Source of the DNA: Sminthopsis crassicaudata
Lineage: Eukaryota
Direction: 5' to 3'
DNA: 64,000 nt
Assembly (NCBI RefSeq): GCF_048593235.1
Contig: NC_133620.1
Span: 437,253,261-437,317,260, forward strand
Part shown: positions 1 through 64,000 of the stretch, piece after piece
Layout of the letters: every line of letters starts with the position of its first letter
Numbering within the stretch: the first letter of the stretch is position 1
The notes under the pieces: generated by a model
Seen by the model: the letters and a program-made list of their open reading frames with translations, nothing else
Database searches by the model: none
What the model was told of the DNA's origin: nothing
Translations under genes and position numbers: made by a program

Positions 1-479
1 ACCTTGTATTTTAATCATATACTATAAAGAAAGAAATACACAAAAGGGGTTTTTTTCACTTCAAAATTCTTTTACTTTACTTATAACACAGTTACATGGG
101 AATTGGCAGAATTTCTTCCACAATGGAAAGTCTCTGTAAGACTCTGGGCCAGCACGACTGGAAAGCCCTTATTCCAGGCTTATAGACATTGTTAGTTGTT
201 TAATTTTATAATCTTGGGCAGTGTCTACTGCCTCAAGCCCTGGCACTTCACATAACCCAGAAAAACTCCCAATTTTCCCTCCATATAGGTCTGTTTTTAA
301 GTCTGGGTGGGAAAGGGAAACTAAAGTATAGTTAAGAAAACTGTTTTCAATTTTCGTAAGACTAATCAGTGATAGAAAAAGAACCAGCATTGAGAGTGAA
401 AATAAGGAGGCAAGAGAAAGTAAAAGGAGAAGAGAGTAGGAAACATTTTAGGAATTCAGTTTATTGAGAACATGGAGTA

Positions 480-725
480 TGCAAAATGTTGTGATATAAA
501 ATGAGGCAGGAATGGGTAGGGAGATACTGGACTATACGAGGTTCTTAACTGCTAGGCCAAGGGATTTGTGCTTAATCCTACAGACAGTGAGCACCCACTG
601 GTGATTTTGGAGTAGAAGAATGACATGACTTGTGAATCAGACAATTATTTTTGCAGCTTTGTCAATGGAGTATTAGAGATGGAGAGAGATGAATTAGGAG
701 ACTATTATAATAATCCTAGCAAGAT
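480..725 (-). mobile_element. L2 LINE relic
   Basis: Degenerate similarity to recalled L2 3' region; boundaries approximate. Confidence 0.45.
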
Positions 726-807
726 ACACAGATGTATGTACTCCAGAAAATACTCCCCCAAAGATTCGTGCACAATTTAAACATATAAACATATGCTAGC
801 TAGTCAA

Positions 808-960
808 TTAGGAAGCACAGAGTATAGAATGTTGGACCTGGAGTCAGGAAAACCTGAATTCAAATCCTACTTTCAGATGGTTATTAGTTATGTGAACCTG
901 GGCAAATCATTTAAGCTTTATTTGTCACAGTTTCCTCAACTATAAAATGGGGGTAATAAC
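808..960 (+). mobile_element. MIR-family SINE
   Basis: ggacctggagtcaggaaaacctgaattcaaatcct..cagtttcctcaactataaaatggggg core. Confidence 0.75.
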
Positions 961-1366
961 AGGGCTAAGCAACATCAAATATATTAACATGGCAAAAACA
1001 GTATGTTACATCTAAACTAATTTTAATGCCATGATTTAAATATTATTGTGAGGAAATGAAATATCATATTATTATATGACATCATTTTATTTTTATTATT
1101 ATTATACATTCGTTTTATGTAAAAGAACATGCTTGTCCTTTATCTTTTTGGGGGCGAACTCAATCTCACTGACATTTGTGAAGAGTTCAGTAATTCTCAA
1201 CATATTTCCTTTGATAAGAGACCAAGGAACTTAAAGCAGGATGAGCCTTGGACTTATGTTTGAGGAGCAAAAGAGAGACAGGAAAGAAATGGCGGCCAAG
1301 AATTAACTTTGATGTTCAGTTGTTGGAAAATTGATGTTCAGTGTACACCTGCTTTCTAAACCAAGA

Positions 1367-1369
<3 letters not shown>

Positions 1370-1402
<33 letters not shown>
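1370..1402 (+). repeat. (A)33 homopolymer
   Basis: Direct observation. Confidence 0.95.
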
Positions 1403-1406
<4 letters not shown>

Positions 1407-2274
1407 TTACGTTATTCCTTTATTTTGATATTGCCCCTGCTGGGGGAAGTAAGAAAGCTCTCTCTGGTTGCCACTCTGATGTAGTACTGTGAAAGCTTTT
1501 AAATTGCCATGAGAAAATGGAAAATGAAAAACATCAAATACTGCTTCAGATATTTATCTAATACACTGTGGTGAGTGATGGTAAGTGTCATCCTCTGTTT
1601 TGGGGATAACACAAGGAGCCTAGTGTGGTTAGCAAAGCAGAGAAAACCTCACTCTCTTAAGAGGCATGTGTAAGGAGGTGGTAGCTTGGAAAATAAGAAT
1701 TCAGAATGTTCCCTTGCTTGCTTTAGTACTTGCTATTAATTCTGCTTTGTTTTGAGTAAATGCTTTGCTTTAGTTGGGTGTCATGTGACTTATGCTGGCT
1801 CATCAGGAGAAAGTCAGTAAAAATGGGAATTTGTGAGTTGATGGACTCAAATAGATGGCCACCCACTTAGTACCACAGACCCAGAAGGAGGAGACAACAG
1901 GAGATCCCATTAGGAGTGCTGCACAGAATGCATATAAAAACACACATGCAAATAGGTAGTAATATGCAGATACATGCGAACTATTTGGGTTTGTGTGTCT
2001 GTGTGCTAAGGACTTCACTGAAATAAATGCCCGTTATTAAAAAATCTTTGTTCATGTGATAAATGTCCCTAGAATCCACTAACAATTTTTTTAAAAAAGA
2101 AATACTATTTTAAAAACTTTTATCAGCTGCTTTTTGCTTCAAAATGGCTGTCTGTGAAGTCAAACCTGACTTGTCACCATGCTTTTCTCACTTTATGTCT
2201 CTGGACCTCAGTGTCTTTAGCTGTAAGAAGAGGGGTTGACCAACAACAATACTATATGATGATCAGTTCTGATG

Positions 2275-2350
2275 TGTTAGGATTACTAGGTGAGAAAGGT
2301 TGTCTGGATAGTGACAAGGTGAGAATTCAGGTTGGACAATTACAAGGTGA
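2275..2350 (+). repeat. 5' LTR remnant (first 76 bp of U3 only)
   Basis: Identical to 4752-4827 over 76 nt, then switches abruptly to leader sequence. Confidence 0.93.
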
Positions 2351-2404
2351 ATTTTCCAGTGGAAAAGCTTCCAATCTAGATCTCAGTCTCTCTGACCCAG
2401 AACC

Positions 2405-2410
2405 GTGAGT
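2405..2410 (+). promoter_or_regulatory. Putative retroviral major splice donor (CC|GTGAGT)
   Basis: Consensus GTGAGT in the leader about 100 nt upstream of the gag ATG, the usual position. Confidence 0.6.
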
Positions 2411-2506
2411 AACGAGGAAACTTTGTTAAAGATTAAGTGAGCGTGCTAATAGATAAATAAGGAACTTAACTTGTTAAGGGCTAAACCAGGAATCTCTTAT
2501 AGTGAA

Positions 2507-4255
2507 ATGGGGCAAACACCTTCTGTTCAAGGAAAATGTTTGGAGAGCATCATCAAGGTTATGAAAAGCCAAGGATTGATTATAATTTTGGAAGAGATTA
2601 CTGAACTTTTAAGAACTGTGAAGGTCATATATCCTTGTTTCTCTCTGGAAAAAGAATTGGATCCAGATGAGTGGAAATTAGTAGGAGAGCAATTAGGTGA
2701 ACACTACAATTGTCTTTGTGACATTTTACCCTTTGGTTCCAGACCAAACTCAGTTTCCAAAGATACAATTCATACCTACAATTTAATCCAAATGGCTTTA
2801 AAAAATGTTATTCTAAAGGAAGAGATGAAGGAGCAAAATGGGGAAGTGTCAACTAAACTAGGTGAAAAGGATGAATCAGATAACAATGAAGTTAAGTACA
2901 ATTCTGAGCAACAGCAACAGGAGCACCTCCCATCTCCTCCCTCAATTAACCCTTCAGGGGTGGAGCAAGAAGGAGGAGAGGAAGAGGCAGAAACACAAAC
3001 AGAATTGTCTGTGAAGCAGTCTAAGCCTATGACAAGATTAGAAAAAGCATTGGTTAAAGCTAAAAAAGAAGGACAGGATATAAGTGATTTTATACATGCA
3101 TATCCTGTGATTGAAAATATTGACTCTGTAGGTAAAAAAAGGAGAAGATATGCACCTTTAGATTTGAATAAAATTAAGGATTTGAAAAAAGGTTGTACCC
3201 TTTATGGGGCTACATCAGCTTATGTCAAAATGTTACTAGATGGTTTGTCTTATGAAGTCCTAACCCCGAATGATTGGAAATCCATAGCTAGGACATGTCT
3301 GGAACCTGGAGAAAATTTATTATGGCTTGCGGAATTTCATGAATTATGTAAAATTCAAGTCAGATGCAATTTGGAAATAGGAGTTAACACACAATTCACT
3401 TTTGAGCACTTAGCTGGTGAAGGTCAGTATGGAGAGAATTCGGAACAGATTAATTATACCATGACAATATATGAGCAAATTGCTAAGGCTGCAATAAAAG
3501 CTTGGGGTGTCCTCCCTGGACAGAAAGATTGCGGAAAGGCTTTCACTAAAATACAGCAAGGTCCCAATGAACCTTTTGCAGATTTTGTGGGACGTTTGCA
3601 AACTGCTGTCAAAAGAACTATTGGAGAAAATGCAGCTACAGAAATAATGACCAGACATCTGGCTAAGGAAAATGCCAATGAGATTTGCAAAAGAATTATA
3701 TGGGGATTAGACAAAGATGCTCCTTTAGAGGAGATCATAAGATGCTGTGCTACAGTGGGAACAAATGCTTTTTACACCCGGACAATGATGAATGTGGAAA
3801 GGCAGGGTCCCTCCTGTCAAGGGACTTCTAGAGAAACTCGGCGATGTTTTCAATGTGGAAAAATTGGACATCTAAGAGCTCAGTGTAGGTATGGAGATAC
3901 AGTGAAAAGACAGGGTGAGAGAAGACCTAAAACCCCATGTCCAAAATGCAACAGAGGACTCCATTGGGCATCAGAGTGTAGAATAATTCAGGGAAATGGG
4001 ATGAGGGGCCCAGGTCCAGGGCCCCAGGCAAAAAAGACTTGGGGCATGATGGCAGCTGATGTTACACCCAAAGAACCTTTAGAAGGTCAGGACTTTGATT
4101 TGATCAACCAGGAGAAAAGCAATCACATGGCAGAAAGGGATTACCCAATCAGTCAGCCAAAAGGCAATCAGATTGCAAAAATGGATTACACTTGGGGAGA
4201 ATACAGGCCTTTTAAACCAACAGGGCTGTGTCCAGTGCAAACAATTCCAATGTAA
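2507..4255 (+). CDS. gag: Betaretrovirus-like Gag polyprotein, 582 aa, uninterrupted (MA, spacer, CA, NC, tail)
   Basis: MGQTPS myristoylation motif (G2, S6); CA start AYPVIE; major homology region QGPNEPFADFVGRL (about 3557-3598); two intact CCHC knuckles CFQCGKIGHLRAQC (3845-3886) and CPKCNRGLHWASEC (3938-3979). The ORF-track start at 2471 is an upstream TTG. Confidence 0.95.
   Translation: MGQTPSVQGKCLESIIKVMKSQGLIIILEEITELLRTVKVIYPCFSLEKELDPDEWKLVGEQLGEHYNCLCDILPFGSRPNSVSKDTIHTYNLIQMALKNVILKEEMKEQNGEVSTKLGEKDESDNNEVKYNSEQQQQEHLPSPPSINPSGVEQEGGEEEAETQTELSVKQSKPMTRLEKALVKAKKEGQDISDFIHAYPVIENIDSVGKKRRRYAPLDLNKIKDLKKGCTLYGATSAYVKMLLDGLSYEVLTPNDWKSIARTCLEPGENLLWLAEFHELCKIQVRCNLEIGVNTQFTFEHLAGEGQYGENSEQINYTMTIYEQIAKAAIKAWGVLPGQKDCGKAFTKIQQGPNEPFADFVGRLQTAVKRTIGENAATEIMTRHLAKENANEICKRIIWGLDKDAPLEEIIRCCATVGTNAFYTRTMMNVERQGPSCQGTSRETRRCFQCGKIGHLRAQCRYGDTVKRQGERRPKTPCPKCNRGLHWASECRIIQGNGMRGPGPGPQAKKTWGMMAADVTPKEPLEGQDFDLINQEKSNHMAERDYPISQPKGNQIAKMDYTWGEYRPFKPTGLCPVQTIPM
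3991..4025 (+). promoter_or_regulatory. gag-pro type -1 ribosomal frameshift signal
   Basis: Slippery heptamer G GGA AAT (3991-3997) in correct phase, 7-nt spacer, perfect 7-bp stem GGGGCCC (4005-4011)/GGGCCCC (4019-4025); same position as betaretroviral QGN..RG motif. Confidence 0.72.
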
Positions 4256-4259
4256 TTGC

Positions 4260-4509
4260 CAGATGATGAGAAGAGATTTACAAAGTGGTAAATAGAAGGT
4301 AATTAGATAGGTTAACTGCCTGGGGGAGAGGGTTTGCTTGTATTTCTTCAGCAGGAGAAGGAATCAAATGGGTGCCAACGAGTCATATTCGCCTTGTCCA
4401 TCAGAGAGAGACAGAAAAAGAGAAAAGACCTCAAAATAAAGGAGAAGATCTAAGAAACATCCTACACCGAAAGAGCATGGATAATAACAAGACTGTTAAA
4501 GAACTTTAA
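4260..4509 (+). pseudogene. pol: Integrase C-terminal domain relic
   Basis: QMMRRDLQSGK*K then frameshift, then LDRLTAWGRGFACISSAGEGIKWVPTSHIRLVH; WGRGFAC..W.P is the betaretroviral IN C-terminal motif; stop at 4507-4509. Confidence 0.85.
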
Positions 4510-4735
4510 AAACCAGCAGGAATCATTGGACTTCCTCACACAAGATGAGACTAATGGACAATGGACTTATGGACATTTATAAATTTTCAATTTATGATTA
4601 TTTGATTATGTTATTTGTCATATACTTCTAGCATGTATTATGTTACTATGTTACTATGTGCTTATGTAATTTATGTAATTATGTGTAATACTTCCCATAT
4701 TGATGTATGATGATGACTGTCCTATGTTCTAAATC

Positions 4736-4751
4736 AAAAGAAAGGGGGAGA
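4736..4751 (+). promoter_or_regulatory. Polypurine tract
   Basis: AAAAGAAAGGGGGAGA immediately 5' of the LTR TG. Confidence 0.92.
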
Positions 4752-5175
4752 TGTTAGGATTACTAGGTGAGAAAGGTTGTCTGGATAGTGACAAGGTGAG
4801 AATTCAGGTTGGACAATTACAAGGTGAGAACTCAGGTTGACTTGATAGTCCTCTGGCTCAGATTCTTAAGAGGAGCAAGCTCATTGGTTGGAGTACTTCT
4901 TCCCAGAAGCCCTTGCATTATCCCATGCCCATTCTCTGGGAGGATAAAAGAGGACAGCACTCCAGAAAGAGAAGAAGACTCTGCATTGCATCAGGCTTGA
5001 CGGGGCTCTCTGCAGGAAGGGAAGTCACTTCTCTGGACAAGAGTTAACAGCAACTGCCTGGAGACAACGGTTCACTACAGGAAGAAGAATCTGTCGGAGA
5101 GATTTGAGTAGAAGACACAGCAGATCTCTTCCCAGAGAGTGATCCGGCAGCTTCTAGAGACGACAGCTCACTACA
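4752..5175 (+). repeat. 3' LTR, 424 bp
   Basis: TGTTAGG..CTCACTACA; three imperfect GGTGAGAA..AGGTTG units in U3, ATTGG (inverted CCAAT) and a GATAAAAG TATA-like motif. Confidence 0.93.
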
Positions 5176-6139
5176 ATGATGGACATGATTCTCTTCGACA
5201 ATTGAATGATTTAAACCAGTTCCAATTGTTCAGTTATGAAGAGAATCAGCTGCACCCAGAGGGAGAACTATGGAAATGAGTGTGGACCACAATATAACAT
5301 TTCCACTCTTTCTCTTATTGTTTGCTTGCATTTTTGTTTTCCTTCTCAGGTTTTTTTTTTACCTTCTTTCTAGATCTGATTTTTCTTGTGCAACAAGATA
5401 ACTACAAATATGTATACATATATTGTATTTAACATATACTTTAACATATTTAACATGTATTAGACTACCTGCCATCTAGGGGAGGGAGTGGGGGGAAGGA
5501 AGGGAAAAGTTGGAAAACAAGGCTTTGTAAGAGTCAATTTTGAAAAATGACCCATGCATATTCTTATAAATAAAAAGCTATAATAATTTTTTTAAAAAGA
5601 GGGGTTTGAATTAGATGAATTTTAAGATCTCCTGTGGCTCAAAAAACTCTGAATTCAATCTTAAATCTCACATTAAACTTAAGATGTATCAGAAGCATAA
5701 ATGGTTTCTCAACTTTAATATAAAACAGTAGATAAGAATAAAGAAAAGGGGGTAAAGTTGGTCTCAGATCCTAGGAATAGGGATGGTTGATGGAAGGAGT
5801 AAAGGAGATAGTGAATTGGAGAAGAATAATGCTGATAAAAATAATTAAAGTAGCATTTCTATAGTGCTTTGAGGTTTGCAAAGCACTCAAGAAATATTAC
5901 TTTGTTTGATCCTTATAACAAGGATATGTGTAATTATTATTATTGTTTCTATTTTACAAATGAAGAAACTGAGATAAAGTATTGTTTAATATCTGAAGAT
6001 CTTAGTAACTTAGCTTCCTGTTAAAGTGAGTTTGTTTGGGACAGAGAAAGTGATGGCAAAGATTGTTTTTCTCTAGATTATAGGGTACCTCTCCATATTT
6101 TCCTATTCCATTTACCATCTTTTGAATATATATATCTTA

Positions 6140-6361
<222 letters not shown>

Positions 6362-6438
6362 TTAATTAAAGGATACAATGAAAATATCTCCTTTAATTTT
6401 AAAAGAAAGATTTTTGGGGCTGTCTTTTTAAATACTAC

Positions 6439-6587
6439 CTGGGGACATGTTCACCATAAATTTGAAGAGGATTTTTTTCTATTTTATCAGGCATCAAACT
6501 GTCATAATCTTCACTTTCCTCCTCTATAGTCTCCTCCTCTAAGCTTGCTTCTGGGACAACAGTTGATATGGTGCCATCGACCATGAC
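6439..6587 (-). CDS. SPAG17: SPAG17 coding exon, VMVDGTISTVVPEASLEEETIEEESEDYDSLMPDKIEKNPLQIYGEHVP(R)
   Basis: ctcttag|GTC acceptor, CCAG|gtagta donor, 149 nt, phase 0 to 2. Confidence 0.94.
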
Positions 6588-7446
6588 CTAAGAGTGAAGT
6601 AATATACAGAGGGTAATAAAAGACTTGATTAACAAAGAACATGCTAACAAGATATTTTTGTTCACTCAACTTGAGAAAGTAGGGCATCTTTTAACATTGG
6701 GGAAGCCCTGGTTTCTATTTAGGTAAGATATTCTTTATAGCAACCAACTTTACTTGTCAAGTTTCATTAATTTGCAAGTTTAAATCAATAAGATAATTTG
6801 AACATCAACTTTGAATTGATTTGGGGAACAGTAAATAGGCAGACTCAAGTGAAATTAATCCTTATTCAATGAAAATTAGGTGATATTATTATAAAGGATA
6901 TGATTTCAGGGGCTCAGGAAAGATTCTATAGTAACCTTTGCATTGAACATCTGCCCTAAGTTCAGAATTAGGATAGATTAACTAAGCAGCAAAATCAAAG
7001 GACAGATAATGAGGGTAGTGTTGTTGCTAACCAGGCAATATCTGGGATACGGCATAATAGAAAATAGATTCCCAGTCATAAAAATAATTGTTTATGATTT
7101 TAAAAAATATTATGTGAGTAGTGAAGAACAAAGGACAAGGAAAAGGAAGATTTGGAGCAGGAATATATGAGTCTTAGTAAATGTAAATTTAAATAAGTAA
7201 ATGTAATTTTACCCATTCCTTCTGTTCTGTTGACATAAATTGAAACCTCTGTTCTTTTCCATCCTTTTTCTTCTCTCATTTGTGTATCTGGTCTTGAAAA
7301 CTTTTGACATCCATTTTGCCTCTGGCCATGTATGTGTGTATGTATGTGTGTGCATCTCTGTATATGGGGATGTCACACTTGGGAATAAAATGAAACATAT
7401 CAGCCTTCTACAATTCTTAATTTATAAGATTTTAGGATCAAAATTA

Positions 7447-7686
<240 letters not shown>

Positions 7687-7792
7687 CTAGAAAGAAGACA
7701 GGAAGAGAAAAAAAAATCTGTTTTTATTACTTTTTAAAGAATCTTGGAACTCACTATTAGAACAAAGTTTATCAAATTCATTAGCCACAAAC

Positions 7793-8739
7793 TTGTTTTT
7801 TTAAAATAACAAGTTTTTTTTCAAAATAAAAAGATAATTTTCAACATTCAACCTTGCAAAACTTTGTCACAAATTTCTCTCCCTCCCTCCACTAGACAGC
7901 AAGTAATCCAAAATAGGTTAAACATGTGCAATTATTCTAAATATATTTTCACATTTATCATGCTGCACAAGGAAAATCAGATCAAAAAGGGGGGAAATGA
8001 GAATGAATAAAAAAGCAAACAACAACAACAAAAAGATGGAAATATTATGTTGCGATTAACATTCAGTGTAGATAGTCCTCTTTTTTCAGATGGCTCTTTC
8101 CATCACAAGTCTATTGCAATTGTCCTGAATCACTTCATTGTTGAAAAAACCAAGTCCATCACAGCTGATCATCACATAATCTTGTTGCTGTGTATGGTGT
8201 TCTCTTGGTTCTACTCACTTATTTTTGCATCAATTCATGCAAGTTTCTCCAAGCCTTTCTGAAATCAGACTCCTTTCTATAAAAAAAGTCATTTCTTATA
8301 GAACAATAATATTCTATTGCATTCATATGTCATAACTTATTCAGCCATTCCCCAACTGATGGTCAGCCACTCAGTTTCCAGTTTCTTGATGCTACAAAAA
8401 GGCTGCTATAAACATTTTTGCTCATGTGAATCCTTTTCTCTTTTTTATGATCTTTTTGGCATACAGACCCTGGTAGAGACACTGCTGGACCAAAAAATAT
8501 GCACAGTTTGATAGTCTTTTGGTCATAGTTATAACTTGTTCTCCAGAATGGTTAAATCATTTACAACTCCACCAACAATGTGTTAATATTCCAGTTTCCC
8601 ATATCCCCTCCAACATTTATCATTATCTTTTCTTGTCATCGTGGCCAATCAGAGAAGTGTAAAGTGTTACCTTAGAGTTATCTTAATTTGCATTACTCTA
8701 ATCAGTAGTGATTTAGAGCATTATTCCATATGACAAGAA
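7793..8739 (-). mobile_element. Old 5'-truncated L1 (ORF2 end plus 3' UTR), sense to SPAG17
   Basis: Homologous to the young L1 at 9339-11419 but degraded; 13-bp TSD ATTAGCCACAAAC at 7780-7792 and 8740-8752. Confidence 0.88.
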
Positions 8740-9338
8740 ATTAGCCACAAACCACTAGGTATTATGCTGTGCCCTAAATATCAAATAGCTCTGGGGTTTG
8801 GGGTTCACAAGCTTCCCCCTCCCAAATTCTAGCCTCTTTCTGTTTTTCCATGTGGGGAGGGGAGACACAGGGACAAACATAAATTCAGAAAGTACAGTCA
8901 CTGACTTCCCTTGTCATATTTTTTGATCTTGGTGTCACTCACAAATGCACCATTCCCATGTTTATAAACGGTGAAATCTCTTTACTTGATCACAATATAC
9001 TGCCATTCCACTTCTCCTTCTGCCACAAACACCAAACACTATACTTTAATCCATCTTTACTGAGACTTCTAATCCTTTGAACATTCAATTTTTCCCAGGC
9101 CATCACATGAATACTTTCTATATATTTTACATTTCCCCATCTTTACCATTTGGTGAACCAGTTCAGTTTTATATTACCCTGGAGTCCCTTGCCTCCTTGT
9201 GCCCTGCTAAGCTTGGATCACTCCCATATTATTATTATACCTATGCTATTGAACAAAGATGGAGAAAAATATCCAATCATTTACTATAAGTTTATATTAC
9301 ACAACCTCAGCTGTGCCTTCACTGCTGGTAGGCAATTC

Positions 9339-11419
9339 TTTTTTTTTTTTTTTTTTTTTAATTTTTTTTTTATTATATATATATTTTATAATATTATCCC
9401 TTGTATTCATTTTTCCAAATTGCCCCCCCTCCCTCTATTCCCTCCCCCCGACGACAGGCAATACCATACATTTTACATGTGTTACAATATAATCTAAGTA
9501 CAATACATGTGTGTGAATATCATTTTCTTGTTGCACAATAAACATTAGAATCCGAAGGTACATGCAACCTGGGCAGACAGATATTAGTGCTAACAATTTA
9601 CATTCGCTTCCCAGTGTTCCTTCTCTGGGTATAGTTATTTCTGTCCATCATTGATCAACTGGAAGTGAGTTGGATCTTCTTTATGTTGAAGATTTCCACT
9701 TCCATCAGAATACATCCTCATACAGTATTGTTGTTGAAGTATACAGTGATCTTCTGGTTCTGCTCATTTCACTCAGCATCAGTTGATTTAAGTCTCTCCA
9801 ACCCTCTCTGTATTCCTCCTGCTGGTCATTTCTTACAGAGCAATAATATTCCATAACCTTCATATACCACAATTTACCCAACCATTCTCCAACTGATGGA
9901 CATCCATTCATCTTCCAGTTTCTAGCTACAACAAAAAGAGCTGCCACAAACATTTTGGCACATATATGTTTCTTTCCGCTCTTTAGTATTTCTTTGGGAT
10001 ATAATCCCAGTAGTAGCGCTGCTGGGTCAAAGGGTATGCACAGTTTGATAACTTTTTGGGCATAATTCCAGATTGCTCTCCAGAATGGCTGGATTCTTTC
10101 GCAACTCCACCAGCAATGTATTAGTGTCCCAATTTCCCCACATCCCCTCCAACATTTATCATTATTTGTTCCTGTCATCTTAGCCAATCTGACAGGTGTG
10201 TAGTGGTATCTCAGAGTGGTCTTAATTTGCATTTCTCTGATCAGTAGTGATTTGGAACACTCTTTCATGTGAGTGGATATAGTTTCAATTTCTTCCTCTG
10301 AGAATTGTCTGTTCATATCCTTTGACCATTTATCAATTGGAGAATGGTTCGGTTTCTTATAAATTAGGGTCAGTTCTCTATATATTTTGGAAATGAGACC
10401 TTTGTCAGAACCTTTGTTTTTAAAAATATTTTCCCAATTTGTTACTTCCCTTCTAATCTTGTTTGCATTAGTATTATTTGTACAGAAACTTTTTAGTTTG
10501 ATGTAATCAAAATCTTCTATTTTGTGATCAATAATGATCTCTAGTTCTCCTCTGGTCATAAATTCCTTCCTCCTCCACAAGTCTGAGAGGTAGATTATCC
10601 TCTGTTCCTCTAATCTATTTATTATCTCCCTCTTTATGCCTAAATCATGGACCCATTTTGATCTTATCTTGGTATATGGTGTTAAGTGTGGATCCATATC
10701 TAATTTCTGCCATACTAATTTCCAGTTTTCCCAACAGTTTTTTCCGAATAATGAATTTTTATCCCTAATGTTGGAATCTTTGGGTTTGTCAAAGATTAGA
10801 TTGCTATAGATGTACCCTTTTTTGTCCTTTGTATCTAATCTGTTCCACTGATCTACCGGTCTATTTCGTAGCCAATACCAAATGGTTTTGGTGACTGCTG
10901 CTATATAATATAGCTTTAGATCAGGTACACTTAGACCACCTTCCTCTGAGTTTTTTTTCATTAGTTCCCTTGCAATTCTTGACCTTTTATTCTTCCATAT
11001 GAATTTTGTTGTTATTTTTTCTAGGTCATTAAAATAGTTTCTTGGGAGTCTGATTGGTATAGCACTAAATAAATAGATTAGTTTGGGGAGTATTGTCATC
11101 TTTATTATATTCGCTCGGCCTATCCAAGAGCACTGAATGTCTTTCCAATTATTTAAATCTGATTTTATTTTTGTGGCAAGTGTTTTGTAATTTTTCTCAT
11201 ATAATTCCTGACTTTTCTTTGGTAGATGGATTCCCAAATATTTTATACTCTCAACATTTGTTTGGAATGGAATTTCTCTTTGTATCTCTTGCTGTTGCAT
11301 TTTGTTAGTGATATATAAAAATGCCGAGGATTTATGTGGATTTATTTTGTATCCTGCCACTTTGCTGAAATTTTGAATTATTTCTAGTAGCTTTTTAGCA
11401 GAGTCTTTGGGGTTCTCTA
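9339..11419 (-). mobile_element. Young 5'-truncated L1, sense to SPAG17
   Basis: Pure 21-nt poly(A) tail (T run 9339-9359), 16-bp perfect TSD GGTAGGCAATTCTTTT at 9327-9342 and 11420-11435, CT/AAAA endonuclease-type site, retained CpGs. Confidence 0.97.
9705..11419 (-). CDS. L1 ORF2p C-terminal fragment (RT end, cysteine-rich domain); frame open but start lost by 5' truncation
   Basis: 551 aa without stop in the ORF track: GYKINPHKS, KYLGI, LPKLIYLFSAIP, GGLSVPDLKLYY, CWRGCGEIGTLIHCWWSC zinc knuckle. Confidence 0.92.
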
Positions 11420-13729
11420 GGTAGGCAATTCTTTTAGACCTCCCTAATTAATTCACTATCCCACTCACCATAAGTAGCTCTAATAAACTTTTTCATGACT
11501 CCCAGGAAACTACCCATGGATCCTTCTCCAACTATCTTCCCCATTGAGAAAATCATATTATACTGAAAAAAAAACTCATGTTTTGCTGAAAAAATTGAGG
11601 GTGTTCACAAAAAGCTTTCTCTCTCTTTTTGTTTTAAGTAACCCAGATGATTTGCTCAGCCACTACTGGGTTCTAGTGCCCCACAAATTACTTTTTGTAT
11701 TTATAAATTTACTTAAGTATTTTTTCCTGCAATATAGTAAATTCTGTGAAGACAGGGATTATTTCATTTTGTCTTTGTATCTCTCTCATCTACTTATTGT
11801 CCTAGTACATAGTTGTCTTTTAATAAATGCTTGTGGATAGATTGAAAAAGAAAACATTTCCTAATAAATAGAACTATAAAAAAATGGAAACAGCTACCTT
11901 GGCCTCTGAGGTCAGTTTGGAGCTGCTGTAATCCCACCCAATATCTTTTCATCTTTTCCCTTTCCTTGGTTGGTATCAATTTTGATATTGATGTGTTTAA
12001 TTAGTTGATGATCTACCTAAACATGGACAGCTGATTCTTGAATGACTTATATGTTAATAAGTAGTAATTTTCTGAATATTGAAAATAGTCAATTTCAATT
12101 TTAGAAAATTTATTTGAATTGCCTGGTTCTTCCAACTCCTTTAATGGAGAAAACATTGTTATATAATCAGGAGGTTTCTGAGTAAACTTTTGGTCTTTGA
12201 CATTTCATGAGCATGAACATTTTTTGGCCATTGTCATCCTGCATCTTCTGTCTCATTAAAGTCAGAGCATGAAGGCTAATGTTGACTTAAAAATCTTGTC
12301 CAATTCTTCAAATAATGTCTTTGCCTCCTTCTTTTACAACAGATTTTGGCATATAATGTGTAATTTTCTTTACGTGGGATGCAAGATGAAACTAACTCTT
12401 GCTTACTCTTGAAGGAGAACTTGTGAGCCATATTTCCATTTAACTGTAGCTTCTTTCTTCTGGTTTTATTTAAAGCAAGAATGTCAATGATTAAATGCCT
12501 CTTATATCATATTCACTCATTAAATAGCTAAAATTTTTACATTTTAAGGACCAGAAGTTAAATAAACATTTAGAGACATTTAAAATTGGCATAATTTTTT
12601 AGTACATTTTAACACAAAACTAGACTTTGTTTTTGATGACTGTCACTGCAAAAATAGGAGACTCCCCATTGGATAGAGTGTGTTTTATATTTGGTTTTGC
12701 TTGATAGGTTTCACAGAGTGCCAAAAAAAATTCATCAGCAAGTAACCAATTAGTTGATGATGGTCCCTTTTTATTCTAAGGCAAGTTTTCACATAATGGA
12801 GCTACTTTCTGTTGCTTAGTGGAACCCGTCTATTTGTTTAGTCTGATAGACCACAGGCTCATGCCTGAAACTATATGGTTAGGCCTTATCAGAGATTTTT
12901 CCTCCTCCTTCAGGAAGCCAACTTAGCCTTGGGACAAATTTTACTGAATCCTTGACACTTCACCCAACAAACATGATTTAATTTTGGGAGCCTGGGACAT
13001 TATAGAGCTGAGAGAGGAAGATAAAAATGGATGTTACCCTTTACAGAAGTCAATATGAATCGGGTTAATGTCTAATTCATACTTGATTTGTGTTTTCTAG
13101 TCTTAGATACCTCACTAGAATGTGACTTTCTTGAAAATATTTTCAGCTGTGCAAATTTGTGTAAATCACTTAAATTATCTGAGCCATAATTTCCTCAACC
13201 ATAAAACTGGAATATTGTGAAGCTTGAAATAGCACTGGTCAGTGAAAAGAATGCTGGATTAAGGAACTAGCTTCATCATTTACTACCTGGGCAACTTTCA
13301 GAAAATAATTTCCCATTTCTGGATCTCAATTTCTCCATTTGTAAAATAAAGACTAGATCATTTCCAAGGTCTCTTACAGCTATAAGTGGTGCATGTACCT
13401 ATTTAAGCATGTTTTCTCCACCATTAGAATACAAGCGCCTTTAGAGTAGGAATGTTTTAAAAATGTTTTCTTTGTATTCCCAGTGCTTAGTCTAGTGTCT
13501 AATACAGGGTAATTTCTTAATACTTATTGATTTATTTATAAAACTACATAATTTGTCCATCCATCTCTCTTTCTATCTATTTATCTATCTATAGCTAATA
13601 AGGATATCAACAACAATGGTCTATATTTTTGCTAGAAACATATATGGAAAATATGTGCTAGAAATATATATGAAAAGAGAGCCTGAAAAGAACATTTGGA
13701 AGGCAAAGGATCATTGGGAACTTCACTCA

Positions 13730-14119
<390 letters not shown>

Positions 14120-14444
14120 TCAGGACTTGCCATTTGTTTCCTGCCAAGGCTACTTTGTTCTGTGTTGGAAACAATGTTTAATATGTTTAAGCAAATAAAG
14201 GAACTTGAGCTCAGTCAAATTTGTTTTTGAATTGAACACGGATCCTAAGATGAAAACATCTGTTTGTTAGTTCATCATTGATGTCTAGTAAATGAGGACA
14301 AGGAAAGTATGACCACTTTTACAGGTCAGGAGAGCTGATGTCAAGGCCCAGTTTAGCCTTTTACTAGCTGTGTGACTGAGAGCAAGTGACCATTTCTCTG
14401 ATCCTTGATTTTATTATCTGCACAATAAAGGAGGTAGATGAATT

Positions 14445-14649
14445 CAGAGCTTCTTAAACATTTTTCATTCTCAACTGCTTTTCATCCCAAAATTTTTGTA
14501 TGACCTTGAATAGAGAGGTACATAATATACATATATATATATACACAAATCAAACATTTATTTATAATAAATCATAATTTTATGCCCCCCCCTTCATTCA
14601 GTTATGAGACTTCATATTGGGGTCATGATCTATGGTTTAAGAAGCTGGG
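14445..14649 (+). mobile_element. Non-autonomous DNA transposon (hAT/Charlie-like MITE), copy 1
   Basis: Terminal inverted repeat AGCTTCTTAAAC..GTTTAAGAAGCT; internal similarity to 31107-31310; TSD not recognisable. Confidence 0.7.
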
Positions 14650-15675
14650 AACTAGATAATCTTGACAATTCCTTATAGCTTTAGCAACCTATGGGTCTAA
14701 ATGAAAATTTAGGAAAGAAAATTAAATCAAATAAGAGGATTTGGTTTTTTGGCTACTGACCAGAGGAATAATGGACTTTGATAGTGAATGATATGGTTCT
14801 TTAGCAGACCTGAAAGAATACATTTGCTTGGAGGCTTGCTAAACTGATCAAGAAAACTAGATTGAGAATGAAGCACACAGAGAGAAAAGTACCCAAATAC
14901 AATGACTAAGCGAGATAGCATATGAAGAGTAAGACAAAAGAACAATGGAATTTCCCAGTAATTCACAGGACACAATGGTATGAGAAGAAGAGGCAGATAT
15001 AACAATCATGATCCTTGATATCTATGTACCATAAATGATAAGCGTATGGAAATATTATTAAAGCAAACTTGAGATTTAAATAGTGGTGACAAAGATGGAA
15101 AGAACCCTGGATTGAGAGACAGAAGGCATAGGTCTGCCTGCATGACTCTGGGCAGTTCACTTGAAACTCCTTTTACCCCAGTTGATCTCTAAGGTTCCTT
15201 TCAGCTTTAAACACTATGACCCCCTAGATATTGCTGAGATTGTGCTTTATGTGAGTAGGGGATTATTTCATAAATTGTATTCGTATCTCCATCACCTTTC
15301 ACAATACCTGGTACAGAAGATGCACTTTATAAGTATTTGTCGATTGATTATCATATAGGGTATTGGCAATGGCAAAGTACAAAAACCTTTTTCCAAAGGA
15401 ATATTTTGGAGCAAAGGGGTGACAGAGAAGCATAATGCTTCAGGTAGATTTGCACCATTGTATAAGGATCAAAGAAAGGAAACTCAGTATGGAAGTGCAA
15501 GTGAGCACCATGGAGCGATATATAATATAAACTGGCATGTGGTTTACTGGAAATTATGATTATAGGTTAATTGTGATCATAGCAGTAAATATAATTATGC
15601 TGATGTGTTCATCTGAGAATTGGAGCTAGTTAAAATCTGATGATGCTCTGATGAAGCAGAACTTCAAGATAACTA

Positions 15676-15903
<228 letters not shown>

Positions 15904-16217
15904 CTAGATTGCCTAATAGGAAAACTCAAGCATGCATATTATGATGATGATGATTGTAGTAAAATCAAGTCTTTTAATGGTTGTAAATTATAAGCAAGTT
16001 AATGGATAATTTTTGTTCACAGGACTTTGAGGGAAGTTTGGAAAGAAGTTTAATTTTCTTTGTTTTAGATGGATAGGTTATCTAAGCAGTGAAGCTTCTG
16101 GTCCACACAAAATCAGATGGAAAAAGAGAAAAAAATTATATGATGGTCTGCCTAAACACAGATTTTTAGAGTTAGAAGAGATCTCAGTGATTTTCTAGTC
16201 CAACCACATAATCAGTC

Positions 16218-16620
16218 CAAAAACATTAATAAGTGCCTACTATGTGATAGGCATTGTACTAACTGCTGGGGATTCAAAGAAAGGCAGAAAACAGTCCTTC
16301 TGCAGGAGCTCATAGTTTAATGGGGAAAATAACAGGCAAATAACAAACAAACAAGCTATACACACACATACATGCATGCCTCTGTGTGTGTGTGTGTGTG
16401 TGTGTGGGTGTGTGTGTGTGTGTGGGTGTGTGTGTGTGTGTGATAAGTTGGAAATAATAGAAGAAAAGAACTACAATTAAGGGAGATTGGGATAACTTCC
16501 TATAAAATGTAGACATTTTAACTGAGACTTTTCTGGGATATAGGGAATCCAGTAGGCAAAAATGGGGAAGAGCATTCTAGGAATTGGGGATAGCTGGTGA
16601 AAATGGGTGAGATGCTTAGA
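16218..16620 (-). mobile_element. L2 3' relic containing a (TG)n microsatellite (16383-16442)
   Basis: cattaataagtgcctactatgtgataggcattgtactaactgctggggat is a typical L2 3' end on the opposite strand. Confidence 0.65.
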
Positions 16621-16737
16621 TGCCAAATGTAGTCTTGTTATCAGTGCACTGTATATCTCACTTGAGAGTTTTCTGTCTTTTATAATAACTTTGGCGATTT
16701 ACTACCATACCCCCTATTAGCTCATTTTTGGAGCCAC

Positions 16738-16762
16738 TTTTTTTTTTTTTTTTTTTTTTTTT
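16738..16762 (+). repeat. (T)25 homopolymer
   Basis: Direct observation. Confidence 0.95.
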
Positions 16763-17299
16763 GGCATGGATGAGGATGATTGAAATTCTTCTTCCCTGAT
16801 AGAGATCAGCTCTATGTCCATACCTCATAATCTTAAATTATTTTCCTGGGGTCAGGGAGTGTTTAGGCTTCTGGTTTTTATGATGTTCTGTTATATTGTG
16901 TTGGCATAGAGATCTATTTCTGAAGAAATTAGAGTATGAGTTGGAGGGAGGCTTTATAATCTATTGTAGGGAAGGATAGCCCTGAGGAATCTGATTACTT
17001 AGGGGATTTTGTGTTTCTCTATTTGTGAATTCCAGTGTTGAATGTATATGTCATTGAGGGGGGAAAGTTGTTTTTGAAGAAAAAAAGTCTCACACATTGG
17101 GTGATATATAACTTCTGATATGAGTTTCTGGTCTTAGGTAATGAATAAACTGAAAAGTTAGTTAAGAATGATTTTGATATATATATGTATATATATGTCT
17201 TATTATTAGTTAAAATTAAATATATTTAAATATATGTATTTATTATAATGTCCCAAATTAAATGTATTATATATATATATTTATTATAATGTCCCAAGA

Positions 17300-17665
17300 G
17301 AATGTCCTTGGTTCCCTTCTTTTCTCCCCTCTATATCATAATACTTGGTGGTCTCAGTAGCCCCCATGGATTCAATTACAATCTTTATAACAAGATTCTT
17401 AGATGTATTTGCCCAGGCTTAAGATCTTTCCTGTCCATCAGTCTCTTGTTTCCCCAACTGCTTTGCCTTGCAATTGGTTTTGAGGAAATCTGAGTTTGAA
17501 TTTGACTTCAGATACTTATTGTGTGATCATAGGCAAGTCATTTGACCTACATCTGCCTCAATTTCTTCATCTGTAAAATGAGGATAATAATAGCATCTGT
17601 CTCCCAGGGGTGTTATGTAAGTCAAATGAGGTATTTATAAAGAGTTGTGCAAATGCTATTGATAG

Positions 17666-17715
<50 letters not shown>

Positions 17716-18450
17716 CCATCAATCTATCCATCATTTTCCCAAACTGGAAGTCCTGTAGATATCTTAAACTCAACATGTCTAAAATGGAACTCATTATCTT
17801 TCCCTTACAACTTTTCCCATAATCCTAATTTCCTTGCTATTGTTACTTCCTCCTAGTTACCGGGATTACAACCTGAGTCATTCACTACTCATTCCACATA
17901 TCCAATCTAACATGAAGTCTTGTCATTTCTCCCTTTGAAAGATCTCTCACATATAATCTATTCTCTTTTCTGATACAGTTATCACTCTGGTTCAGGCCTT
18001 TATCATCTTATACCTGGACTATTGAAATAGTGGTCGGTCTGCCCCACCAAGTCTCTCAATGCTCTAGTCCATCCTTCAGTCAACTGTCAAAGTAATCTTC
18101 CTGAAGTGCAGGTCTGACCCCATTCAATCAACTCTAGTAGTTTCCTGTCACTTCTAAGTACAAGCATAAAATCCTCTTTTTGGCTTCTAAAGTCCTTCAT
18201 AATCTCATCCTTTCCTACCTTTTTAGCTTTTTTTTTACACTTTTCTCTTTTTACACTGATTTTTTTTTTAGTTATTCTTTTTGCCCAAGACTATGAATAA
18301 CTCTTGAATTTGTGTTTTCACTGACTGGTTTCCATTCTTATAATGCTCTCTGTCTCCACCTTCTGGCCTCTCTGGCTTCCTTCAAGATTCAGCTGAAATC
18401 CTGTTTTCTATTCTCTCTTCTGGTTAAGTCTTTTGTCGAAAATTACCTCC
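17300..18450 (+). mobile_element. L2 relic interrupted by a MIR (about 17480-17665) and a (CAT)n array
   Basis: cttaaactcaacatgtctaaaatggaactcattatctttccc and related L2 motifs. Confidence 0.7.
17666..17713 (+). repeat. (CAT)16 trinucleotide microsatellite
   Basis: Direct observation. Confidence 0.95.
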
Positions 18451-18468
18451 AGTTTACAGTGTATATAT

Positions 18469-18472
<4 letters not shown>

Positions 18473-18532
<60 letters not shown>
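18473..18532 (+). repeat. (TG)n microsatellite, about 30 units
   Basis: Direct observation. Confidence 0.95.
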
Positions 18533-18535
<3 letters not shown>

Positions 18536-18638
18536 TTATCTTTGCCATTCCCCTGTTGGAGACAGGAGAGAGCTGGAAATGAACACCCATGGAGTTCTAA
18601 CAAGTTTGGAGACTTCATAGAAGAATTTAAAGCAATCA

Positions 18639-18917
<279 letters not shown>

Positions 18918-19589
18918 TCATCCTACTGATAATAATAACAATAGAACTTACATAGAACATTAATATTTATGAATACTTTACAAACATTATCTCATTTTAT
19001 CATTATAACATCTTGATAGTTGGTGATATTAATTCAACAATTGACTTGAGAGAAGCTCAGATTATTACATAGAACTAGTAGAACTCAGTGGGTAGATGAA
19101 ATAAATGTTTTTTTCTAAAACCCTTTGTGAAATACAAACAACAAATCACAAAAATACAATAATGGCCAGGTGAATGGTCCAACATTTCCTCCCCAAAAAT
19201 TATTTTTGAGGTGACTTCTTAGTATCTCTATTAAAGCAAGAACTTGCCAAGATTAATGTTGCAATCAGTATTTGCTAATATTTGTCTAGGGGTGGTGAGA
19301 AAAATTCAGGACCACAATTTTCTTAGAGCAAAATTTCCATGGAGGGGAATATACAGCATTTCTTTATCTCAACAATAACAACCACAAACCTATATTAGGG
19401 TATATTTTGCAGGTTAAAAAGCAGCTGTGATTGGTTTAGGACATTGGTGAAGAAATACCTCAAAATAAAGATATTAGTAAAACCCTGATTTATATTTTCC
19501 ATTTCATGGAGTGAGGACCAAAGATGATTCTACTTTAATTTTCCTAAAATTCTACTCATTGATCAATTCCCTGCTTTTCCATAAATACT

Positions 19590-19735
19590 GTCTTGATCTT
19601 TGTCTCACTGCTGGACTTCAAAGGCTCTGGAGGAGAGAGTGAATTTGTGCAGCTCTGCCCTATTCATAGGCAATTTATGTGCAAGTCTGGACAGCATCCT
19701 GATGGATATCAGTAGTCTTCTTTGAGAATGAAAGA
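19590..19735 (+). mobile_element. Mar1-type marsupial SINE fragment
   Basis: ctctggaggagagagtga..gcagctctgcc..gcaagtc..cttctttgagaatgaa, matching recalled Mar1 3' half. Confidence 0.65.
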
Positions 19736-20329
19736 GTATCACCATCATCACTATCATCATCTGCAACAGCAACAACTCCTATATATCTCTCAGCCTAGTT
19801 CTCCAATCCTGTTGACCTATTTTTATATCCTAGATATTTCCTTCAAAAGGTCACCTATATCCAGATCATTCCTCCTTCACGCCCCATTCCAGGCCTCTAT
19901 ACCAGTCTACTATGGAGAATGAATGTTTCATTTAGAATAAGAAAAAAAATTACTGGTTTCTGGCATTTCGTGTCCATGTAATTATGGCCAAATAGCTTTA
20001 CTTCTTTTTGTCTCAGTTTCTTTATCTTAAAAATGAGGATAATATGCTTCATAAAATGATTATAGGAAAACAGTTTATAAATTGTAAAGTGTACTCCACC
20101 TACATGTAAGGAAAAGGATTAATAATAATAGTAATTATTAATTAATTATCATTATTATTTTAGTATTATTAATATCACGATGCATCTTCTCAAATTCCAA
20201 CTACCCTCTAAATTAACTCATTTAATATTAAAATTCTCCCACAAATGCTTCTTTTGTAGCTTTGTATTTCTAGTGTCTCGTACATAGTAAATGTCTAACA
20301 AATGATTGTTGATTGATTACTTACAAGAA

Positions 20330-22420
20330 CACAGATTTTTGGGGTTAGAAGCTATTTAGTACAACTCATATTGAAAAGGAATCACTACCTTTGAATTGAA
20401 TCATTAAGATATTTTTCTTTATGTCACTGACAATTTGTCCTCTGTGCAATTCCATTCCTTGTTCATTCTTAGACAAACAGAATAAACCTAGTATTTCTTC
20501 CACATGACAGACCTTTGTATACTTGAGACAGCTATCATGTACCCCATAATGCTTCTTTTCTCTGAGTTAAACAGAACCAGTTGTTTCAACTCATTCTTAC
20601 ATAGCCTTTATTTAAGGCCCTTGTCTACTTTTGTTGCTCTTCCCTAGACACTTACTCATTTATTAATGTCTCTTTAAAATAATGGTACTCAGGGGCAGCT
20701 AGGTGGTGCAGTGGATAGGGCAACAGCTCTGAAGTCTGGAAGTACTAAATCCAATCTGATCTCAGACACTTAATCCTTCTTAGCTGTTTGAGACCCTGGG
20801 GCAAGTCACTTAACCCCAATTGCCCCAGCAAAACAAACATATAAATAAAAAATGGTACTCTGAAATGAAAGTAATACACACGTCCAGGTCTGTTGAGGGC
20901 AGAATGCAGTTGGACTATCACCTGTTTTGGAAAGCATTGTTTTCTTAATTTAGCCCAAGAACTAATTAACTTTTTTGACTGTTTCTTTGCATTGTTGACT
21001 CATGTTGAATTTGCAGACCACTAGAATCCTCAGATTTTTTTTTTTTTTCAGAAAAACTGTTTAACTATACCTCTTCAAATATTGAGGAATATTTGTGGAA
21101 TTTTTTTTTAATACATAAGAGTACAACTGTACATTCATCCCTATTAAATCTCATCTTCTTAGGTTCAGTCCAATGATCCAGTTTGTAATTATGGCTTCCC
21201 TTCCTTGATGTTTGCCATCATCCCATTAAGAATACATTTTGAGAATTTTCCCAAGAATTTGAATCAGGTTCCTAGTCCTGTACTTTGTAGACTGAAACTA
21301 TCTCTTTTCTTTAAATCATCACATTTGTTCTTCTCAATCTTGTGATACATACATTCTCCTGATTTTTATTTTTTATAAATCACTGCTAATGACTCATCAG
21401 TCACACCTGCCCCTCTACCCTCAGAACTGAAATATGGACTTAATCTGGGTGACTTGTATTTATTAATAGTAGCAAAGTAGTCTTTTACAATCTCGTTTTT
21501 CTGTCTAAAAACTCATTGCTAGTCATTTTTGTTCTGTCATTTCCAGGGTAAAACACATTCTTGTTGAGAAAACAGATGAAATAATAATTAAACAACTTTA
21601 CTTTGTCTTTGTTGTCAGTTATCTTTGATACAGCCACGGATGACAAACTTTTGATTCTCATTTTTTCTTTTAAACTAGCTTTTTCAAAAATCCATTTTGT
21701 TGTCCCCAGCTTTTCTCCCTGCTCTTTCAAACTCATTTTGAATTAGTGTCACCATTGTTAATTTTATAGGAACAAGGCTCTGCTTTCTCTCATCTTCTGT
21801 TAGCTGACCTGTCCACCTTCACCTCTGTCTTTCAAAAATCTAATTTTGTTGGTGTTCTCTACACATAGACTTTGGTTTCTTCAGACAAGATCCATTTCCC
21901 CTCTTTATTGGCATTTTTTCCATTCAAGATTTCATTCTTTGGAATTCTTTCATCCCTCCTATGATAACTTCCCCCAAAGTTTCTTTGTCCATAGGATACT
22001 AACTAACCTTTCTCTTAACCTGATGAAATGTTTTCTCCAAGTGTAGCATATAGATCAGACTACTCAGGTTTCCTTTTCTCATTCATAAACTCTAGAATGG
22101 AGTGGTCATTTTATCCAAGGTTCTACCAGCAACCAATTCGTCCCTGATAATTAGAATAAGATCCTAAACAAAATCTCACTTTGTTGATTCCTTTGCCTTT
22201 AGAAAGATAAAGTTATTACTGAATTAAATCAGGAAGTAATTAATTTCTCTGCTTTTGGCACAAACATCTCAAATGTCTGGATAATTGAAGTCCATGTAAC
22301 AGCTATATTAGGTCTCGGTAGGTCCTCATTTTCTCTTTTTAACCCTGGGGTCTATAGTATACATCTATGATACATCACTGCCTCCTCCTCTCCTTTTTTC
22401 CTATCCTGTTTCTTATAACT
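20330..22420 (-). mobile_element. CR1/L3 LINE relic (several pieces), split by a young SINE
   Basis: gacagctatcatgtacccc..cttttctctgag..tagacacttactc..aatggtactc..aatacac..ccaggtctg..agggcagaat CR1 3' motifs; boundaries approximate. Confidence 0.65.
20691..20850 (+). mobile_element. tRNA-derived WSINE1-like SINE
   Basis: ggggcagctaggtggtgcagtggatag..caagtcacttaaccccaattgcc + A-rich tail; 10-bp TSD AATGGTACTC at 20681-20690 and 20851-20860. Confidence 0.9.
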
Positions 22421-23303
22421 AAGATAAACCCATCCAGACCTTAGACTTATGAGGTCAAATTAAATGACTCTAGAAAGTTGAGGTATCTTAGATAAAATAT
22501 GCAAAATATAGACAATGAAGACTACTGAGGTAAAATTATATGTCCTAAATAATATCTGCCAAGTTTCTTGGCAGAGCCAGGACAATCACCCACATTTCTT
22601 GATTCTTGGTCTACTGTTCTTTCTAGCAGCAGTTCAGTGGAGGAGACCAATCAAAGATATCTAACACTTCTTAGGATTACTACTATGCTGCATTTCCTCG
22701 ACCTGAAAATATCTCCAATAAATCTGCTCAAATATCATTGGTTATAAAACTGGGAGAGTCAGTTTTTAGAATAATCAATCAAGGAATATTTATTATGTGC
22801 CTTCTATGTCTCAGATATGATGCTAAATACCTGGAATTCAAAGACAAGAATGAAACAATTCTTGCTATCATGGAGTCTGTATTCTATTGGAAATTAATTG
22901 AAAAATCCTCTGAACAATTTTGGAATTGATTGCATGACATAAGAGATGCTGCATGATACAAGAGATGTTGGCAAAGACTGCCCAGCATGGCAGTCATATT
23001 AAAGAGAGTGTGCTCTTTGAGCAAAGCAGAATTGGATGTGCAAAATTAGAGAATCCACCCTAAATGTTCACATGGACTATTTGTGCCTGACCTTCCAAGC
23101 TTGTGTTGGTCTGATCAGCCACAGTTGAACTCATTGTAACTTGACTCTAAAATAATGATTATTCTTCGAGAATAAAGGACAATAACCAACTAAGAGACAA
23201 TTCACTTGATCTTTTGCTAAATTATTTAGACCTAGATTAATCATTTATGCTTGAAATAGATGCCTCTGATAGAGAAGTATGAGATATCCTAATTCAAATC
23301 ATC

Positions 23304-23456
23304 NNNNNNNNNNNNNNNNNNNNNNNNNNNNNNNNNNNNNNNNNNNNNNNNNNNNNNNNNNNNNNNNNNNNNNNNNNNNNNNNNNNNNNNNNNNNNNNNN
23401 NNNNNNNNNNNNNNNNNNNNNNNNNNNNNNNNNNNNNNNNNNNNNNNNNNNNNNNN
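23304..23456. other. Assembly gap (153 N)
   Basis: N run. Confidence 1.
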
Positions 23457-23609
23457 AGATAGCTTACTTTTTGCATTTATCACATTCTATGTTTTATTAT
23501 GTTTATTTCTATACCTATCTTACCACCATTTTAAATTGTAAACCCTGTGAAGTCAAAGGTCATTTATTTTTGCATCTATTTTAATGCCTAGCACACTTCT
23601 TTTCAAATA

Positions 23610-24110
23610 AAGCTTTTTCCTTTTAAAAAATTAAAGTTTTTAATAGATTTTTTTGATTTTCACATTACCTTCTTTAACTTTATTGAATCCATCTACTCAA
23701 TCTCCTACCTAGAGTAGGCAATGCCTCCTACTGAAGAATAATAAGAATGTTTTTTAAAAAAGGGGAAAATGTGTGCAGCAAAACCATCCAAAGTATTAAT
23801 CTAGTCTGGTTGTATATGTCATATTCCATATCCGAGGTCTCCTATTTTTGCAAAGAAGTCATTTTATCAAATCAAAATGCATTCAAAGGTCATTTACTCT
23901 TTGATATAAGCTTTATAGTATTCAATTGTATTATTGTTATTGTTCTTTTCCAGTTATATCTGTGTAGTTACTATGCATATTATTTTCCTTTGCATTTTAT
24001 CAGTTCCAATAAATTTTCTTGTGCTTCTCTGAATTCTTTTTATCATTTCTCATGCCATAGTTTATTTAGATATTTTCCAACCAATAAAAAGTTCTTTTTT
24101 TCTTGTATAC
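23610..24110 (-). mobile_element. Old L1 3' UTR relic
   Basis: Degenerate similarity to the other L1 3' ends in this window; boundaries approximate. Confidence 0.55.
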
Positions 24111-25169
24111 ACTTCTGAAAAATTTCTCCATGGATAAATGAAGCTATATTAATCCAGCCTTAATGTTTTTATCATTCTATAAATTATCACATACTTTAGA
24201 GCTGGAAGAGATCTAAGCAGCCATTTAGGCCAAAATATACATGAAAACAATCATTATTGTAACATATTCAGTGAGCAATAGTCTAGTGTCTTCATGAGGA
24301 CTTCTAAAGAAAGGTTTATCCTTCACTTTTCTAAACATTTCATTTCATTTATGAATTATCATTTTTAAAAATTTTTTTTCCAGACATACAACTTTAATTA
24401 GTCTTTTTGTTATGGTCAGTGATGCCTTTTAAACATTGAAAAACACACATTAAGCTTTCTGTTGACCTCCTCAAAGCATTCCTACATGAATAAAACTTGT
24501 TATAGGCATTTACCAAACATATTTGGAAGTTTTAGGAAACTCAAAAATTCTAAGACAGCACTTTGATAACCAAGTTGGTCATGTGAAGATAAAAACTGTC
24601 AATTCTTGCTCCATGTTATCTCTGTAAGATATGTCTGCTTATTTATTTTACTAGCCACAATCTTTCCTCTTTCAATCCATCTGAGCATAGAAAATATTTG
24701 TTATATTAATGCATTAATCACATATTAAAATGTGTTAATAATTATAGTATGATTTTCCTGCTATAAAACTTGCAGCTGTTTCTTACATCAAAGCCATTTC
24801 CTACTTGCTATAATGTCCTCACTTATTGCTCCATTTAATTAAATTTTTTAAAAAATTCTTCCTGGGAAAAGTAGAGTATCGTTCTTTTAAGAAGCAAGGG
24901 ATAGTTTGTAATATTCACATACAGGGCAAGAACCAGTAGACACATGAGATTCCCCCTATTCTGAGAAAGGAGAGAACTGAGCTGAAAGCTCAATTTAGAG
25001 TTTGGAGCACTGTCCAGCTGGCTAAGCACTGCTTTAGGGGAAAGGCTGCCAGAAAAAGAGGAGCAATCTCTCCAAGATAGGAGATTCAAAGAGGAAAAGT
25101 TCTAGGGAGGCAAGTGACACTTTTACCTTAAGAAACAATGAAGTAGGAACCAAAGGATGGAAGGCAGCC

Positions 25170-25560
25170 TAGTGGATCTGAAAGAGCATTGGACTTGACA
25201 TTGGATGATCTGGGTTTGAATCCCTGGGATTTCATTTCCTAGCTGTATAACTCTGCTTCCCTTTCTTTGTTCATTAGTTGCAAAATGAAGAATTTGAAGA
25301 TGATGATTTCCAAGGCTCTTTTGGGTTCTAGTTTTCTTAGACTGTGTGGCAGCAGAGTAGGAAGTTAAATTGTATAGTGAATAGAGAGCATTTGATTTAA
25401 AGTCAGGAAGACCTGAGTTCCATCTGACTTCAGTCACTTCCTGTATGACACAGGGCAAATCACTTAACCTCTGTCTGCTTCAGTTTCCTCACCTGTAAAA
25501 TGGAGATAAAATAGCATCTATTTCTTAGATTGTTGTGAGGATCAAATGAGATAATATTCA
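25170..25560 (+). mobile_element. Two adjacent MIR-family SINEs
   Basis: Repeated core aagtcaggaagacctgagttc..ggcaaatcacttaacctc..cagtttcctcacctgtaaaatgg. Confidence 0.75.
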
Positions 25561-26929
25561 TAAAAGATTTATTTTATCTCTTCCTCCTGAGAAAGCTAAG
25601 AAAATAAATGTAAAAGGAAATGTTTAAAAAGCTGAAGGCTGAAATGGTTAAACCATAGTAGCCAAGCAATGATACATACTTCATTTTATGTAGTATATTT
25701 TCATATAATTACTGTCTAATCAACATGTTACTTTCTATATTATAAATTTATGTGCTATTACCTCAATTAAATATTTTTCTAGTTCAACACTTTCATTTCA
25801 TAGTTAAGGGAAACTGAAGACAAGAGAGATTGGGTCCTAAGGTCAACAAGTGAGTGTTGATTCTTATAATGACTCATAGTCACACATATTTATATAGCAC
25901 CTTAAAGAACTTATATAATATACAAAAAACTTCATAAGTACATAAGAGAAGAACAAAGTGCTGCGAGAATTCTGAGAAGGAAAAGATCATTTCTTACTGA
26001 GTCTTCAGGAAGGAACTGGTATTTGAGATGGACCATGAAGAATAGGTATTTTTAAAAATTTTGTAGACTGTTGTCACCTTCGATAGAAAATGATTAATGG
26101 ATATGCAAAGTCAATATAAGCTAAGTAATACAAGCTAAGAGCGGAGTAGTAGATGGATGGGAGTGGGAGATCAATTGCATGAGGAATGTGTGGATGATGG
26201 CCACTTGGTTTTTATACTCAAAAAGTAAGGGCTACTTTAATCAAAGTAATGAAATTAATGGGCTTCATGTGTTTGTGAAATGGAACAGCAGAGAGTAAAA
26301 TGGTTTGGAAATAATTTGAATGGGGAGTTTACATTTAGAATTTCCCTTCCTTTCAAGGTTTTTAGGTATGGGCCTAGAAACCCTTACAGGAAGAAGGAGT
26401 AGGCAGCTGCAACAGATCCAACTCAATGCTCACATTTCCCCCACAGAATTGGAGGTCTTTTGTACACCAGATGTCCTTGAACCCACAGAAGATAAACAGA
26501 ATCAAGAAAGAGAGGAATAAATATTAACAATCTGTAGTAGTACCTTTTTCCTCTTCTCTTCAGCTACTGGCAAACAGCCAATTGCTTCTTTAATTCAAGC
26601 TTGTATTGGCTCTGGCATAGATAAAACATTTCTATAGTAAAAGAAAAATATTTTCCTCCCACAAAATATGTGCATGTCTAATTATGTGAGATGAGAACTA
26701 CATATAAATAAATGTGGCATATAAAGTATGTAAAATAAAGAATATTTCTTTAAAAATACTTGAAATTCAAATATACTCATTGTTGACTTCTGTCAGCATG
26801 AGTATATTGAAACATTTGTGCATGCTAACTATATCATGAAAAGCCTTTGCATCAGTCACCTAGAGTCTATTTAAAATGATGTACATTTAGATTAAAATTC
26901 CTCACATTCATATATGCTTCTTGTTTCAA

Positions 26930-27490
26930 AAATCATAGAATTTGAAAGTTAGGAGATATTTTAGTGACTCTCTAATCTGACCCATACAACAAACAAATTC
27001 CCACAGTAGCGTGCCTGACAAGACACATTAGACAATGCGTCTAATATCTGCTTGAAGACCTCTAAGACCAGATAACCTACAACTTTTCCAGGTGACCCAC
27101 CCTTACATTCAGACAGCTGTTAATTATTAATAAGATTTTTTTTCTTGACATCAAACTCAAATAATTTGTAACTTTCACTCTCTGCTCTTGTTTCTAATTC
27201 CTAGGGTCAAAAAAGAACAAATCTAATTCTTCTCCTCCTTCATACACCTTCAAACACTTGGGGACACTTATTATGTCCCTCCCAAGAGTCTGCTCTTCTC
27301 TAGGCTAAATATTTCCACTCAGTTCAACTAATATTCACTTAATATGGTCTAAAGGCCTTTCATCATACATTTTATCCAAGTATTTCTCCTATAGCTTGTC
27401 AATATCCTTCTTAAATCAGCATGCCTGCACTTGAATACCATATTCTAGATGGGGTCTGATGAGGGCAGAGTATGGTTACACTATCACCAG
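26930..27490 (-). mobile_element. CR1/L3 3' relic
   Basis: Same CR1 3' motifs as 20330-20950. Confidence 0.6.
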
Positions 27491-27499
27491 CCTATTAAG

Positions 27500-28165
27500 T
27501 TAGTCAAAAATGTTAACAAAGTTCCAAAAAGAATTGCAAACTAATAGCAACTATGTGAAACAATGCTTCAACCCACTAATATGAGAGAAGTGCAAATTTA
27601 AAATAAAAACTCACAGAATTCTCATGGTACACAGAGAAAATTAAAAAGATAAAAAATGGGACCAGTTAATCATGGTAGAATTGTGTCATTCTACACATAA
27701 TAATGGTTGGTGAAACTATGAATTGGTAGAGCCATTTATGGAAAGCAATCCTGCTATGCTAAAAGAAATGGCAAAATAGTGAATACAGGGAAACATGAAA
27801 AGATTTAAATGAACTGATGCAGAGTGAAATAGTTGGAGCAAGGAATATAATATGCAGGATGTTTGCAACCATACAAATTAAAACTGAATGCTATGAAATT
27901 TTGGTGATGAAAACTTGCTCTCCAAAAAGACACATGAAAAGATATTTTCCTTGGTCCTTTGAAGAGCTGAAGGCTCACAGGATCATTGCATTTAACATTA
28001 ATAGAACATTGCATATAACATTAGTCTTTTTCAAAGAATTGATTTGTTTTGCTGATTTTTTTCCCTATCTTTTACTTATTAAATTCTTTATTATAAGCTA
28101 TGGCTCTCTGGCAGGGACTAGGAAAAGGAAGATGACATAAAATCAAATATTAATAAAATTGGTTT
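27500..28165 (+). mobile_element. Old L1 ORF2 end/3' UTR relic
   Basis: atgaactgatgcagagtgaaatag..gagcaaggaatataat, degenerate counterpart of the young L1 ORF2 end. Confidence 0.7.
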
Positions 28166-29224
28166 TAAAAAAATCAAATGCTGCTTTCTTTTAAAGAACT
28201 TTTATTGCCTTTTGTGGTCCTTGAAATATGTGGGTGTGATAGCCATTGAGCTTGGAAAGAAAAAGCATCTTTACCTAAGTTGTTGCTCTGGGTTAGTCTG
28301 AGGGAAAAAGTTGCATCTGTTTCACACATGTTTCTCAGTGTTTTGAAGTAGGGATAAACACCTTATTTCCAGTATGTCAATCAACTGATTAATCAATCAA
28401 AAACATTTATTAAACACTTATTGAATGCCAAGCACTGTGCTGGGCACTTGGATTATAAAACTATAAACAGTCCTTGTCTTTCTGGATTTCACATTCTACT
28501 GTGTGCTTACTAAGTAAATTGTATTACTTTCATTGTTTTCCCTTTTTTCTTCTCTTTTATCTCTCCTTCCCTTATTTATTCTCTTCTATCTCTTTTATTT
28601 CTCCCTCCTTTATTCAATTTTCTTCTCTTTCCTTTCCTTTTCATTTCCCTTCTGTCAAAGTCTTAGGTTATCCAATGACACCTATGGGCTTTATTTGTAC
28701 TGATGTCCCACACAGGATCAAAAAGCACAGTCTGAGGGGAGATCTGATTTTTTAAAAATATTTTTGTCAACACTGAATAGACTCACATATAGTCATTCCC
28801 CAAAAAGGTAATCCTAGCATAAAATATAACACAACAACAGAGGCCCCAATTTGTGCTCAAAAGTTTATCTTCTTCCAGAGATGGCTTCTATCCCAAAGCT
28901 GAATGGGACTTGGTATGGAGATATACCCCGTTCCTTTTATGTCTGGTATTGTGACTTTTTTTTTCCCCCAGAACACCATGCCATCTCAGAACTTCAGTTT
29001 ATGTAACAAACATTGATTGAGTCTCTACCATTTGTTAAATCCTATAGGAGTTAGGAAGATCCCTTATGACATAATTTGCTCTATAAGAACTTGTAGACTT
29101 TTGAGGAAAATATGGAGTCTTTACATAATTCACTACATTTTGATATAAAAGTACTTCTTCCCTCTTCAAATGCTCCTAGAATATTTTGCTTGAATTCCTC
29201 TTTTGTTCATATCACACTCTCCCT

Positions 29225-29600
29225 TATATGATTTTTTTATGTATTTAATTTTTTTCTAGTTATACATGTACTTTCATTTTTTAAAAAACACATTTCTTTA
29301 TGAATCATGTTGGAAAGAAAAAATCAGACCAAAAGAGAAAAACAATGAGAGAAAATATAGAAAAAAAAGTGAACATAGAATGTGTTGATTTACTGAAATC
29401 TAATTTACATTAGATAAGCTTTTGAGCATGAACTGGGAGCTCTGTTGCTGTGCTATATTTTATGCTAGGATTACTTTCTTTGGGGAATGACTCTCTATAT
29501 ATGACTCTGTTTGATGCTGTCTAAAATTTAAGCATGAGAGTTCTCTGGATGCAGATAGCAGCACTTTCCATTCAAAGTTTATTGGAAATCATTCTTTTTG
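29225..29600 (-). mobile_element. L1 3' UTR fragment carrying an unrelated internal segment
   Basis: catttctttatgaatcatgttggaaag..aacatagaatgtgttgatttac, then resumes at gttctctggatgcagat. Confidence 0.7.
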
Positions 29601-30265
29601 TTTATGTATTTGTATACATGTTCTATCCCCCCAATAGAAGATAATAATGTGTAATTAAAAAAAATTAATCACTTTGGTTTCTGATTGCCAACATAGTCCA
29701 AAGCACACATCTGGATATCGTAAAGTTTTACTGAATAAAGTTGAAGTGTAGTTGTAGAAGTGCCATAGACGTGAAAGTCCTTCTTAAATCATAATACAGC
29801 CCCATTCAAGTTTAAGTACAAAAAGGTCCATCCAAAACCAGATAGAAATGGTTCTTAAGATAATCATTAAGAGTAATCTGTGCCATGACTCACTTCTATT
29901 AATATGAAAAATTCAGTTTTATTAATGTAGAAAATCAATAATTAACTATCTTGAAAATACAATTAGCTAGAAAATAACACAATACAATAACATAATAGTT
30001 CTAGAATTAGGGGATCTGGGTTCAAATCCTGCCTCTAAAACTTCCCGGAGTTTCAGTTCTCTCATCTAGTTCTCTCATCATGTAGCCCTACGAATGAAAG
30101 CAGAAAAAAATAGCAGATTTTTCAAAGCTCAAATAAAAAAAATAACAGGTCAATAAAAGGTCAAATAAAAAGTCTTGCAATGATGAGCATAAAAAGGATT
30201 GGTTCTTGGATCATTTAAAATAATTACTTAAAGCTACTAGAATTGGAAACCACAACCAATCTCAC

Positions 30266-30425
30266 CTTTTTTAAAGCTGACAGCATCAGATGGGGCAGTT
30301 TCTGATTTCGGTAGACAAAAGGAGAACCTCATGTCTGTTGAACCTGGAGCTGTAGGGGTGTCAGAGTGGCCATACACAGGACCAGAATCTGGACTGTAAC
30401 TCACTGCTCCATCTGCAAAGAGGAT
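30266..30425 (-). CDS. SPAG17: SPAG17 coding exon, ILFADGAVSYSPDSGPVYGHSDTPTAPGSTDMRFSFCLPKSETAPSDAVSFKK(G)
   Basis: ttcttag|ATC acceptor, AAAG|gtgaga donor, 160 nt, phase 0 to 1. Confidence 0.93.
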
Positions 30426-31106
30426 CTAAGAACAACATTGATATTTCAGGTAAGTCTTCAGAAAGTAAGGAAAATATGGTCAAACAATAAAGAATAGATT
30501 GTCACACTAAAACTTTCATCAGAGTCAACATGAAAAAGTAAAATCTTGAGGCCAAAAGAAAGAGAATTAATTCCTGGACATAGGGCTTTCAGGCTACATG
30601 TAGACTGAGATTTTCTAATAAAAAAAAAAAATTGGAGCCTAATTCATTAGTATAAGCAATCTAATAGGCCAACAAGTATGAATCATTTGACAGAGCCACT
30701 CAGCAACTGAACGGTCTTGTTTGAATTAATAATTGTAATTTGTTGAACTCTCATACATAAAGATTTCTGATTATATACAACACTACTGAAACAACTTAGA
30801 TATCTTTCTGTAATCCACTGGTCAGGCACTATTTTTCTACTTTTATGATAGGGACTAAACCTCTGATAGCAGAAATATACAGAATTCCAAGGTAAACTCT
30901 CTCGGGCAATGGAAATCAAAGCTTTTCTGCTATTTCAGAACAAGGGTGGAGAATGTCTGATTCACAAAATCATTTGCTAAGGCAATTTTAGGCTATGATG
31001 AGCTGAAAGCAAAGAATTACAAATTTCTACTACTTGTCTATAAGTTGATCATTTTTTCAAAAAAGAAAAAAGGTTCTTTTCTCTTGGTTTAGAGAGTTAC
31101 GTAAAG

Positions 31107-31310
31107 CAGGGTTTCTTAAAACTTGTTCTACTTGCTTTTATCCCAAGAAGTTTTTGTGTGACCCTGGGTATATGGCAATAGATAATGAATATACTAATCA
31201 AATAGTTGCTGATAATAAATTGTATTCATTTGTACATCAACTGAATGTAATTAACATTCAGTTATATGAACCCATATGAGGTCATGAATCACAGTTTAAA
31301 AAAAACTGGG
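31107..31310 (+). mobile_element. Non-autonomous DNA transposon (hAT/Charlie-like MITE), copy 2, more degraded
   Basis: cagggtttcttaaa..atcaaatagttgctgataataaatt..cattcagttatatga..cacagtttaaaaaaaactggg aligns by eye with 14445-14649. Confidence 0.6.
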
Positions 31311-32168
31311 GCCCAAAGCACCAAGAGTTTAACTGACTTCCTAGGGTCACATAGCAAATCTCTGGCAAAGGAAGGGCTTGAACCCACATTTTCTTGGCTC
31401 ACTGCACCATGCTGTCTCTCATGATATATGCTATGGTATCCTTATCTATTTAATGGATTACCATGACCACAGAAGATGGATCATCTAGGGAAGATCAATG
31501 GAAGCATATAAACAAGATCAAGTATAGACCTGGGAGAGCTTCAATAGCTTAATTCCCTCACTTTATAGATGAGGACGTAAGCCCAGACAAATTGTGTTTG
31601 CAGATGATTGTTCACTCAGTGGAAACGCTGAAGCTGAGATGCAACAAAATATGGAATGATTCTCTGCTGCTTGTGCTGATTTTGGCCTAACAATTTAATT
31701 TTTTTAGTTAGAAAGCTATCTGTCCAGCATATAAGATGTTAGACTTTTCTAGGTACATATGAGAAAGAACAACTTGGTCAAGAGGGAAATATTGGAAGTG
31801 AAATCATATGACTTGATTTCAAATCTCCATTCTTCTTCTTATGACCTGTGTGAATTTGGGGGCAAGTATCCTGTCTAAGTCTCATTTTATTCATCTGTAA
31901 AATGAGATAGTTGGACTCTCCCTGAGGTCTGTTCTAAATCTTTGACCTTTTGACAAGTCAGTCCCATTCCTATACATAATTTTTGTCCTCAATGATACTA
32001 TATCAATTTGATAGTCAATTCTCTTTTCAAATATCCCAACTGTCATTCTACTCTTCCTCTTCCTGATCGTCTCTGGTGACAATTCAGCTTATGGTAAAAA
32101 AAATTCATGTAAAAACAATTGATGATTGAATCCCATGGATTTCAAGCTCCTAAGAAGGAGACAAATTA

Positions 32169-32462
<294 letters not shown>

Positions 32463-32999
32463 TTAATGAAACTATCATAATTTCTGGGACTATTGAACAA
32501 AGTTGATTCCTTGTCATAGCTAATGGTTCATGGTTACAACACTTTGTTGATTTTGTTGATATTTGTTGATGGATAGCTAAAACATCATAGACGCATAGAT
32601 ATAGAATTGGAAGGGATCGTAGGGATTATTTAGTTCAACTCCATTTCATAGATGATGAAATTGAGGCCCGGTAAAATTAAATGACTTACCCAAGAGCATA
32701 CTAGAAAATGAATCCTCAATTTTTGTCTACCCTCAAAGCTCTCATTTTCTTTGTGCCCAGCTCCCAGGCAGATATAAAGGAAGAAAGCAACAGATTTAAA
32801 TAAAGGCATCTAAATCTGAGGATGCTGAAAATTCTGTTGGTATTCTATACAGTATCTGATATCTCATGTAGAAATATATAGAGGGAGATGTCACCTTAAC
32901 CAACTAGATGGGACAAGATACCAAATTGATTTATTGAATTTAGATTTTACTTAAGAAGTTTTATGTTATTTTGGGGCTTCAGAGCTATTCATAAAGGAG

Positions 33000-33420
33000 A
33001 AAAAAACACTGGGTTGGGAGTCAGAACTTCAGGGATCTAATTCTGGACCTGCAATTAACTAGCTCCATGATCCTAGGGTAGTTATGTGGTACAGTGGATG
33101 GAGCACTAGGCCTGGAGTGAGGAATTCCTGACTTCAAATTTGACCTTAAATACTTAATAGTTATGTAATCCTGGGCAAGTCACTTAAAGTCTGTTTGCCT
33201 CAGTTTCCTCATTTGTAAAATGAAGGTAATAATAATACCTACCTCTCAAGCTTGCTGTGAAGAACAGATGAGATAATATTTGTAAAGCTGTTAGCAAAAT
33301 GACTGGTACACAGTAGGTGTATAATGCTATTATTGTTATTATGAATTCTTGATCTTGGTTATCCAATCTATAAAATGAAGCAGTTGGACTATTCTGATCT
33401 ACAGAATCCCTTACAGCTTT
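33000..33420 (+). mobile_element. Cluster of MIR-family SINEs
   Basis: ctgggcaagtcacttaaag..cctcagtttcctcatttgtaaaatg core. Confidence 0.75.
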
Positions 33421-34270
33421 TAACATTTTTTAATTCTGATGATATCCATCAGAACAGTGTTGTAAGTAGGCATCTGGCCAAATAATGTGATAATAACACT
33501 TTACAGTGAGGTTGGTTATAATGTATTCATGATGTTATTGAGAAATAACAATCTGTGGGATATACTTACATACAGAATACCTAGGAATAATGATAATAAT
33601 GCTCTCTCCCCTCATCTCCTTTCCCCACTCCCTCCCTCCCTACTTCCTCCTTTTTTCCTGTCCTCTCCCTCCTCCAATCTACTATTTCATTCTGTCTATA
33701 CCAAGCAATTACTGTACCCATTACCATGTCAAAATGAGAGCAACTGTTACAAGCCTTTTTATGTGATAGAATTTATTGTAACAAGATCAGCAAAATTATA
33801 AGCCTTTTATGTAATAGAATTCATTGTTACAAGATCAGCAAAATACCGTTTCTGTGGAGCATCATTCAGGATGTGGAAATAATCTTGATTGTCTTACCTT
33901 TTTGGGGGGAGGGAAGGGGATAATTAGATCCTGCGATTTTGCCAATGAAGTTAATTTCTGATGTGATAGCTCTGTTCATTGAGGCAATTCTTGCATGCAT
34001 GTAATTTATAGCATTATGGAATAGCCCAGGCATTGAGAAATTAGGTGATATACCTGAGTTACACAGCTAGTAGGTCAAAAGCAGGACCTGAGCCCAAGTT
34101 TTCCTGACTCTAAGAATAGCCCTCTGTCCATTATGGTAGGTTACCTCTTGCAAATGTAAATGCAAAACCTTGAAAATATTGGATGTCTCTGATCAGGGAA
34201 ATGAATTATTCTTAATTATTATTTGAACATATCTGTGGTTTTTAAAATGCATCTAATGCAATATACTAAC

Positions 34271-34391
34271 CTGGAGAAAGGTAGCCAAGGAAAGTCACTG
34301 CCAGTCCATTAGGACATGAAATATTTAGTCTTTGGAAGGTGGGAATAAAGGGGGGTTCTGGTGGAGGTACTGCTGCCTCTGCTGCTTCTTC
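34271..34391 (-). CDS. SPAG17: SPAG17 coding exon, EEAAEAAVPPPEPPFIPTFQRLNISCPNGLAVTFLGYLSP(G)
   Basis: ttcatag|GAA acceptor, CCAG|gttagt donor, 121 nt, phase 0 to 1; matches recalled human [21 protein letters not shown]. Confidence 0.92.
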
Positions 34392-34719
34392 CTATGAAGT
34401 AGAATGCAATTAATTTTAAAGATTCTTATTGCTCTGAACCAACAAGCACAGATTAAATTCAAGGGAATCCAACAGACCTTTGCTGAGTAGCTACTATATG
34501 CTCAGAATTGCGAGGAGCAGTGAGTCATTCTTATAGAGATGATTTGCCTTGTAGACTTTTAGGTAAAGAGATCCTACCTTTCCAATCTCTGAGTATTTTA
34601 AAATCTGTTTCTCTCAATGGATACAGTGAAGTTTATAAGGCCAGAATCTTGCTATCAAAGAATGGCTACTTTGGGAGGCCAGACCTATACAACTAGAATA
34701 TTTAATAATGACAAAATAT

Positions 34720-35350
34720 AGTATGCAGAGTGCCACAAATGCATTTACACAAAAGGACATATAAGATGTGCTGCCGAAGTTTGACTCACAAATATATCAT
34801 AAAGCATTAGAGGTAGTGGGAAATGATGAGCAGGATGCTTTTAGAAAAAAAAATAAACCTGGGAAGTCCTCCATGAACTCAAGCAAAGTGAAATGTACTG
34901 TCTATAAAGTAATAGCAATGTTGTGGAACGACCAGATGTAAATGACATTCCTATTCTCAGCAANNNNNNNNNNNNNNNNNNNNNNNNNNNNNNNNNNNNN
35001 NNNNNNNNNNNNNNNNNNNNNNNNNNNNNNNNNNNNNNNNNNNNNNNNNNNNNNNNNNNNNNNNNNNNNNNNNNNNNNNNNNNNNNNNNNNNNNNNNNNN
35101 NNNNNNNNNNNNNNNNNCTCATTTTTTCTATCTCTGTCTCTCCCTTACCTCCTCTCTTTTTACTTTTTTTCTCATGGGTTTTTTATTAGGGTAGGAGATC
35201 TATTTTCTTTCACAACATGACTTTTATGGAAATGTTTTGCATAACTTCACATGTAGTTTCTTAATGGAGCTAGGGGTGAGAATAAGAGAAAATGGAACTC
35301 AAAAAGTTTTTTTTTTAAATGGGAAAAATCTGTTTTAAATGTAATTGAGG
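34720..35350 (+). mobile_element. Old L1 3' relic spanning an assembly gap
   Basis: ccatgaactcaagcaaagtgaaatg.. and ..gggtaggagatctattttctttcacaacatgac. Confidence 0.6.
34964..35117. other. Assembly gap (154 N)
   Basis: N run. Confidence 1.
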
Positions 35351-37275
35351 AAAATATTAATTTTTTAAAAAAAGCATTAGAGATGGGGGAAGTCTTCAGA
35401 AATTACTTGGAAAACTGATATCCACAGGGAAGGTGACTTGAACAGGATGACATGAATAATAGAGGCAGAAGTGATCTCTTTCATTTTATTTAACTAAGTG
35501 AGAGTTAAAATTGTTTGAGGAAAGTTTCATGAAGTAGCTGGGATTTAGTCTGGACCTAGAAGGGTGTATCAATTGGAGCTATGAGAGCTGGGACAAATAA
35601 CTTCATGAGGTAATGGAGTGATACAATGACTCTGAGATCAGAGCATCTGAGCTCAAAATCTCACTTCTCAAATATCATATAACTCAGTAGGACTCCATCT
35701 CTACTCTAATCAGTATTAATCAGTTTGACAGTTTACACAAATTATATAGGGACAACTAGATAAGATATATTCTTATACCAGGCCTTAAATTTTAATGTTA
35801 TGTTCACTACTTGTTTACCAGTTATGAAGTTCACCTATACAAAGATATTTCTATCTTGTTTTACTCAAATTCCATGCCCAAACCCAGAATGGATGAGATG
35901 CTTTGTTTTTTTTGGAAAGCCTCCTCAACATATTTTTGTACTTCCAGATCACCCTCTTGTCCAATTGGAGCAGGTGACCACCATAGGACTACTTGGTCAT
36001 CTTGCCTTGTCCATCTTTAATTTTTGACCTCCAAGAGCAAAGTCTATCCACTGATAAAATTCTGTACATTGTGTTGCTTTTCTAGAATAGTGAACCTTAT
36101 AAAAAGAATGCCTTAGAAGAAAGGGGCTTCTCAGATTGGGAGGAAGATCCGAGGTCTACTTTTTTAGAAGAAACCATGGACCTTTAATAAAGTTCCATTG
36201 AATCAGAGTTCTACTTTGGTGGTTTTTCTTTCAATTATAATCCCTCACAAAGGCACATCAACTGTGTGATCTTGTGCAAGTCATTCAATATTTGTAGCCT
36301 CAGTTTTCCCATCTGTATAATTAATTGTCTGGAGTAATTATGATTTTTTTTGTGCTCCTTCCAGTTTTAGATCTCTGCTCCTATGGCATCTACGAATCTC
36401 AGTTTTTTCATGAGGGCAACAGGACTTAATAAGATGCTACTTGTCTGACTTCACTGAAATGATAAGAGTAAAGTTTTTTGTATATTATAAAGGGCTATAT
36501 AAATGTAAACTCTTATTGCCAGTCCCTATTAAGAAATATGAAGCATGTATAAAGACTATGTAAAGCTATGCAAAATCAGTGTGAAATCTAAGATATAGAC
36601 ATTAAATTCCATTTTTATGGTAAAAGATTAATAGTAAAACACATTTTGATATATCATGCATATGTGATTTTATCAGTGTAGAGTCCTCAGATGTTTTTAC
36701 ATCATCTTTATTTCCCAATAGACTCCTTCCTACTCATACAACTATTCCCTGTAACAAAGAATTAAAAAAGAGAGAGGGAAAAGGTCTGTGGAACTGATCA
36801 GTACAACAACAAAGTGTGAGAATTTATGCATTTTTCTATTTATGCAAAGTGTTCACGCCTCTACAAAGAAGGTAATATTCTCATCTCTTTTCTAAGATCA
36901 AACTTGATTATTATATTTATTCATTTTGGGGATTTTGTTATTATTTTCCTTTCCATTAACACCATCATAGTCACTGTGTTTACTATTTTCTTGGTTTATT
37001 TCAGTCTGCATCAATTCGTGTAAATCTTCTCACAATATGTATCTTTTACAAATCTAATTTGGTCAATGGATTCTCAGTACTCCAACTAGACTCTTTACCT
37101 AGTTCCAGCTATTCTTTCTCATTATAATTGTTTTTTCTTTGTGCCTTAAGAATTTATTCCTGAGGACTTCTCATCTCTATTGGGATGACTTAACTTGTAG
37201 ACTTTTAGATCCTGAAATCTTACCTTTCCTTTCTCTAAGAAGTGTGTGTGCATGTGTACGTGTGTACATATATAG

Positions 37276-37426
37276 TTTTTTTTTTTTTTTCTGAGGCAAT
37301 TGGGGTTAAGTAAATTGCCCAGGGTCACACAGCTAGGAAGTGTTAAAGTGTTTGAGACCAGATTTGAAGTCAGGTCCTCCTGACTTCAGGGCTGATGCTC
37401 TATCCACTGTGCTACCTAGCTTCCTC
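37276..37426 (-). mobile_element. WSINE1-like SINE
   Basis: Reverse complement of the 20691 family with a T15 tail; 9-bp TSD TTCTCTAAG at 37231-37239 and 37427-37435. Confidence 0.9.
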
Positions 37427-39009
37427 TTCTCTAAGTATTTTTAAAATCTGTTCCCCTCAAATCCAGAGTCCAGTGGATTATGCCCAGCTTTCTTCCATTT
37501 CATTAAGGGAACTTCAGTAAATTTGCATAATCATCCTTAATATGAAGATAGCTTGCTCCTTGTGTCATATAGCTATTTCTTAGCTTGAACTAAATGTATT
37601 TTCTCTCATTCTCCTGTGTCATATTTTTACTCTGTCTACCACATTAACAAAGATTAGGACAAAGAAAGCCTAGTATGATGGATAGAACATTGGATTTGGA
37701 ATCAGGAAGACCTATATGAGATCTACATTAGACACTAGCTAGATCTGTGATTCTGAACAAGGCACTTAATAATTCTAGACCTCATTTTCTTTATTTGTGA
37801 AACAAAGGAGTTGGAGTTGATAATTTCTAAGCTACCTTTCAGGTCTAAATTAGTTTGTATAGTGTCATATCTAAATGACTTTTGCAGTCCCATTCAACAC
37901 TAGGTTTGTGCTCCTGTAAATCCCTTCTATCTATTTGGGCTCTTTTTCTTGTCCTTAAAACATTTCTTCCATTTCCCCCACAAAGAAACATGTTGTAATC
38001 TTTAATAAATTGTAGAAAAGAGAGTGATTTCTTGAGTTCTTTAATTTTTTTCTTCTACGAAGAACATTAGCCTTCTCTTCGAATATAGAGAGCTATTCCA
38101 TGGTTATCTTAGAAAAACAAACCTCTTCTCAGGTTGCTGAAAAATTATGCTTATTCTCTTCTTATTAGAAGTTAGCTGTGAGTTAGTTAGAAGTAAGGAT
38201 TTCTAATACAGAATTCATCTGGAAAACTCCAACAGGGAAGTATAGCAATTTGACCAGGATTATATCACTTGTCAGCAGTAGGGGCAAAGGCAGAACCTGG
38301 AGAACAATAGATTAAAGGTTGGAAGGAGTTCAGAGGTCATCTAGTCTTCATCACTTAACACCTGGACTACTGAAGTAGCCCTCTGATTGGCCTCCTTGAT
38401 TCAAGTGTCTCCCCATTCAATACATCTGATTCAGCTCCAAGGTGGATGTTTCTATAAATGTCATTCCCCTTTTCAATAAATTCCAGTGACTCTTGATGAT
38501 CCCAGGACCAAATATAAAATAATCTATTAACTTTTAAAGATCAGTCAATGAGAATTTGTTAAGTGCCTAAGTGTAGAGTATGGGCTGGATCCCTGGAGGG
38601 CCTCAGGGTCAGCCAGAGTCAGGATAAATTAAACTCCTTAGTCTTTCAGGGGAGAAGTGAAGGAGGCAGACAAGCAAAATCCAGATTCTGGAGTCCAGAG
38701 TCACCAGCCTCTCTTCTCCTAGTCCTGCAGCCAAGTGACTCTGCCTGTCTTTCCCTGCCCTCCAATCCTTGCCTCTGATTATCTTAACACCAAAAATTCA
38801 GCAAGCACCAACAGTGAGAAGAGCAATTTATCCAAATATATGCTAATAGAGTCATTGTCTCACATCAAGTAGATAATTAGTCTTAAGTGCTTGGTTGTCT
38901 GATTCAAGCATACCTTTTTGAGTTTCAGCCCTCTACACCTAGGGATTATGTGAAGACTTCCCTCAGTGGAATGAAGTATGAGAACAAATTGTTCAGTGGC
39001 CATGAAGGG

Positions 39010-39230
39010 TGGCTGAAGAAGACACTGTGGAGTGTTTATATCTTAGTCAGACATCCAAAATGCCACCTCAGCCCGGACCATCATCAGTCACCTTGACTTT
39101 TGTCCAACTTCTATGACTCTAGAAGAGAGGTTGATAGACTTTGGGCAACTCAGTCTTATTTAAATCCAATTCATACACACGTCATCACTTTTGATGTCAT
39201 TGGTTTTTGTGAACAAAAGACAAATGACTA
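39010..39230 (+). mobile_element. Mar1-type marsupial SINE
   Basis: accatcatcagtcaccttgacttttgtc..ttaaatccaattcat..gatgtcattgg. Confidence 0.65.
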
Positions 39231-39818
39231 CCACAAACCTCATTCCTCTTATTTTACAGATTAGGAAGTCCTGACATGGAGTGATGAGGTGGTTTGTCCC
39301 AGATCACATAGGAAGCATATATGCTATCCCCTGAGATCTGGGATTTGAACTCAAGCTCTCTGACTTCAAGTGCAATTTCCCTCCAGTATGTATATTTTAT
39401 GATGTTTCGATGATATGTGATTTCATCAGTATAGAGTACTCAGAAGTTGGCATTTTCTATTTTTTAACATCACTTTTATTTCTCAATAGATTCCTTCTCT
39501 TCTCTATCCACTCCAACTATTCCTAATCTGACCCAGGGCTCTTTCTACTATACTTCTCTGCTCAGCTAGCTATTATAGATAACGTATCAATGTTGAAAAT
39601 ATGGATCTCCCTTATTTTTAGATTTAATGTGGGCATTAAAGGGAAAAAAATTCAGTGGGAGCAGTATACAATGGGAGCAAATCAGGAGTCAGGATGAAAA
39701 CAAAGAGAAAAGAAATAGTTTTCAATAGTTCATAAGAACATTCCATCTATGCTAATTTTGCTGTTGTTTATTTCCTGGTTATGTATATATGTTTGCTAAA
39801 AAACATAAAATAATAGGA

Positions 39819-40144
39819 TGTTAGGATTACTAAGTGAGAACTCAGGTTTTCTGGACAATTACAAGGTGAAAACTCAGGTTGACTTGATAGAGGGGGCAAG
39901 CTCATTGGCTGGGGTGGTTCTTCCCAGAAGCCCTTGCATTATTCCACGCCCATTCTCTGGGAGGATAAAAGAGACAGCACTGGGCCCAGAGAGCAGATCG
40001 GCCTGGAGAAGGATAAGAGCTGGAGGAGATTCAGAGCCAGGATTCAAGAAGAAAGACTCTGCATTGCATCAGGCTTGACGGGGCTCTCTGCAGGAAGGGA
40101 AGTCACTTCTAAGGACAAGAGTTATCCACTTAGTAATCCTAACA
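39819..40144 (+). mobile_element. Solo LTR of the same family as 4752-5175, with U5 replaced by an inverted U3 tip
   Basis: Aligns to the 3' LTR from TGTTAGG to GGACAAGAGTTA; ends in CACTTAGTAATCCTAACA; flanks ATAGGA / ATAGAT. Confidence 0.92.
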
Positions 40145-40693
40145 ATAGATGATGTTCAGGATCCTAAGATTTGCAAAAAACTTTGCAAACATCATTTCAC
40201 TTAATCTTCACAACAATCCCCTTATGTCTTCAGATGAAGAAATGGAAAACATAAGTGATTGGCCCATGAAAGCTGAAAGCTCAGTGGAAAGTGAGCCTCA
40301 GAGCAGATCTGTGCTTCATCCATTTAAAAGAGATGATAAAGCAACCCTGAAAGCATTTGAAATAGCTTTGGATACTCCATAGAGCCCATTCCTAGAGATC
40401 ACTAGGTGAGTGGAAGATACAGAGTTCTGGACTTGGAGACACCTTACTAGTTGTGTGGCCATAAGCAAGTCTGTCTGCCTCAGTTTCTTCAAAGGAGGAT
40501 AATAACAGCACCTACCTCAATGGGTGTTGTGAAGATCAAATGGAATTTGTAAATCAGCACATTGCTTGACACATAGTAGGTGCTTAATAAATTATTATTC
40601 CCTCTCTTCTTTTCCAACTCACATTTTTTAGAAGCTTTACTTGGTGATAGAAATGCAACCAAATTTAGAAATCTATAAGTAGGAGTCTCTTAC

Positions 40694-40881
40694 TGGTTTC
40701 TCTTCTTCCTTTATAATGACTGGTGGTGGCTCTTCTTCTTTGGGAGGCTCTTTGTGCTTTTCTTTACCCTTAGGGGCTTTATTTTTTACTTTTGGAGGTG
40801 GGGTAGGTGGAGTGGGAATCACAGTTTGAGTATGTGCTGAAGGAATATTCAACATTTCTTCTAATTCCAAGTCCTTTTCCT
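40694..40881 (-). CDS. SPAG17: SPAG17 coding exon, (E)EKDLELEEMLNIPSAHTQTVIPTPPTPPPK..EEEKP
   Basis: ttcacag|AG acceptor, CCA|gtaaga donor, 188 nt, phase 1 to 0. Confidence 0.92.
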
Positions 40882-41180
40882 CTGTGAAAATAGGGAAGGG
40901 GAAGGAAAGGAAATACCTCAATTATTTCTTTGTACACCAAATACTCATCCAATATGAAAGTTGTTAAAATTGATTAGAATAGTAGTTAAAAGAACTACAA
41001 TAGTCATAATTAGTAATCACATTGATGAGATCATAGATCCATATGCCAAATATTTAATCCATTTCCTACCCTTGATGTCTGGCTAGGTTAAACGGAGAGG
41101 GTAGTTTTTAAAGATTAAAAATTAATAATGCTATTCAGAAATTGTGTGAGAGATGGGGGGAGAGAAAGAGAAATGTGGAG

Positions 41181-41698
41181 NNNNNNNNNNNNNNNNNNNN
41201 NNNNNNNNNNNNNNNNNNNNNNNNNNNNNNNNNNNNNNNNNNNNNNNNNNNNNNNNNNNNNNNNNNNNNNNNNNNNNNNNNNNNNNNNNNNNNNNNNNNN
41301 NNNNNNNNNNNNNNNNNNNNNNNNNNNNNNNNNNNNNNNNNNNNNNNNNNNNNNNNNNNNNNNNNNNNNNNNNNNNNNNNNNNNNNNNNNNNNNNNNNNN
41401 NNNNNNNNNNNNNNNNNNNNNNNNNNNNNNNNNNNNNNNNNNNNNNNNNNNNNNNNNNNNNNNNNNNNNNNNNNNNNNNNNNNNNNNNNNNNNNNNNNNN
41501 NNNNNNNNNNNNNNNNNNNNNNNNNNNNNNNNNNNNNNNNNNNNNNNNNNNNNNNNNNNNNNNNNNNNNNNNNNNNNNNNNNNNNNNNNNNNNNNNNNNN
41601 NNNNNNNNNNNNNNNNNNNNNNNNNNNNNNNNNNNNNNNNNNNNNNNNNNNNNNNNNNNNNNNNNNNNNNNNNNNNNNNNNNNNNNNNNNNNNNNNNN
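41181..41698. other. Assembly gap (518 N)
   Basis: N run. Confidence 1.
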
Positions 41699-42119
41699 TA
41701 GAATTTAGTGAAGAATGTTTTAAAGAATTCAGTAAAAGGAGAACAAGGGTCCCATGATCAGATATTAAAAAAATAAACATTTTATTTTCTCCAACTATAC
41801 ATCAAGATAATTTTAAAACCTTTTTTCATTAAAAAAATTGGGTTCTAAATTCTCTCCCTCCCTCCCTTCTCCTCCCCTTCCTGAAAAACTAAGCAATTTG
41901 ATATAGGATATGCATATGAAGTCATGCAAAACATATTTCCATATTAGCATGAGCAGAAATTTTTGAAAGGGAAGTCAACTCAAAAAAGATAGAAGGCCTT
42001 CAAAAATAAAATCCTTGTGACAAAGTCACCATCAATTCTGTTGAAAAGAAAGGGACAACTTTTTGAAGAGAATGAGACAGATAAGGAAAACTTACAAATG
42101 AAATCAGAAGCAGCTAGAA

Positions 42120-42330
42120 AGATACTGTCAGCACTATAGCCAAGATGGTCTATGCTCTTACTAACTGGCATCTGGGCAAGTCACTTAACTGCTGCCTGCC
42201 TCAGTTTCTTCATCTGTAAAATGGGGACAATAATAACACCTACTACCTAGGGTTGTTATGGGGATCAAATGAGATAATACTTGCAAGATGTTTTTAAATC
42301 TCACTACATAAACGTAAGTTATCACTATTA
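42120..42330 (+). mobile_element. MIR-family SINE
   Basis: ctgggcaagtcacttaactgctgcctgcctcagtttcttcatctgtaaaatggggacaataata. Confidence 0.8.
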
Positions 42331-43480
42331 ATTTCAAAAGGCCATATAGAAGGAGTGAATATAAGTTCAAGTATCTAGGAACAAATCCAAGAGAGTGGCA
42401 AATGAACCATCTAGAAAATCATCCAGGAATGGTACAAGCAGAAATAGAACAACTGATAAAATTTCCATTTAATATAGATGTGATCTATGTCAGATCTGGA
42501 TAGTGCAGAGCATAAAATATCTCACTTTGATAGTGAATATCAAAGGAGATTTTGTTGGGCCCTAACTGAGTCCTCTGGCCACATTTTCGTCATTCTTCTG
42601 AAAAAAACCTGCAAAAGCAAAAGCAAAACAAGCAACAAAAAAGCAAAGATCTCAAACATGTTCCTTAAGACTATGTGTGTAACTTATTTCAGATTTTACA
42701 CTAACTGTATTATTTGAAAACTATTTGGCAGAAGTTAATAAATATAGTCATAATGAATCATGGGAATGGTATCCTCAAATAACAGGTATTGAATGTGGCT
42801 TACTATAGCATACATAGAAAAGTATGAAATAATGTCTCCAGGGTGAAAAACACAAGGATTAGCTTCTGATCATAGTAAGCCATTGTTTTTGTGTGAGATG
42901 TATTTAGTGACTTCTAAAATGTATAGGGATGAAACTGATTTTCTAATTGGCCCTCAGTAAAATGACATCCCATTTTTGTGGTTTGGAAGGCAATAGCTTC
43001 AAGTTGGAGAATGTGTTTATTAAAAGCAGGACAGAGAAATCATTCAATATTTCTACACAATGGCTTCTTTAAAACCAACATCCTGAAACACAATGGATAT
43101 TTCCATAATTATTGGCAGAATTTTCAAAAATATTATTCCTTGGAAAACCAAGATGATTTCTCAGCAAATCATGCTTTCCTTGGCCTCAGCCAAAAGTCTG
43201 TTTTACTGGGCTGGTTAACAAAGATCACTGGGATTTTTTTCTCAGTGTATGTCTGCTTTCACAGGAAGTCAGAGTGCTCTGGAAACTCAAATAGGCACCC
43301 TCAAAGCATTTAAAGATAGACCGTTAAATTCTCCTAAAACGTTCTAGCCACACAGAGGTAATTACCAAGGAATGGCAAATCAGCATGGGGTCTGACTTAA
43401 TAATAAAGGAATAGGTGGGGAAGAATGGAAGCAACCTCCTGCATGTACCACATATCTCCTTTTTGTTATGTTCCCCTCAC

Positions 43481-43594
43481 CTGGTACTGTCCCAGTAGGT
43501 CCATGGTAACTTATAGAGAGAGTGATTCCGTTTTCCAATGTGGCAAAGAAAGAACCAAACCTGCTAACCAGTCTCTTCTTGTGGTGAGCCCATT
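43481..43594 (-). CDS. SPAG17: SPAG17 coding exon, (E)WAHHKKRLVSRFGSFFATLENGITLSISYHGPTGTVP(E)
   Basis: ccttgtag|AA acceptor, CCAG|gtgagg donor, 114 nt, phase 1 to 1; matches recalled human [22 protein letters not shown]. Confidence 0.93.
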
Positions 43595-44520
43595 CTACAA
43601 GGAGGCAAAGGCAAGAGAAAATTTACACTTGATTAATGACGACATAAGCCAGACTTGGAACAAGGAGACTTTGTAAGCATTACTATCATGGGGTTCCCCA
43701 ATAGTCCCAAGGATTCAAGAAAGTAGAGGAGATAAGATAAGCTAAATGATATGGTCCTCCTGCAACTCTTGAACATATTAAACAGGCTATATTTTAATTC
43801 AAAAATTAAATTCTCAGGAAGGAAATTCTCTCTTCTCAGTATATAGTTAATCTATGTATGTCCACTTGGTGTCACTACAGAGAGGAGAATAGAGTGGGTA
43901 GCTGAGATTATTTCTTCTCCCCCTGCCCCCGCTTCTCTCTGTGTCTCTGTCTTTCATTGTCTGTCTCTGTTTCTCACTGTCTCTCTCTGTCTCTGTCTCA
44001 CCCTGTGTCTCTGTTTCTCTGCCTCATCTGTGTCATCCCTTTGAGAATAAAAGACAAATCCTCCAGACCATGATTATCTATGTCCCCTGGGGCTGGCTCA
44101 AGATGTGATCTTTCCTTTTGACCATCACTCTCTCCTCCAAATGTATCCCTCTATTTGGGTCAGGAGTGCAGACTAATTGCTTCTAGGGGCCCCATAACAT
44201 GGTCCCCTTCACTCCCTATCTCTGTCTCTAGCTAGAATCAGGGTTGGAAATTTTGTCAGTCTTACTGAGACATCACAGACCATAGGCTCACTTATATCAA
44301 AAGGCAATTTCAGTTTTATGTAGAATCCTTTATTCACTCTTGTAGGGGAATCTATAGAATTATTGCAAAAATTTTAAAAAGCTAAAATAGTCAGAATACT
44401 CCCCTATTGGCATCTAACTTCCAAGGTGGAAAAGGGAAAACTTCTAGCAAGTTAGTCCTATGAACTAAACTCTAAAAGCCTTATTGTATTCTCAGATGAC
44501 AATTTAAGTATACCTGGAAG

Positions 44521-44525
<5 letters not shown>

Positions 44526-44563
<38 letters not shown>
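44526..44563 (+). repeat. (TA)n microsatellite
   Basis: Direct observation. Confidence 0.95.
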
Positions 44564-44567
<4 letters not shown>

Positions 44568-45992
44568 TAAAAACAACCCAATGATGAAAGGATAGAATCA
44601 CTAGAACAATGAGATTCTGTTACTGAGGACATGTTCTATCCTCCAGTCAATACCATTTTCTTGTCCTCTGATTCCCCCCTTCCTCTTCTGGGAAGAGAAA
44701 GATGCCATCCTTGCTTCCCTTATGATGTTTTCAGCTGCAATCTCTCTCCAAACTTATTCAAGCTAAACTCAAGTTGGAAGAATCGCCACTGTTTAATTGC
44801 ATCATATTTGCTTGCCTAGGAAGATGAGCAAAATACTCAGTCTCTTAATTTGTAGCTTGGATCTTAACTACTTCCTCTATTGTCTCCTGCCACCAGGGAA
44901 GGTAGCAGGGTTAGGTACTATATTATTGATGTATAAGAAACAGAAATATATTTTACTATTCATCTACACATTAAATTTAGAATCAGATATGTATCAGATA
45001 CATTCCCAAGTAAAATTGTATTCTCATACAATAGCAAATTTTATGTACTCATTCAAAATATTGATAGATATGATATCAATGTATGTCTCAAAATTTTGTT
45101 AATGGAAATAAAACTTTAAAAAGTTCCTCTTGTAAAACTAGAGAAAAAAAGTATATATATATGGTACATACGAGTAAATCCCGAGTATCTTCTCTCTCCA
45201 TCCAAAACTTTTCCCCACCTCTCTCTGTCTCTCTCTCTGTCTGTATCTCTTTCTGTCTCTCTCTTTCTCTTTCTCTCTCTCTCCCCTCTCTCTTTATTTC
45301 CATAAGATCTAAACATGCATATAGTATATAATATATGCATATATTGTATCTTGATATATTTAGTATATCAGTACATATATATATATAAAGCACATATATT
45401 AAAAGTAAAACATATCAGTTGTCTTTTATGTAACAGAAATCAACTAGAAAAAAATTTCAACTTAAGAAGTTATAAAATTCCCTTTAAGTAGTTTTATTCT
45501 TGGAAATTATACAATTTTCATCTTCTGCTTTCTTTTCATTTCAGTAGGTTTAACAACCTAGAGCTGGAATGAACTGTATGCTTCACTTAGTACAACTTGA
45601 TCATTTTGTAGATAAGGAAACTGGGACTACAGTTCAGAGAGCTTACATAGGGGGAATGAAAAATTCTCTTGTTCCATGTTCATGCTTATACACTATGCAG
45701 AAATAAACCCATGGATGAAAAAACTGGAGATGTCAGTTCAAGAAGGAGAGATGTCAAAGAACTAACTTATGACAAAATAAAGGGAAACAATTTCAATGGG
45801 GATCAAAATCATGGGTTTGTCTGAAGAGATTGATTGATGTATAAGAAACTCACCAAGCAACTCAGATTTAAAAAGAGAACTATAAATAACACAGAAGTAA
45901 AATCAAGTAATACCACTAATAATAGCATTTATATGGTGTCTATGTGCCAGGAACAATGCCAAGTACTTTATATTTTCTTATCTCATTTGATC

Positions 45993-46532
45993 NNNNNNNN
46001 NNNNNNNNNNNNNNNNNNNNNNNNNNNNNNNNNNNNNNNNNNNNNNNNNNNNNNNNNNNNNNNNNNNNNNNNNNNNNNNNNNNNNNNNNNNNNNNNNNNN
46101 NNNNNNNNNNNNNNNNNNNNNNNNNNNNNNNNNNNNNNNNNNNNNNNNNNNNNNNNNNNNNNNNNNNNNNNNNNNNNNNNNNNNNNNNNNNNNNNNNNNN
46201 NNNNNNNNNNNNNNNNNNNNNNNNNNNNNNNNNNNNNNNNNNNNNNNNNNNNNNNNNNNNNNNNNNNNNNNNNNNNNNNNNNNNNNNNNNNNNNNNNNNN
46301 NNNNNNNNNNNNNNNNNNNNNNNNNNNNNNNNNNNNNNNNNNNNNNNNNNNNNNNNNNNNNNNNNNNNNNNNNNNNNNNNNNNNNNNNNNNNNNNNNNNN
46401 NNNNNNNNNNNNNNNNNNNNNNNNNNNNNNNNNNNNNNNNNNNNNNNNNNNNNNNNNNNNNNNNNNNNNNNNNNNNNNNNNNNNNNNNNNNNNNNNNNNN
46501 NNNNNNNNNNNNNNNNNNNNNNNNNNNNNNNN
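45993..46532. other. Assembly gap (540 N)
   Basis: N run. Confidence 1.
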
Positions 46533-46795
46533 ATTTTCCATAAGCCCTCATGAATGACAGTATCAAAGGCTTTGGGCTTGCATACAAATCTCTGTTCTGC
46601 TCCTGGCATTTCTCATGGAGTTGTCAGGCATCAAACACCATATCTACTACTGTTCCTTGGCCCCTTCAGAAGTCACACTGGCTCTCTGATGGATGATTTT
46701 CTTCTAGGTGTAGTATCCACCTATTAAGGAGGACTTTAATTCTAACAAAGTGATGTCATTTTGGTTCTCTGAGAATGAAGGACAGCCAACCAACC

Positions 46796-46837
<42 letters not shown>

Positions 46838-47029
46838 TGTAAATTCTGCATCCTGAATCCATTATCTCTCCATCGGGAAGTGCTTATCAAATTTACAGAT
46901 GGCTTAATTCTGCGAGGTATAGCAAAAGACTTTTTAACCTGCTAAAGTGCTAGTCTGAATTTAATAAGAAAAGCCAATAGAGATAAATGTAAACTCTAAG
47001 GTGTAAGAAAATCAGCTTCACAAGTCAGA

Positions 47030-47650
47030 GATTAGGAAGGGATAACTAGATAGTAGTGTTTTTTTTTCCTAAAATATATATGGGGATTTAAGTGGATTAT
47101 ATGGTCAACATGAATCAGTATTGTGGGGTGGAAACCCAAAACGTTAATACAGTGTTGGGCTATGTTTAAGAGAAGCAGGCTCCTGGGTTTAAGAAGGTAA
47201 TAGTTCCTCTATTTCTCCCTCCCACAGACTCATTTGGAGTAATATATTCAGTTCTGGATGCCATGGTATAAAGAGGACATTTATCAACTAGAGATTATCC
47301 ACAGGAGAGGAACCAATGTAGTGAAAGCTTTAAGTTTTTCATGGAGAAGAGAAGTTTCAAATAGCTGCATTGCTGTGTTCAAATGTTTGAAGAACTATCT
47401 TGTGGAGGAGAGATTAAACTCATTTTGTTGGTCACAGAAGATAAAATCAGAAACAATAAATAGAACCTGTAAAGGGTCCAGTTTAGGTTTGTGTCAGGAT
47501 AACCAATCAGAGATGATTAAGAACTACTTTAATGAGCTACCAGAGGTGCTAGGTTTTACCTCTTGGGTGATTTTCTAACAGAAGCTTGACATCCACTTGA
47601 AAGATTGGTTCTATTAGGGATTATTTTGGAGTTATCATTCAAACAAGATG
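47030..47650 (+). mobile_element. CR1/L3 3' relic
   Basis: caacatgaatcagtattgtg..attcagttctggatgcca..gctgtgttcaaatgtttgaag. Confidence 0.65.
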
Positions 47651-48539
47651 GCCACTGAGTTCTCCCCAACTCTTAAATTCTGTGATTCTGTGACTTTGTG
47701 ACAAAACATACATAAAATTTAATTTTAAAGTGTAATTTAAATCACAGAAACTCAAAGATGGGAAGGACTATATACCTGAAAAAATAGGTCTTCATTATAA
47801 GGGACAGAAGGGAGAGGAGGAAGGAAAAGGGACATATTTCGGAAACTGCATTGTACTTTGAATAATTTGAAGCACTTTTCAATGCAAAGAACCATTTTTT
47901 CAACATAATTGTTCTCCCTGAAGCCCCTGAACTGGAAATACAATAACATACATCATTGTGAGTAGACTGGAAAATGTTCCCAATAATGGCTTATATTCCT
48001 AAAGTACCATAAAAAAGCATAATTAAGGGAAAGTATGTGATTGGAAAAAGAAGTAGGTCATTCATGGGGCCTGAGCAAAGGATAACACAGACAATCTGAT
48101 TGCTTCACTGGTACTCATGCAAAGCATGAAGATCTAAAGATAACCCTTTCATGTAATGGGAAGATCCATTCTGAAGGAGCTATGGAAGACTCTGGAAGAT
48201 AATCATACAGATATGGATGTATTTATGTTCTCCACCAACAGAATGTGTAAGTAGACAAGCTCACAAAGGTATCTACAGTATCTAAAAAATGGCCTTGATA
48301 ATTTTTAGGCAAATACCATATACTAAATCAAGGTGAGACATTCTGATGTTGTTAGCAGGTATAGTCATTTCATTTTCTGTTCTATTGATTTATTTTCTGG
48401 CACCTTAAGTCAAAAATCTTTCCTTCCCAGAAGTCTTCCATGATATCTATCAAAAACCATTCCTTAAAACTATGGTGATGTTGTGGTTTATAACTTTCTA
48501 GCTACACTTCTGCAATATTGTGTATTGTGACATATTTAT

Positions 48540-48790
48540 TAGTGAGCTAGGTAGGTGATAGGGTAGAACACTAGAGCTGGACTAAGGAAGATCCAAATTC
48601 AAATTTATCCTTAAATATCTATCAGTTATGTGACTCCAAGTAAACCATTATAACATCTGTTTTTCTATCTGAAAAATGGGAATAACAATATCACCTACTT
48701 CTCGAGGTTGTGAGGGTCAAATGAGATAATTATATAATTGTAAAGTATTTAGCACTGTATCTGGCACATAGTAAGTGCTATACAAATTAA
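48540..48790 (+). mobile_element. MIR-family SINE
   Basis: tctgaaaaatgggaataacaatatcacctacttctcgaggttgtgagggtcaaatgagataat. Confidence 0.75.
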
Positions 48791-49170
48791 AGTTAATTGT
48801 GTTAGTGACTGAACCCCTTGCAGAATTTGAGTACCATGAGGACTGGAGTTGCACCTTATCTAAACTTTATATGTCTCTCAGTGATTATCACTTTGTTCTG
48901 CACACAGTGAATGTTTCTTTTATTGTTTTTGTTGTTGTTCAATTGTCTTTGGTAGTGTTTGAGCCCATCTCCTTCTCCTTTACAGATGAGTAAACTAAGG
49001 CATACCAGATTAAGCGGCTTGCCCAGGGTTACACAGGTTGTAAATGTCTGAGACTAGATTTGAACTCTGGAATATGACTCTGACTCTAGGCTCAGTGCTT
49101 TATGCTCTGTGGTGCCACCTAGCTACACAACAACGTGTTGCATTGTCTTAAGTTGTATTGTACTTTATTA

Positions 49171-49467
<297 letters not shown>

Positions 49468-50171
49468 TCAATTATGTATATGTATATTTTGTGTGTGTCT
49501 GTGTGTGTGTATGTGCCTGAGTGTGTGTGTATCTATATCTATCTCTCTATCTACTTATATTAACAAATCTAATTAAAATGAGGAGCAAAACAATCACCAG
49601 CCAGATGGTGAAGTAGGCAAGTTTTCCTTTGGCACCGTTCCACTTTTTCTTCCAATATCTCGCTAGTATTCCTGGCTCTAAACCACCCACATGTAAACAT
49701 TCTAGACAGTGCTTTGGGTTCTAAATTAAATGTTCCTTTTTTCTTCATGAAAGTTTCCATTCTTCCAGAAAGATGATCTTGATCTCTAGTAGAAGCAATT
49801 TGCATTACAGTATGAATTAGTTTGACAGCTTAATGCAATATACCTTCTATGGAAACCTTTTTAGACAAACTTGATCCCAAAGCATAAAATCTGTCCCAAG
49901 AGTCCTCACAATTCTATGATTTAAGTCATGTTCCACTTACTATTATTCTACATGATCATATTGGTCACTACATGTCCTGTAGAAACTAAATTTTTGTGTT
50001 CTAAGACAGAAGTAGAATGTGAATAGGGCGATATGTATATCAAAGTCTAATATGACTCAAGACCTCATCTGAGTGACACTGCTCTACAGTGTCATAGCAA
50101 ACAATAATCTCATTGTCATGGGGTTATCCCCAGTGATTTTATACATCTTGATCAAAAGGTGAATGTTTTCA

Positions 50172-50291
<120 letters not shown>

Positions 50292-50399
50292 CTAGAAAAA
50301 GAGAACATTATCCTGCATATGTAGGGATACAATGGACAGGACAGAAAATAAGTGAAAATATGAACCAATTTAAATAATTTTAGATTTGTTACATAGGAT

Positions 50400-52260
50400 T
50401 CTCTTAAAGACATTCATAAATAATCACAATCACAGAGATTCAAGTTAGGCCTCAGATATAAAGGGAGATAAATAATTATAAACCAACTTATTAGGTCATG
50501 ACAACATAATAATAAATGATAATTCTAACCAAATTAATTTACAGATTTAGTGTCAATCAAAAATGTCTACTTTTAAAAACTAGATAAATCAAGAAAATTT
50601 AGAACAAAAAGTCTAAAATTTTATGGGGAAAGTGAGAAAAATTGTGAATGATGGTTAACTGTTATCAGATTTCAAAAAATATTATTAAGTAGAAATCATT
50701 AAAAACTATTTGGTAATTGTTTGAAAAAAGACTAGCAGAACAGACTAGATGAACAAGGAAATAAAACAATTGAAAATAGAATTCCAATAATAAATAAATT
50801 TAAGAGCATAGATTAGTGAGAAGAGAACTTCCTTTCATCACTATTAATTGGGGCAAGGGGGAAAGTAATTTGGAATAAATTATTTAGGCCAATTTCTTAT
50901 AGCATATATCTCCATAAGCTCCAAATGGATATATGACCCAAATAGAAAAGTTAATATTATTTTTAAAAATAACATAGTATGAGATCTTTCTCATTTATGG
51001 ATAGGGGAATAATTTTTAAACAAACAAGGGATAGTAGAGATCACAAAATAAACATTTTGATTATGCAAAAAACCAAAAAAAATTCTTTTGCATAAACAAA
51101 ATACATAAAGATAGATTAAGAAAAGAAATTGTAGAGTGATGAAATATGCATCAAATATCACGATTACAGTTCAATATCAGAGATATATAAGAAATTGACT
51201 CAAAAATATAATAATACCAATAGCCATTCATTAATATTCTGGTTGTCAAAGGACATTAAGTTTTCACAAGCATCACAAACTATAAATGATCATAGGAAGA
51301 CCTGCTACAAATCACTAACTATAACAAATTCAAATTATTACATTTCTCAGATTTCATGCTATCCCATGCAAATTGGTAAAGATGGCAAAAATGGTAATAT
51401 TAAGCACTTAAAGGACCATGGAATGACAAACTCACTATTGAACTGTTGAAATTGAGATAAATCCAAATGTCCTGCATATCAATTCGGAATTCTGAAAAAA
51501 AGTGATTACCCCATCCAGACCTTTTGACCCAGTGATTTCACTATTAGGCTTATATAAACCCAAAGGAAATTGAAGACAGAAACAAAGTCCAATATTTACT
51601 AAAATATTACCACAAACTTTTTTGTGATAGCAAAGAAATGGAAATAAAGCGTCCGTTATTGAGAAAAGACCATAGTAAAAACAAAACAAAGTAAAAATAA
51701 AAACAACTATTATGTGAATGCAATGGAATATTATGATGTGGGACAGACAGTAGGGAATAATGGAAAAGGTAATCAGAGCAACTGGTATCAGAGAGAACTG
51801 GGATAAAATTCTACCTTAGACATTTACTGTTAGGGTGACCATGGGCAATTCACTTAGGTTTGTCATCTGTCAAATGAAGAAGTACTATTCAATGGCCACT
51901 AAAGTCCCTTCTAGTTCTAACTCCATGATTATAGGAATTTCCAAATAAAAGTCTTTCAGAGAAACTTGGCAAGATTTGTATGACTAATACTGAGTAAAAT
52001 CAGCATAATCAGAACAATATACACAATTCCTATAATGAGATCAGTGAAAGCATCATTAAAAAAGAAATTGAAATCTGAACAATGGAAAAACCAGTGAACA
52101 CATAGAAGAAGAAATAATTAAGCTTCCTCTTACCCCACCCTCTACTTTTCTCACAGCAGAGGAGCAGGAGAAAATGTTATCTACATCATCAGATATTGTC
52201 TTTATGTTGGATGTTTTTGCTTTAATAATCTGTCTAAAGAGAAGGTAATATTTAAAAGAC
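50400..52260 (+). mobile_element. Very old L1 ORF2 relic, antisense to SPAG17, with MIR insertions
   Basis: Degenerate counterparts of the young L1 ORF2 (tcaaaggacattaag.., tttgacccagtgatttcactattaggcttata..); many stops. Confidence 0.65.
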
Positions 52261-54769
52261 CACAAAAAGGTATTTGTGTGAGAAATATCTATGACATAAA
52301 ATAAAAATGCATCAAAAATGTATTATAATCAATGCACTTTTAATGCAAAAGGAGCTCAAAAAACTTTCCAGGCTTTAGACCGAAATGACTTCATCAGTTA
52401 CTCCTGGATGGTAGTAAGTAGTACTGTAATAAATCATCACTTTACAAGTGTCAAAATGACCTCCAAACAACATGCCAGAGTTTTGAATTTGTGTTTGGGT
52501 ACAGTCCAATGCAACGTTGGAGTTCAGAAATCTGTCAGGAGGTGACTTAGTGCCAGATTTTCTTCTCTTGGCTCGTATTAGAAATTCTGCAACTGTCAAT
52601 TATCTAACCACATTAACTATTAGAACAAAATCATGCATGCCATGACTGGTTGGAAGGTGGTCTTTATGCCCCCATCCCTTCAGAAACTCCTGATGACTCA
52701 GCTCCATCTATGCAACTGATTTCTCCCTAGTCACATCTTCCTGGTCCCACCTTATGGTAGGTAAATTTTCATTTACAAATATGTGCCCACCACTGGATTA
52801 AGATTCCAAATATAGTGAGGAATTTGGTGGTCTAATGTTCTTTTAGCAATTTAAATGGTGTTAATTGAACCTGTAGGAGGTAGATTTGGAGATCAATATA
52901 AATAATGGTTTAGCAAGTATGTGTCCAAAAAGGGTTTATCATGATAGGTAGTTATATTTTTGCCACTGGGTTTAGAGTAGGAAAAAAACTTTAGAAACTA
53001 GTGAGTCAAGCCTCTAATTTTATCTTATTTTTTCATTTTGTTATTATTTTTTTGAAGACAAGGACCTAGGATCGAGCCTTAGATAGAACTACAATTAGTT
53101 AGCAAAACATGGATACTCTTCCAGGAAAAAATCATAGTATCATAAAATAAGAAAGGACTTCAGAGGTGACCTAATCTAAACTCTTCATTTTACAGATGAA
53201 GAAACCAATGCTCATGAAAAAAAAAAAAAAAATCACTGATTTGTCTAAGATCATATCTAAGCAAGTCTATATCAGAGGCAGGATTTGAACCTGGATCAAA
53301 TTTAACTCCATAACGTTTTCCACTATACATTAATAAAGCAGAACCGAAATTCAAGTCCTGACTTCAAGTCCAATGGTATTATGGAGACTAGGAAAGAATG
53401 ATCAGAGAGGCATTCAGCACCCGAAGCTTCTAGAGAGAAGATTCAGGATGGTCAGGCAGGATGAGGATTTTAGATTAGAAATTAAGAAGAGATTGGTAAC
53501 TTTGAAGATGGATGAGAGGTCGGGTCAGAAGTCATTTACTAGATATGATATCATTGAAGAATAGGTTGATTGGATCTAAGGATTCAAATAGGAGTGGCGG
53601 AATGCTATAGTAAAAAGATCACTGGATAGCATTAGAGTCAAGAAGAACATGGTTCAAATTCCATCTCTAAGTGTTTATCATTTGGATGGCATAGGCAAAT
53701 AAATTGGTATCCTGCCTCAGTTTCCCTATTTGTCAAATGAAAGTCTAAAAGGTCCTTTTCAATTCCAAATCTATAATTCTATTTCTAAAAAAAATTTGGG
53801 GAGGAAGGACTGGAAAGGCAGTAAAAGACAGATTGTGTAGGATAAGGACTTTAAGTAGGGAAGGATTGTAGAACTGGAAAAACCAAATGATTTTGGAATA
53901 GAAAGAAAATTGTTCAAAGAGGAAAATAGTTTTTCCAAAAGGGAAGAAAGGCATAGTTAGAGAAAAAGAAATAAAAGTTTGTAATAAAGTAGAAGCTAAA
54001 AATAAGAAGACTATTTCCCCCCAGAAGTCCACTGGTCATCTTTCAATAGAAACTGCTGATAGATATGCACTGGGCTTTGAATTGAGGCAGATAGAAAGAG
54101 CTGGCTGACTTCTAGGATCATTATCAAAGGATTATAGATTTGGGACTGGGTGAAACCTTAATGACCATCTTTTCCAAACTCTTGATTTTACAAATGAGGA
54201 AACTGAGTATTAGAGCTGTGAGTGACTTACAAGGAGAAGAATCCAGGTCCTCTCAATCTATCACTCCTTCCACTCTACCATATTGCTTCCTTTACCTCTG
54301 ATAAACTGTGTAGCACTTTCAATGATTTCCAACAATACCCAGACACAGAACTCACTCTTCTGAGCATTGGTATTAACCACAATAATATTTTATACCAGTG
54401 ACCACTATGATCTCAGAAAAAATCAAGAGTTCAGGTGATTCAAAAATCAAGGGAAAAGACCTATGGTGGGTATAAATGGGTTTTGGTATTTTATTAATTA
54501 AAAACTTCTTCATGAAGAAAGGTATAAATGATATCAAAGACATAAGAGATTGGAAAGGAAATGGGTCCATTGTCTTGGGACCAGATTTGGGCATAATAAG
54601 TGTGTGCCTCAAGTTTTTCTCTGATACCTAGAAAAAAATATTAATAGACCTATTTTAAGCCTCTAGCTTTTTGATGAGAATTTTTGTAGAAGATTTATGG
54701 AAGGACACGAAGGAGAGGCCTGGATAATTTATTATCTATATTGCTGGAAGGAGCAGCCACATTTAAAAG

Positions 54770-55270
54770 TTCAGTTATCAAATAAGGCAACAAACATTAA
54801 GAGCCCGTGATATACCAGGAACCATGTGCTAAGCACTGAGGATACAAAAAGAGGCAAAAGACAGTTTCTGCTTTCAAGGAACTCACAATCTAGTGGGGAA
54901 AAGAACTAGCAAAACAAATATGTATAAACAAGCTATATACAGTATAAATACAAAGTAATCAATAGAGAGAAGACACTAGAATTAAGAGGATTTGGGAGAA
55001 GCGTCTAAAGAAGATGGGATTTTAGGTGGGATTTGAAAGAAACTGGGGAAGCCAGGAAGCAAAGATAAGGAGGGAGAGTTTTACCGCTATGAGGAGGAGT
55101 CAGAGAAAATGCTTGAGGAAGAGATGAAGTACTTTGTTCATGGAAATGATGCTAGCATATGTATGTGAGGGTGGGAATGATAAGGAGATTGAAAACATGG
55201 GGAGTCAGAGAATAAACAGGAGATTTTATATTTGATCCTGGAGATACTTGGGAGCCACTGGAGTTTGTTG
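54770..55270 (-). mobile_element. L2 3' relic
   Basis: aaacattaagagcccgtgatataccaggaaccatgtgctaagcactgaggatacaaaaa..tttcaaggaactcacaatctagtgggg. Confidence 0.75.
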
Positions 55271-56081
55271 AGCAGTGGGGTGATATGGTTGTTTTTTTAA
55301 TTTATTGAAAAGAAAGAGGATCTCTACCAACTTGAAAAAAAAAATTCAAGTATGGAAATTGTTGGGAGGTCTGCAATCTTTTATTAGAGAGAATTCTTGT
55401 ATTGTGGAGATTAGAGATCCAGAGAATAATCGTAGTATAAGTATGTCTTTAAGACACAGAAGAGAAATAGATTGGGGTTTGGGAGAGAGAAAGAAAGAAA
55501 ATAGAGCTCACTCAGGAAACCAGGCCAAAAGGAACATTGAGATTATACATAAATTACCTATATCAGATTGCTTGCTATATTGGGGAGGAGGCAAGGAAGG
55601 AAGGGAGGGAGAAAAAATCTGAAACTCAAAAGTCTTATAAAAATGAATTGGAATGCAACTGGAAAAATAAAATGAAATAAAAATAAATAAATAAAAACAA
55701 AACAAAAAAAAATACTATTAAATTGGGGGAAAAGGAACATTGAAATGAGAATAGGCCACAGCAGAGCTAGTCAAATCAAATAAATTTTATAAGGCAATTT
55801 TCTCAAACTTGACAAGGTTGATAACTTTTTCCTCCTATAAACACTGTGTACCATTCTCTACCCCCAGAAGATTGAGACCATTATTATCATGAAGCTCTAC
55901 TATCAAAGGACATAGGAATGGACAAGTAGAGCACCAAGAGTTGCTGCTAATTTGGAATTGCTGCTGTTTTAAGAAAGAGACCCAAATTCCTTTGAATTAA
56001 TATTGGCTATATAACTTTAGGAACTTTTTTTTTCTTCTAGAGTAGACATGAGGGCTGGGTAGGTATCAAAACTGGCCTTAC

Positions 56082-56324
56082 CGGGTATACTTTCTCAATG
56101 ACCACTGGTGGGACAATTTCTTCTTGTTGCTGTGAGGACTTTGACACCTCTTCTTTATTTTTCTCTTTGGAACCGAGTTTCTTTTTAGAAATCTTGCTAT
56201 CTTGTTTTTCCAGCTTTTCTCCTTTCTTTTTCTTTTTGGTAGGTTCTACTTGTCTTTTTTCTAATTTCTTTTCTTCTTTTATGCGCTCTTCTTCTGCTAA
56301 ACGTTCCTGTTCTGCCTTCCAAGC
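56082..56324 (-). CDS. SPAG17: SPAG17 coding exon, AWKAEQERLAEEERIKEEKK..VIEKVYP
   Basis: ggacag|GCT acceptor, CCG|gtaagg donor, 243 nt, phase 0 to 0. Confidence 0.93.
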
Positions 56325-57528
56325 CTGTCCAATAATCACAATTGCAAATTACTTGAACATTTAAGTTGGTAAAACTAAGGTTAATTTTAGAGAACATTAG
56401 GCTTTTCTGGGAAAATGGTAATTAGAAAATGAAGGCTTGATTTTAGAAAATAAAATGGATTCTGGTTATATTTGATCCACTAGATTTTTTTTTTTTTTTT
56501 ACCTCAAAAGGTGTATTGGTCTGGCAGGACATCAGAGTAGCTTGAATATTGGATGTGTTTACAGGGTCCTTACCTTCAAAGTTGACTAGACTTTTTCCCT
56601 TATATTTATTATATCATGGATTGACAATCCTGGGTTTTTGTGGTATTTATAGATTCAATGACAAAAACCTACTGTCTACTGATATGTCACCAATACATAC
56701 AGTTATATTCATAAAATGGGACTACGGAAGACAGGTTGAGGTTGTATTTCCTAGGAGAGTGTCCATTGATTCAACCAATTGATATATGTTAGCTAGTGAA
56801 CCACACCAGTAGGAGGCAATATAGTACAATGAAAAGAGATTTGGGTATGATAGTCAAAGGTTTGGGGTTCAAACTTGACTTTGATACATACGACCTGTGT
56901 GATCTTGGGTGAGACATTTCTTTTTTCCTGTTGCTTTATTTTTTCTTTCAATAAATGGTAATGAGGAAGGCTAAGAAAGGACATGACACTATTTCTTGAA
57001 ATACTTGAAACTCCCTTCTAGTGCTTAAGCAATAATCCTTCCTATTATTGGAAGGCAAGCTATACATTTCCAGGATTTAGCTGGTGGCTACTCTGAATGT
57101 AATCATGACTAGCTATTGGCAGTCTCTATGGGTTTCAGAACTTACTCTAAGTACCACTTACTAATAGTTTTTACTCTTTAGGGATAGAAAGATACCTTAG
57201 AGAAATATAATCACTGAATCAAATTATAAATGAATATCTTATTTTAAAATTGTCACTCATGAAGAATGATATATCTTTTTCTTTAATTTAAGGAGGAATA
57301 ATTTTGAAGAGGGAGAAAAATTTACTAACTTTTCTGACTCTTCCCACCATACTCTGACACTATTTCCTAGACACAATTACCAGTTAAAGGCATTTAACTG
57401 ACCTGCAAATGATCAATTGTCCAAGATCTTAGCCAAAAAATTGGATCTTCCATCACAGTCACCCAACCATTAACTCATTTAGGGTTACAACTTCTTATTA
57501 CTATGTATTTTCCCCTATTTTGGATTAC

Positions 57529-57641
57529 CTTAAGGGAGCCCTCTAGGATAAAAAAATTCTTCTCTTTCTCCTTTTCTTTTTCTTTCTCTTTTTCTTTCTC
57601 TTTCTCTTCATCCTCACTGACGGTTTTACTTCCTTTGGCAC
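57529..57641 (-). CDS. SPAG17: SPAG17 coding exon, (G)AKGSKTVSEDEEKEKEKEKEKEKEKEKNFFILEGSLK
   Basis: atttgtag|GT acceptor, AAG|gtaatc donor, 113 nt, phase 1 to 0; matches recalled human EKEKEKEKIPFILEGSLK. Confidence 0.92.
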
Positions 57642-57837
57642 CTACAAATGGAGAGAATCAAACTCTTAAGTAAATGTCCTGGTTTGAAATAAGAAAAAAA
57701 ATGTCAAAGGTTAAGAGCATTTGAATTGAAGAGGAGGGCATAAATTCATGGGAGATATATCATTGACTTGGCAATTAACAAGAGCAAAAGAAAAATTCAA
57801 AGACTTACATTGAGTTTACAAACCTGAGTCTGTGGAA

Positions 57838-57982
57838 CAGTGGTCCCCAAACTTTTTAAATAGGGGGGCAGTTCACTGTCTCTTAGACTCACACTTTGTC
57901 TCCGCCCCTCAGCCCATTTGCCATAACCCGGCAAGTCCTCAGCTGCAGCATCTGGCCCAAGGCCATAGTTTGAGAACCCCTG
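57838..57982 (+). mobile_element. OC1 (OposCharlie1)-like non-autonomous hAT transposon, 145 bp
   Basis: TIRs CAGTGGTCCCCAAACT / AGTTTGAGAACCCCTG (13/16 match); perfect 8-bp TSD CTGTGGAA at 57830-57837 and 57983-57990; subterminal TTTTTAAATAGGGGGGCAGTTCACTGTC matches my recollection of OC1. Confidence 0.85.
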
Positions 57983-59928
57983 CTGTGGAAGGATAATGAT
58001 GCCTCCAATAGATATAGAAAAATTAGAAGATACAAGAATTTGGGGAAAATTAGAATGAATTATATTTTATACATATTGCATCTGAGATGTTTCAGGTAGA
58101 GAAATCAAGCAATTGGTTGGCAGTGTAATATCAAATTAAGAAGAGAGATGGGATTAAATATTTAGATTTGGAAGTCATATGTAGAGAGATAACAATTGAA
58201 TCCATGTGACAAGTAAAAAGTTTGAGAGACATTTATTTATTATTAATTATTCTATTAATTATGCTAGTGAATAATTAATTTTAAAAATGGTCACTTAGTT
58301 ATCTCTCATAAACCCAAATCTCTGATGGGATCTACTTAATATTTATATGTACTTGGAAGAGTGGGTATTCCTGAAGATGTAATTAACTCTGACTGGCTAA
58401 TAACTAATGAGAGAATGAGTTCTATGAGAGGTGGGTTTATTTTAATAAGGGTCTGGGGGATGTAACATCACTGAGCTTTGAACAAAGAAAGATATCTCTT
58501 CCCAGACTAGCAGAATCTAATCTAGTCGGGTATGATTAGATCAAAACACAATAAACTAGAATCCATCAATTCACCTAAACTAGACTTTCTTTACCTTTTT
58601 ATCAGATCTGAGTTTTCCCAGTTGGATGGGGTATGAACAAGATTGAGGAGAATATTAAATCCAATCTCATTATGAGCCCTATTCTTCAGGGACTGACTTC
58701 TGAATGAGGAAATAGAAAGGGGAAAAAAAAACTTAGTCTTAATTCAATAATTGGTTTTTAAGAAAAAAATAATAATTTCTCTCAGTAGAAAGTAGAAATT
58801 TCATGGAAGTAGAATTAAGAGGACTTGGCAATTGATTGGATGAGGAAGACTGAACACAAGGGGAAATCCAAGACAATGCCAAGGTTTTAAGTATGGGCGA
58901 CTGAATATGTAGTGGAATCTTTATTAGTAAAAAGAAAATCAGGAGGAGGTGGTGGTATGGAGGGAAAGGATGAAGTTCCACAATGGTCATAGAATCATCA
59001 AATTTTAAAACTGGAAGGCTATGCACAGGTGACCTAAGTCAACATGAAAAATATGAATGTCTACCAAATGGTCATTCAGACCCAGACTTTATTTGAATAT
59101 CATGAAGGGGAGCTCACTACATCCTGAAGCAACTCATTTTGCTTCAAAGACATATGGTTTCTTAAGGAAAGATTTTCTTTATTTTGAGATGACATCTGCT
59201 TTTATGTAGCTTCTACTGTTTGATGGTAATTCTGTACTCTGGGGCCAAGCAAAATCAATCTTATCTTTCTTCCACATTAAAATCTTTCCATATTTGAATG
59301 CAATGATAGTATTCCCCTTTTGCTCCACTTCTTAGTATGTGATCTATCTTGCTATCTTATCTTTATCTAGAACTTCTGTCTTAGGCATTAGTCTAGGTTT
59401 TCTGATTATAAAGACAAAATGAAGCAGTTCTTGCCTTCAAGGAGCTTGTACGGGAGTGGGAAAGAAGAGAGGATACAATATTTATATCAAACAATTAGGA
59501 TATACAAAGTAATTTGAAGAGAAGAAGGAAGTGCAGGAGTACAAAGGTGAAGGGAATCCTGGGGAATCAGGAGAGTCCTCAGGTAGGAGACTGCTTAGAG
59601 AGAAGTCTGAATGAAACTAAGAATGCTACGAGTTAGAACTGAGGTATGGCACACGCTTCATTTTTGGTGGAAAATGGAAAACTATGTGAAGGGCTACCAA
59701 GTAGATTTGCTTAGGTGGATTGTGGAGGTCATGAAGGGGAATAATATAAAACAAATCTTGGAAATCTGGCTGGAATAAGATGGTGCAGAGATTTAAGTGC
59801 CAAACTGAGGAGTTTCATTATTATATCATGCCTGAAATCTTATCAAACAGTTAATATTCACTCAAAACAAAAAGTCAGAGAAAATGCCTGAGAATTCAGG
59901 TTTGATTATAATGGAAATAAATATCTAC

Positions 59929-60086
59929 CTTTAGACTTTTTGGAAGAAGTTTCAGATTTTTCAGCAGATGCTTCTAGTTGTGCTATAGCAAGAGCTATTT
60001 CCTCAGCCATTTTCTTTTCCTGATATTTTGCTTCTTCTTGTACAACCCATTCTTGAATAGAGTCAGCTACAAGTTCCAAATAGTTC
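59929..60086 (-). CDS. SPAG17: SPAG17 coding exon, (R)NYLELVADSIQEWVVQEEAKYQEKK..SKKSK(G)
   Basis: cacccag|G acceptor, AAAG|gtagat donor, 158 nt, phase 2 to 1. Confidence 0.93.
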
Positions 60087-60137
60087 CTGGGTGAGGGGAC
60101 AGAATCCAAGAAAAAGTTAGCATTACAAATCAATTTT

Positions 60138-60629
60138 TATTAAAACTTTTTATTTTCAAAACATATGCATTTTCAACATTGATCTTTGCATGGCCTTGTG
60201 TTCCAAATTTTCCTCTCCTTCTCCACACCCCCTCCCTTAGATGGCAAGCAATCCAATGTATGTTATACACGTTAAAATATATATTAAATCCAATATGTGT
60301 AAACACATTGTACAATTATCTTGCACAAGAAAGGAAATAAAATGAATTTTAAAAATGCAAGAAAACAACAACAAAAAGAGAATGTTATATTGTGATACAC
60401 ACTCGGTTCCTACAGTCCTCTCTCTGGGTAGATCATCAAAACATGATTGCATCTGGCCTCAATCATCTCGTTGTTGGAAAGAATTGATTGTCATATAATA
60501 TTGTTGTAGCTGTGTAAAATGATGTCCTGGTTCTACTTATTTCACTAAGCATCAGTTCATGTAAGTCTCTCCAGGGCTCTCTAAAATCATTCTGCTGATT
60601 GTTTCTTATAGAACAACAATATTCCATAA
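60138..60629 (-). mobile_element. 5'-truncated L1 3' UTR fragment, sense to SPAG17
   Basis: Perfect 17-bp TSD CATTACAAATCAATTTT at 60121-60137 and 60630-60646; homologous to 7793-8340. Confidence 0.9.
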
Positions 60630-60851
60630 CATTACAAATCAATTTTAAAGATATCTATACACAACAAACAAATTGACTAGAGATCCTAATGTCCAGAGTT
60701 AAAATTTGAATTTCTAGATATCACCTCTTAGGGGTCACCTCCTCTGTGTGAAAGGTTTTAAATGTTGAAAAGTAAAATATTTAATAACAACATTGTTGAG
60801 CAGAAAAATGTGTGCTTTTCTTCCATTTAATATTTCTCCAATATCTTTTCA

Positions 60852-60917
60852 TATATATATATATACATATATATATACACATACATATATATATATATAT
60901 GTATATATGTATATATA
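60852..60917 (+). repeat. Interrupted (TA)n/(CA) microsatellite
   Basis: Direct observation. Confidence 0.9.
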
Positions 60918-61329
60918 ATATGATTATGGAAAGTCACAAGACCACAGATCAAGAATGGGAAGGAAGCTGGTGGAAGTGACTTTGCCCAAGACCATGCAAG
61001 TCTTTAAAATCTTTAACATAAGAAGTAGGCTTGAAACGAGATCCTTTTCATACCAATGCTAGAGCTTTATTCCCTGAAGACAGTTCTACAAAAATGATGA
61101 ATATCTTTTCAAAAAATATAACCAAGCTTTAAGCAATACCTTTTATTATATGGTAGAGTGAATCCAGGGGAGCTAGGGTATAAAAAGTCATTGAATCCTA
61201 GAGGTTAAAATTTGGTTAATACTAGATTGATGCTTTTGCCTTTCACTTAATGTCTATTTTCTCAAATTCTATTTGAAGCTATAGGAACATCAACATATAC
61301 TATTAGAAATGATGAGCTGATTAATTTTA

Positions 61330-62050
61330 GGAAAAAAACATGGAAAGACTTGGACCTCCAGAGGAAAATGCTACCCATCTAACAAATAGAAATGACAAAC
61401 ATATTTTAGATTTGGGAGTCTATCTATAAAGATAATAATTGAACCTATGAAATAGATGAAAAAAATGAGAGGTAGAATGATGTTCGAGAGACATAGTTTC
61501 TGGGTAATTAATCATTTTATTAGTTATTGCTAGTGGATAGTTGATAGTGATTCTGCCTTGCCTTCAGTCCCCTTCATCCAATCAATTGCCAAATCCTCTC
61601 AATTCTTCTTCCATGGTATCTCTATTTTCTACTGAGAGAAATTATTTCTCTCATATTAATAACCAATTAAGACTAAGATTTTTTTCCATATTTCCTCAAT
61701 CAGAAATCATAACTGACAAATAAAACTATGATTAGCCTGATCTTATATATACATGTATGTGTGTGTGTGTATTTATAGATCTTATATATTCATGTGTAAT
61801 TATAGCTTTATGTAGGAGAGGAGAGAGAAGAAGAGAGAAAAAAGTATACAGCAGAGAACAAAAGAAAACTTGGAAGCACAGAAAAGCTGGGTAGCTTTAA
61901 AACAATAGTGTTTTCTTTTTTAAATAAGCAGGCTGAAATGGAAATGCATTGTTTTATATTGAATTCTTCATGTTCTGCTATGCATATGGAAATGTTATTT
62001 TCTCTCATTTTGTATTTAAGTTTAAAATAAATAAGAAATTAAAAATAAAC
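61330..62050 (+). mobile_element. Old L1 3' UTR relics
   Basis: gaattcttcatgttctgctatgcatatggaaatgttattttctctcattttgtatttaagtttaaaataaataag end; boundaries approximate. Confidence 0.55.
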
Positions 62051-62289
62051 ATCAAAATATAGAATTTGCATTCTAGACTCATCATAACATTCCCCAAGTC
62101 TTTAATCTATGTGGGTCTAAGCAAGCAAATTTATTTTAACATTAATTACAAGAATGGTGACTTAGGCAGTCAACAAAAACTAATTGTTTCCTCCATTTCA
62201 GGCACTATGCTGAGTCCTGGAGAGATATTTCCTTGGAGTTCAAATGCTCATTTCAGGTTAAGGAATAAATTAAACAAACAAAAAAATCA

Positions 62290-62472
<183 letters not shown>

Positions 62473-63129
62473 CTATATCTAAAAACCCTCATATAAGGAA
62501 TATTTAAGAGTAGGAACGATGAGAATAGACGAGTAGACTTTCTAGGAACAATAAGAATAGACGAGTAGACTTTCTTTGGTCAAGGGCAGAGAAGGACATC
62601 AGAAGAAGTAGCTAGTCGTAGAAGTTAGAGGAACAGAAACAGGAAAAAGTCTCCAAGGACACATGTTGGCAAGGACCAGAGAATAGAGATAATGATACTT
62701 TTAATAGTTACTAGCAGGGTTCATATGTTTATTGATCCCCTGCACCTGGGTAAGTTAGAAAAGAGCAAAAGGGTCAGGGAGAGGATAATCAAAGTCAATT
62801 ATCTAATATTTATTCAATTATATAATATTTACTCCTACGTTTAAGATGGTAGAAAAACAAGTGGGTGGGATAAGAACACAGAACCTACCTTTGCCCAGCA
62901 GAGGCAGCAGAGAGGTAGACTGCCTTGGGGTGAATGACCAGAGGTGTATTTTCAGGGCTAAAAACATCTCAGATTTTTATATTAGTAAGAGAAGGCAGTC
63001 TGGTTTTGTGGACAGAACACTAAATTCAAGTCGGGGACCTTGCTGTGCTACTTCCTTATGTGACTGGGGGCAAATAATTGACTCCTCCTATCTAAAATGG
63101 GAAGTAGAGACTAGATGATTTAAATAAGC

Positions 63130-64000
63130 AGATTTCAAAATGATTGGTTAACAGAAGATCCAGAGAATTGTAATTAATGGACATGCAATTTGGAGAGAGC
63201 TCTGTGAAGTAACCAAGGATCTGTCCTTTGCATTCCACAGTTGAGAATTTTTATCAGTGAGTTGAATGGAGGCAAAATTGGCATGTTTGTCAAAATCTGC
63301 ATATGATATTGATATACATAAATATACATAAGACATAGAATACATACATAAGATAAAGGATAGTAGAGTCAGAATCCAAACAGATCTCAAAATACTAGAA
63401 CAATCTGCTTATTCTAATAAGATACATCCTAACAGGGATAACAAAAAAGGGTAACATCATCAGAAAAACATGTGACCAGAAAAACAAAACAACGGATTAG
63501 TTATGTGAGAACAAGGGACAATCAAGAGACAGCTTTTATGCTCCATTGTTATGTGTGATATGGGAGAGAATATTAAAATATTCTCCATGTGGTATATACC
63601 ACCAGTTGAGTGATCTTTGTGGGAGAATGTAGACAAGGGAATCGCAGGATAGCCGGGTCTAGATAGGATATTGATGAGATCATAGATACACTGGAGTGTT
63701 GGAATATAAATTCAAAATTCTACATTTGGGTTCAGAAATCAACTGCTTGAGTATTACATCAAATAATTCATGTGAAAAATATGTGAGGGATTTTTGGTCA
63801 ACTTGGGTTTTGTTATGAATCAAAAGCGTGACATAAGCCTGAAAGGCAAATGAGATTTTTGGCTATATTAAGGGCAGTATTTTGTTCAGAATAAGGGATT
63901 TACTAGTTCTATTATTTGATGTCCTGAGTATGATGTTTTAGGAAGCCTTGAGAAGATGGACCAGATCCAAATAAGATACTTGGGTAATAATAAGGTGATT
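63130..64000 (+). mobile_element. CR1/L3 ORF2 relic running off the window end
   Basis: Degenerate CR1 RT region (..tttttatcagtgagttgaat..gtttgtcaaaatctgcatatgat..) and 3' motifs. Confidence 0.6.

What the first reader, a model, noticed from the sequence alone, without database searches (positions are those of the whole stretch)
2275..5175. Gag-only betaretrovirus-like element: intact gag with pro/RT/env deleted and a decayed integrase stub
Seen: a 582-codon gag with MA, CA/MHR and both zinc knuckles intact. About 5 nt after its stop comes only the last part of integrase, which already carries a stop and a frameshift; then an AU-rich UTR, PPT and LTR. The surviving 76 nt of the two LTRs are identical, so the IN damage probably predates this insertion and was in the parent element while gag stayed open. 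Inference: a non-autonomous lineage that keeps Gag (needed in cis, or acting as an interfering Gag) and borrows Pro/Pol from a helper. Established parallel: class III MaLR elements keep a gag-like ORF and lack pol. I do not know whether a class II marsupial version has been described.
Basis: partly seen in the sequence, partly recalled or inferred. Interest (0 to 1): 0.78.

Follow-up and report, generated by a model that had tools for sequence, protein, structure and literature searches.

The report
Gag-keeping parasitic retroelement family of dunnarts
This is one damaged copy of a multi-copy dunnart-type retroelement family that lost its enzyme genes in one shared deletion but kept its capsid gene open, and it likely spread by borrowing enzymes from intact relatives, much as known deleted retroelements of mice and macaques do.

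Summary
The 582-codon ORF (2507-4255) carries MA, CA and two zinc knuckles; pro and RT are absent; an integrase C-terminal stub, PPT and 424-nt LTR follow. The breakpoint is not after the stop but about 50 nt before it (4202/4203): the last 17 codons are integrase-derived and in frame (by eye against the published dasyurid element MEBrv3; about 3.0 kb missing). That tail marks the deletion. It is in 6 of 6 fat-tailed dunnart RefSeq paralogues that reach it, on four chromosome-scale contigs, and in contigs from two RNA-labelled runs (one label a guess), one of them from a second organism label. So this is a lineage, not a one-off. Among young copies capsid varies far less than NC plus tail (9/184 vs 28/156 columns, p=0.0002), which hints at selection; a small synonymous-site test was inconclusive. 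This copy has lost most of its 5' LTR and its primer-binding site, so it is probably dead. It likely works like mouse IAP 1Δ1: own Gag acting in cis, enzymes from a helper. Ten literature searches found no description of the dasyurid form; Repbase/Dfam were not checked. Gag-keeping non-autonomous elements are known elsewhere.

The parts
2269..2274 (+). left target-site duplication; 5 of 6 bases match 5176-5181
2275..2350 (+). 5' LTR stub, first 76 nt of U3; the rest of the LTR and the PBS are deleted at 2350/2351, apparently in this copy only
   Evidence: 76/76 identical to 4752-4827; no PBS-like match in 2275-2520; 8 contigs of run X11 continue upstream of 2354 with PBS-like letters (table 7, by eye; PBS motif recalled)
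2351..2506 (+). remaining 5' leader; its 3' half resembles the MEBrv3 leader
   Evidence: by eye
2507..4202 (+). gag-derived part of the ORF (codons 1-565): MA, spacer, CA (Pfam hits codons 215-412), two CCHC knuckles (codons 446-460, 478-492), repeat-containing tail; it runs past the position where MEBrv3 Gag ends
3991..4059 (+). relic gag-pro -1 frameshift site (in-phase heptamer 3991-3997, G+C-rich stretch after it); the -1 (pro) frame closes after 22 codons at 4057-4059
   Evidence: folding not better than shuffles, z -1.2
4202..4203 (+). shared deletion junction: about 3.0 kb (nearly all pro, all RT/RNase H, integrase N-terminal and core domains) missing relative to MEBrv3 positions ~2401-5410; placed by eye, within a few nt
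   Evidence: bridged by contigs, table 8
4203..4255 (+). 17 integrase-derived codons in frame with gag, ending at the ORF's stop; protein-level marker of the deletion
   Evidence: 14-17 of 17 identical in six dunnart paralogues; by eye to MEBrv3 Pol
4256..4509 (+). decayed integrase C-terminal relic: other frame, stop 4293-4295, frame change near 4300, open 68-codon piece 4303-4506, stop 4507-4509
4510..4735 (+). short A+T-rich 3' UTR with one copy (near 4519) of a unit that is tandemly repeated about ten times in the MEBrv3 UTR; no env
   Evidence: copy count by eye
4736..4751 (+). polypurine tract
4752..5175 (+). 3' LTR, 424 nt, TG...CA; no visible likeness to the 469-nt LTR of the MEBrv3 representative
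   Evidence: by eye
5176..5181 (+). right target-site duplication

Best explanation
This locus is one copy of a multi-copy deletion lineage of the dasyurid env-less betaretrovirus group (MEBrv3-related), in which a shared loss of about 3 kb fuses a complete gag in frame to 17 codons of integrase; the lineage likely spread by making its own Gag, which would favour packaging of its own RNA, while borrowing protease, RT and integrase from intact relatives. Shown: the anatomy, the shared junction, dispersal over several chromosomes, decay of the pro frame and integrase relic, lower variation in capsid, and two unrelated MA types on the same backbone. Inferred: co-packaging with a helper, selection on Gag, a cis advantage of the IAP 1Δ1 type. 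This copy lacks its PBS and most of its 5' LTR and is likely a dead end.
For: Junction tail in 6 of 6 dunnart RefSeq proteins that reach it (P0001, P0003, P0022, P0024, P0028, P0030) on 4 contigs of 478-757 Mb; the other 6 of the 12 proteins in the clade end or diverge earlier and none shows protease. In a CA tree, window plus these 12 form one clade (95/99), sister (84/64, weak) to P0004 (devil) and protease-bearing P0005. Contigs bridging 4202/4203 with 31 nt or more on both sides: 3 of the 32 pieces listed (152,401 not shown); X11 record 16 and X20 record 23 are robust, X11 record 15 has only 41 nt on one side. 79,227 and 54,880 contigs of two DNA-guessed runs lie on the stretch. P0003 (88% identical) ends at the same integrase stop. 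Variable columns among six young junction-bearing Gags: CA 9/184, NC plus tail 28/156, Fisher p=0.0002; p=0.0001-0.0025 after weighting for mutational opportunity and CpG or leaving out the frameshift region. Of the 5 listed common indels between 2507 and 4751, 1 is in gag (in frame) and 4 in the relic and UTR (all frame-breaking lengths), p=0.01 (12 of 31 indels shown). N-terminus mosaic: window type is closest to devil P0004 (103/159), P0001 type to dunnart P0007 (107/174), whose CA is only 130/233 identical, which fits recombination with another subfamily. Intact gag-pro-pol, env-less MEBrv3 copies with identical LTRs are reported in fat-tailed dunnart (PMC11334065). Precedent: the 1Δ1 Gag-Pol fusion acts in cis and needs helper proteins (PMC6466679, PMC7411935).
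Against: Of 33 listed single-site differences in gag, the 26 not private to this copy were 9 synonymous and 17 non-synonymous, not above the neutral 21-27% (p 0.12-0.37); the 7 private ones were 5 non-synonymous and 2 synonymous (a biased 40 of 497 rows, mixing subfamilies and runs). No DNA of paralogues was available, so no real dN/dS. Capsid conservation could come from recombination with a helper. No helper with the same LTR or a close capsid was found: the nearest protease-bearing Gag is 174/229 identical in CA, and co-assembly at that distance is uncertain. No translation evidence.
Confidence: 0.55

Rival explanations
1. Passive hitch-hiker. The shared deletion spread only by co-packaging, as proposed for macaque SERV-K/MER11 and type 1 HML-2 deletions. 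Gag is open because the copies are young and open ones are the ones that get noticed; the protein does nothing for the element.
For: Synonymous test inconclusive, and this copy's private changes look neutral. Open-ORF ascertainment in RefSeq. A direct class II precedent explained without selection on Gag (10.1101/2022.05.11.490678, passages). Many non-autonomous class II elements spread with no ORF at all (ETn, deer-mouse ERVK).
Against: Capsid is 3-4 times less variable than NC plus tail among junction-bearing copies. Common frame-breaking indels avoid gag. The pro frame and integrase relic have several lesions while gag stays open across an 88% identical pair.
Confidence: 0.33
2. Host-useful or interfering Gag. 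One or more copies are kept by the host as a trans-dominant restriction factor against the MEBrv3 burst or for a developmental role, as with zebrafish Bhikhari Gag.
For: Several copies are annotated as dunnart genes, one with four accessions. Contigs from RNA-labelled runs cross the junction. The Gag cannot give protease by frameshift and has a foreign tail. Gag-only Bik-1 and Bik-2 have developmental roles (PMC12067270).
Against: Many near-identical dispersed copies fit selfish spread. No orthologous locus across species was shown. This copy has lost its 5' promoter region and its private changes look neutral. RNA contigs do not prove transcription (caveat).
Confidence: 0.08
3. One post-insertion deletion multiplied by segmental duplication, or an assembly artefact.
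For: The window is from a gapped assembly (4 N-runs), and flanks of the paralogues could not be seen.
Against: Copies on four chromosome-scale contigs in an independent annotation, two MA types, 82-89% identical bridging contigs including one from a second organism label, and a target-site duplication at the element's own ends.
Confidence: 0.04

Closest known systems
MEBrv3 (marsupial endogenous betaretrovirus 3; PMC11334065)
   Same: Env-less class II dasyurid element. Leader, Gag order, Gag tail repeats, frameshift region, integrase C-terminus and UTR unit are collinear by eye.
   Different: MEBrv3 has intact pro and pol. The window lineage lacks about 3.0 kb, has a different LTR and a shorter UTR, and its CA is only about 59% identical to the devil Gags most like the representative (136/230). 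The paper has no hit for 'autonomous', 'truncat' or 'in trans'.
Mouse IAP 1Δ1
   Same: Non-autonomous derivative of an env-less class II element; one shared deletion makes a gag-pol fusion ORF that helps in cis; needs helper proteins.
   Different: 1Δ1 loses part of gag and keeps part of pol (1.9 kb deletion) and needs Gag in trans. Here the whole Gag with both knuckles is kept and only 17 pol-derived residues are added, so the element could supply its own structural protein.
Macaque SERV-K/MER11 copies with shared pro-pol and pol-env deletions
   Same: Betaretrovirus-like; 31 proviruses share both deletions; 28 gag ORFs against 6 pol ORFs overall; spread ascribed to co-packaging.
   Different: Derived from an env-bearing virus; two deletions; no gag-integrase fusion or selection on gag was reported in the passages seen.
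Zebrafish Bhikhari (Bik-1, Bik-2) and plant TR-GAG
   Same: LTR elements whose only ORF is Gag, non-autonomous and multi-copy.
   Different: Unrelated lineages (lokiretrovirus-like; plant LTR elements). Bik-1 copies have no pol components, and the host function shown for Bik is untested here.
MaLR
   Same: Non-autonomous mammalian LTR elements.
   Different: Class III, with only traces of retroviral homology; here canonical class II Gag domains and a traceable parent.

Membership tests
Class II (betaretrovirus-like) ERV | Gag with p10 MA, p24 CA/MHR and two CCHC knuckles | tested here: met
Class II (betaretrovirus-like) ERV | RT phylogeny places it in class II | not testable with these tools
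   RT is deleted in this element
Class II (betaretrovirus-like) ERV | LTR TG...CA, PPT, about 6-bp target-site duplication | tested here: met
   TSD matches at 5 of 6; expected length recalled
Class II (betaretrovirus-like) ERV | tRNA-Lys primer-binding site | tested here: not met
   absent in this copy; PBS-like letters upstream of 2354 in 8 contigs of other copies (by eye, motif recalled)
MEBrv3 (autonomous, as defined in PMC11334065) | intact gag, pro and pol, about 7.3 kb, no env | tested here: not met
   2.9 kb, pro and pol deleted; so a derivative, not a member of the autonomous form
MEBrv3 (autonomous, as defined in PMC11334065) | Gag, integrase end and UTR homologous to the representative | tested here: met
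   by eye only; tool-based CA identity to MEBrv3-like devil Gags 136-139/230; separate subclade
MEBrv3 (autonomous, as defined in PMC11334065) | same LTR as the representative | tested here: not met
   no visible likeness by eye; run X20 covers internal parts but not 4830-5129
Non-autonomous LTR element lineage | same deletion at several unlinked loci | tested here: met
   6 of 6 informative paralogues on 4 contigs; bridging contigs
Non-autonomous LTR element lineage | distinct flanks and TSDs at each copy | not testable with these tools
   no genome held; only this copy's TSD seen
Non-autonomous LTR element lineage | coexisting autonomous partner | tested here: inconclusive
   intact MEBrv3 reported in dunnart; 94 and 109 contigs diverge upstream of 4305 towards the MEBrv3 type (by eye); partner identity unknown
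IAP 1Δ1-like cis-acting fusion ORF | in-frame gag-pol fusion made by the deletion | tested here: met
   17 integrase-derived codons in frame
IAP 1Δ1-like cis-acting fusion ORF | translation of the ORF raises the element's own mobility | not testable with these tools
   needs experiment; indirect tests mixed
Catalogued Repbase/Dfam internal family | structure already deposited as an internal consensus | not testable with these tools

The most novel reading that the evidence does not exclude
A dasyurid-wide, recently amplified 'Gag-donor' parasite: a class II retroelement that keeps a complete, selected capsid gene and builds its own particles, takes only catalytic amounts of Pro/Pol from MEBrv3-type helpers, swaps matrix domains with them, and may account for a large share of the dasyurid ERV burst now counted as MEBrv3 (mean ERV length about 1.7 kb in PMC11334065).
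Probability: 0.3. Interest if true: 0.68.

Novelty: new variant of a known kind. Interest (0 to 1): 0.47.

Why it matters
If Gag is under selection in this lineage, it is a natural mammalian test of whether a retroelement's own Gag gives a packaging advantage in cis. The effect is reported for mouse IAP 1Δ1, but here the Gag is complete and there are many copies for a population-genetic test. It would also refine the account of the MEBrv3 expansion in dasyurid genomes, which treats the family as autonomous env-less elements, and it explains a set of dunnart RefSeq 'genes' (at least 12 in this clade) as copies of one mobile lineage. If Gag is not selected, it is an ordinary shared-deletion subfamily worth a repeat-library entry.

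Tried and rejected
No host genome is held, so copies could not be counted, flanks compared or dN/dS computed. Searches for helper Pol with the 68-aa integrase piece failed: 0 of 23 candidates scored and only 3 repetitive, unrelated proteins came from the representative library; weak negatives. A tail search found only the two dunnart clusters already known (2 of 5 candidates), so no junction-bearing protein from another species. Metagenome and viral contig scans gave nothing usable: 0 of 593 and 1 weak chance-level hit of 51; the 2 junction-pattern hits are chance 22-mers. Rfam: 0 hits in the window. The stem after the frameshift heptamer folds no better than shuffles; pseudoknots are not modelled. 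ESM Atlas returned generic Gag zinc-knuckle clusters. Summed contig depth is not used as a copy number. Lack of LTR cover in run X20 and lack of a loose-end peak at 4202/4203 among 24 of 4,244 rows are not taken as evidence. Rejected: dating the integrase damage from 76 identical LTR bases (bound only <3.9%); the breakpoint lying after the gag stop; MaLR as nearest parallel. Earlier scan findings: none returned. The primary IAP 1Δ1 paper (Saito 2008) is not held.
Full report
Verdict. The feature is real and is a lineage, not a single broken provirus. It is a deletion derivative of the env-less betaretrovirus-like group of dasyurid marsupials. Whether its Gag is kept by selection is suggested, not proven. 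The kind of element is known from mouse, macaque, zebrafish and plants; this dasyurid form was not found in print by my searches.

1. Anatomy. The ORF runs from ATG 2507 to stop 4255, 582 aa. Pfam gives Gag_p24 (E 9e-35) and Gag_p24_C (6e-20) above cut-off, and Gag_p10 and two zinc-knuckle models below cut-off; two CCHC motifs and the MHR pattern are present. An in-phase slippery heptamer lies at 3991-3997, but the -1 frame closes after 22 codons. Downstream, 4303-4506 is a 68-codon piece matching the integrase DNA-binding domain (PF00552, E 1.9e-5), preceded by a stop at 4293-4295 and a frame change. Then come a short UTR, a PPT (4736-4751) and a 424-nt LTR (4752-5175). The 5' LTR is a 76-nt stub identical to the start of the 3' LTR. 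The flanks match at 5 of 6 bases. No PBS-like sequence is left in 2275-2520.

2. Identity and breakpoint. The nearest proteins are fat-tailed dunnart RefSeq Gags, up to 95-96% identical, then devil Gags. No host genome is held, so the window's species is not established. Harding et al. 2024 (PMC11334065; main text parts 1-4 of 7; supplement parts 1, 3, 4, 5 of 12) describe MEBrv3, a 7.3-kb gag-pro-pol element without env that makes up on average 67.5% of dasyurid ERVs, with intact copies and identical LTRs in dunnart. Read by eye against its record, the window follows the end of MEBrv3 gag to about 4202 (record position ~2400) and resumes at 4203 in the integrase linker after the core domain (~5411). 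About 3.0 kb is missing. The breakpoint is inside the ORF, at codon 566, so the last 17 residues are integrase-derived and in frame. This step was by eye, because no Pol relative could be fetched by tool. The LTR shows no visible likeness to the representative's, and CA is about 59% identical to MEBrv3-like devil Gags (136/230): a sister subfamily.

3. The junction is shared. The tail marks the deletion at protein level. Of 32 proteins held then, 6 carry it: P0001, P0003, P0022, P0024, P0028, P0030, at 14-17 of 17 residues, on four contigs of 478-757 Mb. In a CA tree (window plus 31 proteins; P0020 left out for short cover) the window and 12 dunnart proteins form one clade (95/99). The 6 that reach the junction all have it; the other 6 end or diverge earlier; none shows protease. 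P0003, 88% identical, reads on in the integrase frame and ends exactly at the window's stop at 4293-4295, so that lesion is older than their split. Laying public contigs on 2330-5300 placed 79,227 and 54,880 contigs from two DNA-guessed runs, 16,367 from an RNA-guessed run and 1,424 from an RNA run of a second organism label; this shows a very repetitive family but is no copy number. Three of the 32 listed pieces bridge 4202/4203: X11 record 16 (4148-4345, 22 differences, 6 gaps), X20 record 23 (4081-4299, 39 differences, 1 gap) and, more weakly, X11 record 15 (41 nt on one side). 152,401 pieces were not shown, and none of the 16 pieces listed for the two DNA runs spans the junction. The X20 record suggests the deletion is old and perhaps shared between species; what organism B is, I do not know. 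Other contigs diverge upstream of 4305 (94, 109 and 7 in X1, X4, X20) and look by eye like the published MEBrv3 integrase, so undeleted relatives seem to coexist. Eight X11 contigs continue upstream of 2354 with PBS-like letters (motif recalled), so the LTR/PBS loss appears local to this copy.

4. Is Gag selected? For: among the window and five young junction-bearing paralogues, variable columns are 9/184 in CA against 28/156 in NC plus tail (p=0.0002; with P0003, 22/184 against 39/152, p=0.002). This holds after weighting for non-synonymous opportunity and CpG, and after dropping the frameshift region (p 0.0001-0.0025). Of five listed common indels between 2507 and 4751, one is in gag and is in frame; four are in the relic and UTR and are not multiples of three (p=0.01; 12 of 31 indels shown, helper-type copies included). 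The frameshift region, useless without pro, differs from the window in 7 of 7 paralogues that reach it. Against: of 33 listed single-site differences in gag, the 26 non-private ones are 9 synonymous and 17 not, within neutral expectation (p 0.12-0.37), and this copy's 7 private ones are 5 non-synonymous and 2 synonymous. That table is a biased 40 of 497 rows. An ORF of this size stays open by chance in 16-50% of cases at 1% divergence, and annotation favours open ORFs.

5. Recombination. Two unrelated N-termini sit on the same CA-NC-tail. The window type is closest to devil P0004 (103/159), the P0001 type to dunnart P0007 (107/174), whose CA is only 130/233 identical to the window's. The simplest reading is template switching with another subfamily in a shared particle; gene conversion is not excluded.

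6. Mechanism (inferred). An intact-LTR copy is transcribed and translated; its Gag starts assembly on its own RNA; a minority of helper Gag-Pro-Pol supplies the enzymes; the short genome is copied and integrated. Confidence 0.55. The main rival is passive co-packaging with open gag by youth and ascertainment (0.33). Host use of the Gag gets 0.08, duplication or artefact 0.04. A weak point is that no close helper was found; the nearest protease-bearing Gag is 174/229 identical in CA. This copy cannot be primed without a PBS (established retroviral biology) and is likely dead.

7. Known parallels. IAP 1Δ1: 1.9-kb deletion, Gag-Pol fusion acting in cis, helper needed (passages of PMC6466679 and PMC7411935; the primary paper is not held). 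Macaque SERV-K/MER11: 31 proviruses share pro-pol and pol-env deletions, ascribed to co-packaging (passages of 10.1101/2022.05.11.490678). [quoted passage not shown] Plant TR-GAG (PMC4350172, listing and start of abstract). ORF-less class II parasites (passages of 10.1101/2022.10.18.512801 and 10.1101/2024.06.21.600049). The devil repeat survey passages (PMC4408412) do not mention such an element. Searches and a word search of the MEBrv3 paper found no gag-only dasyurid form. The library lacks most subscription papers, Repbase and Dfam could not be checked, bioRxiv supplements are closed, and 8 of 12 parts of the MEBrv3 supplement were not read.

8. Score. New variant of a known kind; interest 0.47. 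A specialist would find it a good, testable case rather than a surprise.

Noticed in passing
window 39819-40144: A 326-nt piece of a related LTR is bounded by a perfect 18-nt inverted repeat of the LTR's own U3 end, with flanks matching at 4 of 6 bases. It looks like an integrant with two U3 ends, possibly an aberrant integration product.
   Followed up: partly
window 3991-4021 (gag codons 496-505): All 7 dunnart paralogues that reach the old frameshift region differ from the window there, in seven different patterns, mostly residue changes that fit G-to-A: relaxed constraint, an editing hotspot, or selection against frameshifting.
   Followed up: partly
window 2507-3030 and proteins P0001, P0022, P0026-P0028: Two unrelated matrix/spacer types on one capsid backbone. 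P0030 lacks the glycine at position 2 that the window and most others keep.
   Followed up: partly
window 4510-4560; MEBrv3 record ~5760-6240: The MEBrv3 3' UTR is a tandem array of about ten copies of a ~40-nt unit; the window has one. In one frame the unit resembles an env immunosuppressive-domain motif (recalled), so the env relic reported for MEBrv3 may be this repeat. Its position is not annotated in the record, so this is unchecked.
   Followed up: no
supplement of PMC11334065, MEBrv2 record, last ~1 kb: The record ends in what looks by eye like an antisense MEBrv3-type UTR and integrase end, i.e. a neighbouring or nested element.
   Followed up: no
window 9705-11447 (-): 580 open codons that read like the 3' part of a LINE-1 ORF2 (family recalled; weak RVT_1 hit, E 2e-4), suggesting a fairly young L1 piece.
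   Followed up: partly
window 2330-5300, run X1/X4/X11 joint 3407 to 4315: Single contigs in X4 and X11 skip 907 nt from capsid to the integrase relic (table 5), a possible further-deleted, Gag-broken derivative.
   Followed up: no
window 23304-23456, 34964-35117, 41181-41698, 45993-46532: Four N-runs; none is near the element.
   Followed up: yes

Follow-up and report, generated by a model that had tools for sequence, protein, structure and literature searches.

A retroviral LTR fragment ending in an inverted copy of its own U3 tip, possibly produced by plus-strand fold-back

Introduction

The closest described counterparts of the element analysed here are the aberrant one-ended integrations of HIV-1 and ASLV, in which one end is normal and the host joins the other, truncated one to viral DNA or to its own, in either orientation (Varadarajan et al. 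2016, PMC5041404). In XMRV, a viral 5' base is kept in the left copy of the target site duplication (TSD) at 1 of 13 sites with a 4-bp repeat (Kim et al. 2010, PMC2857682).

The present element, a fragment of the long terminal repeat (LTR) of an endogenous retrovirus (ERV), spans 326 bp at positions 39819-40144 of the window, i.e. the whole 64-kb stretch of DNA that was analysed. Like the HIV-1 and ASLV products, it has one normal integrase junction; in those products, the other end is joined by the host, often through short homology. They are, however, cell-culture products of drugs or mutant viral ends, usually with long duplications of the flanks, whereas here a germ-line LTR fragment carries an intact U3 tip at both termini and the duplication amounts to 4-6 bp only. 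The element resembles the XMRV case in the apparent change of the LTR-proximal part of the left TSD to the viral overhang sequence, but in XMRV this concerns one base in a normal two-ended provirus, and here two bases beside a rearranged LTR.

Template switching has been described in two further settings. Complex LTR-retrotransposon insertions likewise combine an abnormal switch during reverse transcription with integration of the product and a flanking TSD, but these are direct-orientation dimers with three LTRs and normal ends, and the word 'invert' does not occur in that paper (Sabot and Schulman 2007, PMC1950507). In short template-switch mutations, a reverse-complement fragment of 18-20 nt makes a perfect inverted repeat, as in the present case, but those events are local and belong to chromosomal replication (Loytynoja and Goldman 2017, PMC5453318), in contrast to a jump of about 280 nt that ends at an integrase cut site. 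The finding belongs with these known products of aberrant integration or template switching, as a variant, and the insertion is probably a one-off slip of an already known kind.

The majority of dasyurid ERVs belong to MEBrv 3, an env-less class II family, the representative of which has a perfect 6-bp TSD, a TC dinucleotide separating the primer-binding site from the CA of U5, and a short terminal repeat (PMC11334065, available text). On this precedent, a 6-bp stagger and short terminal repeats are expected, and a perfect repeat of 18 bp is out of line.

Structure of the element

The element, its flanks and the comparator provirus comprise the following features (positions in the window).

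39813-39816, plus strand: left copy of the duplicated host bases (ATAG); the right flank begins with the same tetramer (40145-40148)
39817-39818, plus strand: GA, either the retained viral U3 5' dinucleotide or bases 5-6 of a 6-bp TSD; in the sister provirus, TG is likewise separated from the polypurine tract by GA (4750-4751), and the identity of GA as an overhang is suggested by analogy
39819-39836, plus strand: left arm, the U3 att tip of the LTR; 17/18 identical to both sister LTR starts
39819-40124, plus strand: forward LTR segment with U3, a TATA-like GATAAAA at 39964 and part of R, delimited by alignment to 4752-5046 and a motif scan
39839-39843, plus strand: AACTC, complementary to the GAGTT at 40119-40123 and probably the site where the fold-back landed
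40119-40126, plus strand: switch junction, GAGTT followed by ATC where CT is predicted, from a three-way comparison of the observed, fold-back and sister sequences
40127-40144, minus strand: right arm, the inverted U3 att tip ending on CA; 18/18 complementary to the left arm
40145-40150, plus strand: right flank hexamer ATAGAT, host target, read from the sequence
40151-40168, plus strand: host stretch resembling GA plus the U3 tip (16/19 columns), with a possible hairpin with the right arm (-6.7 kcal/mol)
2275-5175, plus strand: gag-only sister provirus used as comparator, with a 5' LTR stub (2275-2350), the gag frame (2453-4255), the polypurine tract (4736-4749) and the 3' LTR (4752-5175)

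The 18-bp perfect inverted repeat that defines the element in the initial annotation is confirmed, 39819-39836 and 40127-40144 being exact reverse complements of each other (18/18), with the complementarity breaking at the first base beyond the TG/CA border of the LTR. Inward, the repeat extends over 26 columns with one mismatch and one gap, up to AACTC (39839-39843) and GAGTT (40119-40123). The probability of the given 18-mer occurring at a given site by chance is 3.5e-11. At up to 3 mismatches, it has 4 matches in the 64-kb window, compared with 0.07 expected, and these are the two arms and the starts of the two sister LTRs; none of 100 shuffles gives 4 such matches. Each arm is identical to both sister LTR starts at 17 of the 18 positions, the exception being position 15, which is A in the arms and G in both sisters. 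This arm-specific A15 indicates that the template of the right arm was this element or its subfamily. The fold of the whole element (z = -3.2) reflects the arms only.

The forward segment (39819-40124) matches the sister LTR (4752-5046) in 232 of the 245 aligned columns (94.7%) but is interrupted by several long indels, from which the element and the sister are taken to represent different subfamilies. The last 129 nt of the sister LTR are missing from the element and the inverted U3 tip stands in their place, the comparator being an LTR of another subfamily. A motif scan of the element detected none of AATAAA, ATTAAA and AGTAAA; its last 60 nt contain 25% T, and no T-rich U5 tract was found.

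Two established classes of short elements invite comparison. Set against a canonical solo LTR, TG...CA termini are present on the element but the full U3-R-U5 arrangement, the poly(A) signal and the T-rich tract are absent, the comparator again being the sister LTR of the other subfamily; judged by this comparison, the element is not a canonical solo LTR. As in a MITE, terminal inverted repeats of at least 10 bp (18 bp in this case) surround a short non-coding body (326 bp), but the ends are not derived from a DNA transposase, both being the retroviral U3 tip. Because its ends are retroviral, the element is not a MITE.

Both subfamilies contain a U3 tandem unit of 28-32 bp (at 4782-4848 and 39820-39890), where they differ by block indels. 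Among the block indels that distinguish the subfamilies is a block of about 60-70 bp that the element carries after the TATA-like box.

The sister provirus

The gag of the sister is an open frame of 600 codons with Gag_p24, Gag_p24_C and zf-CCHC_5 domains, the best matches of which are an ERVK-type gag of Sminthopsis crassicaudata (96% over 459 residues) and then Sarcophilus harrisii. These matches point to a dasyurid marsupial as the likely host. Through the LTR that it has in common with this provirus of beta-like gag, the element is assigned, by sequence, to a beta-like (class II) ERV family. Neither protease nor reverse transcriptase (RT) was found in the sister provirus (2275-5175), and its protease-bearing homologues align over gag alone. 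A primer-binding site motif was not found in the sister, where the site is deleted. The 5' LTR stops after 76 nt, over which it is identical to the 3' LTR, and this identity suggests that the provirus is young.

By eye only, the sister is similar to MEBrv 3 in its beta-like gag motifs, polypurine tract, 6-bp TSD and dasyurid amplification; the MEBrv 3 representative, as given in the available text of PMC11334065, differs in having another LTR, which is 469 nt long, contains AATAAA and has no more than a short terminal repeat, and the sister, for its part, is without RT.

The sister 3' LTR was initially described as running on for about 130 nt to a different end, and this holds, with the end now fixed at 5175, 129 nt beyond the point where the element departs. 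None of AATAAA, ATTAAA, AGTAAA and a T-rich U5 was found in the sister 3' LTR (4752-5175); this LTR may be shortened, or a non-canonical poly(A) signal may be in use. The terminal motif of this LTR is present twice, near 5080 and at 5175. The sister is inserted in an L1 3' UTR and is flanked by CTGATG (2269-2274) and ATGATG (5176-5181), of which CTGATG is the ancestral form, judged by another L1 copy in the window.

The switch junction

The GAGTT at which the element departs from the LTR belongs to the forward LTR (sister homologue at 5041-5045). Complementarity of 5 nt to U3 nucleotides 19-28 is found at only 2 of the 365 sister-LTR positions, one of which is the homologue of the switch point, and this rarity supports a fold-back. 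The proposed microhomology at GAGTT retains its position (40119-40123) and its complementarity to AACTC, but not the clean crossover: three bases, ATC, separate GAGTT from the arm where a clean fold-back gives two, CT. The A of ATC is the next forward base, and extension from one mismatch together with one added C would explain the junction. That the right end was copied from the U3 att tip through a template switch at GAGTT/AACTC is supported by the rare complementarity (2/365), the A15 of the arm and the CA end, in line with the first interpretation of the locus.

The junction is present in 1 copy within the 64-kb window. The U3 tip and the sister U5 tip, that is, the natural LTR ends, form a bulged quasi-palindrome. 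A two-step origin, in which quasi-palindrome correction at CTCACT would be followed by a deletion, was considered and rejected, as it leaves the in-register GAGTT to chance and requires a second event.

Flanks and host site

The left and right flanks, ATAGGA and ATAGAT, agree in 4/6 positions without gaps or in 5/6 with one gap (ATAGGA / ATAG-A). The degenerate TSD of the initial annotation stands as far as these hexamers are concerned, but a perfect 6-bp duplication is not present and the one-gap alignment is equally good. The flanks can be read either as a duplicated ATAG plus viral GA or as a 6-bp TSD that has lost one G from the right copy, and both readings fit equally. At the two LTR-proximal bases where the flanks differ, the left flank carries the dinucleotide that precedes TG in the sister provirus; other retroviruses suggest, by analogy, that GA before TG is the 5' overhang that is normally removed. 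A 4-mer flank match of this kind is seen in 1.8% of random flank pairs.

At the right end, CA is joined to host DNA, which makes one canonical integrase junction; at the left end, the GA before TG fits a host-joined junction and, equally, a 6-bp TSD with one deletion. The claim that integrase inserted an aberrant cDNA is supported for the right end, which stops on CA as integrase leaves it, but action of integrase at both ends is not established, because one fold-back gives one U3 end and the left flank differs by the pre-TG bases of the sister.

The likeness of host positions 40151-40168 to GA plus the U3 tip (16 of the 19 columns) is equalled by 19 of 24,564 overlapping background windows, which fall into 7 separate sites in the 64 kb on both strands. 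Since this likeness was noticed after the fact, the U3-like stretch is only a hint of a relevant feature. Its interpretation as a third copy from the same event was rejected: it has 3 differences, compared with none between the arms.

Removal of the element had been suggested to restore a MIR-type start. The SINE-type anchor motif that we take to mark such a start is matched within 2 mismatches or fewer, which is a likeness of motif only, and the AT-rich heads of other SINE copies also favour a MIR-type start at this flank; BLAST with another SINE copy of the window, however, gave no match here at E<=0.01. A SINE-head-like run spans the insertion site.

Both insertions of the family in the window show TSD differences only at LTR-proximal bases (2269-2274 / 5176-5181 and 39813-39818 / 40145-40150): the first base of the right copy in the sister, and the last two bases of the left copy in the element. 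Differences at these positions would be expected if viral 5' overhang bases are sometimes retained. Given that both insertions show such changes, TSD mismatches may partly record the repair of the junction, and not age.

Origin of the element

The initial interpretation as a whole is partly supported. The reading that we favour, with a probability of about 0.4, is that in this LTR fragment U5 was replaced by the inverted tip of its own U3 through plus-strand fold-back, after which integrase joined the CA, host repair closed the other side, and the product was inserted once. Under this model, the nascent plus strand would halt at GAGTTA, pair with an AACTC that lies on that strand some 280 nt upstream, extend from the mismatch and copy the U3 tip to its own 5' end, the extra C being added at that point or subsequently. 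Given how reverse transcription is known to proceed, a fold-back of the plus strand would pair its 3' end with its own 5' end and produce one double-stranded U3 end, not two, so that the simplest one-step history leads to a panhandle with a single double-stranded U3 att end, of which the two arms would be the two strands. Integrase would then trim this end to CA and join the CA to ATAGAT; the host 3' end would be lengthened by 4 nt (ATAG) before ligation to the 5' GA, which had not been trimmed, and the U3-like stretch 6 nt further on may have helped. The same fold-back might instead have been made by host polymerases after one-ended strand transfer, and the sequence fits both timings. The product, having no primer-binding site, internal sequence or canonical poly(A) signal, would be a dead end.

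Several observations argue for the fold-back model: the arms are identical, including A15, which is absent from both sister LTRs; the inverted copy ends on CA, with no complementarity outside; the bases that differ between the flanks equal the pre-TG bases of the sister, and the right flank is U3-like; and the canonical poly(A) signal and the T-rich U5 are absent from the element. The poly(A) argument is weakened by the sister, which is also without a canonical signal. Against the model, ATAG and GA together make exactly 6 bp, the expected stagger, as predicted by two-ended but not by one-ended integration, and a single G lost on the right accounts for the flanks just as well. The XMRV integration that retained a base is read by its authors, in the available text, as two-ended (PMC2857682), pairing with the U3-like host stretch predicts 6 filled bases instead of 4, and the junction requires one mismatch plus one added base.

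The next alternative, which we consider roughly half as probable, is a replicated lineage in which an ancestral fold-back replaced U5 by U3, so that the present copy would derive from a two-ended integration later reduced to a solo LTR, and multiple copies of the junction would be expected; this includes both the subfamily proposed in the initial interpretation and the case where the inverted tip is simply the normal end of the subfamily. In such a lineage, the run-off strand would re-anneal at the border of U5 and the primer-binding site and alter the 5' LTR, and the next round would place the new end in both LTRs. The flanks fit this history, given a 6-bp stagger and either the loss of one G or the retention of GA, and the TSD of the sister likewise differs at an LTR-proximal base. 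Moreover, the several long indels place the element in another subfamily, for the end of which the sister is no guide. The TC of MEBrv 3 is the complement of GA and would provide the pairing for the return (PMC11334065, available text), but it is seen in a different LTR subfamily, and the primer-binding site of the sister is deleted. The resemblance between the U3 tip and the host flank would have to be a coincidence. A canonical poly(A) signal and a T-rich U5 are general features of LTRs (PMC2664473, available text), and their absence from the element counts against a replicating lineage, although weakly, the sister being the same in this respect. The proposition that a dasyurid ERV lineage has actually spread with its U5 att swapped for a fold-back U3 att, giving LTRs with MITE-like 18-bp perfect terminal inverted repeats, is unlikely.

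A switch after integration is less likely again. Here, a polymerase traversing a normal solo LTR would jump at GAGTT to the U3 tip, copy it backwards and return at the shared ACA, with U5 deleted, as in a long-range form of the four-point template switch. The quasi-palindromic tips offer 3-5 nt of pairing for the return at CA, and the 6-bp TSD would be kept. Template switches are known to make inverted repeats in mammalian genomes, but the events described in the available text are short-range, over tens of bases (PMC5453318), whereas this one would involve a jump of about 280 nt and a loss of about 130 nt. The GA of the left flank and the U3-like host stretch would also be unexplained.

Capture without integrase is improbable. 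In this scenario, a break would be patched by polymerase-theta-type synthesis primed on unprocessed LTR cDNA through GATG microhomology, with one fold-back before the host DNA is rejoined. A host flank that resembles the U3 tip, GA included, and untemplated bases at the junction would be accommodated, but there would be no reason for the exact stop at CA without the TC extension, nor for the duplication of ATAG.

Very improbable is the fusion of two insertions of the same subfamily in opposite orientation by a deletion at GAGTT that spared 18-20 nt of the second LTR: 2 insertions of the family are present in the 64-kb window and neighbouring inverted repeats are unstable, but the flank match (1.8% of random pairs) and the SINE-head-like run across the site would both be due to chance. 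An artefact of the assembly or library is no more credible than such a fusion, for although the assembly is gapped, with 4 runs of N in the window, one of them about 1 kb from the element, the junction lacks the long overlap that a mis-join would exploit, a chimera formed by fold-back would run into the reverse complement of the left flank, which is not the case, and both flanks carry ATAG.

Searches beyond the window

A search of sequencing runs returned 22 rows, of which six (one organism, 2 samples, 2 studies) contained 0.69-0.83 of the 362 sampled words of 37500-41100; these show the region and do not address the junction. The other 16 contained 0.08-0.22 of the sampled words, which is no evidence either way. 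A pattern scan of viral contigs with the 18-mer gave 0 matches. The 20 matches of the 18-mer in metagenome contigs were rejected as chance, as none of them had LTR likeness beyond 24 nt or a matching internal region. The gag search of viral contigs yielded 6 pattern matches, 0 of which were confirmed. For the 89-codon open frame across the junction, 0 homologues were found, the search returning 2 unrelated repeat proteins.

Among published data, the first 7-mer of the LTR had 0 matches in the available part of the PMC11334065 supplement, where the 10-base blocks can hide matches, and no LTR match was found in the PMC4408412 supplements other than file 1. A second copy of the junction was not found in the viral and metagenome contigs, the proteins or the supplements of the two papers, collections that do not include the host genome, so that this result is not evidence of a single copy. 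No ERV LTR with U3 at both ends was found in the literature as covered by titles and the openings of abstracts, with thin coverage of subscription journals.

Implications

If present as a single copy, the element is the fossil of an aberrant integration of a kind examined until now mostly in cultured cells. It would carry a signature that can be read off the sequence, both strands of a single U3 end together with a retained 5' dinucleotide, and this could be counted across ERV-rich genomes. Greater importance would attach to a multicopy junction, which would point to an ERV able to replicate with two U3 att ends and to a mechanism by which long terminal inverted repeats can arise in LTRs. A spread lineage, if real, would be a mammalian retrovirus-derived MITE-like family, and a route to long perfect att repeats caught in the act.

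Other features of the window

The window is part of a gapped draft, with four assembly gaps (23304-23456, 34964-35117, 41181-41698 and 45993-46532; 1365 N in all). On the minus strand, 9705-11447 contains an open frame of 580 codons that, by eye, is like the 3' part of L1 ORF2. In the SINE copy at 5835-5916, the 5' part matches itself in reverse (70% over 82 nt). Two inverted arms of 73 nt (28798-28870 and 29412-29484) are 85% complementary and lie 541 nt apart, with the likeness extending slightly further; they represent either one repeat present twice in opposite orientation or the termini of an old DNA transposon.
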